Shown here: one piece after another, positions 1 to 64,000 of the stretch | How positions within the stretch are numbered: position 1 is the first letter of the stretch | Layout of the letters: the number at the start of each line of letters is the position of its first letter | NCBI GenBank assembly: GCA_964653095.1 | Contig: CAZZEH010000002.1 | Coordinates: forward strand, 88,899-152,898 | Source of the DNA: an uncultured Chitinophagales bacterium | Lineage (GTDB): Bacteria; Bacteroidota; Bacteroidia; Chitinophagales; JADIYW01 | Reading direction: 5' to 3' | Length of the DNA stretch: 64,000 nt | The notes under the pieces: generated by a model | What the model saw: only the letters and a program-made list of their open reading frames with translations | Databases searched by the model: none | Told to the model about the DNA's origin: nothing | Made by a program: the position numbers and the translations under genes

Positions 1-743
1 CCATCGTACTCACCGTGGACACCACCATGCTGGGCTGGCGGGCGAGAGATTTATCATTGAGCTATCTCCCGTTCCTCAAAGGTTACGGCATAGGACAATA
101 TACCTCAGACCCTGTATTTAATAAGTACGTAAAAAACGGTTGGGACGGAGCAGATACAGCTGCGGTCAGACCCAAACTTTCTATTGACACCATCAAGCAC
201 GTCTTTGAGCTGAAATCCAATTTTAAAGGTTCGCTGAAAGATGCGATGGCTTCGGTGCAGCTTTTCACTCAGATATATACCAACCCGGCTTTGAGTTGGG
301 AAAAAGTCTCCTGGCTGAAAACCAAAACTAAACTGCCGATTATCATCAAAGGGATTTTGCATCCTGAAGATGCCGCACTGGCACATCAGGCGGGAGCAGA
401 TGGCGTAGTCGTTTCCAATCACGGTGGCCGTCAGGTCAACGGTGCAGTATCTTCGATAGAAATGTTGGCAGCAGTGCGCAAAGCCGTACCACAACCTTTC
501 AAAGTACTTTTGGACAGTGGTATTCGTACCGGCAGCGATGTGTTTAAAGCAATTGCTCTTGGCGCCGATGCGGTACTACTCGGAAGACCTTATACGTACG
601 GCTTGGCGATAGATCGTCAAAACGGTGTGGAAGCAGTCATCAAAAACATCCAAAACGATTTCGAACTGACTTCAAGACTATCGGGGTGTAGGAGCTTGAA
701 TGAGATTACGGAGGAGTGTTTGATGAATGTGCCAATTCATTAA
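1..743 (+). CDS. FMN-dependent alpha-hydroxy-acid dehydrogenase/oxidase (L-lactate oxidase / lactate monooxygenase-like), C-terminal part; the 5' end lies outside the window
   Basis: The frame is open from nt 3 ([13 protein letters not shown]...). The motifs [17 protein letters not shown] and [19 protein letters not shown] are typical of the glycolate-oxidase/LldD TIM-barrel FMN family. Confidence 0.85.
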
Positions 744-1310
744 TTTGTCAATATATTGAATTAGCGATATGCCAATAATGCGGTAGTTGAGCGCTGTCTT
801 GAGTTTATCGAAAGAGGCGAAGTAACTTGAAACCACTTGCAAAACATTACAAAAACAAACCTACAACTCAGATAAACTTATCGAGCAATTCAAAATTAGA
901 ATCCCTAAAAGACAGAGTCTAAGAAGTAAATAGTTTGTGTTTTCAAGAATAATGTTTTGAGATATGAGGAGTTTGCAAGCGCGAAAATTAAATTTGAATA
1001 CTTTCATTCCTGAGCTTAAGGACGATAAACTCTTAAGAACACTTTATTTCGTCCCAAATATCCAATAAATTTGGGACGAGATTAAAAGCAAAAGCCCCAT
1101 GATATAAGCGGAAGTCGCAAAAATACTGCAAGCTATGGCAAAAGAGGTCGCTCTTTCCGTAGATGTCTTTTCAGATTTTGACAGTCTAGGCTGTACCTTG
1201 TATAGCGGAAAACTTAGACTGTTTGGGGTATCAAAATTTTCTCAAAGCCGTATTTGTATTTCTGTTTTAATAAAAATGATAATTTTACAGCATCGCATAA
1301 AAGTTAAAGC

Positions 1311-2225
1311 ATGTTTGAACAGAAAAGAAGATTTTTGATACTCGTTTATTTTGCACTGGCATTTGTTTTCCTGTCGGTACATTATCTTTTCGGTCTTTCT
1401 TTTTTCGATCCCTGGCAAGGGTACAGACCTTTTGCGGAGAAACTCAGTTTGAGCGCTGCGCTCATATCTATTGTATTGCTGATTGGTAAGACAATTGAAA
1501 ATGTTATTGAGAGGCGTGCCGAAACTCACGGCGACAGATACAACCTTTTGAGAGTAAATAAGCTGCTCACTCTGGTGTTTGTGATAATTGTAGTTATTTC
1601 ATTTTTGTTCCAAAATCTTTATGCAGTCGCGGCCAGTTTGGGGCTGTTGTCATTGGTGATGGGTTTTGCCCTACAGGCTCCCATATCCTCTTTTATCGCC
1701 TGGCTGTATATTATTTTTAGAAAACCATATCAGGTAGGGGACAGGATTGAAATTGACGGTTTTAAAGGAGACGTGGTCGAAATAAATTATTTGGATACTA
1801 TTATCGAAGAGTTTAGCGGAGTTTATCTGACCAATGACAGACTGAGTGGCAGAATCGTCCATTTTCCTAACAGTGTGGTACTGAGAGCGCATGTGGTAAA
1901 TTATTCCGGTCCGTTTATACCTTTTATTTGGAATGAAACAGTTATTCAGGTTGCATACACGAGTGATTTATCTTTTGTAGAATCCTGCCTTAAAGAAGCT
2001 GCCGAAAGTGATTTCAGAAGCCGCTATCCCAAGATGGACGAGAGACAAAATCAGTCGGATGTCTTTTTTCGGTCTAACAGATACTCCTGGATGGAAGTTG
2101 TTGTTTCATATCCGGTAGAACCTACAGATACCACCGGCAGAAGAAATAGGATATTGAAAAAAGCACTGCCGTTATTAAATGGCCAACCCGACAAAGTGCA
2201 ATTTCCTGAGGGAGTTAAAAGATAA
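1311..2225 (+). CDS. Mechanosensitive ion channel family protein (MscS-like)
   Basis: 304 aa. N-terminal TM helices are followed by the MscS beta-domain signature (PYQVGDRIEIDGFKGDVVEINYLDTII...VHFPNS). Confidence 0.8.
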   Translation: MFEQKRRFLILVYFALAFVFLSVHYLFGLSFFDPWQGYRPFAEKLSLSAALISIVLLIGKTIENVIERRAETHGDRYNLLRVNKLLTLVFVIIVVISFLFQNLYAVAASLGLLSLVMGFALQAPISSFIAWLYIIFRKPYQVGDRIEIDGFKGDVVEINYLDTIIEEFSGVYLTNDRLSGRIVHFPNSVVLRAHVVNYSGPFIPFIWNETVIQVAYTSDLSFVESCLKEAAESDFRSRYPKMDERQNQSDVFFRSNRYSWMEVVVSYPVEPTDTTGRRNRILKKALPLLNGQPDKVQFPEGVKR

Positions 2226-2240
2226 TATGTAGCGAAACAT

Positions 2241-2268
2241 AAAAACCCCGACTTGCTGTAAGCCGGGG
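2241..2268 (-). terminator. Candidate intrinsic terminator downstream of the htrA-like gene
   Basis: ccccg.ctt/aag.cgggg hairpin at 2246-2268. The A-run at 2241-2245 is a T-run on the minus strand. It lies between convergent genes. Confidence 0.5.
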
Positions 2269-2291
2269 TAAAACCACTTTAACCACTCTCA

Positions 2292-3824
2292 CTAAAGCCC
2301 GAAGGCATAATATCTTGTACCGTTTTCATCCGGATATTTACCCTGAATCATAACACCTTCGCCTTTGCTGGCATCTAAAATGCGCTCTAAATCTTTTAAC
2401 GTTTTGACAGGCCTTTTGTTTACAGCTGTAATGATAAAGCCTTCTTTCATATTCGTATTGTCACGAATAATTCCTTTTTCGATTTTGTTAACTTTAAGGC
2501 CGCCCGCAAGCCCTATGCGCCTTGCCTGAGATGTGTTAAGTTCTTCAAGTTCCACACCGAGACTTTCAATCACATTTTTTGCAGTATTCTTTAAATCATC
2601 TTTATTGACAAGTGCAGTCGTATTGTCTCTGTTTTTGAGGGTGACAGTTACAGTCTTTAATTTATTGTCTCTGAGGTATTCTACATGGATTTTATCGCCG
2701 GGACGATATCTTGCGACAATCTCCTGTAGCTCAGGTGAGGTTTTAATGCCTTTATCTTCAATTTTGATGATAATATCACCGCCTTTCAGACCGGCATCGT
2801 CGGCACCGCTTCCCTTCTGAACCTCAGAAATATATGCACCTTCCACTTTATCCAAATTCAGTTCTTTAGCAAGTTTATCATCTACGGGGCTCATGGTAAT
2901 GCCCATATAGCCTCTTTGTACGGCTCCAAACTCTATGATATCATCGACTACTTTTTTGACCAAATTGGAAGGTATGGCAAAAGAATACCCCGCATATACT
3001 CCCGAAGGAGAGGCTATAGCCGTGTTGATACCAATTAAATCACCGTTTAAATCGACTAATGCCCCGCCGCTGTTACCCGGATTGACGGCAGCATCCGTTT
3101 GTATGAAAGATTCAATGGCAGACATCCCTGCTTTTTGTTGGAGCAAGTTAATATTTCTTGCTTTTGCACTGATGATACCTGCGGTTACGGTAGAGGAAAG
3201 ATTAAACGGATTTCCTACTGCCAGTACCCACTGTCCGATTTTCGTGGCATCAGAATTCCCAAACTTAATGGCAGAAAGATTTTCGGTGTCAATTTTAATG
3301 ACTGCTAAATCTGTGCTTTGAGCAGTCCCTACAAGTGTAGCCTGATAGCTTCTGTTGTCGTGCAGCACAACTTCTATCTCATCCGCATTTTCAATGACGT
3401 GATTGTTCGTCACGATATAACCGTCTTCCGAAATAATTACTCCCGAACCGCTGCCTAATGGTACAATGCGCTCGGTTTCTTCTTCCTGTTTTTGAGGTTT
3501 TCTGTTGTACGGATCACCAAAAAAGTATTCAAATAAGTCCATAGGACCTCCGCCTCTCTGACTGTATCGGTCGGTTGCCTTGGTTTTGGTGGTAATATGT
3601 ACTACTGTAGGCATGCTTACTTCAGAGGCGAGTATGAAAGCATCCGAGGGCAAAGCTCCGTTCAGACTGGTAAATGCAGCCGGTACAGAGTAATGGGATG
3701 TACTCTCGACACTTTTTTGGATAGTAGTTGAATCTTGGCCGTTAAGCTTGTTGTTGATTAAAAGAACAAGGCTGGCACTCGTGATTCCGATTAGGAGAAA
3801 GCTTAGAAATTTTTTCATAGTCAT
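2292..3824 (-). CDS. htrA: Do/DegP/HtrA family periplasmic serine endopeptidase with two PDZ domains
   Basis: 510 aa with a signal peptide. Trypsin-like triad context (TNNHV, D in STDLAVIK, GNSGGAL) plus two C-terminal PDZ-like segments. Confidence 0.9.
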   Translation of the reverse strand: MTMKKFLSFLLIGITSASLVLLINNKLNGQDSTTIQKSVESTSHYSVPAAFTSLNGALPSDAFILASEVSMPTVVHITTKTKATDRYSQRGGGPMDLFEYFFGDPYNRKPQKQEEETERIVPLGSGSGVIISEDGYIVTNNHVIENADEIEVVLHDNRSYQATLVGTAQSTDLAVIKIDTENLSAIKFGNSDATKIGQWVLAVGNPFNLSSTVTAGIISAKARNINLLQQKAGMSAIESFIQTDAAVNPGNSGGALVDLNGDLIGINTAIASPSGVYAGYSFAIPSNLVKKVVDDIIEFGAVQRGYMGITMSPVDDKLAKELNLDKVEGAYISEVQKGSGADDAGLKGGDIIIKIEDKGIKTSPELQEIVARYRPGDKIHVEYLRDNKLKTVTVTLKNRDNTTALVNKDDLKNTAKNVIESLGVELEELNTSQARRIGLAGGLKVNKIEKGIIRDNTNMKEGFIITAVNKRPVKTLKDLERILDASKGEGVMIQGKYPDENGTRYYAFGL

Positions 3825-3991
3825 TAACTTGTTTTATGTATGCAACTCAGTTTGTACAAATAATGTTCCTTTTCCCGTAAAATTATTAGTTTAATGATTT
3901 TTTACGCGGTTAAAAAAAGTTAAGTGAAATTGGATAAGAAATAGAAGCTGACTTTTGCGGATATAAACTATTTCTGTAAATTACTTTCCTT

Positions 3992-3999
3992 TACATTTG
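3992..3999 (+). promoter_or_regulatory. Candidate Bacteroidota -7 promoter box (TAnnTTTG) for gatC and the ABC ATPase
   Basis: tacatttg lies 21 nt upstream of the ATG at 4020. No clear -33 TTG was seen. Confidence 0.35.
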
Positions 4000-4019
4000 C
4001 ACTTTGTATAGAATTGAAT

Positions 4020-4319
4020 ATGAAAATCGACGATAAATTGGTGGACAAGCTCGCAGAGATTACGATGCTTGAGTTTTCTGGTAAAGAAAGAGAAAAAATA
4101 AAAGCAGATTTGGAAAGAATTACTTCGTTTATGGATATTCTAAATGAAGTGGATACCGAAGGAGTAGAGCCTTTAATCTATGTGAATGAAGATGAAACCA
4201 ATGTGCCGAGAGAAGATGTACCTGTGCAGACTTTGACGAGAGAAGAAGCTTTTTCCAATGCTCCGTTGCATGATTCGGATTATTTTAAGGTGCCAAAATT
4301 TGTGACACGCAAGTCATAA
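4020..4319 (+). CDS. gatC: Asp-tRNA(Asn)/Glu-tRNA(Gln) amidotransferase subunit C
   Basis: GatC-length protein with LAxL..L.F...E and VDTEGVEP...REDV motifs. The ORF track starts at TTG 4014; ATG 4020 (MKIDDKL) is the more likely start. Confidence 0.85.
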   Translation: MKIDDKLVDKLAEITMLEFSGKEREKIKADLERITSFMDILNEVDTEGVEPLIYVNEDETNVPREDVPVQTLTREEAFSNAPLHDSDYFKVPKFVTRKS

Positions 4320-4322
4320 AAC

Positions 4323-5012
4323 ATGCAAAAACTGATTGAACTGCAAAATATTACAAGAAGTTTCCAAATGGGAGCAGAGGAGCTTTTGGTGCTGAAGGGT
4401 ATAGACTTGTCGGTGAGTTCAAATGAGTATGTAGCCTTGATGGGACCTTCCGGAAGCGGGAAATCCACTCTGATGAATATACTCGGATGCTTAGATACAC
4501 CTACAGGCGGGAAATATTTGCTGGACGGACTGGATGTGAGTGCCATGAATGACAATGAACTTGCAAGTATCAGAAACAGCAAAATCGGTTTTATATTTCA
4601 GACTTTTAACCTCGTACCCCGGCTGACGACATTGGAAAATGTGGCTCTGCCTTTAATTTATGCCGGAATAGGAAAAAGAGAACGAATCAAAAAGGCCGAA
4701 GAGGTCTTGGCAAAAGTTGGGTTGTCAGACAGGCTGACTCATAAGCCTAATGAATTATCCGGCGGACAACGGCAGCGGGTAGCCATTGCGAGATCGTTGG
4801 TGAACAATCCTACTCTGTTGCTGGCGGATGAACCGACAGGAAATTTGGATACCAAAACGTCTTATGAAATTATGGCTATATTTGAAGAGTTGCATCAACA
4901 GGGAAATACAATTATAATAGTTACCCATGAAGAGGATATTGCAGAATACTCTAAGAGAATTGTCCGGCTGAGAGACGGAGAAATAGAAGATGACAGTCTG
5001 AAAAGTAAATAG
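4323..5012 (+). CDS. ABC transporter ATP-binding protein (MacB/LolD-type ATPase)
   Basis: Walker [10 protein letters not shown], signature LSGGQRQRV, Walker [14 protein letters not shown]-loop VTHE. Lies 3 nt after gatC. Confidence 0.9.
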
Positions 5013-5077
5013 AAATCGGCGTTTTTAATGTATATATTTGGTATAATCCGCAATAATTAAATCTTGAAGCCTGCAAA

Positions 5078-5620
5078 ATGAAAATTTATACCAAGAGAGG
5101 CGATAAAGGAGAAACATCTTTGTATGGCGGTACAAGGGTACCCAAGGATCATATACGAATAGAAGCCTATGGTACCGTAGATGAACTAAATGCACATATA
5201 GGCGTATGTATGTCCTATATGGCAGATGATAAAGAGATTGTGTTTTGGCGGGGGGTACAGAGTCGTCTCTTTGATATAGGAGCCAATCTCGCGGAGGACG
5301 GAAAAAAACCTCAAATATATCTTCCGGAAGTAAATACGGAACATTTACAGGACTTGGAACAGGCTATAGATAGGATAGGAGCCAATCTTGTACCACTGAA
5401 GAAATTTATTTTGCCATCCGGCCATATTGCAGTGTCATACTGTCATGTCGCCAGAACAGTTTGTCGGAGAGCAGAAAGAACGCTGGTGCGACTATCTCAT
5501 GAAGAATCCATTAATCCCATACTCATTCAGTACTTAAATCGGCTCTCAGATTTACTCTTTATTTATGCCAGAGAATTTGGCAGAAGATTTGATGTGGAGG
5601 AAATAAAATGGATTAGTTGA
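5078..5620 (+). CDS. PduO-type ATP:cob(I)alamin adenosyltransferase
   Basis: N-terminal MKIYTKRGDKGETSL...YGTVDELNAHIG is the hallmark of the PduO/MMAB family. 180 aa. Confidence 0.85.
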   Translation: MKIYTKRGDKGETSLYGGTRVPKDHIRIEAYGTVDELNAHIGVCMSYMADDKEIVFWRGVQSRLFDIGANLAEDGKKPQIYLPEVNTEHLQDLEQAIDRIGANLVPLKKFILPSGHIAVSYCHVARTVCRRAERTLVRLSHEESINPILIQYLNRLSDLLFIYAREFGRRFDVEEIKWIS

Positions 5621-5697
5621 TTATCCAAAAATATTTTGTGAGAAAAACTACTTTTTTAGTAATATAATTGATATTGTTGCACAAAAAATAAACAGGT

Positions 5698-5919
5698 ATG
5701 TATTGGACACTCGAATTGGCATCATATCTTGAAGATGCACCGTGGCCTTCTACAAAAGATGAGCTGATAGACTATGCGATACGCAGCGGTGCTCCTATCG
5801 AGGTAATAGAAAACCTTCAGGAGTTGGAAGAGGAAGAGGAAATTTATGAGAGCATTGAAGATATCTGGCCGGACTATCCGACAAAAGAAGATTTTCTCTT
5901 TAATGAAGATGAGTATTGA
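5698..5919 (+). CDS. DUF2795 domain-containing protein
   Basis: 73 aa. The YLEDAPWPSTKDELIDYAIRSGAP..VIENLQ pattern is typical of DUF2795, with an acidic tail. Confidence 0.7.
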   Translation: MYWTLELASYLEDAPWPSTKDELIDYAIRSGAPIEVIENLQELEEEEEIYESIEDIWPDYPTKEDFLFNEDEY

Positions 5920-5951
5920 TAATTTTAATTTGTTTAAAGAACATCTTAGTA

Positions 5952-5979
5952 AAAGGCTTCTGATTGTAGAAGCCTTTTT
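5952..5979 (+). terminator. Intrinsic terminator after the DUF2795 gene
   Basis: Perfect 10-bp stem aaaggcttct/agaagccttt with a 6-nt loop, running into TTTTT. Confidence 0.7.
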
Positions 5980-6046
5980 CATTTGAGTTTGGTCAATCTT
6001 TCAAAATTTAACATTACAATGCATGCATTGTAAGTGAAAAAGGAGT

Positions 6047-6937
6047 ATGTTTATGGAAACAAAACTAAAAATTATGGAAGCTGTAGTAGATCAAATTAAA
6101 GTTAGAAACGTCGATTTTAAGTTTGACGAAGTTTCTAAGCATTGGGTTTTGAACAATCCAATTTTAACACACTTTATTAACAGTATGAATATAGTCTTCC
6201 CGGAAGGAGAAAGATTTTTTATACGAAGTGTGCGTAAGTATTCTAAACTGGCTAAAGACCCGCAACTGAAGCGCGACATCAGAGGTTTTTGCGGTCAGGA
6301 AGGCATACACGCCAGAGAGCATGAGAAATTTTGGGAAGTCATGGAAGATCAGGGTTTGGAACCATACAAATTTGCTACTTTCTTAAATAAAACTGCATTT
6401 GGAGGTGAATATGCCTTGGAAAAACTAATTGTCAAAGGACTTAATGCTATATCTCCTGACTTGGGAGATAAAATGACCTTGTCACTGACTGCGGCATTAG
6501 AACATTATACGGCTATGATTGCCAATGCGGTATTCCATGAGCCAATCGCTACCAATGATAATATGGCACCTCAAATGCTTGAATTGCTACACTGGCATGC
6601 TGCAGAAGAAATAGAGCATAAAGCGGTAAGTTATGATTTGTTACAGGTGGTGGATGACAATTATTATTTAAGAATCTCTGGAATGGGGCTGGCCACAATT
6701 GCCCTGTGGGGATATTTGGGATTAGGACAGCTGTATTTTATATCGAAAGATGAAGATGTCAGCATTGTTAAGATTCCCGCTCAGGCATACGAGTTTTTCA
6801 CTACCATAGTGTTGGGCGAAATAGGAAAAGGAATTGCCCGAAACTTCTTCAGCTACTTCAAAAGAGATTTCCATCCGAAAGATATTGATGACAGCTACCT
6901 GGCGGAAGAGTTTTTCTCTGACAAAGCCTATGCATAA
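6047..6937 (+). CDS. Predicted metal-dependent hydrolase (PF10118-like)
   Basis: 296 aa. EGERFF, GQEGIHAREH and HWHAAEEIEHKAV motifs match this family. Confidence 0.7.
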   Translation: MFMETKLKIMEAVVDQIKVRNVDFKFDEVSKHWVLNNPILTHFINSMNIVFPEGERFFIRSVRKYSKLAKDPQLKRDIRGFCGQEGIHAREHEKFWEVMEDQGLEPYKFATFLNKTAFGGEYALEKLIVKGLNAISPDLGDKMTLSLTAALEHYTAMIANAVFHEPIATNDNMAPQMLELLHWHAAEEIEHKAVSYDLLQVVDDNYYLRISGMGLATIALWGYLGLGQLYFISKDEDVSIVKIPAQAYEFFTTIVLGEIGKGIARNFFSYFKRDFHPKDIDDSYLAEEFFSDKAYA

Positions 6938-6965
6938 TTTGAAGGTTAAAATATTGATTTTAAAT

Positions 6966-6993
6966 GGGTTGCCAGATTAGGCAGCCCTTTTTT
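6966..6993 (+). terminator. Intrinsic terminator
   Basis: 8-bp GC-rich stem gggttgcc/ggcagccc (one G-U pair), 6-nt loop, then TTTTTT. Confidence 0.75.
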
Positions 6994-7215
6994 CTTGTTT
7001 CGATGAGGTCGATATTGCGTGCAATACAATTTTTTGCAAAAAATGACGTTGTGTGAATAACTGCTTAATCAGGATTTAATTTAAAACTGATTTTCGGGAT
7101 TAAAAAAAATGTTGATAGTAGTGGTTTAAAAAGCTTTTGTTTAGTTATTGTTAAGAAAACTTGTAACTTAAACCAAGAATTTATTTTTGATTAAAAAATA
7201 GTAAGCTGAAAGATT

Positions 7216-7869
7216 ATGGTAAGCCGTTTTCACTTAATTACACAGGATTTAAAGAACTTCTCCCATATTGAACAAATAAAAACGGCCTGTGAAAATGGAG
7301 CAAAATGTATCCAGTTAAGAGCAAAAAATAAAAATTATAATGATTGGATAAAAATTGCCAGCGAATCAATCCGAATTTGCAGGCAACATGGTGTAAAACT
7401 GATTATTAATGACAGCGTGCAGGTGGCGCTTGAAATAGATGCCGACGGGGTGCTTTTGGGTAAAGACGATATGCCGATTCATTCTGCCCGATCTCTGTTG
7501 GGACACGATAAGCTTATAGGCGGAACGGGCAATTCATTTGATGATTTAGTAAGAATTGCGGAAGAAGGTGCCGATTTTGCGGTGATGGGACCTTATAAAT
7601 TTACTCCTACAAAGATGAATTTTAAAAGCCTGCTGGGTATAAATTCATATAAGAAGCTGATGCAGTTTGTAAAAGACAGAAATATTAAACTCCCTATTAT
7701 CGCAATTGGAGGAATCAAGCTAAAAGATGTAGAAGAGCTGTTTGACTTGGGAGTACATGGTATAGCTGTCTCATCTGCCGTGTTTTCTTCAGATTCTCCG
7801 GCTCTATCTATAAGTGAGTTTCAGGAGAAAATCGATAAAAAAGTAAACAGCCTTTCTTTCGCTTTGTAA
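7216..7869 (+). CDS. thiE: Thiamine-phosphate synthase
   Basis: 217 aa. TMP-TENI fold motifs (IQLRAK, LIINDSVQVALEIDADGVLLGKDD, IAIGGI). Confidence 0.8.
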   Translation: MVSRFHLITQDLKNFSHIEQIKTACENGAKCIQLRAKNKNYNDWIKIASESIRICRQHGVKLIINDSVQVALEIDADGVLLGKDDMPIHSARSLLGHDKLIGGTGNSFDDLVRIAEEGADFAVMGPYKFTPTKMNFKSLLGINSYKKLMQFVKDRNIKLPIIAIGGIKLKDVEELFDLGVHGIAVSSAVFSSDSPALSISEFQEKIDKKVNSLSFAL

Positions 7870-7952
7870 AAACAGCAAATAATTTTATGAGGGAATCCCT
7901 GCTGATAAGATGCCCAAATTAATACATGAACAATCTTACCTGTTTAAGAAGT

Positions 7953-9275
7953 CTATACCGCTACCTCTTCTTTCACTTCTTGCGTATTTTTGACTTTTTT
8001 GGCCGGTCGGATTATTAGTCTCAGCACCCGATCGTAATTGATGTAATTATACATCCATCCGGTGAAAACTAAAAGCTTGTTTCTGAAACCTACTAACGAC
8101 ATCAGGTGTACAAACATCCAAATAACCCAGGCAGGGAAACCGCCGAGAGTAACTGTTTTTCCGGGAAAATCTACTACTGCCTTGTCTCTGCCCACAGTGG
8201 CCATAGAACCCTTGTCGAAATATTTGAATGCTTTGAGCGGTCTGCCATTTTCTTTATTGACTATATTTTTAGCCAGTAACTTACCCTGTTGGATTGCAAC
8301 GGGGGCGACCATCGCATGGCCTCTCGGCAAGGCATCACTAATCATACAGGCAATATCACCAATAGCATAAATATCTTCTTCTCCCTCTATTTCGTTAAAG
8401 TCATTTACTTTAATTCTGCCGTTTGGCAAATAGGATGATTGATTGAGACCTTTTATTTCCGCACCTTTTACTCCGGCAGTCCAGATTACGGTGTCGGTGT
8501 GAATTTTATCTCCGTTGGCAAGCTCAAGAATATTATTTTCATAAGACTTAACCGCTGTGTTCAGGTGAACGTTTACATCGAACTTTTTCAGATATTTTTC
8601 TGCCCATTTTTTTGATTTTTCTGACATGGGACCTAAAAGATTACCCATAGCCTCAAATAAATTTACCTCCATCTTGCTGAAGTCTAGCTCCGGATAATCT
8701 CTCGGGAGCATTCTTTTTTTCATTTCCCCGATAGCTCCGGCAAGCTCTACTCCTGTAGGACCTCCGCCCACAATGGATATAGTCATCAGGGAGTGCTTCC
8801 TGCTGCTGTCGTATTCCAGCAGAACCTGCTCGAAATTTTCAATAATAAAACTTCTTAAGTCTAAAGCCTCCGGAATGGATTTTAATGACAGCATTCTTGA
8901 AGTGCTGGATTCCGGAAGATTAAAGAAATTGGTTGTACTGCCGGTTGCAATAACTAAAATATCGTACTTAATCTGACCGATATTGGTATTTAAAAACTTA
9001 TTATCGGTATCTATACTTTCTACTTCTGCCAGTCTGAAAAAGACGTTACCTGCTTTTCGAAGCAGTTTTCTGAGCGGATAAGCTATAGAGGTAGAATCCA
9101 ATCCTCCCGTAGCTACCTGATACAGTAGGGGCTGGAATGTATGATAGTTATGTTTGTCGAGAAGAACTACCTGAAAATTTGATTTTCTAAGGCTTAGAGC
9201 CATATTCATACCGGCAAATCCTCCGCCGATTATTACAACTCTTTTTTGGGCTGTTTGTGGTATTCTAAGGTTCAT
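7953..9275 (-). CDS. ndh: Type II NADH:quinone oxidoreductase (NDH-2), FAD-dependent
   Basis: 440 aa. Two dinucleotide-binding motifs (VVIIGGGFAGM and IVGGGPTGVELAG) plus IYAIGD. Confidence 0.85.
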   Translation of the reverse strand: MNLRIPQTAQKRVVIIGGGFAGMNMALSLRKSNFQVVLLDKHNYHTFQPLLYQVATGGLDSTSIAYPLRKLLRKAGNVFFRLAEVESIDTDNKFLNTNIGQIKYDILVIATGSTTNFFNLPESSTSRMLSLKSIPEALDLRSFIIENFEQVLLEYDSSRKHSLMTISIVGGGPTGVELAGAIGEMKKRMLPRDYPELDFSKMEVNLFEAMGNLLGPMSEKSKKWAEKYLKKFDVNVHLNTAVKSYENNILELANGDKIHTDTVIWTAGVKGAEIKGLNQSSYLPNGRIKVNDFNEIEGEEDIYAIGDIACMISDALPRGHAMVAPVAIQQGKLLAKNIVNKENGRPLKAFKYFDKGSMATVGRDKAVVDFPGKTVTLGGFPAWVIWMFVHLMSLVGFRNKLLVFTGWMYNYINYDRVLRLIIRPAKKVKNTQEVKEEVAV

Positions 9276-9368
9276 GGCTTCAATTTTATTATATAATTCA
9301 AAATAGCCGGAATTGTTAAAGGAATTCGAATTAAAATGATAATATTTACAAACGTTTAACTTACAGAC

Positions 9369-10136
9369 ATGATTATGGAAACATTGACGCTCGAAAAGAA
9401 AAAAGATTACGTTGTAATGACATTAGATCGCGGTAAATCGAATCCGATGAACTTTCAAATGCTGACAGAAATTATTCAGACACTAAAAGATTTAAAACAC
9501 GATTCTGTTGTGAAAGGGCTTATTATTACCGGAAAGGAAAATTTCTATTCTGCCGGACTGGATTTGCCTGAAATAATTACTTACGACCGTGAAAAGACCA
9601 GAGATTTTTGGAGAGGTTTCATGGAGTTAATCTCTGAGTTAGTTTCTTTTCCCAAACCTCTGGTTGCATCCATAACCGGTCATGCACCTGCGGGAGGTTG
9701 TATCGTAGCTATTTCGTGTGATTACAGAGTCATGGCAGAAGGAAATTATAAAATAGGATTGAATGAAGTGCCGGTTGGTATCATTGTACCCCGACATGTG
9801 TACGACCTGTATGCATTTTGGCTCGGATCGCATAACGCTTACCAATTTTTGTTGGAGGGAAAATTGATGAATCCACAAAAAGCTTTGGAAGCAGGTCTGG
9901 TGGATGAAGTAGTACCGGCTGAAATGACATTGGAAGCTGCCGAGAAAAAGTTAGCTCAGTATTTAAGCTATAATCAGGAAACTTGGCGCGCTTCAAAATA
10001 TAATATGAGAAGAAATTTAATAGAGAAAGTGTCTGCTTATGATGAAGCGATGATAGATAGAGTAATAGAACATTGGTTTAGCCCCAAAACTCAACAAATC
10101 TTAAACGGTTTTGTGGCCATGCTAAAAAAGAAATAG
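9369..10136 (+). CDS. Enoyl-CoA hydratase/isomerase (crotonase) family protein
   Basis: 255 aa. Crotonase oxyanion-hole context (FYSAGLDL, ITGHAPAGGC). Confidence 0.8.
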   Translation: MIMETLTLEKKKDYVVMTLDRGKSNPMNFQMLTEIIQTLKDLKHDSVVKGLIITGKENFYSAGLDLPEIITYDREKTRDFWRGFMELISELVSFPKPLVASITGHAPAGGCIVAISCDYRVMAEGNYKIGLNEVPVGIIVPRHVYDLYAFWLGSHNAYQFLLEGKLMNPQKALEAGLVDEVVPAEMTLEAAEKKLAQYLSYNQETWRASKYNMRRNLIEKVSAYDEAMIDRVIEHWFSPKTQQILNGFVAMLKKK

Positions 10137-10179
10137 TTAGTTTTGTCCCGTTCATGAAGTATTTTTTTCTTATTTAAAC

Positions 10180-11136
10180 ATGTCCTGTAGAGCAAAGAGT
10201 GTTTTTATCTTGATTTTTGTGGTCGGAATACTTCCGACATTTTCGGCTTTTGCTCAACAGACATCTCTGTTTTCAAGTTATTACTGGAACGAGCAGTTTT
10301 ATAATCCTGCATACGTCGGCAGCAAAGATATGTTGCATATTCAGGTTCTGAATCGGATTCAGTGGGTCGGAATAGACGGAGCTCCCAACACTTTAAGTGC
10401 TTCTTTGCATTCTCCCTTTGCTAAAGATAATGTTGCCTTGGGAGTAAATTTTTATCACGACAGAATAGGTGCATTATCATCAAATGGATTGACAGTCCAG
10501 TATGCTTACAGATTGAAATTTAAGGACGATAAGTACAAGCTTTCTTTTGGATTGCAAGGCGGTGCGGAATTTAGAAATCTTCAGTCTTCCAAATTGTCGG
10601 CCGGAGACGGAATACCGGACAATGTTGACCCTTCAAAATTTGAAAAAAGCTGGATCCCCGTTTTTGGCACCGGAATATATTTTTACAGTGATCGATTTTC
10701 TTTGGGTTGGGGGATTCCCCAGCTGCTTCCCAAAACTATGTTTAAGGATAATAAATGGGGTATTCAACCTGAGTTTCAGATGTTTTTTTCCGGGGCATAT
10801 CAGTTTGATGTAACCAATCAGTTTAAATTATTGCCGATAACTGCCATTCGTGTCATTCAAAATCAAAAAACTCAGGCAGAATTTAATCTGAATGGTATTT
10901 TTTACGATAAAGTTCTTGCCGGATTTGGTATCCGCACAGATAAGTCTATAGCCTTTATGGGACAGTATATCCATAGTTTTAGCGGAAATAAAAAAATGAA
11001 TATTGGTTACTCTTATGACATGTCCTGGCGGGGTATTCGTCCTTCAAATTCGGGATCGCATGAAATCTTAATTTCATTCGGATTACCTAAGAAAAACACT
11101 TCATATATCGAGTATAAAAGCCCAAGATATTTTTGA
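10180..11136 (+). CDS. PorP/SprF family type IX secretion system outer-membrane protein
   Basis: 318 aa. Signal peptide, the family N-terminal motif (NPAYVGS...QW.G..GAP.T), and a beta-barrel-like alternating pattern ending in aromatic residues (SPRYF). Confidence 0.85.
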   Translation: MSCRAKSVFILIFVVGILPTFSAFAQQTSLFSSYYWNEQFYNPAYVGSKDMLHIQVLNRIQWVGIDGAPNTLSASLHSPFAKDNVALGVNFYHDRIGALSSNGLTVQYAYRLKFKDDKYKLSFGLQGGAEFRNLQSSKLSAGDGIPDNVDPSKFEKSWIPVFGTGIYFYSDRFSLGWGIPQLLPKTMFKDNKWGIQPEFQMFFSGAYQFDVTNQFKLLPITAIRVIQNQKTQAEFNLNGIFYDKVLAGFGIRTDKSIAFMGQYIHSFSGNKKMNIGYSYDMSWRGIRPSNSGSHEILISFGLPKKNTSYIEYKSPRYF

Positions 11137-13328
11137 TGAAAAAACTTCTCCTGATACTATTAGTATTCATTTGGAATTGCTCAGGTCTGCATGCTCAGCA
11201 TGAAATCAGGCAACAGGCATTAAACAGCTTTAATACTGCCAATTATTATTCCTCAATAAAGAGTCTGCTCAAACTTGAAGAAAGCGGTCTTGGAGATTTT
11301 GAAACCCGAATTCTTCTTGCTAAGTCTTACTATGCACAGCGTGAGTTTAAATCAGCGCTTTTGTGGCTGCAAAAGGCGCGGGAAATAAACAGTTTTTCGC
11401 CAAAGTATAATGAATTATACGCAGACTTACTCAAAATATCCGGAGATTATCAGAGTGCAGACTCTATTTATGAAACACTTGGAGAGTCTGTTGAATTTAA
11501 ACATTCCAATCAACTTCAACACATTTCTTCGTCCGAATTTGAAGTTTATGAAATACCGAAATTTAACACCAAAGGAGACGAATTTGCACCGACATACTAT
11601 AGAGATGGCATCATTTATATTGGAAATTCTAACAAAAAGAAAAATAATTACCCGTGGAATAACAGAGCCTGGCTTCGCCCGTTTTATCTCCCTTATAAAC
11701 CCTTGGGTGGCGAGAAAGGTACTCCGTCTGTTTTAAAAATACCTAAAACAAAGAAATATCATGTAGGAACAATTTCATTCACAAGAGGTGGAAGTACGGC
11801 TATTTTTTCTAAAAATCAGACAGAAGGGAAAAAACGTAAAAATAAGACTTCCGCTTTAGGACTGTACATAAGTAAAAGAAAAAGAGGTAAATGGGGGAAA
11901 CCGGAATCTTTGTCGCTAAACAATTCCGGATATTCTGTTTCACATCCGGCATTAAGTGCCAGTAAAATGGAAATGTTCTTTGTATCGGATATGCCGGGAG
12001 GCTATGGAGGTACGGATATTTATTTTGCAAGATATACGAATGGCAAATGGTCTGAACCCATTAATTTGGGACCGGAAGTTAATACGGATAAAGATGAGAT
12101 GTTTCCTTTTGTCCATCAGGATGGCACTTTATATTTTGCTTCCGACGGACATCCGGGATATGGCGGATTGGATATTTTTTCTACTAAATATATTGGCGGG
12201 ACTTGGAGTACACCTATGAATTTAGGACAAAATGTAAACTCAAGCTATGATGATTTTGGATTAGTTTTGGATAGAAAAAAGAATAGCGGCTATTTTAGTT
12301 CCAATCGATTGGGAGGGCAAGGGAGCGATGACATCTACAGGTTGAAATCTTTGAATGAGAGCATAAAGTATAGAGGTGTAGTCATTGACAGTGTGACAGC
12401 GCACCCTTTATCAAACGTAATTATAACTACAAGTTATAATAATAGTGTTCAGAGTTATTTTTATACGGATGAAAGAGGAGAGTATGAGTTCTTCTTAAAT
12501 AGTGAATTGGAAGAAGCTTCTGTACATTTTGGACTTAAGGGATATTTCCCGGTAGAGGAATCGCTTAGTTTAGACAGAGATGAAGTTGTGATAAACGTTA
12601 AACTACAACCGGTCAAACTAAATAGTGGTTTTATCATTCCCAATTTATATTACGATTTTGACAGCACTAAATTAAAAGAATTAGCAAAAAAGGAATTGAC
12701 TAAGTTAGCCGCCTTATTAAAAGAGAATTCTGATTGGATTGTTGAAATTGGTTCACACACAGATAGCAGGGCAAGTGTGACTTATAATCAGAAGTTATCA
12801 GAAGAAAGAGCAAAAAGTGTAGTGACTTTTTTAGTTCAGAATGGGATAAAGGCTTCAAGATTAGTGGCAAAGGGATATGGCGAAAGTCAGTTATTGAACC
12901 ATTGTACGGATGGAATCAAGTGTGATGAAACTGAACATGCAATCAACAGGCGTACAGAAATTAAACTGATAGGTTTTGATCGTTTTGATGAAACTGTTGC
13001 CGATAAACAGAGCATAACTGAGGAAGTGTCCATACCCGCAGTTCAGGACTTAGTTTACAGAATTCAGCTTGGAATATATAGAGATTCAACTTATGCTTTT
13101 GATGAAAAAATATATGAGCTGGGCTTGATAGAAGTTGAGCAGTTAAAAGGAGAAAGAGGATTTCGATTTTACCTCGGTTCATTTAATCGCGGGCGTTCTG
13201 CACGGGAACAATTAAATAAAGTACAGGAAATAGGGCCTAAGGATGCGTTTTTAGTGGCGTTTTATCAGGGTACCCGAATTTCCTTAAAGGAGGCAGAGTA
13301 TATTGAGAACCAAAGAGAGAAAGAGTGA
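11136..13328 (+). CDS. PorE-like T9SS-associated OmpA-family protein (TPR, TolB-like beta-propeller, CarboxypepD_reg-like and OmpA_C domains) with an extra C-terminal SPOR domain
   Basis: TPR-like region about 11200-11480. Repeated FxSDxxGGxGGxDIY propeller blades about 11560-12345. YRGVVIDSVT...ITT CRD-like segment about 12370-12615. OmpA_C (NLYYDFDS...GSHTDSR...YNQKLSEERA...GYGE...NRRTEI) about 12630-12975. SPOR-like segment (YRIQLGIY...FYLGSF...A......) about 13050-13300. The ATG at 11136 overlaps the porP stop (TGATG). Confidence 0.8.
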   Translation: MKKLLLILLVFIWNCSGLHAQHEIRQQALNSFNTANYYSSIKSLLKLEESGLGDFETRILLAKSYYAQREFKSALLWLQKAREINSFSPKYNELYADLLKISGDYQSADSIYETLGESVEFKHSNQLQHISSSEFEVYEIPKFNTKGDEFAPTYYRDGIIYIGNSNKKKNNYPWNNRAWLRPFYLPYKPLGGEKGTPSVLKIPKTKKYHVGTISFTRGGSTAIFSKNQTEGKKRKNKTSALGLYISKRKRGKWGKPESLSLNNSGYSVSHPALSASKMEMFFVSDMPGGYGGTDIYFARYTNGKWSEPINLGPEVNTDKDEMFPFVHQDGTLYFASDGHPGYGGLDIFSTKYIGGTWSTPMNLGQNVNSSYDDFGLVLDRKKNSGYFSSNRLGGQGSDDIYRLKSLNESIKYRGVVIDSVTAHPLSNVIITTSYNNSVQSYFYTDERGEYEFFLNSELEEASVHFGLKGYFPVEESLSLDRDEVVINVKLQPVKLNSGFIIPNLYYDFDSTKLKELAKKELTKLAALLKENSDWIVEIGSHTDSRASVTYNQKLSEERAKSVVTFLVQNGIKASRLVAKGYGESQLLNHCTDGIKCDETEHAINRRTEIKLIGFDRFDETVADKQSITEEVSIPAVQDLVYRIQLGIYRDSTYAFDEKIYELGLIEVEQLKGERGFRFYLGSFNRGRSAREQLNKVQEIGPKDAFLVAFYQGTRISLKEAEYIENQREKE

Positions 13329-13345
13329 GTCTTTCTGAGAATAAA

Positions 13346-14248
13346 TCAGCTGCTTTGTTCTACCAAATCTAAAATTCTTTCTAAATCGGCTGCGGAATAA
13401 AAAGGGATTAAAATCTCTCCTTTATCTTCTTTGCCTTTTTTGATTCGAACCTTTGTTTCCAAGGCATTCATGAACCTGTCCTGTATGTTTTTATAGGCAG
13501 TGGGCAGTTGCTTAGAAGCCGTTTTGACGGGTTGTTTGGATTCCTGTTTTTTAAGTGTCCGAACCAGCTCTTCTGTTTTTCGTACAGACAATCCTTTTGA
13601 CTCTACTTCTTTGAATGCATAGAGTTGTTTATCGATTTCTTCAATTGAAATTAAAGCTCTCGCATGTCCCATGCTGATCGTTCTGTTTTTGAGAGCCTGT
13701 TGTATTTCAGGTGGAAGTTTCAGCAGTCTGAGATAATTTGTGACAGTGGAGCGATCTTTTCCGAGTCTGTCGCCCAGAGTTTCGTGAGTCAAATCACACT
13801 CATCAATTAGGCGTTTATAGTTAATGGAGATTTCCATTGCGTTCAGGTCTTCGCGCTGAATGTTTTCTATCAGAGCAATTTCCAATGATTCCTGATCATT
13901 AATTTCTCTTACATAGGCAGGAATAACGGTCAGTCCGGCCAGTTTGGAAGCTCTTAGTCTCCTTTCTCCGGCTACCAGCTGGAATTTTTTCGGCCCGATT
14001 TTTCTTACGGTAATGGGTTGAATAACGCCATGTACTTTGATCGATTTAGACAAATCATCGAGGGCTTCTTCATTAAAATCCGATCTTGGCTGGAATGGAT
14101 TCACTTCAATTGCGTCCAGAGAAATATTGGAAACAGTATTAATAATGGAATCAATATCCTGCTCATTAATTTTTATAACCTCACTGTCTTCTCCCATATC
14201 TGAGAGAAGTGCCCGAATACCGCTTCCAACAAATTTCTTTTTTGCCAT
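13346..14248 (-). CDS. parB: Chromosome partitioning protein ParB/Spo0J
   Basis: 300 aa. IEVNPFQPR, GVIQPITVR, LVAGERRLRA and an HTH (STVTNYLRLLKLP). Confidence 0.92.
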   Translation of the reverse strand: MAKKKFVGSGIRALLSDMGEDSEVIKINEQDIDSIINTVSNISLDAIEVNPFQPRSDFNEEALDDLSKSIKVHGVIQPITVRKIGPKKFQLVAGERRLRASKLAGLTVIPAYVREINDQESLEIALIENIQREDLNAMEISINYKRLIDECDLTHETLGDRLGKDRSTVTNYLRLLKLPPEIQQALKNRTISMGHARALISIEEIDKQLYAFKEVESKGLSVRKTEELVRTLKKQESKQPVKTASKQLPTAYKNIQDRFMNALETKVRIKKGKEDKGEILIPFYSAADLERILDLVEQSS

Positions 14249-14251
14249 AGT

Positions 14252-15055
14252 TTAATTTAGTTCAGCCTGATTATTTCCTGCAACAGGTATCAGGTCATTG
14301 GATTGTAAAATTTCCTGAGCCAAATTTAAATAATTGACGGCACCTTTACAATCGGCATCATATAATATCACAGGTGTACGCATACTTTGAGCTTCACCTA
14401 ATCTTGTGTTTCTGTGAATAATAGTTTTAAAAACACTGTCTCCAAACCTGCGTCTGACTTCCTGCACGACCTGATTAGAAAGATTGAGACGCATGTCGTA
14501 CATAGTGAGCAGGATACCTTCTATTTCGAGTTTTGTGTTGAGTCTTGACTGAACGATTTTAATTGTATTTAAAAGTTTCCCAAGCCCTTCAAGAGCAAAA
14601 AATTCACATTGAACCGGAATCATGACAGAGTCAGAGGCCGTTAAGGCATTAACTGTTATCAGACCTAATGAAGGTGAGCAGTCTATGATAATAAAGTCAA
14701 AATCATCCTGTATAGGTTCAAGCATCATTTTCATGATATATTCTCTGTTGGGATGATTAATTAGCTCTATTTCAGCCCCAACTAAGTCGAGATGTGAGGG
14801 GATTAGAAACAAATTTGGCGTTTCCGTTTCCAAGACTATATCCTTGACCGGTTTCTCTTCTATCAGGCACTCGTACAAGCTGACTTTTATGGACTTAGGG
14901 TCGTGACCGCTGCCGCTGGTACTGTTGGCCTGAGGGTCTGCATCGACCAATAGAGTTTTGTATTCTAAAACTGCCAGGCTTGCCGCCAAATTTATGGCTG
15001 TAGTAGTTTTCCCCACCCCGCCTTTCTGATTGGCTATACTGATTATTTTCCCCAT
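14252..15055 (-). CDS. parA: Chromosome partitioning ATPase ParA/Soj
   Basis: 267 aa. Deviant Walker A NQKGGVGKTT and the DCSPSLG motif. Lies 3 nt upstream of parB. Confidence 0.92.
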   Translation of the reverse strand: MGKIISIANQKGGVGKTTTAINLAASLAVLEYKTLLVDADPQANSTSGSGHDPKSIKVSLYECLIEEKPVKDIVLETETPNLFLIPSHLDLVGAEIELINHPNREYIMKMMLEPIQDDFDFIIIDCSPSLGLITVNALTASDSVMIPVQCEFFALEGLGKLLNTIKIVQSRLNTKLEIEGILLTMYDMRLNLSNQVVQEVRRRFGDSVFKTIIHRNTRLGEAQSMRTPVILYDADCKGAVNYLNLAQEILQSNDLIPVAGNNQAELN

Positions 15056-15058
15056 GTT

Positions 15059-15742
15059 TTAAATTTCTATACTTTCTCCTATTGTTGGTAATATTAATTC
15101 GATTCCCGACCGGATGAAAATTTCTTTTGTTTTTTGATGATCAATTTTTATAAATCCAAAAGTATCGAAATGTACTCCTATGACCTTTGAAGCACCTGAA
15201 AACTCAGCTGCTGCGGCTGCATCATCGGCATCCATAGTAAAATTATCGCCGACCGGTAAAACAGCAAAGTCAAGTTTTGTCCACCTTGGAATAAGCTTCA
15301 TATCCAGAGTTAATGCGGTATCTCCGCTGTAATAAAAATTACCTTCATTGGTAGTAAAGACAAATCCCATCGGGTTTCCGCCGTATGAACCATCCGGCAG
15401 CCCGGAAGAATGTTGTGCTACAACACATTTTACTGTTCCAAAATCAAAGTTCCACTTCCCGCCGGTATTCATTGGATGAATATTTTTAACACCGTGTTTT
15501 TGCAGCCATTCAGTTACTTCAAAAGCTCCTACACAAGTCGCTCCGGTTCGTTTGGCAAGTGCTATGGCATCCGCTATATGATCGGAATGTCCGTGAGATA
15601 TAAAAATATAATCACAATTAATATTGTCCAAAGAAATAATTCCGTGAGTCATTTCATTCGGAGTTATAAATGGGTCGAAAAGAATAGTTTTTCCGCTAAT
15701 TACAGTCGAAAAGCAAGCATGTCCGTAAAAGGTTAATTTCAT
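15059..15742 (-). CDS. Metallo-beta-lactamase-fold metal-dependent hydrolase (UPF0173-like)
   Basis: 227 aa. HxHxDH motif (SHGHSDH). Lies 3 nt upstream of parA, so probably the same transcript. Confidence 0.8.
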   Translation of the reverse strand: MKLTFYGHACFSTVISGKTILFDPFITPNEMTHGIISLDNINCDYIFISHGHSDHIADAIALAKRTGATCVGAFEVTEWLQKHGVKNIHPMNTGGKWNFDFGTVKCVVAQHSSGLPDGSYGGNPMGFVFTTNEGNFYYSGDTALTLDMKLIPRWTKLDFAVLPVGDNFTMDADDAAAAAEFSGASKVIGVHFDTFGFIKIDHQKTKEIFIRSGIELILPTIGESIEI

Positions 15743-15883
15743 TTCAAAATGATTTTAAACTTCTTCAAATATAAGGCTTAAACTTTTTAGAGCTGTTAAT
15801 TCAATCTTATAATTCCCCACAGAGTATGTGGATAAACATCTTGAAGCCAGTTAAAGTATAATTTCGTAATTTTGCCTGAGGTT

Positions 15884-16408
15884 ATGATTACTCTAATTTC
15901 TGCAACAAACAGGCCTGACAGCTGGACAAGAAAAATCACAGAAATATATAAAAACTTATTGGCAGAAAAAGGACTATCGTTTATGCTCTTGGACATGACG
16001 GAGTTGCCGGCAGAAGTGTTTCATGATGATATGTACAGAGAAAGGTCTGAGCAATTTATAGAGTTTGAGAGAAAATACCTTATTCCTGCCGATACTTTTA
16101 TTTTTGTTATTCCGGAGTATAATGGCACTTATCCCGGGGTGCTGAAATTAATGTTGGATGCAAGCGACATTAAGCAGGCATATCACCACAAAAAGGCTGC
16201 AATAATAGGTGTTTCCAGCGGTCGTGCCGGTAATCTTAGGGGAATGGATGATTTGACGAATGTACTTAATTTCCTTAAAATCAACGTACTGCATCTGAAA
16301 ATACCTATATCTTCTGTTCATAAACTGTTTGATACGCAAGGGAAGTTTCTGTCAGAAGAAGCCGTACGGCTAATGAATGAGCAAATAGACTTACTTTTGA
16401 AAATGTAA
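15884..16408 (+). CDS. NAD(P)H-dependent FMN reductase family oxidoreductase
   Basis: Flavodoxin-like fold (ITLISATNRP..S.T, VIPEYNGTYPG). The ORF track starts at TTG 15872; ATG 15884 is more likely. Confidence 0.75.
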   Translation: MITLISATNRPDSWTRKITEIYKNLLAEKGLSFMLLDMTELPAEVFHDDMYRERSEQFIEFERKYLIPADTFIFVIPEYNGTYPGVLKLMLDASDIKQAYHHKKAAIIGVSSGRAGNLRGMDDLTNVLNFLKINVLHLKIPISSVHKLFDTQGKFLSEEAVRLMNEQIDLLLKM

Positions 16409-16418
16409 TTCTTACCTC

Positions 16419-18026
16419 ATGCACAAATTTTTCTTTAAGATCATATTATTGAGTGCTGTTTTTACCTCCTGTAAGAATTCGGAGAATACAGATCAGAGAA
16501 AAATCTTTCGATTTAATGTATCCTCCGGTTTATCTTCTTTGGATCCGGCGTTCTCCAAAGATCAGGCGACTATGTGGATGTGCAGTCAGGTATATAACGG
16601 TTTGTTACAGTTAGATGATTCGCTCAATGTGATTCCTGCTATTGCCAAAAGTTACACTATATCTGAAAATGGCTTGACTTATACTTTTTTGTTGAGAGAT
16701 GATGTATTTTTTCATGACCATCCTCTTTTTGAACAGGGAGAAGGCAGGAGAGTGGTTGCAGATGATTTTGTTTATAGCTTTAACAGAATTATTGATGAGA
16801 AAGTGGCCTCTTCCGGAGCTTGGTTGTTTCACGGCAAGGTAGCCGATAAAGAACCTTTTGCCGCGGTTAGTGATTCGGTATTTGTGCTGAAATTAAAAGT
16901 TCCGTTCAGGCCTATGGCCGGATTACTGACTTTACAGTATTGTTCTGTGGTTCCGAAAGAAATAGTAGAGTATTATGGCAAAGACTTTAGAACTGTCGCG
17001 ATAGGCACAGGACCTTTTAAATTAAAAAAGTGGCAGGAAGGAGAAGCGTTGGTTCTGACTAAAAATGATAATTATTTCGAGAAAGATTCATTAGGAGTCC
17101 GACTGCCGTACATTGACGGAGTGAGAATCAGCTTTCTTGCGGATAGGGGAGTGGAATTCTTGCAGTTTGCTCAGGGTGGTTTTGATATGGTCAATGGTAT
17201 AGATAAGTCATTTATTGACAAAGCATTAGATGTTCAGGGTAATTTAAAAGAAAGTGCCGGAAAAGATATTACTATGATTCGTATTCCATACATGAATACG
17301 GAGTATTTAGGATTTTCTATGCGGAAAGCTCGAAATGAAGCTTTGAAAAATGTAAAAGTTCGACAGGCTATAAATTATGCAATTGACAGAGAGAAGATGC
17401 TGATTTATCTGCGTAATGGTGTAGGTACTCCTGCTTATCACGGAATCATTCCTAAAGGTGTCAAAGGTTTTAATCCGGAGGTATTTGGTTACTCCTTTCA
17501 ACCTGATAAATCTAAAGAGCTTTTGGCGGAGGCAGGGTATCCGGGAGGGAAGGGTATGGATAAAATAATTCTGAGTTCCAATCCCATGTATCAGGATTTA
17601 ACCGAATTTATAGCCAAGTCATTGGAGAATATTGGATTAAAAGTGGAAGTTCAGCTGTCGCCCGGCTCCTTTTTACGGGAGGCTATGTCTAAAAATGAGG
17701 TGGACTTTTTCAGAGCTTCCTGGATAGGAGATTATCCTGATGCGGAAAATTTTCTGGCACTTTTTTATGGAAAAAACAGCGCACCTCCCAACTATACCCA
17801 TTTTAGTAATCCTGAATATGACAGGTTATATCTTCAGGCAATGTCGGCGAAGGGTGATGCTGAAGCAGCTATACTTTATAGGCAAATGGAACAAATAATG
17901 TTGGAAGAATCGCCAATTGTACCCTTGTTCTATGATGAGCTTGTCCGGTTTACAGGAAAGCGGGTTAAATTTCTTTCGAGTAATGCGATGAACTCCCTTA
18001 TTTTGAAAACGGCGGTGTTGGAGTAG
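16419..18026 (+). CDS. ABC transporter substrate-binding protein, family 5 (peptide/nickel type), lipoprotein
   Basis: 535 aa. Lipoprotein signal (AVFTSC). SBP_bac_5 features (LDPA...Q.YNGLL, GTGPFKL, AGYP.G). Confidence 0.8.
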   Translation: MHKFFFKIILLSAVFTSCKNSENTDQRKIFRFNVSSGLSSLDPAFSKDQATMWMCSQVYNGLLQLDDSLNVIPAIAKSYTISENGLTYTFLLRDDVFFHDHPLFEQGEGRRVVADDFVYSFNRIIDEKVASSGAWLFHGKVADKEPFAAVSDSVFVLKLKVPFRPMAGLLTLQYCSVVPKEIVEYYGKDFRTVAIGTGPFKLKKWQEGEALVLTKNDNYFEKDSLGVRLPYIDGVRISFLADRGVEFLQFAQGGFDMVNGIDKSFIDKALDVQGNLKESAGKDITMIRIPYMNTEYLGFSMRKARNEALKNVKVRQAINYAIDREKMLIYLRNGVGTPAYHGIIPKGVKGFNPEVFGYSFQPDKSKELLAEAGYPGGKGMDKIILSSNPMYQDLTEFIAKSLENIGLKVEVQLSPGSFLREAMSKNEVDFFRASWIGDYPDAENFLALFYGKNSAPPNYTHFSNPEYDRLYLQAMSAKGDAEAAILYRQMEQIMLEESPIVPLFYDELVRFTGKRVKFLSSNAMNSLILKTAVLE

Positions 18027-18033
18027 TTGCCGC

Positions 18034-20058
18034 TTAATCTTTTCTGGTGATAATAAAATACGGAGCTGTATCTATAATTTCATGAGTCTCTTCGGCTGGT
18101 ATAATTTTTCGTTCTGAAGTGATTCGCATTATATTGTAAGATGTTTCCTTTTTTATAGTTTTTGTGTCTTGTAACAGCAACAAAAACTTTCCCTGTAAAT
18201 TTAAATCAACATTGGCAATTCTATTTTGAGTTAAATTATATATGCCTTCATGAGGTAGTTCTATAGTCCAGATTTCTCCACTTTTTGAGAGTTTCTGTTT
18301 TACGAATTTACCATCTTCATCGAAAACTGAAATAGCAGAAAGTGCATTATTAGCAGATTTGAATATTGGTGTGATAGACATTGTACGTGAAGCAGAATAA
18401 AACTTTCCCTTATACCTGTTTTTTGTATTTATGGATATTTTCTCAAAATAGTTTGGCCTCTCCTTGTTTAGAATATCAGCGAATTTATCTATGGTCAGAT
18501 AATTTACCTTTATTGGCGGGTATTTTTTTACTGCTTGACTAAATTCACTGTCTATCTGGATGTCGGAATAAAATTTTACCCAATCTTTTTTTGCAGTATA
18601 ATGGTATTTATTTTTGAGCTCTTCATGTTCTGAAAAAGGTTTGGAAAAGATTCGGGACAATGCCACTGTATTCACAATATTCCTGTTTGATATATTATTG
18701 ATAAAGTCAAAATAGGTAGTCAAAGTTTCCAAATTCTTAATATCCTTTCGCCACTCTAAGTAGTATATTATGTAAAGTAAATATGCTTTAAAATCGCGAA
18801 TACGTTGTAATTCATTTTTATCAGCTGTAAGTCGTTCTGCTTCAAGAATATCGTAAATACTATAATTGATTTCAATATCTGTGGCTTCTGTATAATCATA
18901 CCAGCGCCTAAGTAATCTCTCAATTGGAACTCTGGATTCTTTAAATGCGTCGTTTAAAAATTTATTGAAGACATCTTCCCATTCTAAATCAGGATTCAGC
19001 ATCATTTTACTTAACATACTAGCTGTCAAAATAGCAAAAAGACTTGTGCCGGACTCGTACTTGACCATATCCATTTTGTTCATGTGCATAAACCGGATAT
19101 TTGAGTAGAAATAGCTCGATCTTAGTCTGGGTAATTCAGCCTGATATTGTGGTATAATATAGAACTCGCGAAGTCCTAAGTTTTCGTGGTGATCCCTCCA
19201 GGCACTTAAAATTCCAAGAGGACTGTAAATATGCTGAAATCCCTGAACTGCAACAACTACTTTAATGTTTTTCTCAAGTTTGAATTTAGGAACTTCAGCA
19301 TGGTTGTAGTAGGCAATAACTCCAAGTTGCTTGTCTGGAAAATCTTTTTTTATAGCCTTTGCAATGACATTGGCTAAATAGAAGGGTTGTGCACTTATAC
19401 CTATTTTGAGGCAATTATCACATGTGCAATAACCAGCTCCATCTGAAGGTTCCACACTAAATACTTTTCTGTCCGGAAATTTTCCAATTAAATTTTTTAT
19501 ATATTCTATATATAGCTTTTGTAAATTTTTATTTGAGACACAAAGCTTTGAAGTTTTACCATATCCTGGTCTTTTCCCATTATTCTCTGCTAAATATTCT
19601 GGATGTGCTTTTAATATATCTTTGTATGTGCCGATGAAAGTGCCCCATACTTGATTCACTTCATTGTCTTTGTTGTCAAAGTGGTTCATACTATTCCAAA
19701 CATTCCAGCCATTGCTTTTACTATTGGTTATAGGATTTGTAAATTTTGTAAATCCGTATTGAGGTGTGAAGTTTTTGAATTTTAAGGAATCTGCACTTAC
19801 CGGAAAGGGCTCAGATTCTATTCGCCACCAGGGGTTTGGATGATACCAAATCTCGTTTGGATTAGAATATTCAGTGTCTGGATTGTTTGGTTTGATTTTT
19901 GAGCCCGAAATATCAATTAAATCTTTGTCTTCCTTAGGATTGTATGTGGTTTCGTATTCGATTCTCTCAAGCCTTTTTCTCTCTTTGTTTTCTTTTATTA
20001 GGACACATGAACTGAATAAGAAACTTGTAAGAATAATAAAAACTGCTTTAGAGTTCAT
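18034..20058 (-). CDS. Hypothetical lipoprotein, possibly DUF4838-like
   Basis: 674 aa. Lipoprotein signal (LFSSC) and an internal GAGYCTCDNC motif. The family assignment is from memory only. Confidence 0.45.
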   Translation of the reverse strand: MNSKAVFIILTSFLFSSCVLIKENKERKRLERIEYETTYNPKEDKDLIDISGSKIKPNNPDTEYSNPNEIWYHPNPWWRIESEPFPVSADSLKFKNFTPQYGFTKFTNPITNSKSNGWNVWNSMNHFDNKDNEVNQVWGTFIGTYKDILKAHPEYLAENNGKRPGYGKTSKLCVSNKNLQKLYIEYIKNLIGKFPDRKVFSVEPSDGAGYCTCDNCLKIGISAQPFYLANVIAKAIKKDFPDKQLGVIAYYNHAEVPKFKLEKNIKVVVAVQGFQHIYSPLGILSAWRDHHENLGLREFYIIPQYQAELPRLRSSYFYSNIRFMHMNKMDMVKYESGTSLFAILTASMLSKMMLNPDLEWEDVFNKFLNDAFKESRVPIERLLRRWYDYTEATDIEINYSIYDILEAERLTADKNELQRIRDFKAYLLYIIYYLEWRKDIKNLETLTTYFDFINNISNRNIVNTVALSRIFSKPFSEHEELKNKYHYTAKKDWVKFYSDIQIDSEFSQAVKKYPPIKVNYLTIDKFADILNKERPNYFEKISINTKNRYKGKFYSASRTMSITPIFKSANNALSAISVFDEDGKFVKQKLSKSGEIWTIELPHEGIYNLTQNRIANVDLNLQGKFLLLLQDTKTIKKETSYNIMRITSERKIIPAEETHEIIDTAPYFIITRKD

Positions 20059-20189
20059 AATTAAACAGTTGTTTTAAGTTTTTTCGTTTTTAAAAGCCAA
20101 TAAAGATAGAGAATGTCACAAGCTCTTTGTGAAAACTTTGCAAATAGAAATGTGTTTTTGTAATTTGTTGTTCAAAGAAATAGAAGTTT

Positions 20190-21086
20190 ATGCTTTATCA
20201 TACTGACAAAACGATGCTTTTTTTTAACGGCAGGTATAAAAATGTGAATGATTTTAAGATAAGCCCCTTTAATCAGACTTTACACTACGGATATGGAGTT
20301 TTTGACGGGATAAGAGCTTATCAGACCACACAGGGACCACACCTGTATAAAGTCAGAAGACATTTTGAGCGTTTGATTACCTCCGCAGAAAGATTGGGAA
20401 TAGTAATGCCCTATACGAGTCAGGAGCTGATCAATTTTGCTTATGAACTAATCGAGCGCAACAGAATGAAGGAAGCTTACGTCCGACCTTTGGTATTTAT
20501 GGATAAAAATATGTCACTGCGGGCTGATTCCGAACATCCCAACATTTTAATGACCTGTTGGAAATGGACTAAATACTATGAAAACAATGAGTTAAATGTG
20601 ATGGTATCCTCCCTTAGAAGGCCACATCCGCGAACTACATTCATTGATTCAAAAATAGTAGGACATTTTGCCAATGATATTTTGGCTACCAAAGAGGCAA
20701 AGGATAGAGGTTATGATGAAGCACTCATGCTTGATGTGGAGGGATATGTGGCTCAGGGGCCCGGCTGTACTTTCTTTTATGAAAAAGGAGGACGGTTATA
20801 TACGACCTCTTTAGAAAAAGTATTTCCCAGTATTACCCGCATGACTCTAATTGAAATAGCCAAGCAAATGGGCATTGAAGTAGTGGAACAGGAGTTTGGC
20901 GTAGAGGAAGTTATTCAGGCTGATGGAGCTTTTTTTGTGGGTACAGCCGCAGAAGTATCTGGGATAAAGCTTATAAACGGATATAAAATGAAGCTTCATT
21001 GGGAAGATACGATAGGCCATCTTTTGCATAACAGATACAAAAGGATTGTCTCGGGCAAAGACACTAATTTCTTGGAATATTTTTAA
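20190..21086 (+). CDS. ilvE: Branched-chain-amino-acid aminotransferase (PLP fold type IV)
   Basis: 298 aa. YGYGVFDGIRAY, the EAYVRP motif, and GTAAEV near the C-terminus. An alternative start is ATG 20214. Confidence 0.88.
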   Translation: MLYHTDKTMLFFNGRYKNVNDFKISPFNQTLHYGYGVFDGIRAYQTTQGPHLYKVRRHFERLITSAERLGIVMPYTSQELINFAYELIERNRMKEAYVRPLVFMDKNMSLRADSEHPNILMTCWKWTKYYENNELNVMVSSLRRPHPRTTFIDSKIVGHFANDILATKEAKDRGYDEALMLDVEGYVAQGPGCTFFYEKGGRLYTTSLEKVFPSITRMTLIEIAKQMGIEVVEQEFGVEEVIQADGAFFVGTAAEVSGIKLINGYKMKLHWEDTIGHLLHNRYKRIVSGKDTNFLEYF

Positions 21087-21089
21087 TCT

Positions 21090-22454
21090 TTATATTCTGA
21101 GTGACAGCTCTGTAGGAAAGTAATTATTTACTCTGTCAGAAGATTGTTTGACCCATCCCAGTCTATGCCCCTCCCATTTGACCACAGCCCATCCGTTAGA
21201 AATGGCTGGATTTCGGGCTATATCTGCCTTTCTCAGATACCTTAAAGCTTCATCTGTATCGGCTAAGTTGAAAACAGTTACATTCGGGGATGAAATTTCC
21301 GAATGTATAAGTCCATGCGCCGGAACCAACAAATCTTTTTTCAATTGGCCAATGTTTATCCCAAAATGTGTGATAGGAATGAATTGAGAAAGGATATTTA
21401 AAGTGTCTTTGTGTTCTTTTGCAAAAGCACGCAGAAAGTTGCCGGATTGATAAAAAATAATATTCTCGTTAGTCTGCACAAACTTTTTAATGGATTCCTG
21501 CACTCTTTTTAACTCTTTCCAATTCCATATTCTCGTTTTTATTGCAGTCGTTTTTTTCGGTTGATGGCGTACCTTTTTGAGTAAGGCTATAAAAAAGCCG
21601 CTGCCCTTCACAAGATGAGGCCAGCACCTTAAAGTTCCGGGAATAAATCCGTCGGTCACTCCCGGAAGGTTTTCTTTAGATATAGGAATAAGCTCATACA
21701 GTCCGGTTTCTAATAGCTTTTGAACCTGTTCTTCATTTTCAGAAACATTAAAAGTGCAAGTGCTGTAACAGAGGTAGCCTCCGACTTTAATGCAGGAATG
21801 TATATCCGTTAAAATTTCTTCTTGTCTGACAGTGCATTTTTGCACATTTTCTACACTCCATTCGTGAATAGCCTCCGGTTGCTTTCTGAATAAACCTTCT
21901 CCTGAACATGGTGCATCGACTAATACAAAGTCAAAAACTTCTTCAAAAAAGTAAAAATTCTTAATAGGAGACTGGGTGATAATGTTTTCTGTATATCCCC
22001 ACTTTTCTATATTCTCTTTAAGGATTCGGTTTCTTTTTGGAATAATTTCGTTGCTGACGACTAAGCTGCCTTCTGGCAGAATATCTGCTAAGTGTGTGGT
22101 TTTGCCTCCGGGGGCAGCGCAGGTATCCAAAGCTATGACCGGATTGTTTTTTACAACTTGTTTTATTACATGGCCGGACAGCATGGAAGAGCTTTCCTGT
22201 ACATAATACGCACCAGCATGCCAGGCAGGATCTAATGCAAATACTGGTCTGTCTTTCAGGTAAAATGCATTGGGTTCCCATGGGACAGGTGTTGTGTCTT
22301 CAAATGAAACAACTTTTTTTCTTGGATTAAGCCGGATAGAGGTAGTCTCTTCCTGACCCAATGCTTCGAAAAATCGACTGGTTTCTTCACTATTGAGGAT
22401 GTTTTGAATTTGCGACACAAAATCTTTTGGAAGTTCAGGGTAGGACTTTCTCAT
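21090..22454 (-). CDS. rRNA cytosine-C5 methyltransferase, NOL1/NOP2/Sun family (RsmB/RsmF-like)
   Basis: 454 aa. SAM-binding DTCAAPGGKT, catalytic DAPCSGEG and YSTCT motifs. Confidence 0.85.
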   Translation of the reverse strand: MRKSYPELPKDFVSQIQNILNSEETSRFFEALGQEETTSIRLNPRKKVVSFEDTTPVPWEPNAFYLKDRPVFALDPAWHAGAYYVQESSSMLSGHVIKQVVKNNPVIALDTCAAPGGKTTHLADILPEGSLVVSNEIIPKRNRILKENIEKWGYTENIITQSPIKNFYFFEEVFDFVLVDAPCSGEGLFRKQPEAIHEWSVENVQKCTVRQEEILTDIHSCIKVGGYLCYSTCTFNVSENEEQVQKLLETGLYELIPISKENLPGVTDGFIPGTLRCWPHLVKGSGFFIALLKKVRHQPKKTTAIKTRIWNWKELKRVQESIKKFVQTNENIIFYQSGNFLRAFAKEHKDTLNILSQFIPITHFGINIGQLKKDLLVPAHGLIHSEISSPNVTVFNLADTDEALRYLRKADIARNPAISNGWAVVKWEGHRLGWVKQSSDRVNNYFPTELSLRI

Positions 22455-22550
22455 AGGACAAATTTACCTGATAGATTTTAATCCGATACAAATAAATTTT
22501 TAAGGTTTCGCAAAAGATTAATTTCAAATCAATCTAAAAGACAAATTCCG

Positions 22551-22558
22551 TATCTTTG
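22551..22558 (+). promoter_or_regulatory. Candidate -7 promoter box (TAnnTTTG) for ilvD
   Basis: tatctttg lies 22 nt upstream of ATG 22580. It overlaps the TTG at 22556 used by the ORF track, which argues for the ATG start. Confidence 0.4.
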
Positions 22559-22579
22559 TGCTTTCAAATTATATATGAA

Positions 22580-24259
22580 ATGCCTAAACAATTAAATAAG
22601 TATAGTCGCCATATCACGCAGGATCCTACGCAGCCGGCAGCACAAGCCATGCTTCATGCAATAGGTTTGTCAAAAGAAGATTTAGAGAAGCCACAGGTAG
22701 GCATTGTCAGCTCAGGCTGGGACGGAAATCCCTGCAATATGCATTTAAATGTTTTTGCTGCACAGTTAAAAGCTCAGGTGCATAAACAGGGATTGATAGG
22801 GCTCAACTTTTATACGATAGGAGTGAGTGATGGTATCTCTATGGGAACGGAAGGTATGCGTTATTCATTGGTTTCCAGAGAGGTAATAGCTGACTCAATA
22901 GAAACAAACGCCGGCGCACAATGGTATGACAGCCTGATTGCATTAGTAGGCTGTGATAAAAATATGCCGGGTGCCGCGATTGGTCTGGCGAGGCTTGACA
23001 GACCTTCTATCATTATTTACGGCGGGACAATTGCTGCCGGATATTATAAAGGAGAAAGATTGGACGTAGTCTCTGCTTTTGAAGCTTTAGGGAAAAAAAC
23101 TGCCGGTCTTATTACAGAAGAATATTATCAGCATGTTATAGAAAATGCATGCCCGGGCGAGGGAGCATGCGGTGGAATGTACACGGCCAATACAATGGCA
23201 TCCGCATTGGAAGCATTGGGAATGAGTCTTCCATACACTTCGTCCAATCCGGCTAACAGTAACGAAAAAAAGGCAGAGATGGCTCAGGCAGCTGCAGCTA
23301 TAAAAGTGCTTTTGGAAAAAGATATTAAGCCCACGGACATTATGACCAAAAAGGCCTTTGAAAATGCAATTAGGCTGGTGATTGTATTAGGCGGTTCTAC
23401 CAATGCAGTCATGCATTTAGTGGCAATGGCCAAATCTGTAAATGTGGATATTACCATAAAAGATTTTATCCGATTGGGAGAAATTACTCCTATGCTGGCA
23501 GATTTTAGGCCAAGCGGAAAGTATGTCATGGAAGACCTGCAAGAACAGGGAGGTACTCCGGCGGTGTTGAAATATATGCTGGAGAATGGAATGCTGCATG
23601 GGGACTGTATAACTGTTACGGGTAAAACTATGGCAGAAAATCTTGCAGAACTACCCGGATTAAAAGAAGGACAGGAAATTATTCACACTTTGGACTATCC
23701 TATAAAAAAGGATAGCCACATCCGTATCCTGTACGGCAATCTTTCCAAAGAAGGAGCAGTAGCCAAAATTACCGGAATGGAAGGAGAGTTTTTTGAAGGA
23801 CCGGCACGAGTTTTTGATAGTGAGCAGGAAGTAATAGATGCCATGCTGTTAAAAACAATAAAAAGCGGAGACGTAATCATTATACGGTATGTAGGTCCAA
23901 AGGGAGGACCGGGAATGCCTGAAATGCTGAAACCAACCTCCACTCTTATGGGATTGGGATTAGGCAAAGAAGTGGCACTGATTACGGATGGCCGTTTTTC
24001 CGGAGGTTCTCATGGCTTTGTAGTGGGACATGTGACCCCGGAAGCTCAGGTGGGAGGCAATATTGCTTTGGTCAAAGAAGGAGATACAATTCGTATAGAT
24101 GCCATTAATAACACTATGGATATTTTGATTTCAGAAGAAGAACTCAATGCACGTCGAGCCAAATGGACAGCTCCGCCGCTCAAGGCCCGGAGAGGTATTC
24201 TGTATAAATACGCTAAAAATGTGTCCTCTGCTTCTGAGGGCTGTGTGACAGATGAATAG
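22580..24259 (+). CDS. ilvD: Dihydroxy-acid dehydratase
   Basis: [14 protein letters not shown]..., CDKNMPG, and [11 protein letters not shown]-type ([14 protein letters not shown]) motifs. Confidence 0.93.
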
Positions 24260-24468
24260 CGCAGCATCCCAACTTTTGAATCTATGTGCAAATGATCATC
24301 TCGATAGTTTGCTATATTGCCCAATATGTTAATGCATTGCCGAGGCCGGAACCATCTTATTGGTATAAAATACCGGATAATGACGGGCAAAATCTCTTTT
24401 ATTGAAGTATTGGCTTTTATAAATCTTTAAATTTTGTATTTATCAATATACAACTGCATTTCTTTATA

Positions 24469-24476
24469 TAACTTTG
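24469..24476 (+). promoter_or_regulatory. Candidate -7 promoter box (TAnnTTTG) for thrS
   Basis: taactttg lies 11 nt upstream of the thrS ATG at 24487. The leader would be very short and no -33 box is at the canonical spacing. Confidence 0.3.
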
Positions 24477-24486
24477 CGTATTCTTT

Positions 24487-26412
24487 ATGAACCAAATAAA
24501 AATAACATTTCCGGATGGCAGCCATCGTGAATATGAGAAAGGAACCACACCGTTAGAAATAGCTAAAAGTATCAGTAACTCACTGGCCAAGAAGATTATT
24601 GCAGCCAAGGTGAACGATAAAGTATGGGAGGTAAATCAACCCATAGAAGATAATGGAGCTTTACAGCTTTTTAAATGGGAGGATGCGGAAGGCAAGGCGG
24701 CTTTCTGGCATTCTTCGGCGCACTTAATGGCTCAGGCCATTTTAGAACTTTATCCTAAAGCTAAACTGACAATTGGACCGGCAATAGAAAGCGGGTTTTA
24801 TTATGATGTTGATTTCGGTGAGGAAACCTTTTCGGAGAACGATTTTGAACGTGTCGAAAAGAAGATGCTGATAAATGCAAAGAAAAGCGCCACTTTTAAT
24901 AAATATTCAGTTTCAAAAAAGGAAGCGTTAGAAGCTTATGCTGATAATGAGTTTAAAACGGAAATGATTCAAAATCTGGAAGATGGGGATATTACATTCT
25001 GTACACACGATAATTTTACAGACCTGTGCCGAGGTGGTCATATACCACATACCGGATTAATAAAAGCCGTGAAACTGACAAAAGTTTCCGGTGCATACTG
25101 GCGAGGAGATGAACACAAACCGCAGTTAACCAGAGTGTACGGAATATCTTTTCCAAAGCAGGAATTGCTGGATGAGTATGTCAGACAAATTGAAGAAGCC
25201 AAAAAGAGAGATCACCGTAAATTGGGGCGGGAGCTCGAATTGTTTACATTTTCAGACAAGGTTGGAATGGGACTTCCTTTATGGCTTCCTAATGGAACCT
25301 TGATACGCGATATTTTGGTTGATTTCCTCAAAAAAGAACAGATAAAGAGAGGGTATAAACCGGTAGTAACGCCTCATATTGGTAAAAAGGACTTATATGT
25401 AACATCCGGGCATTATGAAAAATACGGAAAAGATGCATTTCAGCCTATCAATACACCGGATGAAAATGAGCAGTTCTTTTTAAAACCGATGAACTGCCCT
25501 CACCATTGTGAAATCTTCAAGACCGTACCCAAGTCATACAGAGAATTACCGTACAGATTAGCAGAATTTGGAACGGTGTACAGATATGAACAGAGCGGTG
25601 AACTACACGGACTGACAAGGGTGAGAGGATTTACTCAGGATGATGCACATATTTTCTGTACAACTGACCAGCTGAAAGATGAGTTTAAAGAAGTTATTTC
25701 TCTTATCAAATACGTATTTGAACGATTGGGCTTTGAGGATTTTGTAGCTCAAATTTCTCTCAGAGACAAGAAAGATACAAGTAAATATATCGGAACAGAT
25801 GAGAATTGGGCGAAGGCTGAAAGTGCAATAATAGAAGCCACTCAGGAAATGGGATTAGATACCGTAACAGAATATGGAGAAGCGGCATTTTATGGACCTA
25901 AGCTTGATTTCATGGTGAAAGATGCGATAGGAAGGTCTTGGCAGTTAGGCACGGTTCAGGTAGATTATAATCTCCCCGAAAGGTTTAATTTGGAATACAT
26001 CGGTGCCGATAATGAAAAGCACAGGCCGGTTATGATTCACAGGGCTCCATTTGGCTCTTTGGAAAGGTTTATGGCAATTTTGATAGAAAACTGTGCAGGG
26101 AATTTCCCGCTTTGGCTGGCTCCAAAGCAAGTAATCATTCTGCCGATTAGCGATAAATTCACACACTTTGCTGAAGATACTCTCAATAAATTGTTATATT
26201 CAGAACTAAGAGCATCTATTGACTCACGTACTGAAAAAATAGGCAAAAAGATTCGGGATGCGGAAATGAGCAAGATTCCTTATATGCTGATTTTGGGAGA
26301 AAAGGAACTGGCAAATGACGTTGTATCGGTGCGTCGCCACGGAACAGGTGATATAGGGCAAATGTCAATAGAAGAGTTTCTAAAAATTCTTACAGAAGAA
26401 AACTATCATTAA
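24487..26412 (+). CDS. thrS: Threonine--tRNA ligase
   Basis: 641 aa. TGS domain, editing-domain HSSAH, class II motifs (FRGEQSG-type [24 protein letters not shown]), and anticodon-binding domain. Confidence 0.95.
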
Positions 26413-26444
26413 TTTTATATTTTTACACTAAACAAAAAAACAAT

Positions 26445-26993
26445 TTGGCACGAAAACAAAGAGGCTCATACAGAGCAAAAAAAACTAAAGAACACAACCT
26501 AAATCAGGAAATTAAGGCTTATGAAATCAGACTGGTCGGTGATGGCACAGAGCCGGTAATTATGCGTACGTCCGATGCCATTCGAATGGCCGAAGAGCAA
26601 GGACTTGATTTGGTGGAGATTTCTCCTAAAGCAAATCCACCTGTTTGTAAAATTCTGGACTATAAGAAATTCCTTTACGAAAAGAAGAAAAAGGAAAAGG
26701 AAATAAAGGCAAAAGCTCATAAAACAGAAGTAAAAGAGATACGATTTTCTCCCAATACAGATGAACATGATTTAGAGTTTAAAAAGAAGCATGCAATTAA
26801 ATTTTTGCAGGAAGGCTCAAAAGTGAAGATTTATGTACACTTTAGAGGGCGTGCGATAATGTTTAAAGAAAGAGGAGAACTTCTCTTACTGCAATTTGCA
26901 CAAAGCTTGGAAGAATACGGAGCTTTGGAACAAATGCCTAATCTGGAAGGTAAAAGAATGATTGCTTTTATAACACCGCATAAAAAGAAGTAA
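26445..26993 (+). CDS. infC: Translation initiation factor IF-3
   Basis: 182 aa. NQEIKAYEIRLVG...GLDLVEISP..NPPVCKI.DY.KF.YE. The first start codon in the open frame is TTG, with no in-frame ATG upstream. Confidence 0.92.
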   Translation: MARKQRGSYRAKKTKEHNLNQEIKAYEIRLVGDGTEPVIMRTSDAIRMAEEQGLDLVEISPKANPPVCKILDYKKFLYEKKKKEKEIKAKAHKTEVKEIRFSPNTDEHDLEFKKKHAIKFLQEGSKVKIYVHFRGRAIMFKERGELLLLQFAQSLEEYGALEQMPNLEGKRMIAFITPHKKK

Positions 26994-27045
26994 GCCGGAT
27001 TTAAAAATAATTTAAAGCACGATAAAACAAAAGTGTTCATTTTTA

Positions 27046-27075
27046 TTGGATGATAATTTAAAAATTGTATCTTTG
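27046..27075 (+). promoter_or_regulatory. Candidate Bacteroidota promoter (-33 TTG, 19 nt, -7 TAtcTTTG) for rpmI-rplT
   Basis: TTG at 27046-27048, a 19-nt spacer, then tatctttg at 27068-27075. This lies 24 nt upstream of the rpmI ATG. Confidence 0.5.
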
Positions 27076-27098
27076 CAATCTCAAAATAATAGGTAGAA

Positions 27099-27296
27099 AT
27101 GCCCAAGCAAAAAACAAATTCGAGCGCAAAGAAAAGATTTAAACTTACAGCAACAGGTAAAGTAAAAAGAGCAAAAGCCTATAAAAGCCATATCCTGACT
27201 AAAAAAAGTAAAAAAAGAAAAAGGAGATTGCGTCAACCGGCTATAGTAGCTCAGGTAGAAATGAATAATGTGAGGAAATTGCTCGTATTAAGTTAA
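27099..27296 (+). CDS. rpmI: 50S ribosomal protein L35
   Basis: 65 aa, highly basic. [20 protein letters not shown]. Confidence 0.93.
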
Positions 27297-27320
27297 TCAA
27301 AAGAAAAAAGTAATAAAGTT

Positions 27321-27665
27321 ATGGCAAGAGCAGTAAATGCTGTCGCGGCTAAAGCAAGAAAGAAAAAAGTTCTGAAACAGGCCAAAGGCTTTTTCGGACG
27401 CCGTAAAAATGTATGGACAGTAGCTAAAAATGCGGTGGACAAAAGTATGCAGTATGCTTATGTAGGCCGCAAGCTTAAAAAGAGAAATTACAGAAGCATG
27501 TGGATAGTACGTATCAATGCAGCTGTAAGAGAATATGGAATGAGTTATTCTGTATTTATGGGAAAATTGCGTGAAGCAGGAATAGATTTAAATCGTAAAA
27601 CTCTTGCAGATTTGGCACTAAATAATCCCGAAGCTTTTAAAGCTATCGTAGAAAAGGTTAAGTAA
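27321..27665 (+). CDS. rplT: 50S ribosomal protein L20
   Basis: 114 aa. MARAVN...R.K..L..AKGF.G.R...VAK....K...YAY.GR...KR..R.LWI.RINAA.R. Confidence 0.95.
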
Positions 27666-27688
27666 AGTACTTTTCATATCAAATGAGT

Positions 27689-27720
27689 CAGGTCATCGTA
27701 AAGGTGACCTGTTTTGTTTT
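27689..27720 (+). terminator. Intrinsic terminator of the thrS-infC-rpmI-rplT cluster
   Basis: caggtca(tc)/(gg)tgacctg stem with a 5-nt loop, followed by TTTTGTTTT. Lies 24 nt after the rplT stop. Confidence 0.75.
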
Positions 27721-27897
27721 GACAGGGTAGGGCGGCCATAAATGCGCAACTTAAAAGTCTTATCCTTTTTCCAAATAAATTTATTCAATCCAGGCAGCTT
27801 TATTTTATGTCGTGAAATAAACCAAACAAACGTTTGATTTATTTTCTTTTTTATCATTCTAAATTTTATATTTGGTTAATTAAAAATAAAAACGAAT

Positions 27898-28218
27898 ATG
27901 ACAGCAAAAGAAATTGTTTTGGGATTGCCTCAAAGATTTAAAGGAGACGAGTCAAGTGAAAACGGTCTTTTTCATTTCCAGCTGGAAGGTGAAGGCGGTG
28001 GCGATTTTACTGTAAGCGTACAGGATGGAGTATGTACTGTGGAAGAAGGATTGGACGGAGAAGCGGATTGTATCATTACTTCTACTGCGGCTGATTTTGA
28101 AGATGCCGAACTTGGCAGGGTAAACAGGCAAATGGCTGTGATGATGGGTAAAATCAAAATCAGCAACTTAGGAGCTATGTTGAAGTTCCTTTCTTTGTTC
28201 GAAGATTTGAGCGAGTAA
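27898..28218 (+). CDS. SCP2 sterol-binding domain-containing protein
   Basis: 106 aa. The DFEDAELGRVNRQMAVMMGKIKISN pattern (SCP2 C-terminal helix/loop). Confidence 0.7.
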   Translation: MTAKEIVLGLPQRFKGDESSENGLFHFQLEGEGGGDFTVSVQDGVCTVEEGLDGEADCIITSTAADFEDAELGRVNRQMAVMMGKIKISNLGAMLKFLSLFEDLSE

Positions 28219-28234
28219 TCTTCTGAGTTTAAAT

Positions 28235-28522
28235 TTATTTGGGCAGCTCTGTATTGGAGCTGCTTTTTTCTTCCTGGGCTCTAAGTCTTTCAAAAGCTTT
28301 TTTCATACTCTTGTGCATATCGGTGAAGTGCGAAATGCATTCTTCAATTAACTCATCGTCCACCAACTTCGACAAGTCTTCCAAATTTGTAATGATGTCG
28401 CTTTGACGAATCTTATAGGTTTGTTCTACCTGACCCATTTCTAATTTAACGGAATAACGCATATTTAGTGCGAATACTGTAATTTTCACATACGGGTGCG
28501 GAATGGTACCAACTACTCTCAT
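28235..28522 (-). CDS. Conserved hypothetical small protein (95 aa)
   Basis: ORF lying 1 nt downstream of the preceding membrane-protein gene on the same strand. No recognisable motif. Confidence 0.55.
   Translation of the reverse strand: MRVVGTIPHPYVKITVFALNMRYSVKLEMGQVEQTYKIRQSDIITNLEDLSKLVDDELIEECISHFTDMHKSMKKAFERLRAQEEKSSSNTELPK
28243..28269 (+). terminator. Intrinsic terminator after the SCP2 gene (overlaps the 3' end of the convergent ORF)
   Basis: 7-bp stem gcagctc/gagctgc, 7-nt loop, then TTTTTT. Confidence 0.6.
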
Positions 28523-28523
28523 A

Positions 28524-28946
28524 CTATTTTAAATCTAACTTCAAACTTTTAATTTTCTTGAAACGGGCATTCCTGCCTGAAAATCCCTCGGCTATTAATG
28601 TTCCGCTCAAGGCAAATAATCCGCCTAAAATACTAAATAATCCGGTGCCAATCCAAAGTAGAGTAGAACCGTCTAAACTAATATCTGCGGAACTCCCCAA
28701 AATATGACCGATTTTGTCCGAAAAAATGAAATTATCTGTACTGGCCAAGAAAAAACAATAAGAAAAGTAATAGATGCCTATACCTATAAATCCTGCCCAA
28801 AAAGAAGTGAAATTAAGCTTGGTGAAAACGGCTATTCCCGACAAAAAGCAGACTGCCGTAAATATCCACCATGGAAAGATTTTACTTAAAAAAAATGTTC
28901 CCAATAAAATGAGTAGAACTTGTATGATAAAAAAGGTTGTTTTCAT
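28524..28946 (-). CDS. Hypothetical integral membrane protein (about 4 TM helices)
   Basis: 140 aa. Four hydrophobic stretches and a basic C-terminal tail. Lies 1 nt downstream of the acylase gene. Confidence 0.6.
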   Translation of the reverse strand: MKTTFFIIQVLLILLGTFFLSKIFPWWIFTAVCFLSGIAVFTKLNFTSFWAGFIGIGIYYFSYCFFLASTDNFIFSDKIGHILGSSADISLDGSTLLWIGTGLFSILGGLFALSGTLIAEGFSGRNARFKKIKSLKLDLK

Positions 28947-28947
28947 A

Positions 28948-31362
28948 CTATTGTTTTAATGATTCTAAAGCCTCATCTATGCTAATGAAGAATTTGTGCT
29001 TAAAATATTTTCCTTCTACCCACGCTTCCAAAAAGGTATTGTAAGCCGCAGAACCCGGATTGCCGGATTGTCCGCCGGGGTACATTCCGTAGCCCTGAAC
29101 TTTTTTATCCTGAAAATCTATAATAAAACGCACAGACGCTCCCCATCGCGAAGAAGTGGCATTGACTATTCCGCCATAGCCGCCAATTTTTAAATTGCTT
29201 TCAGAAAATTCCTGCAGCATGGAAAGATGTGTTACGCTGGTATTTTTATAAGTTCTGAAATCAGTTTTCTCCGGATTTTTTTCAAACCAGACAATTGTTG
29301 AATCGAAAGAGATTAAAAGGATATCTTTTAAAGTTTCCTTTCTGGGAGTAGATTGAATATCAAACAGGGCAAAATTCGGATTGTCCCTCATAATGTCTAT
29401 CGTCGTGTATTCTGCCGGATAGAGAAAAGTGGCTTCTTCTGTATTTTTCAGTTCATCCCAGGCGATTTTTTCAAACTCATCCCACCACTGATAAAAGAAG
29501 GAAGGCGCATGTGCGTCGTAATCTGTAATATAATCCCAGCTCGCCAAAGCTTTGTACATTTCAGTATGTCCATATTTCTTTTCAATATACGGGAGCATAA
29601 TAGGCAGGGCATCACGGGCGTGTACACTCACATTATCATATTGTAACCTTTTCATTTTATTGACGGTGAAATCATTATGCTCTTCCAGATATTCATTTAT
29701 CCTTCTGTTTCTGAAGTTTTCATAGTAAAATCCATACACGTAATACGGATAACTCTCGTCCACAGGAATTTGATTGGCAGAACTTAAGAAACCTCTGTTG
29801 GGATTGAGTGCATGAGGATTGTGTTCATTAGGAATAAACAGATTAAAAATTTGCTGAGTATCCGCATGAGTTAAATCCTGAATAAACTTTCCCTGCTCCG
29901 GGTAACGCACCCAAAACTTTCCCTGTTCCTTTATAGCAATATTGTTTTCAATGTCTGCATATACAAAATTTTGCCCCGGGCACCAATAGTGATTCAAAGC
30001 TTCAAGATAATCCTGATGATTTTGCGCCCGATTGAGCAGATAAAAAGCTTTTAAATCATTGCTCTTATACAAGGCAGTCCAGCTCATAGCCAAGTCTTTT
30101 TTGTCGCCGGCGATATCGTAATCTTTATCATAAACGACAGGACCTATCTTTGTCCATTTGATTTCTTCTTTTACTGACTTGCTGCCTTTTACTTTGTACT
30201 TTTCAATTCTTTTTTCAAATTCAAACCATTCATTTCCAATACGATATTTGTTATCGTCGTCTGATTTCCTTTGCACGGTGTACCAATCTCTGACATCCAT
30301 TCCGGCATTCGTCACCCCCCACGCTATGCGGTCATTATACCCAATAATAATTCCCGGAGCTCCGGGCAGCGACACACCATAGACATTCATTCCCGGAGCG
30401 TGAAGCTGCATTTCATACCAAATGGAAGGCAGTGAAAGTGCTAAATGAGGATCGTTGCATAGGATAGGCAGGCCGGATTCTGTTTTGGAACCGTTCACAA
30501 CCCAATTGTTACTTCCGAGACCTTTTGGCGGCAGGTAGTAAAATAGTGGATTTTTATAAAAAGATATATCGGACTTACTTCCTTTTTCTTCGTAAGGAGT
30601 TGTCGGAGCATCAATTGCGTTAAATTGGAAAGGAGTATTTACAGGGATGATTGGATCAGGCACGGAAGGTTTATCCGGATATAATACATCAAAGATTTGT
30701 CGGCCAAACTTTTTCAGTGCGTTAGAGTATTCAATGTCGTTATCTCTCCCCGTTAAATCCAAAGCCATATACTTAAGCAATAGGGCAGAATTTAGAGGTA
30801 CCCATTTTTCGGGTTTATATCCCATCAGTTTGTATTCGATGGGCAGTTTGCCGCGTTTGGCTTCCGCAATAAATTTATTAACTCCTTTGGTGAAGGCTTC
30901 AACTGTTTGCTTGGTTATTGAGTCCTCCATCATGAATTCTAAGGCTTCTTCGGCAGACTTTCTTAGTCCCAATCTCCTGTGCCACTTGTCTAATGGTAAC
31001 GCTTTTTCTCCAACAATTTCTGCCAGTCTTCCGGATGCGGCATAACTGATAAACTCCATTTGCCAAAGCCGATCTTTAGCCATAGTATATCCTTGTGCAA
31101 AATATAAATCCTGTTCATTGTCGGCAAAAATATGAGGGATATAATTGTCATCATATACTATTGTAGCTTTGCTGTGGATAGCTTTGAGTTTGGTGACCGT
31201 ATTTTGATTGGGTGAAGTTTCAATATTTGCCCAAAAGCCATGACTGGGACTTAGCAATACTCCCAATGCCGGAGAACTGCTCCGATTCACGCTCAAAATG
31301 ACAGTGATGGTGACGGATACTATGAGAAGTATTATTCCACTGATTTTTTTCAGCATAGGCAA
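28948..31362 (-). CDS. Penicillin acylase family protein (Ntn-hydrolase; penicillin/AHL acylase-like)
   Basis: 804 aa. Signal/TM anchor, YAQGY...DRLWQM alpha-subunit motif, and LGSNNWVV...NDPHL, in which Ser (codon 30511-30513, about residue 284) would be the autoproteolytic nucleophile. Confidence 0.88.
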   Translation of the reverse strand: MPMLKKISGIILLIVSVTITVILSVNRSSSPALGVLLSPSHGFWANIETSPNQNTVTKLKAIHSKATIVYDDNYIPHIFADNEQDLYFAQGYTMAKDRLWQMEFISYAASGRLAEIVGEKALPLDKWHRRLGLRKSAEEALEFMMEDSITKQTVEAFTKGVNKFIAEAKRGKLPIEYKLMGYKPEKWVPLNSALLLKYMALDLTGRDNDIEYSNALKKFGRQIFDVLYPDKPSVPDPIIPVNTPFQFNAIDAPTTPYEEKGSKSDISFYKNPLFYYLPPKGLGSNNWVVNGSKTESGLPILCNDPHLALSLPSIWYEMQLHAPGMNVYGVSLPGAPGIIIGYNDRIAWGVTNAGMDVRDWYTVQRKSDDDNKYRIGNEWFEFEKRIEKYKVKGSKSVKEEIKWTKIGPVVYDKDYDIAGDKKDLAMSWTALYKSNDLKAFYLLNRAQNHQDYLEALNHYWCPGQNFVYADIENNIAIKEQGKFWVRYPEQGKFIQDLTHADTQQIFNLFIPNEHNPHALNPNRGFLSSANQIPVDESYPYYVYGFYYENFRNRRINEYLEEHNDFTVNKMKRLQYDNVSVHARDALPIMLPYIEKKYGHTEMYKALASWDYITDYDAHAPSFFYQWWDEFEKIAWDELKNTEEATFLYPAEYTTIDIMRDNPNFALFDIQSTPRKETLKDILLISFDSTIVWFEKNPEKTDFRTYKNTSVTHLSMLQEFSESNLKIGGYGGIVNATSSRWGASVRFIIDFQDKKVQGYGMYPGGQSGNPGSAAYNTFLEAWVEGKYFKHKFFISIDEALESLKQ

Positions 31363-31513
31363 TATTGTCGGTGTATATAATTGAAATCAAAATATAAAAA
31401 TTGTCGCAGAATCGCAATTTATTATAGAAATACTTTCAGTTTTTTTAATAAACTGTTGGAATGAATTGTGCAGAAAAATGGCCTCTGAACCTTGGTGTAA
31501 TTTTATAAAACAG

Positions 31514-32356
31514 TCACAGTTTTTCAAAAAGGCACACAGTTTCTTTGGCCTCCCGGACGTCATGCACTCTTATTATTTGAGTACCTTTCGTTAGGGCATA
31601 CATATTAAGGGCTGTCGTCCCCGTAAGTGCGGAGTTGCTTTGCGGAGTGGTATTCAGAGTTTTCCAAATCATGGATTTACGAGAAAAACCAACTAACAAG
31701 GGTCTGTTGAAAATGTGAAACGCTTCAAGTTTTTTCAGTAATTCGAAATTGTGCTTTGTCGTTTTCCCAAATCCAAATCCGGGATCAATAATGATATCCT
31801 GAATTCCTGCTTCTAATGCTTTTTGAATCTGAATAGCCAATTGGCTCATCACATCCTGCATCAGATTATTGTATGAAGGCTTTTTTTGCATGTTTTCGGG
31901 AGTACCCTGTATGTGCATGAGAATATACGGGACCCGATATTTTGCCGTAACAGAAAAAATATTAGAATCTATAGTACCGCCACTGATGTCATTAATTATA
32001 TGAGCTCCGGCGTCAAGGCATGCCTCAGCTACCAAGCTTTGATAGGTGTCTATTGAAATCAGGGTGTCGGGGTGTTTTTTTTGAGCATACTCGATTATTG
32101 GCAACAGTTTGCTGATTTCATCTTTTGGATTGCTCAAAGGAGTTCCGGATTTGGTCGTGGCGGCGCCCAAATCTATCCAGTCTACACCTTCGGATATTAT
32201 TTCGTCAATTCTTTTTTTCGCTTGTTTTTCGATGAAATACCTGCCGCCGTCATAAAAAGAGTCTTGGGTAAGATTGACTATTCCCATTATTTGAGGGCGG
32301 TTAAAAGTGTAAAGCTTCCCTTTGCTTTGGATGTTAAATGCGCGAAACAAATGCAT
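31514..32356 (-). CDS. folP: Dihydropteroate synthase
   Basis: 280 aa. MGIVNLTQDSFYDGG, DIGA-type (DLGAATT), INDISGG, and PGFGFGKT motifs. Confidence 0.92.
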   Translation of the reverse strand: MHLFRAFNIQSKGKLYTFNRPQIMGIVNLTQDSFYDGGRYFIEKQAKKRIDEIISEGVDWIDLGAATTKSGTPLSNPKDEISKLLPIIEYAQKKHPDTLISIDTYQSLVAEACLDAGAHIINDISGGTIDSNIFSVTAKYRVPYILMHIQGTPENMQKKPSYNNLMQDVMSQLAIQIQKALEAGIQDIIIDPGFGFGKTTKHNFELLKKLEAFHIFNRPLLVGFSRKSMIWKTLNTTPQSNSALTGTTALNMYALTKGTQIIRVHDVREAKETVCLFEKL

Positions 32357-32442
32357 AAATTGAAACTCTTTTAAGGATGCGGTTTAAATGTATTTGGAAA
32401 AATGATAAGTGCTGTGAAATAGTTTAAAACAATGGATAAGCT

Positions 32443-33243
32443 TTATTTCTGGGTCTCTATGATTTCACGGCCTATCATAGCTTTTTTTCTTGCGGCACCC
32501 CACATAAATCCGCCAAGCACCCCATCAGCACGAATCACACGATGGCAGGGTATCAGATAGGCGACAAGATTGCGTCCAACTGCTGCACCCACTGCTCTCG
32601 CAGATTTTGGAGATTCAACTGCATGAGCAATGTCCTGATAAGTTTTTAGCCGACCGCGAGGAATTTCTGTCAGAGCCTTCCACACTTTCAGCTGAAACTT
32701 TGTTCCTTTCAGATGAAGTTTTATGGGAGTCGAAATTTTTTCATCATTGAATACAGCCGGAATTACATCCGAGAAAATACTTTTTTGATGTAACAGACTA
32801 CTATTTGAAAATTGAGCTTTAAGTTTTTTTACAGCTATTTTCTGATCTTCTTCAAAAGATATATAACAGATACCTTTTGGAGTTGAAGCCGCAATTATTT
32901 GACCATACGGGGTGGGGAGGAACTCATATTCTATTTTTACAGAGTCAATTTCTCCGGCATCCATTTCTTTTATTTCAAAATTCTGTGTGGGGAGGTCAGT
33001 TCTTAGTTCTGTCTGATTAAATAATGATATCTGTGTTTCAGGTTTTAAAATCTTCCGGATGTGTCGGATCTGAATATTTTCCAAAAACGAAACTATTCCG
33101 ATACTTGACCAGGTTTTAAAAGCTTTGTTGGCATCTTCAAAGGTAATATCCAGCTCTTTGCACGATTCTCTGATAGATTCGGGATTGACATGTTGTACCA
33201 AATCTTTACTTAAAATAGAGGCGATAATTTCAAAATTGCTCAT
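32443..33243 (-). CDS. ogt: Methylated-DNA--protein-cysteine methyltransferase with an extended N-terminal region (Ada-like, no Zn-finger seen)
   Basis: 266 aa. C-terminal F...VW..L..IP.G...TY..IA and catalytic IPCHRV motifs. About 100 extra N-terminal residues. Confidence 0.8.
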   Translation of the reverse strand: MSNFEIIASILSKDLVQHVNPESIRESCKELDITFEDANKAFKTWSSIGIVSFLENIQIRHIRKILKPETQISLFNQTELRTDLPTQNFEIKEMDAGEIDSVKIEYEFLPTPYGQIIAASTPKGICYISFEEDQKIAVKKLKAQFSNSSLLHQKSIFSDVIPAVFNDEKISTPIKLHLKGTKFQLKVWKALTEIPRGRLKTYQDIAHAVESPKSARAVGAAVGRNLVAYLIPCHRVIRADGVLGGFMWGAARKKAMIGREIIETQK

Positions 33244-33246
33244 TTT

Positions 33247-33960
33247 CTATACATTGACCCCAAACAGATACCCTACTAATCCAGATAATACCATAGCGAT
33301 AGTTCCCCAAACGGCAATTCTCCAAGAAGCTTTTAGCATACTGGCTCCTCCTGCTTTTGCAGAAACAGCCCCGAGTATAATCAGAGAAATTATTGTGAAT
33401 CCGTAAAGAGAAAATTCCATACTTGAAAGTGGAGCGAAAAATGTAACTAACAGGGGAAGCGACCCACCAACGGTAAATGCGGCTCCGGACGCTGTAGCAG
33501 CCTGTATAGGATTGGCCTGTGTTATTTCGTTGATGCCCAGTTCATCTCTGACGTGCGCAGCTAATGCGTCATGTTCGGTCAGTTCTTTGGCCACAGTCAT
33601 AGCAGTTTCTTTCTTCAGACCTCTTTCTTCGTATATTTTGGCTAAGAGTTTAAGTTCAAATTCTGGAAACTGCTCCAATTCTATAGCTTCCCGCTCGATA
33701 TCCGCTTTTTCAATGTCAGTTTGAGAACTTACAGATACATATTCTCCGGCAGCCATAGACAGTGCGCCCGCCACTAATCCGGCTACTGTAGCCAAAAGGA
33801 CAGGGTCTCTTGCTGAACTGGCAGCAGCTACGCCTATTGCCAAACTTGAAATAGAAATAATGCCATCGTTGGCGCCCAATACGGCAGCGCGAAGCCAGTT
33901 ACTTCTGTTGATATAGTGATTATCTAAATAGTTATCTAATGTTACCTTTTTCAGGTTCAT
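33247..33960 (-). CDS. VIT1/CCC1 family iron/manganese transporter
   Basis: 237 aa. NWLRAAVLGANDGIISISSL, an acidic cytoplasmic helical segment, and C-terminal TM helices. Confidence 0.85.
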   Translation of the reverse strand: MNLKKVTLDNYLDNHYINRSNWLRAAVLGANDGIISISSLAIGVAAASSARDPVLLATVAGLVAGALSMAAGEYVSVSSQTDIEKADIEREAIELEQFPEFELKLLAKIYEERGLKKETAMTVAKELTEHDALAAHVRDELGINEITQANPIQAATASGAAFTVGGSLPLLVTFFAPLSSMEFSLYGFTIISLIILGAVSAKAGGASMLKASWRIAVWGTIAMVLSGLVGYLFGVNV

Positions 33961-34175
33961 GTTTTTGATTGAAGTTAATGTTCTTTAAGATAATAACATC
34001 ATAAAAGTAAAAAGTTCATTAAATGCACTTTTATTTTTAGTACTAAAAAGATATAAAAACACCTCTTATTTTTTTGCTTCCGGTATCTATTCCTGTCCGT
34101 TTATATTTCATTCTTGATTTATTTGCTTTTGTTGCCTGCGAATAGGATATTTGAAGGTAAAATAAAATTGATGCG

Positions 34176-34955
34176 ATGAGGTTCAAAAATCTTTTGTGGT
34201 CAGTCGATTCCGGAATTCTGACGATTACAATAAACAGACCGGATAAATTAAATGCATTAAACAGTGAAACCATACTTGAAATCAAGCAGGCGTTTGAGAC
34301 AGCGCGAACTCTTGAAGGATTGATAGGAGTAATTTTGACCGGTGCGGGCGATAAAGCATTTGTAGCCGGAGCAGATATTACAGAGTTTCAGGGACTCAGC
34401 CCCGAAGAAGCCAAGAGACTTGCGAAAAGGGGACATGATATTTTTAATCAGATAGAATCTATGTCTGTACCTGTGATTGCTGTAGTCAATGGGTACGCTT
34501 TGGGCGGAGGATGTGAATTATCTATGGCCTGTCATTTGAGAATTGCCACCTCCAATGCCAAATTTGGACAGCCGGAGGTCAATCTCGGAATAATAGCAGG
34601 TTATGGCGGGACTCAGAGAATGATACAGTACGCGGGAAAAGCACGTTCATTAGAATTACATATGACCGCTGATATTATTGATGCCAACACTGCTCTTAAT
34701 TGGGGATTAGTCAATTATGTAGAAACGGAAAAAAATGTTGCTCTTGAAAAAGCTCAGTATTTGATAAATAAAATTGGATCAAAAGGACCTGTCGCGATTT
34801 CAAAGGTAATAGAGGTAACCAATGATTACTTTAAGCCCGGAGTGGATGGTTTTGCATCTGAAATAGAAGCTTTTGGCGAGATTTTTAATTCTCCAGATGT
34901 AAAAGAAGGAGTGGAAGCATTTTTGGAAAAGAGGAAACCAAATTTCAAACGATAG
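34176..34955 (+). CDS. Enoyl-CoA hydratase (short-chain crotonase)
   Basis: 259 aa. FVAGADI, VNGYALGGGCELSMAC, QPEVNLGI and EGVEAFLEKRKPNF motifs. Confidence 0.9.
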   Translation: MRFKNLLWSVDSGILTITINRPDKLNALNSETILEIKQAFETARTLEGLIGVILTGAGDKAFVAGADITEFQGLSPEEAKRLAKRGHDIFNQIESMSVPVIAVVNGYALGGGCELSMACHLRIATSNAKFGQPEVNLGIIAGYGGTQRMIQYAGKARSLELHMTADIIDANTALNWGLVNYVETEKNVALEKAQYLINKIGSKGPVAISKVIEVTNDYFKPGVDGFASEIEAFGEIFNSPDVKEGVEAFLEKRKPNFKR

Positions 34956-35060
34956 TAGTGATTTAACCAGCCTTAAAAATTTATTTTAGAACCAAAACTA
35001 ACAGGATATGGAATTGTTAGTGAGGTAAAATATTATCTGATAAATATTAAAATCATAATA

Positions 35061-36482
35061 ATGGAATACAGAATAGAAAATGATGCAATAGGGGATGTAA
35101 AGGTTCCTGTCAATGTCTATTGGGGAGCACAGACCGAACGGTCAAAAGAGAACTTTGTAATTGCTAAGGACATTAATAAAATGCCGAGAGAAATAATTCA
35201 GGCTTTTGCGTACTTGAAAAAAGCTGCTGCAATCACTAATTATGAAGCGGGGGCGCTACCTGAGGATAAGAAAGAGCTTATTGCTCAGGTGTGTGATGAA
35301 ATATTGGAAGGAAAATTATATGATCAGTTTCCTTTGGTGGTCTGGCAAACCGGCTCGGGAACTCAATCTAACATGAATGTGAATGAGGTGATTTCTAACA
35401 GAGCTCATGTCATTTACGGGGGGTATCTGACTGATCCTAAAAAGTATATTCATCCTAATGACGATGTGAATAAATCCCAGTCGTCCAACGATACGTTTCC
35501 AACAGCTATGCACATTGCTGCCTATAAAATATTGGTGGAAGACACTATACCGGGACTTGAGAAGCTGAGAGCTACTTTGTATAAGAAATCCCAAGATTTC
35601 ATGCACGTGGTAAAAATTGGCAGGACTCATTTTATGGATGCAACACCGCTTACGTTGGGACAGGAGTTTTCAGGTTATGTGTCTCAGCTGGATCACGGCA
35701 TAAGAGCTATAAAAAACACCTTGCTTCATTTGTCCGAATTGGCTTTGGGAGGAACGGCTGTTGGTACCGGTCTGAACACTCCAAAAGGTTATGCCGTCAA
35801 TGTCGCCAGAAATATTGCAAAGTTGACAGGACATCCTTTCGTTACTGCGGAAAATAAATTTGAAGCCTTGGCAGCTCACGATGCTATTGTAGAAGCACAT
35901 GGAGCGTTGAAAACTGTTGCAGTTTCGCTGATGAAGATAGGTAATGATATTCGTATGCTTTCATCAGGTCCGCGCGCCGGAATCGGAGAAATTATTATTC
36001 CCGAAAACGAGCCGGGATCTTCCATTATGCCGGGCAAAGTAAATCCTACACAATGTGAAGCAATTACCATGGTGGCCGCCCAAGTTTTGGGAAATGATGT
36101 AGCCATCAATATCGGCGGTTCTAATGGACAGTTTGAGCTGAATGTGTTTAAACCGATGATGATTTACAACTTTCTTCACTCCGCGCGATTGATAGCAGAT
36201 GCTACAGTTAGCTTTAATGATCACCTTGCAGTAGGAATAGAACCTATGACCAAAAATATTCAGCAGCATGTAAGGAACTCCTTGATGCTTGTGACAGCAT
36301 TGAATACTAAAATCGGCTATGATAATGCCACGCTTATTGCGCAACATGCTCATAGAGAAGGTCTAACTCTAAAACAGGCAGCACTTGAAACCAAATTGAA
36401 AGGATTGGATTTTGAATACATGACAGAAGCTCAGTTTGATGAATGGGTAGATCCTTCCAAAATGGTGGGAGATATCAGTTAA
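35061..36482 (+). CDS. fumC: Class II fumarate hydratase
   Basis: 473 aa. The [16 protein letters not shown] signature, plus [10 protein letters not shown] and [10 protein letters not shown]. Confidence 0.95.
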
Positions 36483-36513
36483 TTTTTTCTTTTACGTTTG
36501 AAATGTATCTGTT

Positions 36514-37764
36514 TTAAAGCGGATAATATTTCAGGAGAAAAATCCTGAGCATCACCAATGCAGAAACAGCGGACAGGCCGATGTTTCTTTCCCGGTCTTT
36601 AGTAAAATTGAACTGTCGGATATACTGATGATTTTTGTCCCCTATACCGACATATACTAATCCTACGGGCTTGTCGGCACTTCCTCCCGAAGGTCCTGCA
36701 ATGCCGGATACAGCAATGGAAATGTCAGTATGAAGTTTTTTCAGGACTCCGGTCAGCATTTCACTGACCGTCTGCTCGCTGACTGCGCCGTAAGTATCCA
36801 GAGTTTTTGGTGATACATCCAAGGCAGATATTTTTACTCCATTGGAATACGAAATAATACTTCCGGTATAGTAATCGGAAGAGCCGGGAACTTTGGTCAA
36901 CAGGTGACTGATATAGCCTCCGGTGCAACTTTCTGCGGTACTGATTGTCAGTGTACGGTCTCTTAGCATTTGTCCAATCACTGCTTCAAATGAAGGGTTT
37001 TCAGTACTGTACACATACTTTTCTATTTTGCTCAAAGCTTCCTGAGTAAGTTGTGTGGAAATTCTTTCTGTTTCCACTCTGTTATTGCCATAGCCGGTAA
37101 TTCTTAACCTCACTTTTCCGAGACTTGGGAGGTAAGCGAGTGAAAAGCTTTGAGGAAGATTTTCTTCAAAGTCTGTCAGAGCATCCGCCAGTACTGTTTC
37201 ACCGACTCCTGCGGTATATATATGTGAGAGTACAATATTGGGAAGAGTATATTTTTCTTTGATAGTCGGGATAACTGTGAGTTCCATCATGCTTTTCATT
37301 TCATAAGGCACTCCCGGCATGGATACGATCATTTTCCCGTTTTCAAAGTACATAGAACCCGGAGCTGTACCTTGTGAATTGTGGATTGCAACTGCATTTT
37401 CGGGTAAATAAGCCATTTTAATAGAAGGTTCATGTATTGGCCGGTTTCGGGAAAGGTACATTTCTTTGATATGTGCCCAGCATTCTTCAAACAATATTAG
37501 AGGTGTATGAAAATAATCTGCGATAGCTTCTACTGTCAGATCATCGTTTGTCGGTCCGAGTCCTCCGGTAATCAAAATGATATCCGAAATTTTTGCAGCC
37601 TCTTCGATATACTGTACGATTGTATCTTTTTTGTCGGGAATAGTCCAATGTGCAATAACCTGAATACCGAGTTCGGTCAAATCACTGCCTAAAGTGTAAG
37701 AATTGGTATTGAGTGTGTTTCCTATAAGGAGTTCATCACCTATTGAGAGTATTATGGCTTTCAT
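36514..37764 (-). CDS. cinA: Competence/damage-inducible protein CinA (MoCF-binding domain plus nicotinamide-nucleotide amidohydrolase domain)
   Basis: 416 aa. SIGDELLIG...N.N, ITGGLGPTNDD, and C-terminal TAESCTGG. Confidence 0.9.
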   Translation of the reverse strand: MKAIILSIGDELLIGNTLNTNSYTLGSDLTELGIQVIAHWTIPDKKDTIVQYIEEAAKISDIILITGGLGPTNDDLTVEAIADYFHTPLILFEECWAHIKEMYLSRNRPIHEPSIKMAYLPENAVAIHNSQGTAPGSMYFENGKMIVSMPGVPYEMKSMMELTVIPTIKEKYTLPNIVLSHIYTAGVGETVLADALTDFEENLPQSFSLAYLPSLGKVRLRITGYGNNRVETERISTQLTQEALSKIEKYVYSTENPSFEAVIGQMLRDRTLTISTAESCTGGYISHLLTKVPGSSDYYTGSIISYSNGVKISALDVSPKTLDTYGAVSEQTVSEMLTGVLKKLHTDISIAVSGIAGPSGGSADKPVGLVYVGIGDKNHQYIRQFNFTKDRERNIGLSAVSALVMLRIFLLKYYPL

Positions 37765-37840
37765 ACATTGATTTTAAGAAGTAGAAATTGAAAACCTTCA
37801 CAAAGTTTTTGTTAGATTTACTCAAAAATAAGGTTATTCT

Positions 37841-38578
37841 ATGAAAAATATTTTAAGTATCACTTTAGCTGCTCTTTTATTTTTTGGCAGTTGTACCACC
37901 ACTCAAATTCAGGACACATTAGGAGTTTTAAGCGGTAGCGGAGCAATCTCCAGTACTGAAGCTGCCGGCGGGTTGAAAGAAGCACTGACAAAAGGATTTA
38001 TAACGGCAGTCGGACTTCTGTCTAAAGAAGATGGCTTTTACGGCAATTCATTGGTGAAAATTCCCTGGCCGGAAGAAGCAAAGTTTGTGATGGATGCCAT
38101 GGAAAAAATTGGCATGCAGAATCAGGTGGACAAAGTGACGCTATCATTAAACAGAGCGGCTGAGAAAGCAGCGGGAGAGGCGTTAGATGTTTTTGTACAG
38201 TCTGTCAAGCAAATGACTTTTCAGGATGCAATGGGTATTTTGCTTGGCGGTGACGGGGCAGCGACTGAATATCTGAAACGGACCACTACATCTGTTCTCG
38301 CGGATAAATTCAGACCGATAATAGATAATTCTCTCGGAGCGGTGAATGCAACAAAATACTGGGGAGATGCAATAGGGATTTATAATAAAATCCCATTTGT
38401 CAATAAAAAAGTAGAAACTGATTTAACTCTTTTTGTAACTCAAAAAGCTCTGCAGGGTGTTTTTCTGAGAGTAGAGGAGCAGGAAAATAAATTGAGAGGT
38501 AATATTGGGATGAGAGACACTCCGCTGCTAAAGAAAGTTTTCGGATATGCGGACAGTAAAAAAGCAGAACAAAAATAA
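37841..38578 (+). CDS. DUF4197 domain-containing lipoprotein
   Basis: 245 aa. Lipoprotein signal (FFGSC). GLKEAL, LNRAAEKA, ATEYL and PLLKKVFG patterns are typical of DUF4197. Confidence 0.75.
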   Translation: MKNILSITLAALLFFGSCTTTQIQDTLGVLSGSGAISSTEAAGGLKEALTKGFITAVGLLSKEDGFYGNSLVKIPWPEEAKFVMDAMEKIGMQNQVDKVTLSLNRAAEKAAGEALDVFVQSVKQMTFQDAMGILLGGDGAATEYLKRTTTSVLADKFRPIIDNSLGAVNATKYWGDAIGIYNKIPFVNKKVETDLTLFVTQKALQGVFLRVEEQENKLRGNIGMRDTPLLKKVFGYADSKKAEQK

Positions 38579-38600
38579 ACCGAGTAAATTGTAAATGATG

Positions 38601-38634
38601 AGAGCCTGCAGCGATAAGTTACAGGCTCTTTTTG
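38601..38634 (+). terminator. Intrinsic terminator
   Basis: 8-bp stem agagcctg/caggctct followed by TTTTTG. Confidence 0.65.
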
Positions 38635-38653
38635 TTTCACCTATTTAGTGTGA

Positions 38654-39682
38654 TTACAACAACAGAATGTCATTCGGCTTTAATTTATCCCGAATGTCTT
38701 CTCCCCAAATACTGACCTGCACTTCTCCGATATGCTTCTTGCGCAGCATAAACATGCATACTCTCGACTGTCCAATGCCTCCGCCCACAGCTTCCGTCAA
38801 TAATCCTTCAAGCAGCATTTTGTGATAGGTCAGTTCTATTTTGTTCATACAGCCTTTTATTTCAAGCTGTCTGAGCAGAGAAATCTTATCTACCCGAATA
38901 CCCATAGAGGACAATTCAAAAGCACATTTCAATACTGGATTCCATACAATAATATCACCGTTTAAACCGACGTGTCCGGCTTCATTTGGCTGACTCCAGT
39001 CGTCGTAGTCGGCTGCTCTTCCATCATGAGGTTCTCCGTTGCTTAGAGCATGTCCGATTCCGTATATAAATACTGCCCCCAATTTTTGAGCAATGGCATG
39101 CTCTCTTTCCTTGGAAGTCTTATCCGGATACATCTGCAATAACTCTTCTGCGGAAATGAAAGAAATATTTTCCGGTAAAGACGGACTTATATTAGGATAT
39201 TTTTTTGATACCGCCTGTTCGGTTTCAACCAAAGCTTCGTAAATTTTATTGACAGTTTCCTTTAAGTATGATAAATTTCGCTGTGTGGGTAAAATGTGTT
39301 TCTCCCAGTCCCACTGATCTACGTAAATGGAGTGCAGAGGAGAATAATCTTCATCGGGTCTCAAAGCTTTCATGTCGGTCAGAATTCCTTCTCCCGGTTC
39401 TATTTCAAGCTCTTTGAGCCGTACTCGTTTCCATTTGGCCAAAGAATGTACGACTACTGCCTTTCTGTCTTCCAAAGCCTTGATAGGAAAAGTTACAGGA
39501 CGTTCTATACCTGTCAAATCATCGTTCAAACCGGAGTCTTCTAATACGACCAATGGAGATGAAATAGGAATAAGATTTAATTTTTGCACCAGCTTACTGG
39601 CAAAAGTATCTTTTACGAACTTTATTGCCTGCTCGGTCTTCAGGAGTTCCCTCCCTTTTACAATGGATGATTTAGTAATCAA
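38654..39682 (-). CDS. asnA: Aspartate--ammonia ligase (asparagine synthetase A)
   Basis: 342 aa. Class-II-aaRS-like AsnA motifs (YVDQWDWE, GGGIGQSRVCMFML). Confidence 0.92.
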   Translation of the reverse strand: MITKSSIVKGRELLKTEQAIKFVKDTFASKLVQKLNLIPISSPLVVLEDSGLNDDLTGIERPVTFPIKALEDRKAVVVHSLAKWKRVRLKELEIEPGEGILTDMKALRPDEDYSPLHSIYVDQWDWEKHILPTQRNLSYLKETVNKIYEALVETEQAVSKKYPNISPSLPENISFISAEELLQMYPDKTSKEREHAIAQKLGAVFIYGIGHALSNGEPHDGRAADYDDWSQPNEAGHVGLNGDIIVWNPVLKCAFELSSMGIRVDKISLLRQLEIKGCMNKIELTYHKMLLEGLLTEAVGGGIGQSRVCMFMLRKKHIGEVQVSIWGEDIRDKLKPNDILLL

Positions 39683-39915
39683 GTTTAAGTGACTTTAATA
39701 TTTGCAAAACCGGCTTAGTCGGATTTTACCACAAAGAAATAAAAATAATTTTAGCCCTTGAAAATTATGTAAACAATATTGTCTTTAATCATACAAACTT
39801 CTGCTATAATTAAGATTTGACCGCAATTTTTGAAGATTTGAAGTTAATTTTTGAAAAAACTGTAACCTTTTTGAAACTCAATGACTCTATATAAGTACAG
39901 TTAAAAACAAAAATT

Positions 39916-40518
39916 ATGAAAGTACTTAAAAACAAGAACCAAATTAAGGCTATTGCAATGGCCTGTTTAGTTGCAGTTTCATTTACTGCATGTAATCAAA
40001 ATCAGGATAACAGCAATAATGAAGATGAAATAATTGTGGCGGAGGAGGTACAGGAAGCACCTGCATTTTCTGATCCTCAAATTGCTGCTATTGTAGTTGT
40101 GGCGAACCAAATAGACGTGGATTATGGTAAAATCGCTCTGGAAAAATCTCAGAATGAGGAGGTGCTAAACTTTGCCAACACGATGATTAAAGACCACGAA
40201 CAGATTATTCAGAGCGCATCCGACTTATGTGGTCAGTTGGGTGTGGTACCGGAAGAAAACGATTTTACAGAAACATTGCTCAATGGTCAAAAAGATGTAT
40301 TGGCAAGTTTTGAAGGATTAGGAGGTGCCGATTTTGATAAAGCTTATATTGAGAATGAAGCGGCTTATCACGATGCAGTAATTAATGCTGTGAAGGATAT
40401 TTTAATTCCACAGACTGAAAATGAACAACTTAAGCAGGCTTTAATAGACGTAACTCCATTACTAGAGCATCACTTGGAAATGGCAAAAATGGCTCAGGGA
40501 AAAATAAATAATAACTGA
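39916..40518 (+). CDS. DUF4142 domain-containing lipoprotein
   Basis: 200 aa. Lipoprotein signal (SFTAC). Duplicated helical pattern (FANTMIKDHE...; FDKAYIENEAAYH). Confidence 0.75.
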   Translation: MKVLKNKNQIKAIAMACLVAVSFTACNQNQDNSNNEDEIIVAEEVQEAPAFSDPQIAAIVVVANQIDVDYGKIALEKSQNEEVLNFANTMIKDHEQIIQSASDLCGQLGVVPEENDFTETLLNGQKDVLASFEGLGGADFDKAYIENEAAYHDAVINAVKDILIPQTENEQLKQALIDVTPLLEHHLEMAKMAQGKINNN

Positions 40519-40916
40519 TGATGAAAGTTTGGACTTGGATAGTCATGATGGGTTTTCTGCTAATGAGTTGCAATACACAACCGCCAGCAGAAGAATCAGA
40601 AAACACAGAAAATATATCGCAGGAAGTGCCGGTTGATGAGGAAGAAACATCTTTTGCGATTAATGAACACAAGTTTTTAGTGACCATCAAAAGTATGCAG
40701 TTTGCTCCTCAAAATTTGGAAGTAAGTGTCGGAGATACAGTGGTTTGGGTCAATCAGGATATTGTGACTCATAATGTAACCAATATAGATGATGCATGGA
40801 CTTCCGGTGATATTAATGTGGGAGACAGTTGGGAAATGATTATTGAAAATGAAATAAAGTATTATTGTACACTTCATCCTACCATGAAAGCTTCTGTTTT
40901 GGTGATAGGAGAGTAA
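40518..40916 (+). CDS. Cupredoxin (amicyanin/plastocyanin-like type 1 blue copper protein), lipoprotein
   Basis: 132 aa. LLMSC lipobox. Ligand pattern H (VTHNV) ... C-x2-H-x2-M (YYCTLHPTM). The ATG overlaps the upstream stop (TGATG). Confidence 0.8.
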   Translation: MMKVWTWIVMMGFLLMSCNTQPPAEESENTENISQEVPVDEEETSFAINEHKFLVTIKSMQFAPQNLEVSVGDTVVWVNQDIVTHNVTNIDDAWTSGDINVGDSWEMIIENEIKYYCTLHPTMKASVLVIGE

Positions 40917-40947
40917 TTTGTTTTTTCATTAATTGTTTTTGTTTCAT

Positions 40948-40977
40948 CTGCCCTCAAATCTTTGGGGGCAGTTTTTT
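40948..40977 (+). terminator. Intrinsic terminator after the cupredoxin gene
   Basis: ctgccctc/gggggcag stem (one G-U pair) followed by TTTTTT. It overlaps the TTG at 40962 that the ORF track uses as the start of the next gene. Confidence 0.7.
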
Positions 40978-41021
40978 ATACTCTTATTTTTTCTTTACTT
41001 TATTGGAGAAAAAAGACGGGT

Positions 41022-41687
41022 ATGTTTGACCACCATCAATTTAGAGATTTTACTGATGAAGAAATTGTAGAAAAAATTCTTTCCGGGGATAAAGAGTATT
41101 ATGAAATTCTGGTAAGGCGGCATAATTCCTACCTCTATAAAATTGGGAGATCATACGGATTCGGACACGATGATACAGAAGATTTGATGCAGGAGACTTA
41201 TGTCAGCGCCTATGAACATCTCGCCGATTTTGAAGGGAGAGCAGCTCTTAAAACCTGGTTGGTGAAAATTATGATTCACAAATGCTACAGGAAAGCCAAT
41301 CGCTTAGGATTTCAAAACGAAACACCCGCTTCGGATAAAATTGGAAACCAAATCAGATATCCTGATGACAGGCTCACAGATGGTCAAAAAGTGGTTCAAA
41401 ATGAGGAGCTAAAAGAGATTTTGGAAAAAGCTACTTTACAGCTTCCGGAAGATTATAGAATGGTATTTACGCTCAGAGAGCTCAACGGATTATCCACCGC
41501 CGAGACGGCAGATGCTCTCAATATTTCTCTGTCCAATGTAAAGGTCAAGCTCAACAGAGCAAAAAAAATACTTCGAAAAGAGATACAAAAAGAGTTTTCA
41601 CCGGAGGATATCTTTGAGTTTCATTTGAAATACTGTGACGGATTGACTCATAAAGTGATGCACCCAATCAAATCGACATTAAAGTAA
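41022..41687 (+). CDS. ECF-type RNA polymerase sigma-70 family factor
   Basis: Sigma-2 region (DLMQETYVSAY...WL) and sigma-4 HTH (FTLRELNGLSTAETADALNISLSNVKVKLNRAKK). Start placed at ATG 41022 because the upstream extension runs through a terminator. Confidence 0.85.
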   Translation: MFDHHQFRDFTDEEIVEKILSGDKEYYEILVRRHNSYLYKIGRSYGFGHDDTEDLMQETYVSAYEHLADFEGRAALKTWLVKIMIHKCYRKANRLGFQNETPASDKIGNQIRYPDDRLTDGQKVVQNEELKEILEKATLQLPEDYRMVFTLRELNGLSTAETADALNISLSNVKVKLNRAKKILRKEIQKEFSPEDIFEFHLKYCDGLTHKVMHPIKSTLK

Positions 41688-41859
41688 AAAAACATCTCAG
41701 GAACCTTTGAGAATCCCTGAATAATTATATCTGTATATGATTATGATACTACAGAGTATGGACTTGCAGAAATTGTTCTTTCGTAAAGTTAATTGTTGTT
41801 TTTACTTGTTTGAGTACACATTAACAGCATTACTTTAGTACAAATAGCTTCTTAGCCTT

Positions 41860-42936
41860 TTACACAAAAGGTGTTTTGACTATTTTGGCTTTTAGCAGTT
41901 TATTCCTTCTCGGAATATAAATTTCTGTTTCTGGGGTAGAAAATTCCTTTTGTACATAACCGAGTCCAATACCGTAGTTAAGAGCAGGCGACTGAGTGCC
42001 GCTGGTGACCCTGCCGATTACATTCCCTTCTGCATCGGTTATTTCGTAGTCTTTACGGGGAATACCTCTGTCCACCATGGTAAATCCGACCAATTTTTTG
42101 TCCACCCCTTCTTCTTTGCTTTTTTGGATGATATCTTTAGCGACAAAATCTTTGCTGAATTTAGTGACCCAGCCTAATCCGGCTTCGATAGGAGAGGTCT
42201 CTTCGTCAATGTCATTTCCGTACAGGCAAAACCCTTTTTCCAATCTCAACGTATCTCTTGCTCCCAGGCCGATTGGTTTAATGCCTAGTTTTTTTCCGGC
42301 TTCCATAATTTGATTCCAAATATTCTTAGCGTGAGAATTGTCAAAATACAGTTCAAAGCCTCCGAGTCCGGTGTACCCTGTTGCAGAGATAATCACATCT
42401 TCCACACCGGAAAATTTTCCTTTCTTAAAGCCATAAACCGGTATATCCGACAGTGAAATATCAGTAAGAGGTTGTAACGTTTCAATCGCTTTGGGACCCT
42501 GGACTGCCAGAATAGCAAGAGAGTCAGAAAGATTTTGAAGTTCTACTCCATCAGTTTGATGCTGTACAAACCATGTCCAGTCTTTTTCTATATTACCGGC
42601 ATTTACTACGCACATATATTCATTATCGGCAAGTCGGTAAATTAGCAAATCATCAATGATACCGCCTTCTTCATTGGGCAGATAACCGTATTGGGCTTTT
42701 CCTAAAGAAAGTTTTGAAAGATCATTCGAAAAAATATACTGTAAAAAGTCCAACGCATTTTCGCCCTTTACAATAAAATTTCCCATGTGCGAAACATCAA
42801 ACATTCCCACACCATTTCTCACGGTATGGTGCTCATCAATAATACCACTATATTGGATAGGCATATAAAACCCGGCGAAGTCCACCATTTTAGCTCCGGC
42901 GGCTTCATGGATTTCTTTTAAAGCTGTTGTTTTCAT
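41860..42936 (-). CDS. gcvT: Glycine cleavage system aminomethyltransferase (T protein)
   Basis: 358 aa. [23 protein letters not shown] and RD.LRLE motifs. Confidence 0.93.
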
Positions 42937-43378
42937 GGATGCGAAAATAAGGTTTTTTATTCAATGTAAATGATTGTAAGCATATAAAATGACTCGTAAC
43001 TTTAATCGTTATACAAACCTATACCTTTCTATTTTTTGGATAAATACCAAGTTATATTTTAATAAAAATCAATTTATATTTTAAAGGTTTATTGAACTCA
43101 ATTGAGTAGGTTAAATCTTATTGCCGAGTGAATAGTTGTGCTTAGGAAATTGATTAAACATAATGTATTTTTATTATACATTGTGGGAGCATAAGGCAAT
43201 TCAAAAATATTTTTCAGACAAAACTAAAGAAATAATTGAATTTAGTATTTTGTTAATGTGAGCAAATTTAATAAAAGAACATTGTCTGTATTAGTATAAA
43301 ATACTGATTGTTAAAGCTTAAGCTTTTATAAAAACAAAAGATGAATATAAAATGCATGCATAATATTGTAGCTTTAAG

Positions 43379-43386
43379 TATCTTTG
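43379..43386 (+). promoter_or_regulatory. Candidate -7 promoter box (TAnnTTTG) for the two-gene unit 43426-53015
   Basis: tatctttg lies 40 nt upstream of ATG 43426. No -33 TTG at canonical spacing. Confidence 0.3.
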
Positions 43387-43425
43387 AGATAAATAAGGTG
43401 GAGTTTTAAAATAAATAGCTTACTA

Positions 43426-44022
43426 ATGATAAATAAAGCACTTCATGTATCGGCTTTGATAGCTATGATTATTTTTCTGCTGGTTGAAGTTCGTGGTCAG
43501 GATGTGGGTACGACAGATGGAACAGAGTCTTATATTAATCATCCGTCTTTAAATTCGGCAGTATTTAAAGAGTACTGGATGAGCTATTCAGATATATACC
43601 GGAATGCAGATTTAAATCTTGAAGCAGTTATTCAGCAATATCTGAATAATCAGGTTCCTGATGCAGTAAGAGTAGATTTATATAAAAAAATATTTGAACA
43701 GTCTGACTTTAGAAACTGGATGCCTGAGCTCAGATCAATACTTCTGTATCAGCTTGTCGAAACAGATAAGAATAGCGAGACTCCGGCGTATATGCTTAGA
43801 GAAAGGAGTTTCGGGGAATTTGTAGAAAGAATAAATGAGATTATCCGGGTAGAGTTTGCAGAATTAGATAAAAAAATTAAATCTTATGAGGAGGAATATG
43901 CTCATCAGGGATTGAGCGTTCCGGTGGAGGTCAGTGAACAACAGAAGTTAGAAGCAATTCAGGAAGTGTATAAAAATACTTTTGAAGGTAAGCCTGATTT
44001 AAATCTATTTATAGTTAAATGA
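43426..44022 (+). CDS. Hypothetical secreted protein (198 aa), translationally coupled to the giant gene
   Basis: N-terminal hydrophobic signal (ALIAMIIFLLVEVRG/QD); the rest is predicted helical and charged. Its stop overlaps the next ATG (ATGA at 44019-44022). Confidence 0.65.
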   Translation: MINKALHVSALIAMIIFLLVEVRGQDVGTTDGTESYINHPSLNSAVFKEYWMSYSDIYRNADLNLEAVIQQYLNNQVPDAVRVDLYKKIFEQSDFRNWMPELRSILLYQLVETDKNSETPAYMLRERSFGEFVERINEIIRVEFAELDKKIKSYEEEYAHQGLSVPVEVSEQQKLEAIQEVYKNTFEGKPDLNLFIVK

Positions 44023-47000
44023 TATTTTACTTGAATATGAATCAACCTTACTTAAAAAAAATATTAACTCTATCTTTTCTGATATGTTCACTTTTATCTG
44101 CTTCGACACTTTTTGGACAGGTTACAGTGAGATATAATGGGACAGCGACCGGACTTACCACTACTTGTACAGATGGTTGCGTATGGCCCTTTTGTCCCAA
44201 TGATCCGGAAAGGAGTTTCGAGCTTGAAATCAAGCGGGTCACGGGCGGTAACCAGGCAGATGGGGGCGGAGCTACAACTGCTGCAGATAATTGTTCGAAC
44301 ACTCCTAATACCAGTTTCTCCACAAAGAATGCAGGTATAACGCTTTATTGTTCTGGAGCGGTCATTCACATTCGGGGCAAAGCAGGAGAATCAGATGCTA
44401 TTATAGGATGTGGTGGTATGGAGTGTGAAACTCCTTGGTCAGGCTGGACAAATTTTACAGTTTTAAATACGACAAGCCAGAATTGGGGCCCTGTATATGT
44501 TTCCGGAAACGGAAGCACCGGTAATTTGTCCTCAACAATCTCCTTTACAGGGAATTTTCGGGCGAATGCCAGGGATGGGAATAAGAACTTTAGTTGTGCG
44601 ACAGCTTGGGCTTTACCAGCTAATGGGAGCGGTACGCCTATTGACGGGCATACAACTAATTGCGGTGATGCCTGGTACAAATACACTCTCACAGATAATA
44701 ATTTACAATATATCGAATTTGAGCCCACCGCACCACTTTCAAGCTTAAACACTTCTGAGATATCCGAAGTTCGTTATAATAATTGCACAGGCTGCCAGAT
44801 GGGAGGTGAAGCTTCGTTTATAGGAAATAAATATCGCGTGGATAATCCCAAGCCTGGAGATTATTTTATAAGAGTACATGTATTTAAGACAGACTTAATT
44901 GGTGCGTTTGATTTAAGTTTTAAACTGGAAGTTCGAAAAGGTAGTACAGTGGCCGTACCATCCAATGATAACTTGTGTGATGCAATAGAACTCAGCGGCA
45001 ATTACAACTACAATTCGGGAGACCTTTCGGCATCTTCCAATACAAAAAATGCATCTTCAGAAGATTATTGCGGAATGAATGAACCGGAGTCGGATAATGA
45101 AAAAACAGTTTGGTATAAATTTACAACAGGAGATTTGCCACCAACCGTACTTACTATTGACCCAAAAGCGGGAAGTTCTACTCAATACGGTCGGGCAGTT
45201 TTATACAAGCAAAACAGTGTGCCTAATTGTAATGCATATCCAACGCCGAACTTTTTTAATGCATTATCAAAAGTTGGTGAGAGTACAGCAGGAGTCTCAT
45301 TTAAAGTAAGATGTCTTGATCCGAATAAGACTTATTATTTACAACTTTTCACAAGACAGTTATTGCCGTTACCTTCTACGAAAGATGCCGGACCTGTTTC
45401 TGTTACAATCGAGAACAGTGGCACCACTAAAGGGCCGGATTTCATTTGTCTTCCGGCGAGTTCTGCTATACCCGGGAAAGACGGATATCTTGGGAAATTA
45501 GACAGTTACGACAATACTAATTTAATAGCCGAAAAGCAGACCACGAGCTGTGCGACAGTCAGTACCGGCAACGGAGAGCCAGTCAATTCTTCCCGATCAC
45601 TCAAGCAGACTGTCTGGTATCGGTTTGACACGCCTCATGCAGATTATTCGGACAGTACTCTGATGCATTTATACGACATTAGTGCCATAAGGTTAAGTAG
45701 TACTTCGCTCTTAACTAATCCGAGAATTTTCCTTTACGAGGAAACCCAAAATACTAACAGAGCATGTGGCGACAGCAATGGGGATTATGCCAATTTGAAG
45801 TTTATAGAAAGTAGTGAAGAGTTTTATCAGGAAATTGGAAGCTTTGTGCCACAAGATGCCACCCTGAAAGACTTGTGTCTGAAGCCTAATACGAAATATT
45901 TTGTCCGTGTGGATCAGGCAGGACTGATTAGTGTATTGGGTATTGACGTATTTGTAGATTTTGATTTGGTTATAAAAAAATCGGCATTCCGACCGGGGAA
46001 CGATATCTGTGAGGCTACCGAAATGCCGGGAAATATATTTACGGGCAGGAATAAAATCACGACTCAAAACCATGCACGATTAACCGGAGCTCCTTTTTTT
46101 GGGTTGCCTCACTCTAATAAATGCGCCTCTTCAGACCCGGGCGAACCTAATGTAAAGCCCGGCGCACCAGGTGGAGTAGGCGATAAATACACGGCAAGTG
46201 TCTGGTATAAGTTTACAACGGATGGTGCTCCTTCCGAATGGATTGAGTGGGATTTCAGCTCAAAACTATTAAGAGGAGACAGAGGTGATGTGTGTTTATT
46301 GGGCGAGCATTTTGGAGCAAATATTTTCATCTATAAATCTAAAAATAATACTTGCTCATATCCGACATTGCAAATACAATCAGAATATGATAAAGCTTGG
46401 GAAGTGCCGCCTGCATCTTCCACTCCAAGTGTGAACAGACAAAGATGCCCAGAACCCAATACAACTTACTATGTACAGGTACAAGATGCGGATTTTTTCT
46501 CGACAGACTTCTCTACCTGTTATGAGGGGGTGTATGATTTGACTATCACTACAGCCGGCACAACTGTTAATCCACCGGAAAATGATGAGCCGTGCGGAGC
46601 TATTCCTTTGGGAACAGTACCTGTGAGCGGTTCATTGGATAAAGATATACGTAACAATAATAAGGTTTTTGATAATTTCTGCGCAACTCCGAGTAAAGGC
46701 TTTATACCTGATCCGGATCATGAACTCAAGCATGATGTGTGGTTTGCCTTTGTGCCGCCCCCGTCAGGCTCTGTAATGATTACTGCCCAGTCTGCTCCGT
46801 CCGGTATTCCAAGTAATGCCGATAAAAATATAGACCTGCAAATTGCTATATGGGAACCTATAATGGGAGAACATCTGCAGCAGCCTAACTGTGCAGACCC
46901 AAGGTATTTGTGGACTCCCATTGTGTCCAGAAACCATGGGCTTTTGGACTATGAAGATTCCGATTTATTGGGAATATTTGACACTTATTATAATATTGTT

Positions 47001-50000
47001 GATACCAAAAACAATATTCTTTTTACTAAGGGAAATAGTTTAATAGCCACCTGTCTTGACCCCGGCAAGCTGTACTATATTCAGGTAGATGGAACAGATT
47101 ATTTCCTTTGCGACTTTCTCAATGGCGGAGATTGTACTATGGGTTATTTTTCCATGCAGGTAACAGATGCAGGATTGTATGATATGGCTTCCATGAGAGA
47201 CCAGCCGGCCGGTAATGATGAACCGTGCGGAGCTAAAACTCTGAATGTACAACCATATAATAGAACTGAGGCGCAGCTCACCTGGCAAGTAGGAAGTAAC
47301 TTGTGTGCGTCTGGTTTTAATGATCCACTTCCTTCTACCTGGAATTCTACAGATGCTACGGTATGGTATAAATTTACAGCACCGGCTTCCGGTAGAGTAA
47401 AAATACGCGCAAAAGAAAACGGAAGAATTAATCGTCGGGACAAGTCCAATCCAAATTCACCTAATGCTCAATTGGCAACATCCAATCATGACTATCACGA
47501 TGGGATAAATTTGCAGCTGGCCCTTTATACCATGGGAAATTGTCTCAACAAGTCTTCTTTAGTAGAAATAACTTCGAGTTATGACGGAGCCTTAGTAGAA
47601 ATGAATCCGGCTAATGAAGATGACTTTATCGGTCTGACTGAAATCACAGGGCGAGATGAATATATGGTTGCCCGATGTCTGATTCCGGGCAAGGAATACT
47701 ATATTATGGTGGATGGGGAAAATGACCCTACAATTGGCTACACTTCTACAATCCAGGAAATTTTGCCCAATAGTATCAAATATGTGACTGGGGACTTTAA
47801 GATATCAGTCCAAGATGATTCTCCAATAGAAGTCAGTATGAATGATAATGTGTGTGATGCCTTTGAGATAACCGGAGTCAATACACTGGGTGTAAACTCT
47901 ACAAAAACGACTGGTATTTTCAATAATGACTGTGCGACAATTGAACCGCACATAGAAGGCCATGGGAAAATAGCTGAGAAAATAAAAGGAAAATTTTGGG
48001 GAATTGTCAACACTAGTCCGGCCACGGCAAATCATACCCTATGGTTCAAATTCAGAGCACCTTCATCAGGGAAAGTCAATATAAAAGCGATTAATGATAA
48101 CCGAGATAAGATGGATATTGCTATGGCTCTGTATGATTTTCCGGGAGAGAACTGCAATCTTGCGGCAGATGGTTTCATGATAGAAGGAAATTATGATCCG
48201 GGTGTTTTACGAGGTGATGCCGAGATGGACGTGGAGTGCTTAATCCCTGGCAGATATTACTATTTGCAGGTATTCGGAGAGAGCAATAATGTGCTTTGTA
48301 CGCTCGGCGGATCAAACTGTGAAAGGGGGCTGTTTCATTTGGAAATTAAACACCTGCCGTTTCAGGCGCGCTCGGATATCCCGCCTCAGAAAAATGATAA
48401 TGTTTGCGATGCTACACTGCTGGGGAATTTGAATCCGGGGGGCGTATTGAATAAGCCGAGCCAAAATAACCGTTGTTCTACGGAAGAAATTAATGAACCC
48501 GGCGGATATGGATTTAATTTCAGTTTCTTTGATGATCAGCTTAGAGGAGTGTGGTACGGATTTAAAACTGGTGCCGGCTCTAATCATCCCGGACAAATAA
48601 CCATTGAGGTCACAAATCCAAGTCACGCCTGTTTAAATCTTCATGTGGAGCTATTTGAGTATAAAGGAGCATTTGACAAAACAACTTGTGAATCTCAAAC
48701 CAATCTAAACACACAGTTCAACAAGCTGTTGAAGGTGGGAAAGGGCTCTGCCTTCTTAACGAGAAGTGAAAAGTTAGTACTGGATTGCCCAAAACCCAAT
48801 ACAGAATATTTTATTCGGGTAACCGGTACAGCTTCTGCCACTTGCTTCGGATTCGGCGATACGCAGGGCGATTTTGATCTGAAAGTAAGTATGAGTGGAG
48901 TATCCATTTCTTCACCAGAAAATGACGATATCTGCGACGCTACTCAGGGAGGAAACAAGGGGAATTTGGGAACACTTCCATCCGGTGGAACAAAATCAGT
49001 GTCTAATCACAATAATATTTGTGCTACTCAGGAATTGGGCGAACCCAATACGACTCAAAGTGCCGTACAAAGCGAACCGGAATATGATGAAACGACTTGG
49101 TATAAATTCAGAACATCTGCCAATCCGGGGAAAATTACCATTCGCCTGAAAACGATTGCACCTATTGATGGTTCTGCTACAGTTCCAAGCTTTACAGTAT
49201 ATAAAGGCAGTTCTGCCAATTACAGCCCATGCGGAAATGCAGGTTTTAGCGGGTTAATAGATTTAGGGGGAGATTGGAGTTCGAATACTAGTCTGGGTAG
49301 CTTTACTATCCGAGACGGAGTATTGGTCTTGCCATGTCCTTCTCCAAATTGGAATTACTTTATACAAGTAGATGGGTATGATTTTGCCCTTTTGGGTGTG
49401 ACAATACCGGGATATACTTCTCAGTTTGTATATGATTTAATTGTAACGGATGACGGAAGTGAAAATATTTATCCTGAAAATGATAACATAGCGGATGCAA
49501 TACCGGTAGATGACGTGCCGCCACTGAATGGTCAATTGGCCTCTGGCGGAACATTGACTATAGCCGGTCATAACCTTTGTGCAACTGTAGAATCGGGCGA
49601 ACCAAATGTGGATAGTGACGTGTCGGATCATCAGAAAAGTGCCGAAGATGAGACTGTTTGGTATTATTTTATTACTCCTGCAAATCCCGGAGTCACTAAG
49701 ATTACGGTAAAAAAAGATCCCGCATATCCGGAGCCTTTGAGTCCTAACTTTACTTTGTATTATAACAATGGTACTGCGCCCACTTATGCCCGAATTACAG
49801 AAGCACCCTCTTCAAAATTAGTACAAGAAGGGAACAGTGGAAATAATACTGGTTTGGGTGCTACGGCTACTGCAAATTACACATGCCTGTTGCCAAACAC
49901 CAAATATTACATTCAGGTGGACGGATACGACAATGTACCGACTAGAACAGACCAAGGCCACTTTATAGTGACAGTTGAAGATGATGGAACCGGTACAGAC

Positions 50001-53000
50001 GTTCCGGCTAACCAGTATTATGATTTAATATGCAGAGCGCAAAATATTACTAATGATATTGTGAATAACGGCGGTGTGACCCTACTCAGAACAAATAAAT
50101 GTTCCTGGGAGGAAATAGATGAACCTAATACGTCACAGGGAATTGAGGTAACCAAAACCGGTATTGATGCTTATGATAATACTGTGTGGTTTAAATTTCA
50201 GCCAAAAATTGACGGAGAATTTACTTTTGATATTACTACTAAAGCCGGTGCGATTAATTACCATAGGTTTACGCTGTACAATGCTCCTTCCGGTTCATTC
50301 AATTGTGCCAATCCAAATTGGAATAATTTGACCCGGATGAGTATGTTTAATGTAAACAGCAATGTAAACAACAATACATTTGGCTGTCTGTTGAAAGACC
50401 AGTGGTACTATATTCAGGTGAAAGGAAGGGCAGGTGATTTTGATTTGAAAATAACCCATAGTGCCAAGTCCGCATTGGATCACGATATGGTCTGTCAAGC
50501 ATGGGACTTTGGCACAGTCGAAAATACAACTGCCAGCGTAGGTAATCAGAATAACAGTTGTGCAACCCAAGAGTTAGGCGAACCGGGTATTAATGGGAAT
50601 TACAATGATATTAACTCATCAAATTATGACAGGACACTTTGGTATAAATTCCGAACACCTGCTCAGATTGGTGATTGGGAAATCTCGGTCACTAATCAAT
50701 CTCCTTTTAATGATCGAATTAGTGCCACCTTTACTCTTTATGAAGCGACCAAAGCTAATATTTGCTCTGGAGCCAATCCAGTTTGGACAAATCTGAATAA
50801 GAAAGACCAGCCGGGACTCCCGATAAATTTGACAGGAGATAACTCATTAGAAATTGAATGCTACAAGCTGAAACCCAATACTTGGTATTTTATTCAGGTT
50901 CATGGCAATGATGCCTGGCCGTTTGGAGATGTGGGTACTAATTTTCAGGTTTCTGTCAAGCACACTCCGAAATTAGCAGGCGGTAACGATAATGTTTGTA
51001 GCCCTGAGATACTAAGCTTCGGAGATGATCCTTATGCCGATAATAACTATTGTGCTACTTCGCAATACGGAGAAATAGATATAGACCCCTGGCCAGAGCA
51101 GGATCCGTTTAGAGACGGCAGAAACTATGACGAAACAATGTGGTACCGTTTTAGAGCACCCGCTCAGGGATATGTGAACATTATTGCCACAAGCAACAAC
51201 CTCCATATGGAGATGGACTTGTACGAGATTTCAAATGGGAGTACGATATGTGCAGGAGGTCAGCCTCAATGGAATAAGTTATTGAAGATTGGTAGTGAAA
51301 AGTCCTCTTTATTAAACCGGAATATCAGTTTAAAAAGTGATTGCCTTCTTCCAGGAAAATGGTATCTTATCCGAATTGACGGGAGGGATGGGATAACTTT
51401 TGACGATAGGGGAGATTATACTATTCAGGTAATTAACGAATATGAAGCCCAGCCCGTAGTATGTAACCCTGTACCTAATGATGATCCATGTAATTTACCT
51501 TCTGCATACGATTTATCTGATTATGTCTTAGAAAATCCTTGCCCGACTAATAGTATGAATTATATTGGAAGTTATGTCATATCCACAAGTACAAACCCGA
51601 GAATTGATTGTGCAACACGATCTCCGTTTGGGTCTCCTTGCGGGGGAATGAATAATTGCAGCGACTATTGGTATAAATTTACGGTACCTATGGATTCAGA
51701 AGGTGGTGTTAGGATACAGGGTAATGATGAGTACGGAGCTTCCAACGGAAACAACTCCACTCAGGTCGTTGCTGCGTACAGAGGCGATCCGTGTACGGGG
51801 CAATTACAATATTTGGGATGTGACTACGGTGGCAGTAGCATACTGGATAAAGATGTAGAATTTGATATTGCAGCTATACCGGGAGAGACTATATATATAC
51901 AAGTGTTTAATGATGATGCTCCATCTAACCCTAATTACTCTACGTTTGGACTTTGTCTGTCAACTCGCTGTGAACCTAAAACAGATTGTGGAGTAACAGA
52001 ATTGACTTATGAAGTGCCACAATGTTGGAATTTAGATGATAAAAATACTCCCGGGAATAACGGTTTGTACGGGAAATGTCTGCCGGGAAGCGTGAAATCC
52101 GAAAACTATTTTACATTCAAGACAGAGTGCGGTGCCACTTCTGACGGAGAACCCGATACGGTAACTATTGTATTTAGTATTACAGATGTATCTTCTAATA
52201 CAGCGTTGGCCATATATGAGGATGCTACTCCGTGCGACGGTTTGGAGGAATCAACTGTGATTAACTGCGTACCATTTGGTAACTGTGTGGGCTGTAGCCC
52301 GATTACAACTTTCTCTCAAACGTATCGATTGGAAGAATGCAAATCTTATGTCATCCAGGTTGTTGGTGAGAAGGACGGCGACGATGGTAGCAGTGGGCAG
52401 ATATACGTGTTTAAGTCAAGTAATCAACCGCCTGTCCTGCCGGTGGAGTTAGTGTCGTTTACAGGATATTATGACGGAACAAATAATATTCTTAACTGGA
52501 ATACGGCATCAGAGGAAAATACAGATCAGTTTATTATTGAAAAATCTCCGGATGGAGAACATTTTTCGGCTATCGGAATTGTGGGAGCTGCCGGAAATTC
52601 GGGAGAAATACAGAAATACAGTTTTGTAGATGAAGATGCCCGGATAGGCAACAACTATTACAGGTTGAGAATTGTAGATTTTGACGGGAAATATGAGTTT
52701 AGTAATGTGATAAATATAGAAGTTGACGGTACAGTTAAAAAGACAGAACAGAATACCTCAGTTCTTTCCATTTATCCCAACCCGACTGATAATAAGACTA
52801 AGGTAGAGATGTATGTAAGTGAAAAACATGCTGACTTTGAAGTTAAAGTGGTGAATATCCTTGGACAAATTCTGCATTCTGAAATGATATCATTTTCCAG
52901 AGGCAATGTTTCGTTTGAAATTGATGCCTCGAAGTATGCTCAGGGAGAATATATCATTTCAATCACCAATAAGAATTCATACGAGTCTTGGAATACGAAG

Positions 53001-53015
53001 TTTATAAAACAATAA
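44019..53015 (+). CDS. Giant (2998 aa) T9SS-secreted cell-surface protein: signal peptide, Cys-rich head, about 15 tandem Cys-bearing PPC-like modules, beta-sandwich domain, type A T9SS C-terminal sorting domain
   Basis: An uninterrupted 9-kb ORF. Signal peptide LSASTLFGQ. Recurring motifs ND.C.A, N.CAT.E.GEP, T.WYKF, C..PNT.YYIQVDG. C-terminal SIYPNPT...GEY.I.I...K sorting-domain pattern. An alternative start is ATG 44037. Confidence 0.9.
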   Translation: MIFYLNMNQPYLKKILTLSFLICSLLSASTLFGQVTVRYNGTATGLTTTCTDGCVWPFCPNDPERSFELEIKRVTGGNQADGGGATTAADNCSNTPNTSFSTKNAGITLYCSGAVIHIRGKAGESDAIIGCGGMECETPWSGWTNFTVLNTTSQNWGPVYVSGNGSTGNLSSTISFTGNFRANARDGNKNFSCATAWALPANGSGTPIDGHTTNCGDAWYKYTLTDNNLQYIEFEPTAPLSSLNTSEISEVRYNNCTGCQMGGEASFIGNKYRVDNPKPGDYFIRVHVFKTDLIGAFDLSFKLEVRKGSTVAVPSNDNLCDAIELSGNYNYNSGDLSASSNTKNASSEDYCGMNEPESDNEKTVWYKFTTGDLPPTVLTIDPKAGSSTQYGRAVLYKQNSVPNCNAYPTPNFFNALSKVGESTAGVSFKVRCLDPNKTYYLQLFTRQLLPLPSTKDAGPVSVTIENSGTTKGPDFICLPASSAIPGKDGYLGKLDSYDNTNLIAEKQTTSCATVSTGNGEPVNSSRSLKQTVWYRFDTPHADYSDSTLMHLYDISAIRLSSTSLLTNPRIFLYEETQNTNRACGDSNGDYANLKFIESSEEFYQEIGSFVPQDATLKDLCLKPNTKYFVRVDQAGLISVLGIDVFVDFDLVIKKSAFRPGNDICEATEMPGNIFTGRNKITTQNHARLTGAPFFGLPHSNKCASSDPGEPNVKPGAPGGVGDKYTASVWYKFTTDGAPSEWIEWDFSSKLLRGDRGDVCLLGEHFGANIFIYKSKNNTCSYPTLQIQSEYDKAWEVPPASSTPSVNRQRCPEPNTTYYVQVQDADFFSTDFSTCYEGVYDLTITTAGTTVNPPENDEPCGAIPLGTVPVSGSLDKDIRNNNKVFDNFCATPSKGFIPDPDHELKHDVWFAFVPPPSGSVMITAQSAPSGIPSNADKNIDLQIAIWEPIMGEHLQQPNCADPRYLWTPIVSRNHGLLDYEDSDLLGIFDTYYNIVDTKNNILFTKGNSLIATCLDPGKLYYIQVDGTDYFLCDFLNGGDCTMGYFSMQVTDAGLYDMASMRDQPAGNDEPCGAKTLNVQPYNRTEAQLTWQVGSNLCASGFNDPLPSTWNSTDATVWYKFTAPASGRVKIRAKENGRINRRDKSNPNSPNAQLATSNHDYHDGINLQLALYTMGNCLNKSSLVEITSSYDGALVEMNPANEDDFIGLTEITGRDEYMVARCLIPGKEYYIMVDGENDPTIGYTSTIQEILPNSIKYVTGDFKISVQDDSPIEVSMNDNVCDAFEITGVNTLGVNSTKTTGIFNNDCATIEPHIEGHGKIAEKIKGKFWGIVNTSPATANHTLWFKFRAPSSGKVNIKAINDNRDKMDIAMALYDFPGENCNLAADGFMIEGNYDPGVLRGDAEMDVECLIPGRYYYLQVFGESNNVLCTLGGSNCERGLFHLEIKHLPFQARSDIPPQKNDNVCDATLLGNLNPGGVLNKPSQNNRCSTEEINEPGGYGFNFSFFDDQLRGVWYGFKTGAGSNHPGQITIEVTNPSHACLNLHVELFEYKGAFDKTTCESQTNLNTQFNKLLKVGKGSAFLTRSEKLVLDCPKPNTEYFIRVTGTASATCFGFGDTQGDFDLKVSMSGVSISSPENDDICDATQGGNKGNLGTLPSGGTKSVSNHNNICATQELGEPNTTQSAVQSEPEYDETTWYKFRTSANPGKITIRLKTIAPIDGSATVPSFTVYKGSSANYSPCGNAGFSGLIDLGGDWSSNTSLGSFTIRDGVLVLPCPSPNWNYFIQVDGYDFALLGVTIPGYTSQFVYDLIVTDDGSENIYPENDNIADAIPVDDVPPLNGQLASGGTLTIAGHNLCATVESGEPNVDSDVSDHQKSAEDETVWYYFITPANPGVTKITVKKDPAYPEPLSPNFTLYYNNGTAPTYARITEAPSSKLVQEGNSGNNTGLGATATANYTCLLPNTKYYIQVDGYDNVPTRTDQGHFIVTVEDDGTGTDVPANQYYDLICRAQNITNDIVNNGGVTLLRTNKCSWEEIDEPNTSQGIEVTKTGIDAYDNTVWFKFQPKIDGEFTFDITTKAGAINYHRFTLYNAPSGSFNCANPNWNNLTRMSMFNVNSNVNNNTFGCLLKDQWYYIQVKGRAGDFDLKITHSAKSALDHDMVCQAWDFGTVENTTASVGNQNNSCATQELGEPGINGNYNDINSSNYDRTLWYKFRTPAQIGDWEISVTNQSPFNDRISATFTLYEATKANICSGANPVWTNLNKKDQPGLPINLTGDNSLEIECYKLKPNTWYFIQVHGNDAWPFGDVGTNFQVSVKHTPKLAGGNDNVCSPEILSFGDDPYADNNYCATSQYGEIDIDPWPEQDPFRDGRNYDETMWYRFRAPAQGYVNIIATSNNLHMEMDLYEISNGSTICAGGQPQWNKLLKIGSEKSSLLNRNISLKSDCLLPGKWYLIRIDGRDGITFDDRGDYTIQVINEYEAQPVVCNPVPNDDPCNLPSAYDLSDYVLENPCPTNSMNYIGSYVISTSTNPRIDCATRSPFGSPCGGMNNCSDYWYKFTVPMDSEGGVRIQGNDEYGASNGNNSTQVVAAYRGDPCTGQLQYLGCDYGGSSILDKDVEFDIAAIPGETIYIQVFNDDAPSNPNYSTFGLCLSTRCEPKTDCGVTELTYEVPQCWNLDDKNTPGNNGLYGKCLPGSVKSENYFTFKTECGATSDGEPDTVTIVFSITDVSSNTALAIYEDATPCDGLEESTVINCVPFGNCVGCSPITTFSQTYRLEECKSYVIQVVGEKDGDDGSSGQIYVFKSSNQPPVLPVELVSFTGYYDGTNNILNWNTASEENTDQFIIEKSPDGEHFSAIGIVGAAGNSGEIQKYSFVDEDARIGNNYYRLRIVDFDGKYEFSNVINIEVDGTVKKTEQNTSVLSIYPNPTDNKTKVEMYVSEKHADFEVKVVNILGQILHSEMISFSRGNVSFEIDASKYAQGEYIISITNKNSYESWNTKFIKQ
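44961..52439 (+). repeat. Protein-level tandem array of 14 modules (157-210 aa each), preceded by a degenerate module at about 44550-44960
   Basis: Module starts (the ND.C motif) are at about 44961, 45433, 45990, 46572, 47204, 47834, 48381, 48912, 49470, 50004, 50475, 50979, 51471 and 51966. The invariant Trp codon of the W(Y/F)xF motif is at 44673, 45111, 45615, 46203, 46740, 47364, 48042, 48552, 49098, 49659, 50187, 50640, 51141 and 51669. The last module has YFTF instead. Confidence 0.8.
52758..53012 (+). other. Type A T9SS C-terminal sorting domain (Por_Secre_tail-like)
   Basis: SVLSIYPNPTDNKTKVEM...VKVVNILGQ...YAQGEYIISI...TKFIKQ, about 85 aa at the extreme C-terminus. Confidence 0.8.
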
Positions 53016-53111
53016 GTTTGAAGAACACTATAGATTTAGGACTTAATCCTTTAGGGAGTAGGAGTGAGGTTGACCTCAAAATATAATGGGAGATTCTGAG
53101 ATACCTGAGAA

Positions 53112-54431
53112 CTAAAACGGAAGGTTTATTTTCCCTTTTCCGGACATTGCAGTCATTTTTTTCATCATTTTCTTCATCTCCTCAAACTGTTTGATGAATT
53201 GATTGACATCCTGAATGTCGCTGCCCGAACCGTTTGCAATTCGTCGTCGTCTTGTACCGTTGAGAATATCCGGATTGGCTCTTTCCTCAGGTGTCATGGA
53301 GTAAATCATGGCCTCAATTTTTCGGAAAGCGTTATCGTCAATATCAATATCTTTCATGGCTTTGCCCATGCCGGGTATCATACCGAGAAGGTCTTTGATA
53401 TTACCCATTTTTCTGATTTGGTTGAGCTGCCCCAAGAAGTCGTTAAAATCAAATTTATTTTTTACAATCTTCTTTTGAAGTCTTGCGGCTTCTTTTTCAT
53501 CAAAATTTTCCTGAGCTTTTTCTACAAATGAAACGATATCACCCATACCCAAAATACGCTGGGCCATCCTGTCCGGATAAAAAATATCAAGAGTATCAAG
53601 CTTTTCACCCCGGCTGACAAATTTTATGGGTTTGTTGACAGTGTATTTAATAGATAGAGCTGCACCACCACGGGTATCCCCGTCTAATTTGGTCAGCACC
53701 ACTCCGTCAAAATTGATTCGGTCGTTAAATGCTTTGGCGGTATTGACGGCGTCCTGACCTGTCATAGAGTCCACTACAAACAAAGTTTCCTGAGGCTGAA
53801 CGGCATCCTTGATTTGAGCGATTTCGTTCATCATTTCCTCATCTATGGCCAATCGCCCCGCGGTGTCTATGATGACCGCATTGAAGTGGTTAGATTTGGC
53901 ATAAGCTATCGCATTTTGAGCGATAGATACGGGATTTTTATTTTCAGGTTCGCTGTAAACTTCTACATTGATTTGTTCTCCCAAAACTTTGAGCTGGTCA
54001 ATTGCAGCCGGGCGATAGACGTCACAGGCTACCAATAGAGGGCTGCGCTTGAGTTTATCTTTAAGGTATTTGGCAAGCTTTCCGGAAAAAGTTGTTTTTC
54101 CCGAACCCTGAAGGCCTGAAATGAGTACGATTGCCGGGTTGCCTTTTATGTTGATATTCTCTACGTTGCCGCCCATGAGGGCAGTAAGTTCGTCGGAAAC
54201 AATTTTAACCATCAACTGAGAAGGATTGACGTTTTGTATCACTTTTTCACCGATGGCTTTGTCTTTGATTTTATCGGTAAATTCCTTGGCTATTTTATAG
54301 TTTACGTCTGCATCTACTAAGGCTCTTCTGATTTCCTTAATGGTCGTGGCTATATTAATGTCTGTAATAGAGGCCTGACCTTTGAGGTTTTTGAAAGCCG
54401 AGTCTAACCGATCCTGAAGATTTTCAAACAT
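53112..54431 (-). CDS. ffh: Signal recognition particle protein Ffh
   Basis: 439 aa. SRP54 N/G domains (GLQGSGKTT, DTAGR, LTKLDGD) and a Met-rich M domain. Confidence 0.95.
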   Translation of the reverse strand: MFENLQDRLDSAFKNLKGQASITDINIATTIKEIRRALVDADVNYKIAKEFTDKIKDKAIGEKVIQNVNPSQLMVKIVSDELTALMGGNVENINIKGNPAIVLISGLQGSGKTTFSGKLAKYLKDKLKRSPLLVACDVYRPAAIDQLKVLGEQINVEVYSEPENKNPVSIAQNAIAYAKSNHFNAVIIDTAGRLAIDEEMMNEIAQIKDAVQPQETLFVVDSMTGQDAVNTAKAFNDRINFDGVVLTKLDGDTRGGAALSIKYTVNKPIKFVSRGEKLDTLDIFYPDRMAQRILGMGDIVSFVEKAQENFDEKEAARLQKKIVKNKFDFNDFLGQLNQIRKMGNIKDLLGMIPGMGKAMKDIDIDDNAFRKIEAMIYSMTPEERANPDILNGTRRRRIANGSGSDIQDVNQFIKQFEEMKKMMKKMTAMSGKGKINLPF

Positions 54432-54455
54432 ATTTTACTCTTTGATTGTATTATA

Positions 54456-54494
54456 GCAAAAATAAAAGAAGCAACCCAAAAAAAGAGTTGCTTC
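54456..54494 (-). terminator. Intrinsic terminator downstream of the GAPDH gene
   Basis: 8-bp stem gaagcaac/gttgcttc. On the minus strand the hairpin is followed by TTTTATTTTTG. Confidence 0.65.
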
Positions 54495-54516
54495 ACGAAT
54501 AATTTTAAGAATAATG

Positions 54517-55965
54517 TTAGTAGTAGGTGAGTCTTTGCACTTTTGCCACATATTTGGCTAATCTCATCACCTGACATGTATATCCAAACTCGTTATCATA
54601 CCATACATACAGTACTACACTCTTTTTGTTGGGAGAGACAAGTGTAGCATTGGAATCCACTATGGATGCATGGGTATTGCCGATACAGTCCGTTGAAACC
54701 AATTCTGTAGAGGTGGAGTAATCTATCTGTTCAATTAAATCTCCGTTTGAAGCGGCGTCTTTTAGAATTTCGTTGATTTCATCCATGCCGCTGGCCACTT
54801 CCTTGGAGAGATTAAGATTTAAGATTGCCAAAGAAACATTTGGTGTAGGTACGCGAACCGCATTTCCGGTGAATTTATTGGAGAGTTGCGGGAGTACTTT
54901 CGAAACTGCTCCTGCTGCACCGGTTTCGGTTATAACCATATTAAGCGGTGCCGAACGGCCTCTTCTGTATTTTTTGTGAAAGTTATCCAAAAGGTTTTGG
55001 TCATTTGTATAGGAATGCACAGACTCAATATGACCGTTTTCGATTCCATAAATTTTGTCTATCACATCCAGTACCGGAGAAATTCCATTGGTAGTACAGG
55101 ATGCTGCCGAAAAAATATCTGTGGAGTCCGGGGTAAATTGTTTGTGGTTGACACCGTACACAATGTTCGGAATTTTATCTTTGCCCGGTGCCGTCAGCAA
55201 TACTTTGGATATCCCCTTACTTTTCAGGTGCTGGCTCAGGCCTTCGGTATCTCTCCATACTCCTGAGTTGTCGATAAGCAGGGCGTTATTGATTCCATAT
55301 TGCGTATAATCTACTTCTGCGGGATTGGAAGCGGCTATCATTTTGACCTCGCGACCATTGATTATAAGTGATTTGTTTTCCAGATCTTCACTAATTACTC
55401 CTCTGAACTTTCCGTGTACCGAGTCTTTTCTCAGTAGGGAAGACCTTTTAATAATATCTTTGTCAGAATTACTTCTTGTAACAATTGCTCTTAATCTTAA
55501 TTGCTCACCTTTCCCGATTTGTCCGATTAATAACCTTGCAACTAAACGACCAATACGTCCAAAGCCGTATAATACCACATCTCTTGGCTGCAAAACTTTT
55601 TTGTCTTTCCCTATGAGGTTAACGAGCTTGTCCTGAAGGAATTCTCTTATATCGGCATAATTGTCTTTTTCTGCTAACCATTCCTTTCCCAACAACCCCA
55701 CATCTATACGTGACGGCGCTACATCAAGCTCTGATATAGTGCGGCAAATATCCAGCGTTATAGTAGTAGTAAGCGGTTGTTGAATAAAATTACGTGCGTA
55801 TTCATGATGATTCAAAATTTCACTTGCACGTGCATCTACAATATTTCTTCTGAAAATAATCAGTTCGACAGAATCGTCTAAAAGAAGTTTACCGGCAACA
55901 TTGATAATTTCAAAAGCCTTTTTTTCTCTTTCCAGCCATTCTTCGGCAGAGGTGTTTTTGACCAT
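54517..55965 (-). CDS. gap: Glyceraldehyde-3-phosphate dehydrogenase, long form (482 aa, with an N-terminal extension of about 130 aa)
   Basis: YGFGRIGR Rossmann motif begins about residue 133. Catalytic SCTTN and the WYDNE motif near the C-terminus. Confidence 0.88.
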   Translation of the reverse strand: MVKNTSAEEWLEREKKAFEIINVAGKLLLDDSVELIIFRRNIVDARASEILNHHEYARNFIQQPLTTTITLDICRTISELDVAPSRIDVGLLGKEWLAEKDNYADIREFLQDKLVNLIGKDKKVLQPRDVVLYGFGRIGRLVARLLIGQIGKGEQLRLRAIVTRSNSDKDIIKRSSLLRKDSVHGKFRGVISEDLENKSLIINGREVKMIAASNPAEVDYTQYGINNALLIDNSGVWRDTEGLSQHLKSKGISKVLLTAPGKDKIPNIVYGVNHKQFTPDSTDIFSAASCTTNGISPVLDVIDKIYGIENGHIESVHSYTNDQNLLDNFHKKYRRGRSAPLNMVITETGAAGAVSKVLPQLSNKFTGNAVRVPTPNVSLAILNLNLSKEVASGMDEINEILKDAASNGDLIEQIDYSTSTELVSTDCIGNTHASIVDSNATLVSPNKKSVVLYVWYDNEFGYTCQVMRLAKYVAKVQRLTYY

Positions 55966-55999
55966 TTTGATGTGATTAAATTTATGGATTTAGATAAAG

Positions 56000-56869
56000 T
56001 TATTGACCTAAATAGTTTTTTAGCAGTTTGCTTCGAGAAGTGACTCTAAGTTTATTAATCGCCTTGTCTTTGATTTGTCTGACTCGTTCTCTTGTCAGAG
56101 CAAATTTTTCACCAATATCTTCTAACGACATTGGGTGTGGAATTCCTATGCCGAAATAGTACATAATCACATCACGCTGACGATCCGTTAGAGTATTAAG
56201 CGATCGACGGACTTCCACGCTCAAAGATTCCATGTATTCCAACCTTTCGTCTGTTTTTGGAAGATTGGTGTTTTCAAGTACGTCCAAAAGAGAGTTTTCT
56301 TCTCCTACCTGAAAAGGAGCATCTACCGAAACGTGTCTTGCAGCCACACCAAGAGTCGTTTCTACTTCTTCTCTGTTGATTTCAAGCAATTCTGCCAATT
56401 CATCGGCGGACGGCTCACGCTCATACTCCTGTTCCAATTGTGAAAAAGCTTTGTTGATTTTGTTAAGCGAACCTACTTTATTGAGAGGTAGCCTGACTAT
56501 ACGGGATTGCTCTGCCAAAGCCTGTAGAATGGATTGTCTAATCCACCAGACTGCATAGGAAATAAATTTAAATCCTCTCGTTTCATCAAATCTTTGAGCA
56601 GCTTTTATCAATCCGAGATTGCCTTCATTAATCAGGTCGCTGAGAGTTAATCCCTGATTTTGGTATTGTTTGGCTACAGAAACCACAAAACGCAGGTTGG
56701 CTTTGGTCAATTGTTCCAATGCTAACTGGTCGCCCTGTTTGATACGTTGTGCCAAGCTGACTTCTTCATCCGGAGTTAATAGATCTACTTTACCTATCTC
56801 CTGAAGATATTTCTCTAAAGACTGGCTTTCACGGTTTGTAATGGATTTGGTAATCTTAAGTTGACGCAT
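56000..56869 (-). CDS. rpoD: Primary RNA polymerase sigma factor (RpoD/SigA, short Bacteroidota type)
   Basis: 289 aa. Region 2 ([12 protein letters not shown]...GLIKA..RFD...GFKF.SYA.WWIRQ), and regions 3 and 4 ([12 protein letters not shown]...[18 protein letters not shown]). Confidence 0.93.
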
Positions 56870-56897
56870 AGTAAAAAGAAAACTTTTAAAAAGTGTG

Positions 56898-56928
56898 CAA
56901 ATATATGTCTATTCTGTATCAATAACAA
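56898..56928 (-). promoter_or_regulatory. Candidate Bacteroidota promoter for rpoD (-33 TTG, 20 nt, -7 TAtaTTTG on the minus strand)
   Basis: caaatata at 56898-56905 is TATATTTG on the minus strand. caa at 56926-56928 is TTG on the minus strand, 20 nt upstream of it. The element lies 29 nt upstream of the rpoD ATG. Confidence 0.45.
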
Positions 56929-57152
56929 TAAATTCTATGAATAGTGTTCAGTTATAGTATTTAATAAATCTTTAAATTGAGGAATTGAGACTTTCGATAA
57001 CATATTTAGAGTGTGTTTTAGTCTTTATTTGTTATGGCGAACATTTCTCAATATGTATATAACACCATATAAAAATAATTGTTGTCAATTAATTTGGTTA
57101 AATACAATTTTTGTTTATAATTGTCGCAAACGAATTTTTTTATTTACGTATA

Positions 57153-57539
57153 ATGTCTCAAAAGAAAAAACTATTTACAATAGAGCGAACGTTTCGCTCG
57201 TCACCGGCAATTTTATATAAATTTTTGACCACACCGAGTGGGCTTATTCAGTGGTTTTCAGATTCTGCTGATTTAAACGAGGATGTATATACATTTGGAT
57301 GGAGTGGGGAAGAACAACATGCGGAAGTGCTTAACTCGGAAGAAGGGGAGTTTATCAAACTCAGATGGGAAGATGAAGAAGATGACAAAGCTTATTTTGA
57401 GTATGATATCAGAAAAAATGAGATCACAGGAGATACCGTTTTGTATATTACCGACTTTGCATATAAAGATGAATTAGATAGTGCTATCTCCTTGTGGGAG
57501 AGTCAATTAGATGATTTAAAAAAATGCATAGGCGGATAA
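57153..57539 (+). CDS. START-like / SRPBCC superfamily protein
   Basis: MSQKKKLFTIERTFRSSPAILYKFLTTPSGLIQWF resembles the N-terminus of AHSA1/START-like proteins. The ORF-track start at 57111 (TTG) is unlikely. Confidence 0.6.
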   Translation: MSQKKKLFTIERTFRSSPAILYKFLTTPSGLIQWFSDSADLNEDVYTFGWSGEEQHAEVLNSEEGEFIKLRWEDEEDDKAYFEYDIRKNEITGDTVLYITDFAYKDELDSAISLWESQLDDLKKCIGG

Positions 57540-57686
57540 CAAAAAATAGGCCTTCAGGATGTGTTTTTTATGCACTTAAGCAATGATTACATCAGATTTT
57601 AACTATGATAAACAGATAGCTGAATATACGAAGATAGATGTTTGATTAGGATTCATTGTACTGAAAATGTCTTAAAGGATTGAGAG

Positions 57687-59159
57687 GTGTTTGATTTATT
57701 ACAAGATACTCCATACCTGTTAGTGTCCGTTGAGATTATTTATCTGATTGCGGTGGTCTTGCTTTCTGTAAAAATTATTATTGATACCAAGACCAACAGT
57801 AAAACATTGGCGTATCTGCTTCTGCTGATTTTTCTTCCGATTTTTGGAATTATATTTTATTTCGTATTTGGAGTTAATTACAGAAAAAGAAAGTTTTACA
57901 ATTTCAAAATAGAGCGCGATGAAAAGCTCTTTAAAGAAATCAGGACTCTCGTCGGAAGATACCACCGACAAACTTTTCAAAAGTTGGATGAGAATCTCAA
58001 AAAGTATCAAAACACCATTAATTTTATTTTCAACAGTTCAAATTCTCCGATAGTAGAAGGAAATTATGTTGAGGTCCTGATTAACGGGGAAGAAAAATTT
58101 GCAAAAGTTTTTGAAAGAATAAAGGAGGCAAAGCACCACATTCATCTCGAGTATTATATCTACAGGAATGACAAAATAGGAAATGCGCTTGCCGATTTGC
58201 TGATAAAGAAATCAGAAGAGGGGGTGATAGTCAGGTTCCTGTACGATGATTTTGGCAGTAGGAAAATAAGCAGGACTCTGTTGAAAAGACTCCGGATAGG
58301 CGGAGTGCAGACTGCACCTGTCAACAAAATTAAGTTTAAGCTTTTTGCCAACAGGGTGAATTACAGAGACCACCGAAAAATTATAATTATTGATGGAGTC
58401 CATGTGTTTTCGGGAGGTATCAATGTATCTGATACGAACATTAATCCCAATACTACCGGATATTGGCGAGATACCCATCTGTATCTGAGGGGCAAAGGGG
58501 CATTTTATTTTCAGTATTTATTTTTGACTACCTGGATTTTTTCTACGAGGACAATGCTCACTCATGCCGAAAAATATTTTGTACCCGAAGACGATTTTGA
58601 CAATGAAGAATCTGATAAAGTAATACAGGTGGCTGCAAGCGGTCCCGATATGAGACCGACTATTATGCTGACTGCAATTTCTACTATTTATGATGCCAGA
58701 AAGCGGGTTTATATTACTACTCCATATTTTGTTCCTACAGAATCAGTCTTGCAGGCACTAAAAACGCAGGCTCGGGCGGGCGTAGATGTCCGACTGCTCG
58801 TACCCGAAAAAGGTGATTCCAAATTAGTGGATGCCGCTGCATATTCATATTACGAAGAGCTGCTTAAGAGCGGTGTTCGGGTTTATTTTTATGATAAAGG
58901 GTTTATCCACTCCAAAACAATGATAATAGATGACTTTTTCTCCAGTATTGGGACGGCCAATATTGATGTGAGAAGTCATGAGCTAAACTTTGAAGTGAAT
59001 ACTTATATATACGACCGATCCGTAAATCAAAAGCTATATGAGGTGTTTCTGAAAGATTTGGAAGACAGCCATGAAATTTATTATGAGGAATGGCTTACCC
59101 GTTCAAGGATTAAAGAGTTTTTTGAACATTTGGCAAGGCTGTTTTCTCCTTTGTTGTAA
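57687..59159 (+). CDS. cls: Cardiolipin synthase (PLD superfamily)
   Basis: 490 aa. Two N-terminal TM helices and two HKD motifs (HRKIIIIDG; HSKTMIIDD). Apparent GTG start. Confidence 0.9.
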   Translation: MFDLLQDTPYLLVSVEIIYLIAVVLLSVKIIIDTKTNSKTLAYLLLLIFLPIFGIIFYFVFGVNYRKRKFYNFKIERDEKLFKEIRTLVGRYHRQTFQKLDENLKKYQNTINFIFNSSNSPIVEGNYVEVLINGEEKFAKVFERIKEAKHHIHLEYYIYRNDKIGNALADLLIKKSEEGVIVRFLYDDFGSRKISRTLLKRLRIGGVQTAPVNKIKFKLFANRVNYRDHRKIIIIDGVHVFSGGINVSDTNINPNTTGYWRDTHLYLRGKGAFYFQYLFLTTWIFSTRTMLTHAEKYFVPEDDFDNEESDKVIQVAASGPDMRPTIMLTAISTIYDARKRVYITTPYFVPTESVLQALKTQARAGVDVRLLVPEKGDSKLVDAAAYSYYEELLKSGVRVYFYDKGFIHSKTMIIDDFFSSIGTANIDVRSHELNFEVNTYIYDRSVNQKLYEVFLKDLEDSHEIYYEEWLTRSRIKEFFEHLARLFSPLL

Positions 59160-61766
59160 TTATATCAGTTTCCTCAGCTCATCTAATTTGAGCAATGCTT
59201 CGACCGGTGTCAGTGTATTGATATCTACTTTTTCCAGAATTTCTTTTAGCTGGATAAGCCTCGGGTCGTCCATGGAAAAGATGCTCAGTTGGTAATCCGG
59301 CTGTCTGACATTTTGCAGTTTGCTTTTGATATCACTTGATATACTTTTTGCTTCTAACTCTTTGAGAATTTGGTTGGCTCTTTTAATGACCTCATTGGGC
59401 ATTCCCGCCATCTTGGCTACGTGAATCCCAAAACTATGATTACTTCCGCCTTCTGCAAGTGTACGCAGGAAGATTATTTTCTTGCCGCTTTCTTTCACAG
59501 AGACATTATAGTTTTTGACACGCGACCATTGATGTGTCAGTTCATTTAGCTCATGGTAGTGAGTGGCAAACATTGTTTTGGCTTTTGAATTTGGGTGATT
59601 GTGCAGGTATTCGACCAAAGCCCAGGCAATAGATATACCGTCGTACGTACTGGTTCCGCGCCCGATTTCATCCAAAAGTACCAGACTCTTTGATGATATA
59701 TTATTTAAAATACTTGCGGCTTCAATCATTTCTACCATAAAAGTAGATTCGCCCATAGAGATATTATCGCTGGCACCTACTCTTGTAAAGACTTTGTCCA
59801 CGATTCCTATCTCTGCCGATTCTGCGGGTACAAAACTGCCCATTTGAGCCATCAGAACAATTAACGCCGTTTGTCGAAGCAGAGCAGATTTTCCTGCCAT
59901 ATTTGGGCCCGTAATAATCATGATTTGCTGCGTTTCGTTGTCGAGATACACGTCATTAGGAATATATTGCTCTCCGAGAGGAAGTTGTTTTTCTATGACC
60001 GGGTGTCTTCCGCCTTTAATGTTTAATTGATCACTTGAGTTTAAAGAAGGTTTGCGGTAATTATTTTTCATTGCCAAAGTTGCCATAGATTGCAGACAAT
60101 CTAGCTGTGCAATAATTTTTGCGTTTTGAAGTATGGGGTGGAGAAATTGAGTCGCATACTGAACCAGTTCTCTGAATATTTTAATCTCCAGTTCAAGAAT
60201 TTTTTCTTCTGCTCCCAATATTTTTTCTTCGTATTCTTTTAGCTCGGGTGTAATATACCGCTCGGCATTGGTCATAGTCTGTTTTCTGATCCAGGATTCC
60301 GGAACTTTATCTTTGTGCGTATTTCTGACTTCAAGAAAATATCCGAATACATTGTTGAAGCCAATCTTTAATGAGCTTATTCCTGTTCTCTGACTTTCAG
60401 TGTTTTGCAGTTCAAGAATATATTCCTTCCCATGTTTGGATATTTTTTTAATACGGTCTAATTCTTCATGCACTCCATCGTTTATGGCATTGCCTTTTTG
60501 GATGATCACAGGAGCTTCGGGGTGAATTGTACGTTCAATTTTTTCTTTAAGTCCTTCGCATAAATCAATCTGTGCAGCCTGTTTTTTCAGCACATCAGAA
60601 TTACTTCTTCCACAGGCCTGTTTTATGAAAGGCAAAGAGGACAGAGCTCTGCCCATTTGCAGCATTTCTCTCGGATTTATTTTGCCGAGAGGAGCTTTGG
60701 AAATTAGTCTTTCCAAATCGCCAATCTCTTTTATTCTTTGAGATATTTCTTTGTGAAAATCCTGATCCTTTATAAAATATTCTACCCCATCTAACCTTTC
60801 CTGAATGACTGGCTTCTGTTTGAGCGGTGTAGCAATCCATCTTTTAAGCATTCTGGCCCCCATCGGACTTACCGTAAAATCCATAATATCTAACAGGCTG
60901 ACACCATCCGGATGATTTGAATAGATAAGCTCCAAATTTCTTGCGGTAAATCTGTCTAACCAGACAAATTCATCCTGTTCTATTCTTAAAATCTGGTGTA
61001 CGTGCTGTAAGTTTTTTTGTTCCGCGTCGGATAAATATTGCAGCACCGCACCTGCCGCGTAAATTCCCGAAGTGCAGTCCTCTATCCCAAAACCTTTCAG
61101 AGTCTTTACTTCAAATTGATTTTGCAGCTTCTCCTCTAAATAATCTTTTTGGTATATCCAGTTCTCCAGAGCATACGTATAGTATTTCTTGCCAAAGAGT
61201 TCTTTAAATTTTTTTTGATCCTGTTTGGCGAAAATTATCTCTGAGGGATTGAAACTTTGCAGCAGTTTGTCAATATACTGTTCATCGCCTTGTGCAATCA
61301 GGAACTCTCCGGTAGAAAAATCAATAAATGAGATGCCGATTACATTATTCTTGTCAAAAAATAAAGAGGCTAAAAAATTATTGCTTTTGTGGTCAAGAAT
61401 TTTGTCGTTGACCGCGACTCCGGGCGTAATTAATTCAGTTACACCTCTTTTTACAATTTTCTTTGTCTTCTTGGGGTCTTCCAATTGTTCGCATATAGCC
61501 ACTCTGTATCCGGCCCGGACTAATTTGGGCAGATAGGTATCTAAAGCATGATAAGGGAATCCGGCAAGCTCCATTTCTGAGGCAGAACCGTTAGCTCTTT
61601 TCGTCAGAACGATGCCTAATGCTTCGGATGTTTTGACGGCGTCTGAGTGAAATGTTTCGTAAAAGTCACCGACTCTGAATAAAAGAATGGCATCAGGATT
61701 TTTTGCCTTTATCCTGTTGTATTGCCGCATAAGCGGTGTTTCTTTTGTTTGAGTACTCTTTGCCAA
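59160..61766 (-). CDS. mutS: DNA mismatch repair protein MutS
   Basis: 868 aa. N-terminal TPLMRQY...FYE mismatch-binding motif, Walker A GPNMAGKS, DEIGRGTST and THYHEL. Confidence 0.96.
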   Translation of the reverse strand: MAKSTQTKETPLMRQYNRIKAKNPDAILLFRVGDFYETFHSDAVKTSEALGIVLTKRANGSASEMELAGFPYHALDTYLPKLVRAGYRVAICEQLEDPKKTKKIVKRGVTELITPGVAVNDKILDHKSNNFLASLFFDKNNVIGISFIDFSTGEFLIAQGDEQYIDKLLQSFNPSEIIFAKQDQKKFKELFGKKYYTYALENWIYQKDYLEEKLQNQFEVKTLKGFGIEDCTSGIYAAGAVLQYLSDAEQKNLQHVHQILRIEQDEFVWLDRFTARNLELIYSNHPDGVSLLDIMDFTVSPMGARMLKRWIATPLKQKPVIQERLDGVEYFIKDQDFHKEISQRIKEIGDLERLISKAPLGKINPREMLQMGRALSSLPFIKQACGRSNSDVLKKQAAQIDLCEGLKEKIERTIHPEAPVIIQKGNAINDGVHEELDRIKKISKHGKEYILELQNTESQRTGISSLKIGFNNVFGYFLEVRNTHKDKVPESWIRKQTMTNAERYITPELKEYEEKILGAEEKILELEIKIFRELVQYATQFLHPILQNAKIIAQLDCLQSMATLAMKNNYRKPSLNSSDQLNIKGGRHPVIEKQLPLGEQYIPNDVYLDNETQQIMIITGPNMAGKSALLRQTALIVLMAQMGSFVPAESAEIGIVDKVFTRVGASDNISMGESTFMVEMIEAASILNNISSKSLVLLDEIGRGTSTYDGISIAWALVEYLHNHPNSKAKTMFATHYHELNELTHQWSRVKNYNVSVKESGKKIIFLRTLAEGGSNHSFGIHVAKMAGMPNEVIKRANQILKELEAKSISSDIKSKLQNVRQPDYQLSIFSMDDPRLIQLKEILEKVDINTLTPVEALLKLDELRKLI

Positions 61767-61813
61767 ATCGATTTTCCTTTTAGTAAATTTGTAAGCTTGT
61801 TAAAATAAGGATT

Positions 61814-62365
61814 ATGCGCAAATTGTCTATGGATGAGTTGGGAAGATTATCCACAGAGTCATTTAAAAATGCGGATAAATACCCGATAGCAGTGGTTTTG
61901 GATAATATTCGGAGCGGATTGAATGTGGGTTCAGTATTTCGATCGTCAGATGCGTTTTTAATAGATACGATTTTTATCTGTGGATATACTCCCAGACCGC
62001 CTCACAGAGATGTACTAAAATCTGCATTGGGTGCTACGGAATCAGTCGCCTGGGAATCATTTGATTCAGTAACAGACTGTATCCGGTCTCTGAGAGATTT
62101 GGGCTATAAGATTTTTGCCGTAGAGCAGGCAGATCAATCTGTCAGGCTGTCTGACTTTATACCTGACAAAGACGAGAAAATTGCATTGATTTTTGGCAAT
62201 GAGGTCTATGGCGTTTCTGACGAAGCATTAAATCTGGCCGACGGCTGTATCGAGGTGCCGCAATGGGGGACAAAGCACTCGCTCAATATTAGTGTATGTG
62301 CGGGAATTGTTTTGTGGGATATCGTACAAAAGCTGTCTGCTAACCCGGATAAAAAGCATCTGTGA
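61814..62365 (+). CDS. TrmH/SpoU family RNA 2'-O-methyltransferase
   Basis: 183 aa. SPOUT motifs (NVGSVFRS, LIFGNEVYGVS, IEVPQ.G...SLN). Confidence 0.85.
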   Translation: MRKLSMDELGRLSTESFKNADKYPIAVVLDNIRSGLNVGSVFRSSDAFLIDTIFICGYTPRPPHRDVLKSALGATESVAWESFDSVTDCIRSLRDLGYKIFAVEQADQSVRLSDFIPDKDEKIALIFGNEVYGVSDEALNLADGCIEVPQWGTKHSLNISVCAGIVLWDIVQKLSANPDKKHL

Positions 62366-62693
62366 TGTGGTCTGTAATCCATTCCTCTCTTTTTTTGAAA
62401 ACTGCTACAATATCAAATCTGATTTCTCCTCTGTAATTGGTTTGTTCGATATATTCTTCGACTGCACGATACAGGTTTTGATGCTTTTTGGAATTGACAA
62501 ATTGACTTGGGTGCCCAAATAAATCAGACTCTCTCGTTTTGACCTCTACGATGACCAGCGTATCTTCATGAAAAGCTATAATATCAATTTCATAATGACT
62601 GTATCTCCAGTTTTGTGCAATAATTTTATATCCTTTGCTTCTAAGTAATGCCGCCGCCTGATTTTCTCCCTTTTGCCCCAGATTATTTATCAT
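62340..62693 (-). CDS. yraN: YraN family (UPF0102) endonuclease-like protein
   Basis: 117 aa. GE..A...L...GY.I...NWR....EID.IA......VIVEVK.R pattern. Confidence 0.85.
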   Translation of the reverse strand: MINNLGQKGENQAAALLRSKGYKIIAQNWRYSHYEIDIIAFHEDTLVIVEVKTRESDLFGHPSQFVNSKKHQNLYRAVEEYIEQTNYRGEIRFDIVAVFKKREEWITDHITDAFYPG

Positions 62694-62745
62694 TAAAATA
62701 AGATATTTGAATTTAGATTGATTAATTTTACCTTCTGTTGATTTT

Positions 62746-63762
62746 ATGCAAATTAGCTTTATTATGTCGAAAATGGATGATTATATTTCAGGTTTTACAC
62801 AACAAATTAAAAGAGCAGTTTCGATTGGCGAGTCTGCCGCACTGTCCGTTCCGCAGGTGAGTATAAGGAATATTTTGTTTTCAGGACTGGGGGGGTCCGG
62901 TATAGGAGGTTCTATTCTATCCGATCTGCTGAAAGATGAAATAGAGATACCGATAATAATTAATAAAAACTATCATATACCTGCTTTCGTAGATGAAAAT
63001 ACATTAGTCGTAATTGTTTCGTATTCAGGCAATACAGAAGAGACAATTTCTGCCATGATGCAGGCACATAAAAAGAAGGCAAATATTGTGTGTATCAGTT
63101 CGGGAGGATTGATAAAAGAGTATGCCGAACTTCATAAGTTTAATTTTATCGAGATTGATGGAGGAATGCCTCCGAGGGCATGTTTAGCCTTATCTTTTGT
63201 TCAGATTTATTATACGCTGCATAGATTTGGACTCGTGGACAATAAGTTTAAAACCGCATTGTCAGATACTATAGAGCTTTTAAATAAAGAGGAGGAAGAT
63301 ATTTTGAATCTTGCTAAAGATGCCGCAGCCACTTTATACGGGACACTGCCGGTAATATATGTGGACGCAGCGATGGAAAGCGTGGCAGTGCGATTCAGAC
63401 AGCAGCTAAATGAAAACTCTAAAATGCTTTGCTGGCATCATGTGATACCGGAAATGAACCACAATGAACTGGTCGGCTGGGTCAAACCGCATGAGGATAT
63501 GTCGGTAGTGTTTCTCCGAAATGAAAGTGACTTTAAGAGGAATCAGAAGCGTATGAATTTTACTAAAAACATAGTGTCGGGGCTTACAGATAATGTAATC
63601 GAACTCTTTTCAAAAGGGAATACGAATCTGGAAAGAAGTTTTTATTTTATACATCTTTGCGACTGGGTGTCGGCATTTCTCGCAGACATGAATGAAGTGG
63701 ATGCAGTGGAAGTAAATGTGATTACCTCATTAAAAAATAAATTGGCTGAAAATCCGATTTAG
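62746..63762 (+). CDS. Bifunctional phosphoglucose/phosphomannose isomerase (SIS domain)
   Basis: 338 aa. GLGGSGIGG, VSYSGNTEET, and the C-terminal EMNHNE motif. Alternative starts are ATG 62764 and ATG 62773. Confidence 0.8.
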   Translation: MQISFIMSKMDDYISGFTQQIKRAVSIGESAALSVPQVSIRNILFSGLGGSGIGGSILSDLLKDEIEIPIIINKNYHIPAFVDENTLVVIVSYSGNTEETISAMMQAHKKKANIVCISSGGLIKEYAELHKFNFIEIDGGMPPRACLALSFVQIYYTLHRFGLVDNKFKTALSDTIELLNKEEEDILNLAKDAAATLYGTLPVIYVDAAMESVAVRFRQQLNENSKMLCWHHVIPEMNHNELVGWVKPHEDMSVVFLRNESDFKRNQKRMNFTKNIVSGLTDNVIELFSKGNTNLERSFYFIHLCDWVSAFLADMNEVDAVEVNVITSLKNKLAENPI

Positions 63763-64000
63763 TGAAAGATTTTCTCGTACAACAATTGGGACTGATGTCA
63801 TATCAGTCAGCTTGGGAATTACAGAAAAGTTTGTTTGAAAAGATAGTTCGGTCTAAAGCCGGAGGTCATAATTATGCAGGTATGAACTACTTGTTACTGA
63901 CGGAACATCCTCATGTATATACCTTTGGGAAAAGAGGGAAAGAGGAACATTTACTTTTGAACGGCGATAATCTTAACCAAAAAGGTATTCAGGTTTTTAG
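63762..64000 (+). CDS. lipB: Lipoyl(octanoyl) transferase, N-terminal part (3' end outside the window)
   Basis: My own translation: VKDFLVQQLGLMSYQSAWELQKSLFEKIV...NYLLLTEHPHVYTFGKRGKEEHLL. This is the LipB N-terminal pattern. The GTG start overlaps the upstream TAG (TAGTG). Not in the ORF track because no stop falls inside the window. Confidence 0.8.
   Translation, partial: MKDFLVQQLGLMSYQSAWELQKSLFEKIVRSKAGGHNYAGMNYLLLTEHPHVYTFGKRGKEEHLLLNGDNLNQKGIQVF

Follow-up and report, generated by a model that had tools for sequence, protein, structure and literature searches.

What is a single 9-kb reading frame doing in the genome of a Chitinophagales-type bacterium, and does its product represent a kind of protein that has not been described? 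[quoted passage not shown] We find that the gene encodes a real secreted protein of 2998 residues whose modular composition is largely as the note had it, and that proteins of this kind are widespread but unstudied. All features described below are on the forward strand.

An intact gene with an old array of modules

The frame runs without interruption or internal stop over 2998 codons and a stop codon (44019..53015), as had been claimed, with an alternative start at the ATG at 44037 (Met7). The translation opens with what reads as a Sec-type signal peptide (residues 1-34, 44019..44120, ending in LLSASTLFG and followed by QVTVRY); orthologues keep a hydrophobic core and then a Gln at the N-terminus, and the mature protein probably begins with this glutamine. 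Eleven orthologues of 2889-3306 residues, 51-56% identical, share the layout of the protein. Run on the gene, Tandem Repeats Finder detects no DNA repeat of long period, and the modules are collinear with those of the approximately 3000-residue orthologues. The array is therefore ancient rather than artefactual; an assembly artefact was a possibility that the earlier note had left open. The protein falls in the 300-kDa size class and has about 85 cysteines.

A profile hidden Markov model (HMM) built from the repeats recognises 12 strong modules of 156-211 residues each between residues 314 and 2480, and a broader family HMM adds three divergent ones, giving 15 modules where 14-15 had been counted. 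The strong modules 1-12, Cys-bearing and PPC-like, stand in tandem at 44958..51458 (family HMM iE 1e-21 to 2e-40) and start at nucleotides 44958, 45438, 45993, 46572, 47205, 47832, 48405, 48912, 49470, 50025, 50496, and 50991. They are preceded by a divergent PPC-like module 0 (residues 177-313, 44547..44957; family HMM iE 2.5e-7 over residues 177-306) and followed by the divergent module 13 (residues 2486-2654, 51474..51980; iE 5.9e-17 over residues 2505-2649) and by module 14, the most degenerate (residues 2655-2815, 51981..52463; iE 3e-5 over residues 2684-2790), which has no match in Pfam.

The periodicity survives a proper repeat analysis. In a leave-one-out test, non-circular in that each module is scored by an HMM made from the other 11, each of the 12 strong modules scores 56-103 bits, against at most 10.3 bits for the best of 200 shuffles. 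The motifs described earlier are all present (ND.C.A, N.CAT.E.GEP, VWYKF, LY, CL.PNT.YYIQVDG, and G.F.L.V), and the conserved module tryptophans are 146-226 residues, or 438-678 nucleotides, apart, exactly the spacing that had been noted. Modules within the protein are 24-38% identical to one another; each is collinear with its orthologous module, to which it is 43-67% identical in most orthologues. The excess of orthologous identity over the paralogous ceiling of 38% points to purifying selection on every module.

The module resembles collagenase-type PPC domains

Structure prediction suggests that the module is a collagenase-type (PPC-like) beta-sandwich binding domain. When the AF2 model of module 11 (pLDDT 91.3) is searched against the PDB with Foldseek, its best matches are the C-terminal domain (C-CPE) of Clostridium perfringens enterotoxin and the collagen-binding domain of ColG (E 6e-5 to 2e-4, probability 1.0, target-normalised TM 0.53-0.66). 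Matches to ColG s3b, ColH s3, and the PPC domain of Bacillus anthracis collagenase (5sv5) have probability 1.0 and target-normalised TM 0.52-0.68. A model of residues 35-313 gives local matches of about 105-132 columns to ColG s3b (1nqd, TM 0.66-0.68, rmsd 3.8 Å) and to 5sv5 (TM 0.62); the tool does not report which query residues are aligned, and we assign these matches to module 0 from the size of the domain and its motifs. Within the PPC superfamily, the collagen-binding domain of ColG represents one subclass (PMC4356367).

At the level of sequence the resemblance is faint in this protein and clear in its relatives. PF04151 (PPC) scores 11.5 bits against the whole protein, below its gathering score of 25.9 (E 0.59), and among the 12 modules taken singly it matches one, below threshold (E 0.072). 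PF23759 (GBD_T9SS_assoc) reaches 38 bits against the whole protein, above its gathering score of 27, a score that is the sum of many sub-threshold stretches: 3 of the 12 single modules match at all, with a best E of 0.011, below threshold, and the best single stretch (residues 2526-2570) falls in module 13, which scores 17.9 bits when scanned alone. In the distant family members P0108, P0152, P0118, and P0121, however, repeats are matched by PF04151 at 31-96 bits, inside the match to our module profile and in register with it, and where the module profile and PF23759 both match a protein, their matches coincide from the ND motif onwards (806-918 and 809-918 in P0152). A direct hhalign comparison of the module profile with ColG s3b alone gives a non-significant probability of 3%, so the case for homology to PPC rests on fold and on these transitive matches. 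The PPC-like character claimed for the modules is thus upheld. PF23759 has no function assigned in Pfam, and we found no paper on the family in the literature searched; the module HMM does not lead to a well-annotated family of known function.

The collagenase domains ColG s3a and s3b and ColH s3 (PF04151; PDB 1NQD, 1NQJ, 2O8O, 5IKU, 3JQW) share with the module a jelly-roll fold (Foldseek E ~1e-4, probability 1.0, target-normalised TM 0.6-0.68) and an order of motifs: ND....A, a Y/W-Y-x-F strand, an LY strand, a G.YY..V strand, and a Y.L.V strand. In ColG, too, such domains follow one another (s3a-s3b), joined by a linker that Ca2+ switches (PMC4356367). Unlike them, the module is about 60 residues longer and has a Cys-pinned N.CAT.E.GEP loop with two putative disulfides, occurs here in 15 copies rather than one or two with no peptidase attached, and falls singly below the Pfam PPC threshold. 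C-CPE (8U5E, 9J7X, 5B2G), the best Foldseek match (E 6e-5, target-normalised TM 0.58-0.61), belongs to the nine-strand sandwich class that also contains the ColG collagen-binding domain, but it is 10-12% identical to the module and comes from a Firmicute toxin of unrelated biology. Against full-length CPE the query-normalised TM is 0.27-0.29 with an rmsd of about 20 Å, which leaves a counterpart of the pore-forming N-terminal module unsupported.

An added loop, co-varying cysteines, and possible calcium ligands

The module is about 170 residues long, compared with about 110 for ColG s3b, and the extra N.CAT.E.GEP stretch forms a long loop in the module 11 model (residues 27-54). Across 858 family modules, and in module numbering, Cys7 co-occurs with Cys100 (odds ratio 63) and Cys31 with Cys129 (odds ratio 20), with p about 1e-62 to 1e-65; co-variation this strong implies two disulfides per module, Cys7-Cys100 and Cys31-Cys129, in line with the disulfide-stabilised added segment that had been proposed. 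A conserved Glu in the GEP loop is kept by 65% of these modules.

The register with ColG, read on a verified ColG sequence, places WYKF opposite YYSF and the Asp four residues before the Trp (W-4) opposite Asp927. We take the Ca2+ ligands of ColG in 1NQJ to be Glu899, Glu901, Asn903, Asp904, Asp927, and Asp930. ND and the Asp at W-4 would then correspond to Asn903/Asp904 and Asp927, a partial conservation of the ligands: ND, spaced from Ala as in ColG, can be read in 10 of 13 N-terminal motifs of this protein and occurs in 76-87% of the 858 modules, the Asp at W-4 is found in 6 of the 12 modules, and equivalents of Glu899/Glu901 and Asp930 are not conserved. This partial match makes Ca2+-dependent stiffening of the inter-module linkers plausible.

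The two ends of the protein

Between the signal peptide and module 0 lies a Cys-rich beta-sandwich "cap" (residues 35-176, 44121..44546) that about 29 giant homologues share at their N-terminus. It has no match in Pfam and is all-beta in the AF2 model, and nothing in the PDB resembles it except, weakly, C2 domains (TM 0.41); the model of residues 35-313 likewise combines a beta-sandwich with a PPC-like domain. At the other end, a domain of about 100 residues (residues 2816-2917, 52464..52769) shows the sequence pattern LVSFTG...NWNT..E.N...F.IEKS.DG..F..IG; it has no significant match in Pfam, and our guess, from this pattern, is that it may be Ig/FN3-like. [quoted passage not shown] PF18962 (37.8 bits, cut-off 27, residues 2918-2989) and TIGR04183 (31.5 bits, cut-off 23, residues 2918-2998) both exceed their curated thresholds, which bears out the earlier assignment. 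No catalytic, protease or peptidase, glycosidase, lectin, or cadherin family is detected in the protein by Pfam or NCBIfam, again as the note had it.

A small companion gene and the neighbourhood

A called open reading frame of 198 codons (43426..44022), whose product has an N-terminal signal peptide and no family in Pfam or NCBIfam, lies immediately upstream. Its stop overlaps the ATG of the giant gene by 4 nucleotides (ATGA), and the two are probably co-translated. The earlier note had proposed a survey of homologues for this small gene and for the CTD: a small signal-peptide frame directly precedes the giant gene in all 11 related loci, with homology between the small proteins detectable in six (window versus L001, E 6e-21; versus L008, E 6e-18), and PF18962 is carried by 19 of the 19 close and distant homologues listed.

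The neighbours of the giant gene in the window are housekeeping genes, and genes for glycoside hydrolases, peptidases, or SusC/D are absent from its vicinity. Elsewhere in the window are a gene of the PorP/SprF family (10180-11136, E 7e-60), 33 kb from the giant gene and outside its operon, and an OmpA/PD40 gene that follows it (11133-13328). On the strength of these two genes we count the host genome as T9SS-encoding; the window lacks the core genes gldKLMN and sprA. The nearest relatives at the genome level are metagenome-assembled genomes (MAGs) of Chitinophagales (Bacteroidota).

A widespread family

The module family comprises 7563 clusters at 50% identity, found in T9SS cargo of both types, A and B, and reaching into a few further phyla. 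A sample of 178 family proteins contains 97 with a type-A-like CTD and 9 with a type-B-like CTD, the remainder being mostly fragments, and in one member, P0175, the module stands alongside SprB repeats and a CTD of type B. Precomputed annotation places PF23759 in about 16-17 of the listed homologues, with P0012, P0013, and P0019 of the 19 lacking it. Source names seen in the family are "hypothetical" or refer to the sorting domain or another domain, and none is functional; only one orthologue has a source name at all, "T9SS type A sorting domain-containing protein". The suggestion that the architecture was undescribed was therefore overstated: the whole protein is above threshold for PF23759, the module occurs in thousands of clusters, and the combination of PF23759 and PF18962 in Pfam already describes the architecture.

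Possible functions

We favour, with a probability of roughly 0.6, the reading that this giant, non-enzymatic, all-beta-sandwich T9SS cargo forms a long cell-surface fibre that serves as a multivalent adhesin or spacer. We infer that the protein is anchored at the surface, takes the form of a fibre, adheres, and binds Ca2+, and that the small partner has a role, along the following lines. The protein would be exported by Sec and lose its signal peptide, as T9SS biology leads us to expect, and would fold in the periplasm, each module as a jelly-roll like that of PPC and collagen-binding domains, with its extra loop of about 50-60 residues pinned by the disulfides Cys7-Cys100 and Cys31-Cys129. 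The type A CTD would then direct passage through the T9SS translocon, a PorU-type sortase would remove it, and the new C-terminus would most likely be attached to anionic LPS; processing of type A CTDs and attachment to A-LPS have been described (PMC10202324). About 17 domains joined by short linkers could form a fibre tens of nanometres long, projecting from the cell with the Cys-rich cap at its distal tip and acting as a multivalent adhesin or spacer, and the small secreted protein encoded upstream would be its conserved partner. The all-beta-sandwich, non-catalytic composition agrees with a rod or adhesin.

Surface attachment is probable rather than assured, because the T9SS releases some type A cargo instead of anchoring it (PMC10202324). 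The protein could accordingly be an unlikely but credible case of a released multivalent binder, whose jelly-roll array, once the CTD is removed, diffuses or coats particles, binds polysaccharide, collagen-like or other protein fibres, and aggregates or captures substrate or prey much as a string of carbohydrate-binding or collagen-binding modules would. The galactose-binding-domain-like/PPC fold does serve binding in collagen-binding domains and in the claudin-binding C-CPE, and Pfam calls the related family "Galactose binding domain-like". Against this, no degradative or SusC/D genes accompany the locus, and 15 individually conserved, divergent modules fit a position-specific structural rod better than 15 equivalent binding sites. 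We think it very improbable that the protein is a gliding adhesin like SprB and RemA of Flavobacterium johnsoniae, a fibre loaded on the gliding track and propelled along the cell surface. Those proteins are also very large, repetitive, non-enzymatic, surface-displayed T9SS cargo, RemA uses a type A CTD as the present protein does (PMC10202324), the window includes a PorP/SprF gene, and some family members, such as P0175, pair the module with SprB repeats. Unlike SprB and RemA, however, the protein has no match to the SprB repeat (PF13573) and no lectin domain, the PorP/SprF gene is far away and outside the operon, and no gld or spr genes flank the giant gene here or in 10 related loci. Membership of the SprB type specifically was rejected: neither PF13573 nor PF13585 matches, the CTD is of type A rather than B, and the PorP/SprF gene is 33 kb off.

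The small gene raises a further alternative, that the repeats depend on dedicated periplasmic maturation in which an HTTM enzyme, the small protein, or both modify or chaperone them before export, for example by modifying the Glu in CAT.E.GEP or by assisting some 30 disulfides. A gene with HTTM and VKGC_lumenal domains lies directly upstream of the small and giant genes in 4 of 10 evaluable related loci (L001, L005, L008, L009), including a paralogue group only 25% identical, and both the constancy of the small signal-peptide gene and the conservation of the GEP-loop Glu would fit such a role. Yet the other six evaluable loci have no adjacent HTTM gene, none lies beside our locus or in the 33 of 45 window ORFs scanned (those of at least 130-150 residues), and the small protein has no recognisable family; this alternative, in which the modification would be essential for function, strikes us as hardly likely. 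We also regard as rather unlikely, and put forward as speculation, a broader proposal: an undescribed conserved cassette of giant PPC-repeat cargo, small partner, and, in many relatives, VKGC-like HTTM enzyme, in which partner or enzyme would mature the modules in the periplasm, for example at the CAT.E.GEP Glu, to yield a new class of Ca2+-stiffened T9SS fibre.

Implications

Much of the surface of environmental Bacteroidota consists of giant T9SS cargo, and to our knowledge almost none of it has been studied outside Flavobacterium and Porphyromonas. Taken by itself, the giant protein is for now an unremarkable hypothetical surface protein of the T9SS, albeit a large one. The PPC/collagen-binding jelly-roll is typically found once or twice, following a protease. 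In this protein, and across thousands of protein clusters, expansion has produced rods with 9-23 disulfide-stapled copies; present domain models hardly register these clusters, which a dedicated profile, such as our alignment A2, would annotate better. The small partner and the recurrent VKGC-like neighbour offer handles on how 300-kDa proteins with about 85 cysteines are kept competent for secretion in the periplasm.

An intact and ancient module array

The forward-strand ORF at 44019..53015 runs for 2998 codons without interruption, as the earlier note had read it, and an HMM derived from its repeats finds 12 strong tandem modules at aa 314-2480, of 156-211 aa apiece. In a leave-one-out test against circularity, for which the HMM was rebuilt twelve times with one module withheld per build, the withheld modules scored 56-103 bits, while 200 shuffles of each reached 10.3 bits at most, so the periodicity proposed for the protein is upheld. 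A broader family HMM, made from matches to the A2 profile (an alignment of 40 modules from the giant protein and its homologues) in 178 proteins (1349 aligned stretches), detects 15 modules, within the 14-15 copies first counted: the 12 core modules (aa 314-2480, iE 1e-21 to 2e-40), the divergent M0 before them (aa 177-306, iE 2.5e-7), and M13 (aa 2505-2649, iE 6e-17) and M14 (aa 2684-2790, iE 3e-5) after them. Every motif originally listed for the module is found (ND.C.A, N.CAT.E.GEP, VWYKF, LY, CL.PNT.YYIQVDG and G.F.L.V), as is the 438-678 nt spacing of the conserved Trp codons.

The array is ancient and no assembly artefact, because Tandem Repeats Finder saw no long-period DNA repeat in the giant gene and its paralogous modules share no more than 24-38% identity. 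There are eleven orthologues of 2889-3306 aa (51-56% identity), and in all comparisons but one the best orthologue match of each module lies at the equivalent position. Orthologous modules are 43-67% identical in most comparisons, whereas no paralogue exceeds 38% (the few orthologous comparisons at 30-38% mainly involve modules 1-2 and the most distant orthologue, P0012), so that every module is individually conserved; copy number varies among orthologues only close to the N-terminal end. The absence of a DNA repeat, together with this collinearity, rules out both an assembly artefact and a recent repeat expansion.

A string of beta-sandwich domains

Pfam and NCBIfam scans of the giant protein return only two families above threshold: the type A T9SS sorting domain predicted for its C-terminus (aa 2918-2998; PF18962 37.8 bits, TIGR04183 31.5 bits) and PF23759 ('GBD_T9SS_assoc'), whose 38 bits over the whole protein are a total of weak stretches, the best lone module reaching 17.9 bits. 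Scanned singly, three of the 12 modules match PF23759 (best E 0.011) and one matches PPC (PF04151; E 0.072), which scores only 11.5 bits on the whole protein in the Pfam scan. These scans detect no family of peptidases, glycosidases, lectins or cadherins, in agreement with the motif reading made by eye; a protease pro-protein is ruled out, as the protein has no peptidase domain.

The proposed derivation of the module from PPC finds its support in structure and in more distant relatives. An AlphaFold model of module 11 (mean pLDDT 91.3, pTM 0.88) shows a beta-sandwich of nine strands in which residues 27-54 form a long ordered loop. Compared with the PDB by Foldseek, it comes closest to the claudin-binding C-terminal domain of C. 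perfringens enterotoxin and to collagen-binding domain s3b of ColG (E 6e-5 to 2e-4, probability 1.0, target-normalised TM 0.53-0.66); ColH s3 comes next, with Eph ligand-binding domains and CorA/MopE. The PPC superfamily includes the clostridial collagen-binding domains as one of its subclasses (PMC4356367). An exhaustive A2 profile search reached 7563 clusters (50% identity) at E<=1e-3, 376 of them at E<=1e-30, bearing 2-23 tandem module copies. Five distant members (P0108, P0118, P0120, P0121 and P0152) score 31-96 bits with PF04151 and 58-125 bits with PF23759; where both module and Pfam matches occur they coincide on the same residues, PF23759 beginning at the 'ND' motif and PPC covering the part of the module that begins with the W-Y-x-F strand. 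A sequence link from the module to PPC/PF23759 thus exists, but it is transitive. Aligned directly by hhalign, A2 and ColG s3b (its sequence checked against 5IKU and 1NQD) give a non-significant match (probability 3%, 26 columns) that is no proof of homology; its register is right, pairing WYKF with YYSF and the module Asp at W-4 with ColG Asp927. PDB sequence searches with either module profile (A1, A2) or with P0152, the bridging protein, returned chance-level matches only. Given the ColG and enterotoxin fold matches and the transitive, in-register Pfam matches, the module is a divergent, enlarged PPC/GBD-like domain. A pore-forming toxin like the enterotoxin is ruled out, since only the fold of the C-terminal binding domain is common to both.

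Whereas ColG s3b has about 110 aa, the module has about 170, the surplus being mainly the 'N.CAT.E.GEP' loop. Four columns stand out as cysteine (7, 31, 100 and 129; 66-87% Cys) in the 858 near-full-length modules, among the 1349 stretches, on which our module statistics rest. Across these 858 phylogenetically related modules, presence and absence are strongly paired for Cys7/Cys100 (odds ratio 63, p 2e-62) and Cys31/Cys129 (odds ratio 20, p 1e-65), every other pairing having odds ratios of about 3, and module 9 of the giant protein has lost Cys7 and Cys100 together (NDNIADA; ...TAPTYARIT). This co-occurrence and joint loss are good indirect evidence for two disulfides per module, Cys7-Cys100 and Cys31-Cys129, one of which would link the added loop to the strand preceding 'L.PNT.YYIQV'; the extra loop and the paired cysteines likewise favour the added, disulfide-stabilised segment first suggested.

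The N-terminal ~280 residues past the signal peptide are kept in about 29 giant homologues among the proteins fetched. An AF2 model of this region from a 22-sequence alignment (pLDDT 82) is all-beta, and in local matches of ~105-132 columns it resembles ColG s3b (TM 0.66-0.68, rmsd 3.8 A) and 5sv5, the PPC domain of the B. anthracis collagenase (TM 0.62); we place both matches in the latter half of the model, which would correspond to M0. The preceding cap (aa 35-176) is a Cys-rich sandwich with weak resemblance, in a search with the AF2 model, to C2 only. The ~100 aa directly before the sorting domain (aa 2816-2917, positions 52464-52769) have no Pfam match and follow the pattern 'LVSFTG..DG..N.L.W.T..E.N...F.IEKS.DG..F..IG...', which may be a recurrent Ig/FN3-like domain that precedes the CTD in Bacteroidota proteins. 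Taking the domain scans, the module fold and the N-terminal model together, the giant protein is a chain of some 17 beta-sandwich domains and no enzyme.

Distribution of the family

The eleven orthologues all have PF18962, as do all relatives further off, which share 25-39% identity and reach a length of 4834 aa with 21 modules. Of the 178 fetched family proteins, the CTD is type-A-like in 97 and type-B-like in 9. Most of the remainder stop mid-module, and are therefore fragments, or look non-Bacteroidotal. Named members come from Saprospiraceae, Aureispira and other Bacteroidota, with a CTD of type A or type B, and a few from Abditibacteriaceae and Chloroflexota; without exception they are called 'hypothetical' or named after the sorting or an accessory domain. 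With the whole giant protein as query, two loci were found, both in Chitinophagales MAGs. One of these MAGs carries a tandem pair of paralogous giant PPC-repeat T9SS genes (locus L004, 82-7056 and 8004-16811; at least 2324 aa and 2935 aa) with the small signal-peptide gene between them.

The partner gene and its neighbours

A 198-aa ORF with a signal peptide (43426-44022) overlaps the start of the giant gene by 4 nt. A small signal-peptide ORF (137-215 aa) stands immediately upstream of the giant gene in 11 of 11 loci examined, and homology between the small genes is detectable in six, some with giant proteins only 25-28% identical. The 198-aa protein has no relative in Pfam, NCBIfam or the PDB. 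Promoter-like sites are as numerous as in shuffles, and none of 18 terminator-like sites follows the stop codon. The sequence TATCTTTG at 43380-43387, 39 nt upstream of the small gene's ATG, fits TAnnTTTG, the Bacteroidota -7 promoter consensus; a chance match in the AT-rich 490-bp spacer is quite possible.

Directly upstream of the small/giant pair, four of ten evaluable related loci have genes with HTTM (PF05090) and VKGC_lumenal_dom (PF22777) domains (L001 4033-5343, L005 1964-3340, L008 1714-3024 and two genes in L009 532-3404), which resemble vitamin-K-dependent gamma-carboxylase (E 2e-52 and 7e-21). The association extends over giant proteins only 25% identical, which suggests a functional link, perhaps periplasmic maturation. 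In the window, no such gene was found beside the locus or in the 33 of 45 ORFs scanned (those of at least 130-150 aa).

The locus is flanked by housekeeping genes (gcvT, ffh, gap, rpoD, cls and mutS) and by one for an ECF sigma factor. Both here (40962-41687, +) and in L001 (2618-3127), a gene for an ECF-type sigma factor precedes the pair by 1.7-2.3 kb, which could be a coincidence or point to a dedicated regulator. Upstream of the sigma factor gene in the window, a DUF4142 gene and, directly after it, a small cupredoxin/plastocyanin-like gene (39916-40916, +) have no evident relation to the giant gene. A PorP/SprF-family T9SS outer-membrane protein (10180-11136, +; E 7e-60) is overlapped by the gene for an OmpA-family protein of 731 aa that contains a PD40 beta-propeller repeat (11133-13328, +). 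The two resemble a PorP-PorE pair and show that T9SS components are present in this genome; no gene for type B CTD cargo was seen adjoining them.

Possible export, function and novelty

The intact repeat ORF, PPC-type fold, type A CTD, lack of catalytic domains and conserved partner gene are direct results; the export route draws on established T9SS biology (PMC10202324). The giant protein would be exported by Sec, its modules would fold and form disulfides in the periplasm, and passage through the T9SS would depend on the CTD, which PorU would remove as the protein is attached to A-LPS or, less probably, released. Its anatomy suggests an extended fibre with the Cys-rich cap at the distal end, acting as a multivalent adhesin or spacer, and the 'ND' linkers may be stiffened by Ca2+, by analogy with the Ca2+-switched s3a-s3b linker of ColG (PMC4356367). 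Less likely readings are a released polymer-binding protein, a gliding adhesin, or a protein matured by an HTTM/partner system. The last of these would draw on the small gene found at all 11 loci and the HTTM genes found at four of ten, the window having none beside the locus or among its scanned ORFs.

The novelty of the giant protein is modest, less than the earlier note had suggested, since the PF23759+PF18962 architecture is already recorded by databases for such proteins and the module family is very widespread; our search found no paper on PF23759, GBD_T9SS_assoc or T9SS together with PPC, and nothing points to a new mechanism. The protein is a new, uncharacterised addition to the giant repetitive surface proteins already known among T9SS cargo, and its repeat is an enlarged, apparently disulfide-stapled PPC-like domain, poorly detected by existing models. 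Of the loose ends, the small partner gene, present at every locus examined, and the recurrent VKGC-like neighbour are the most interesting.
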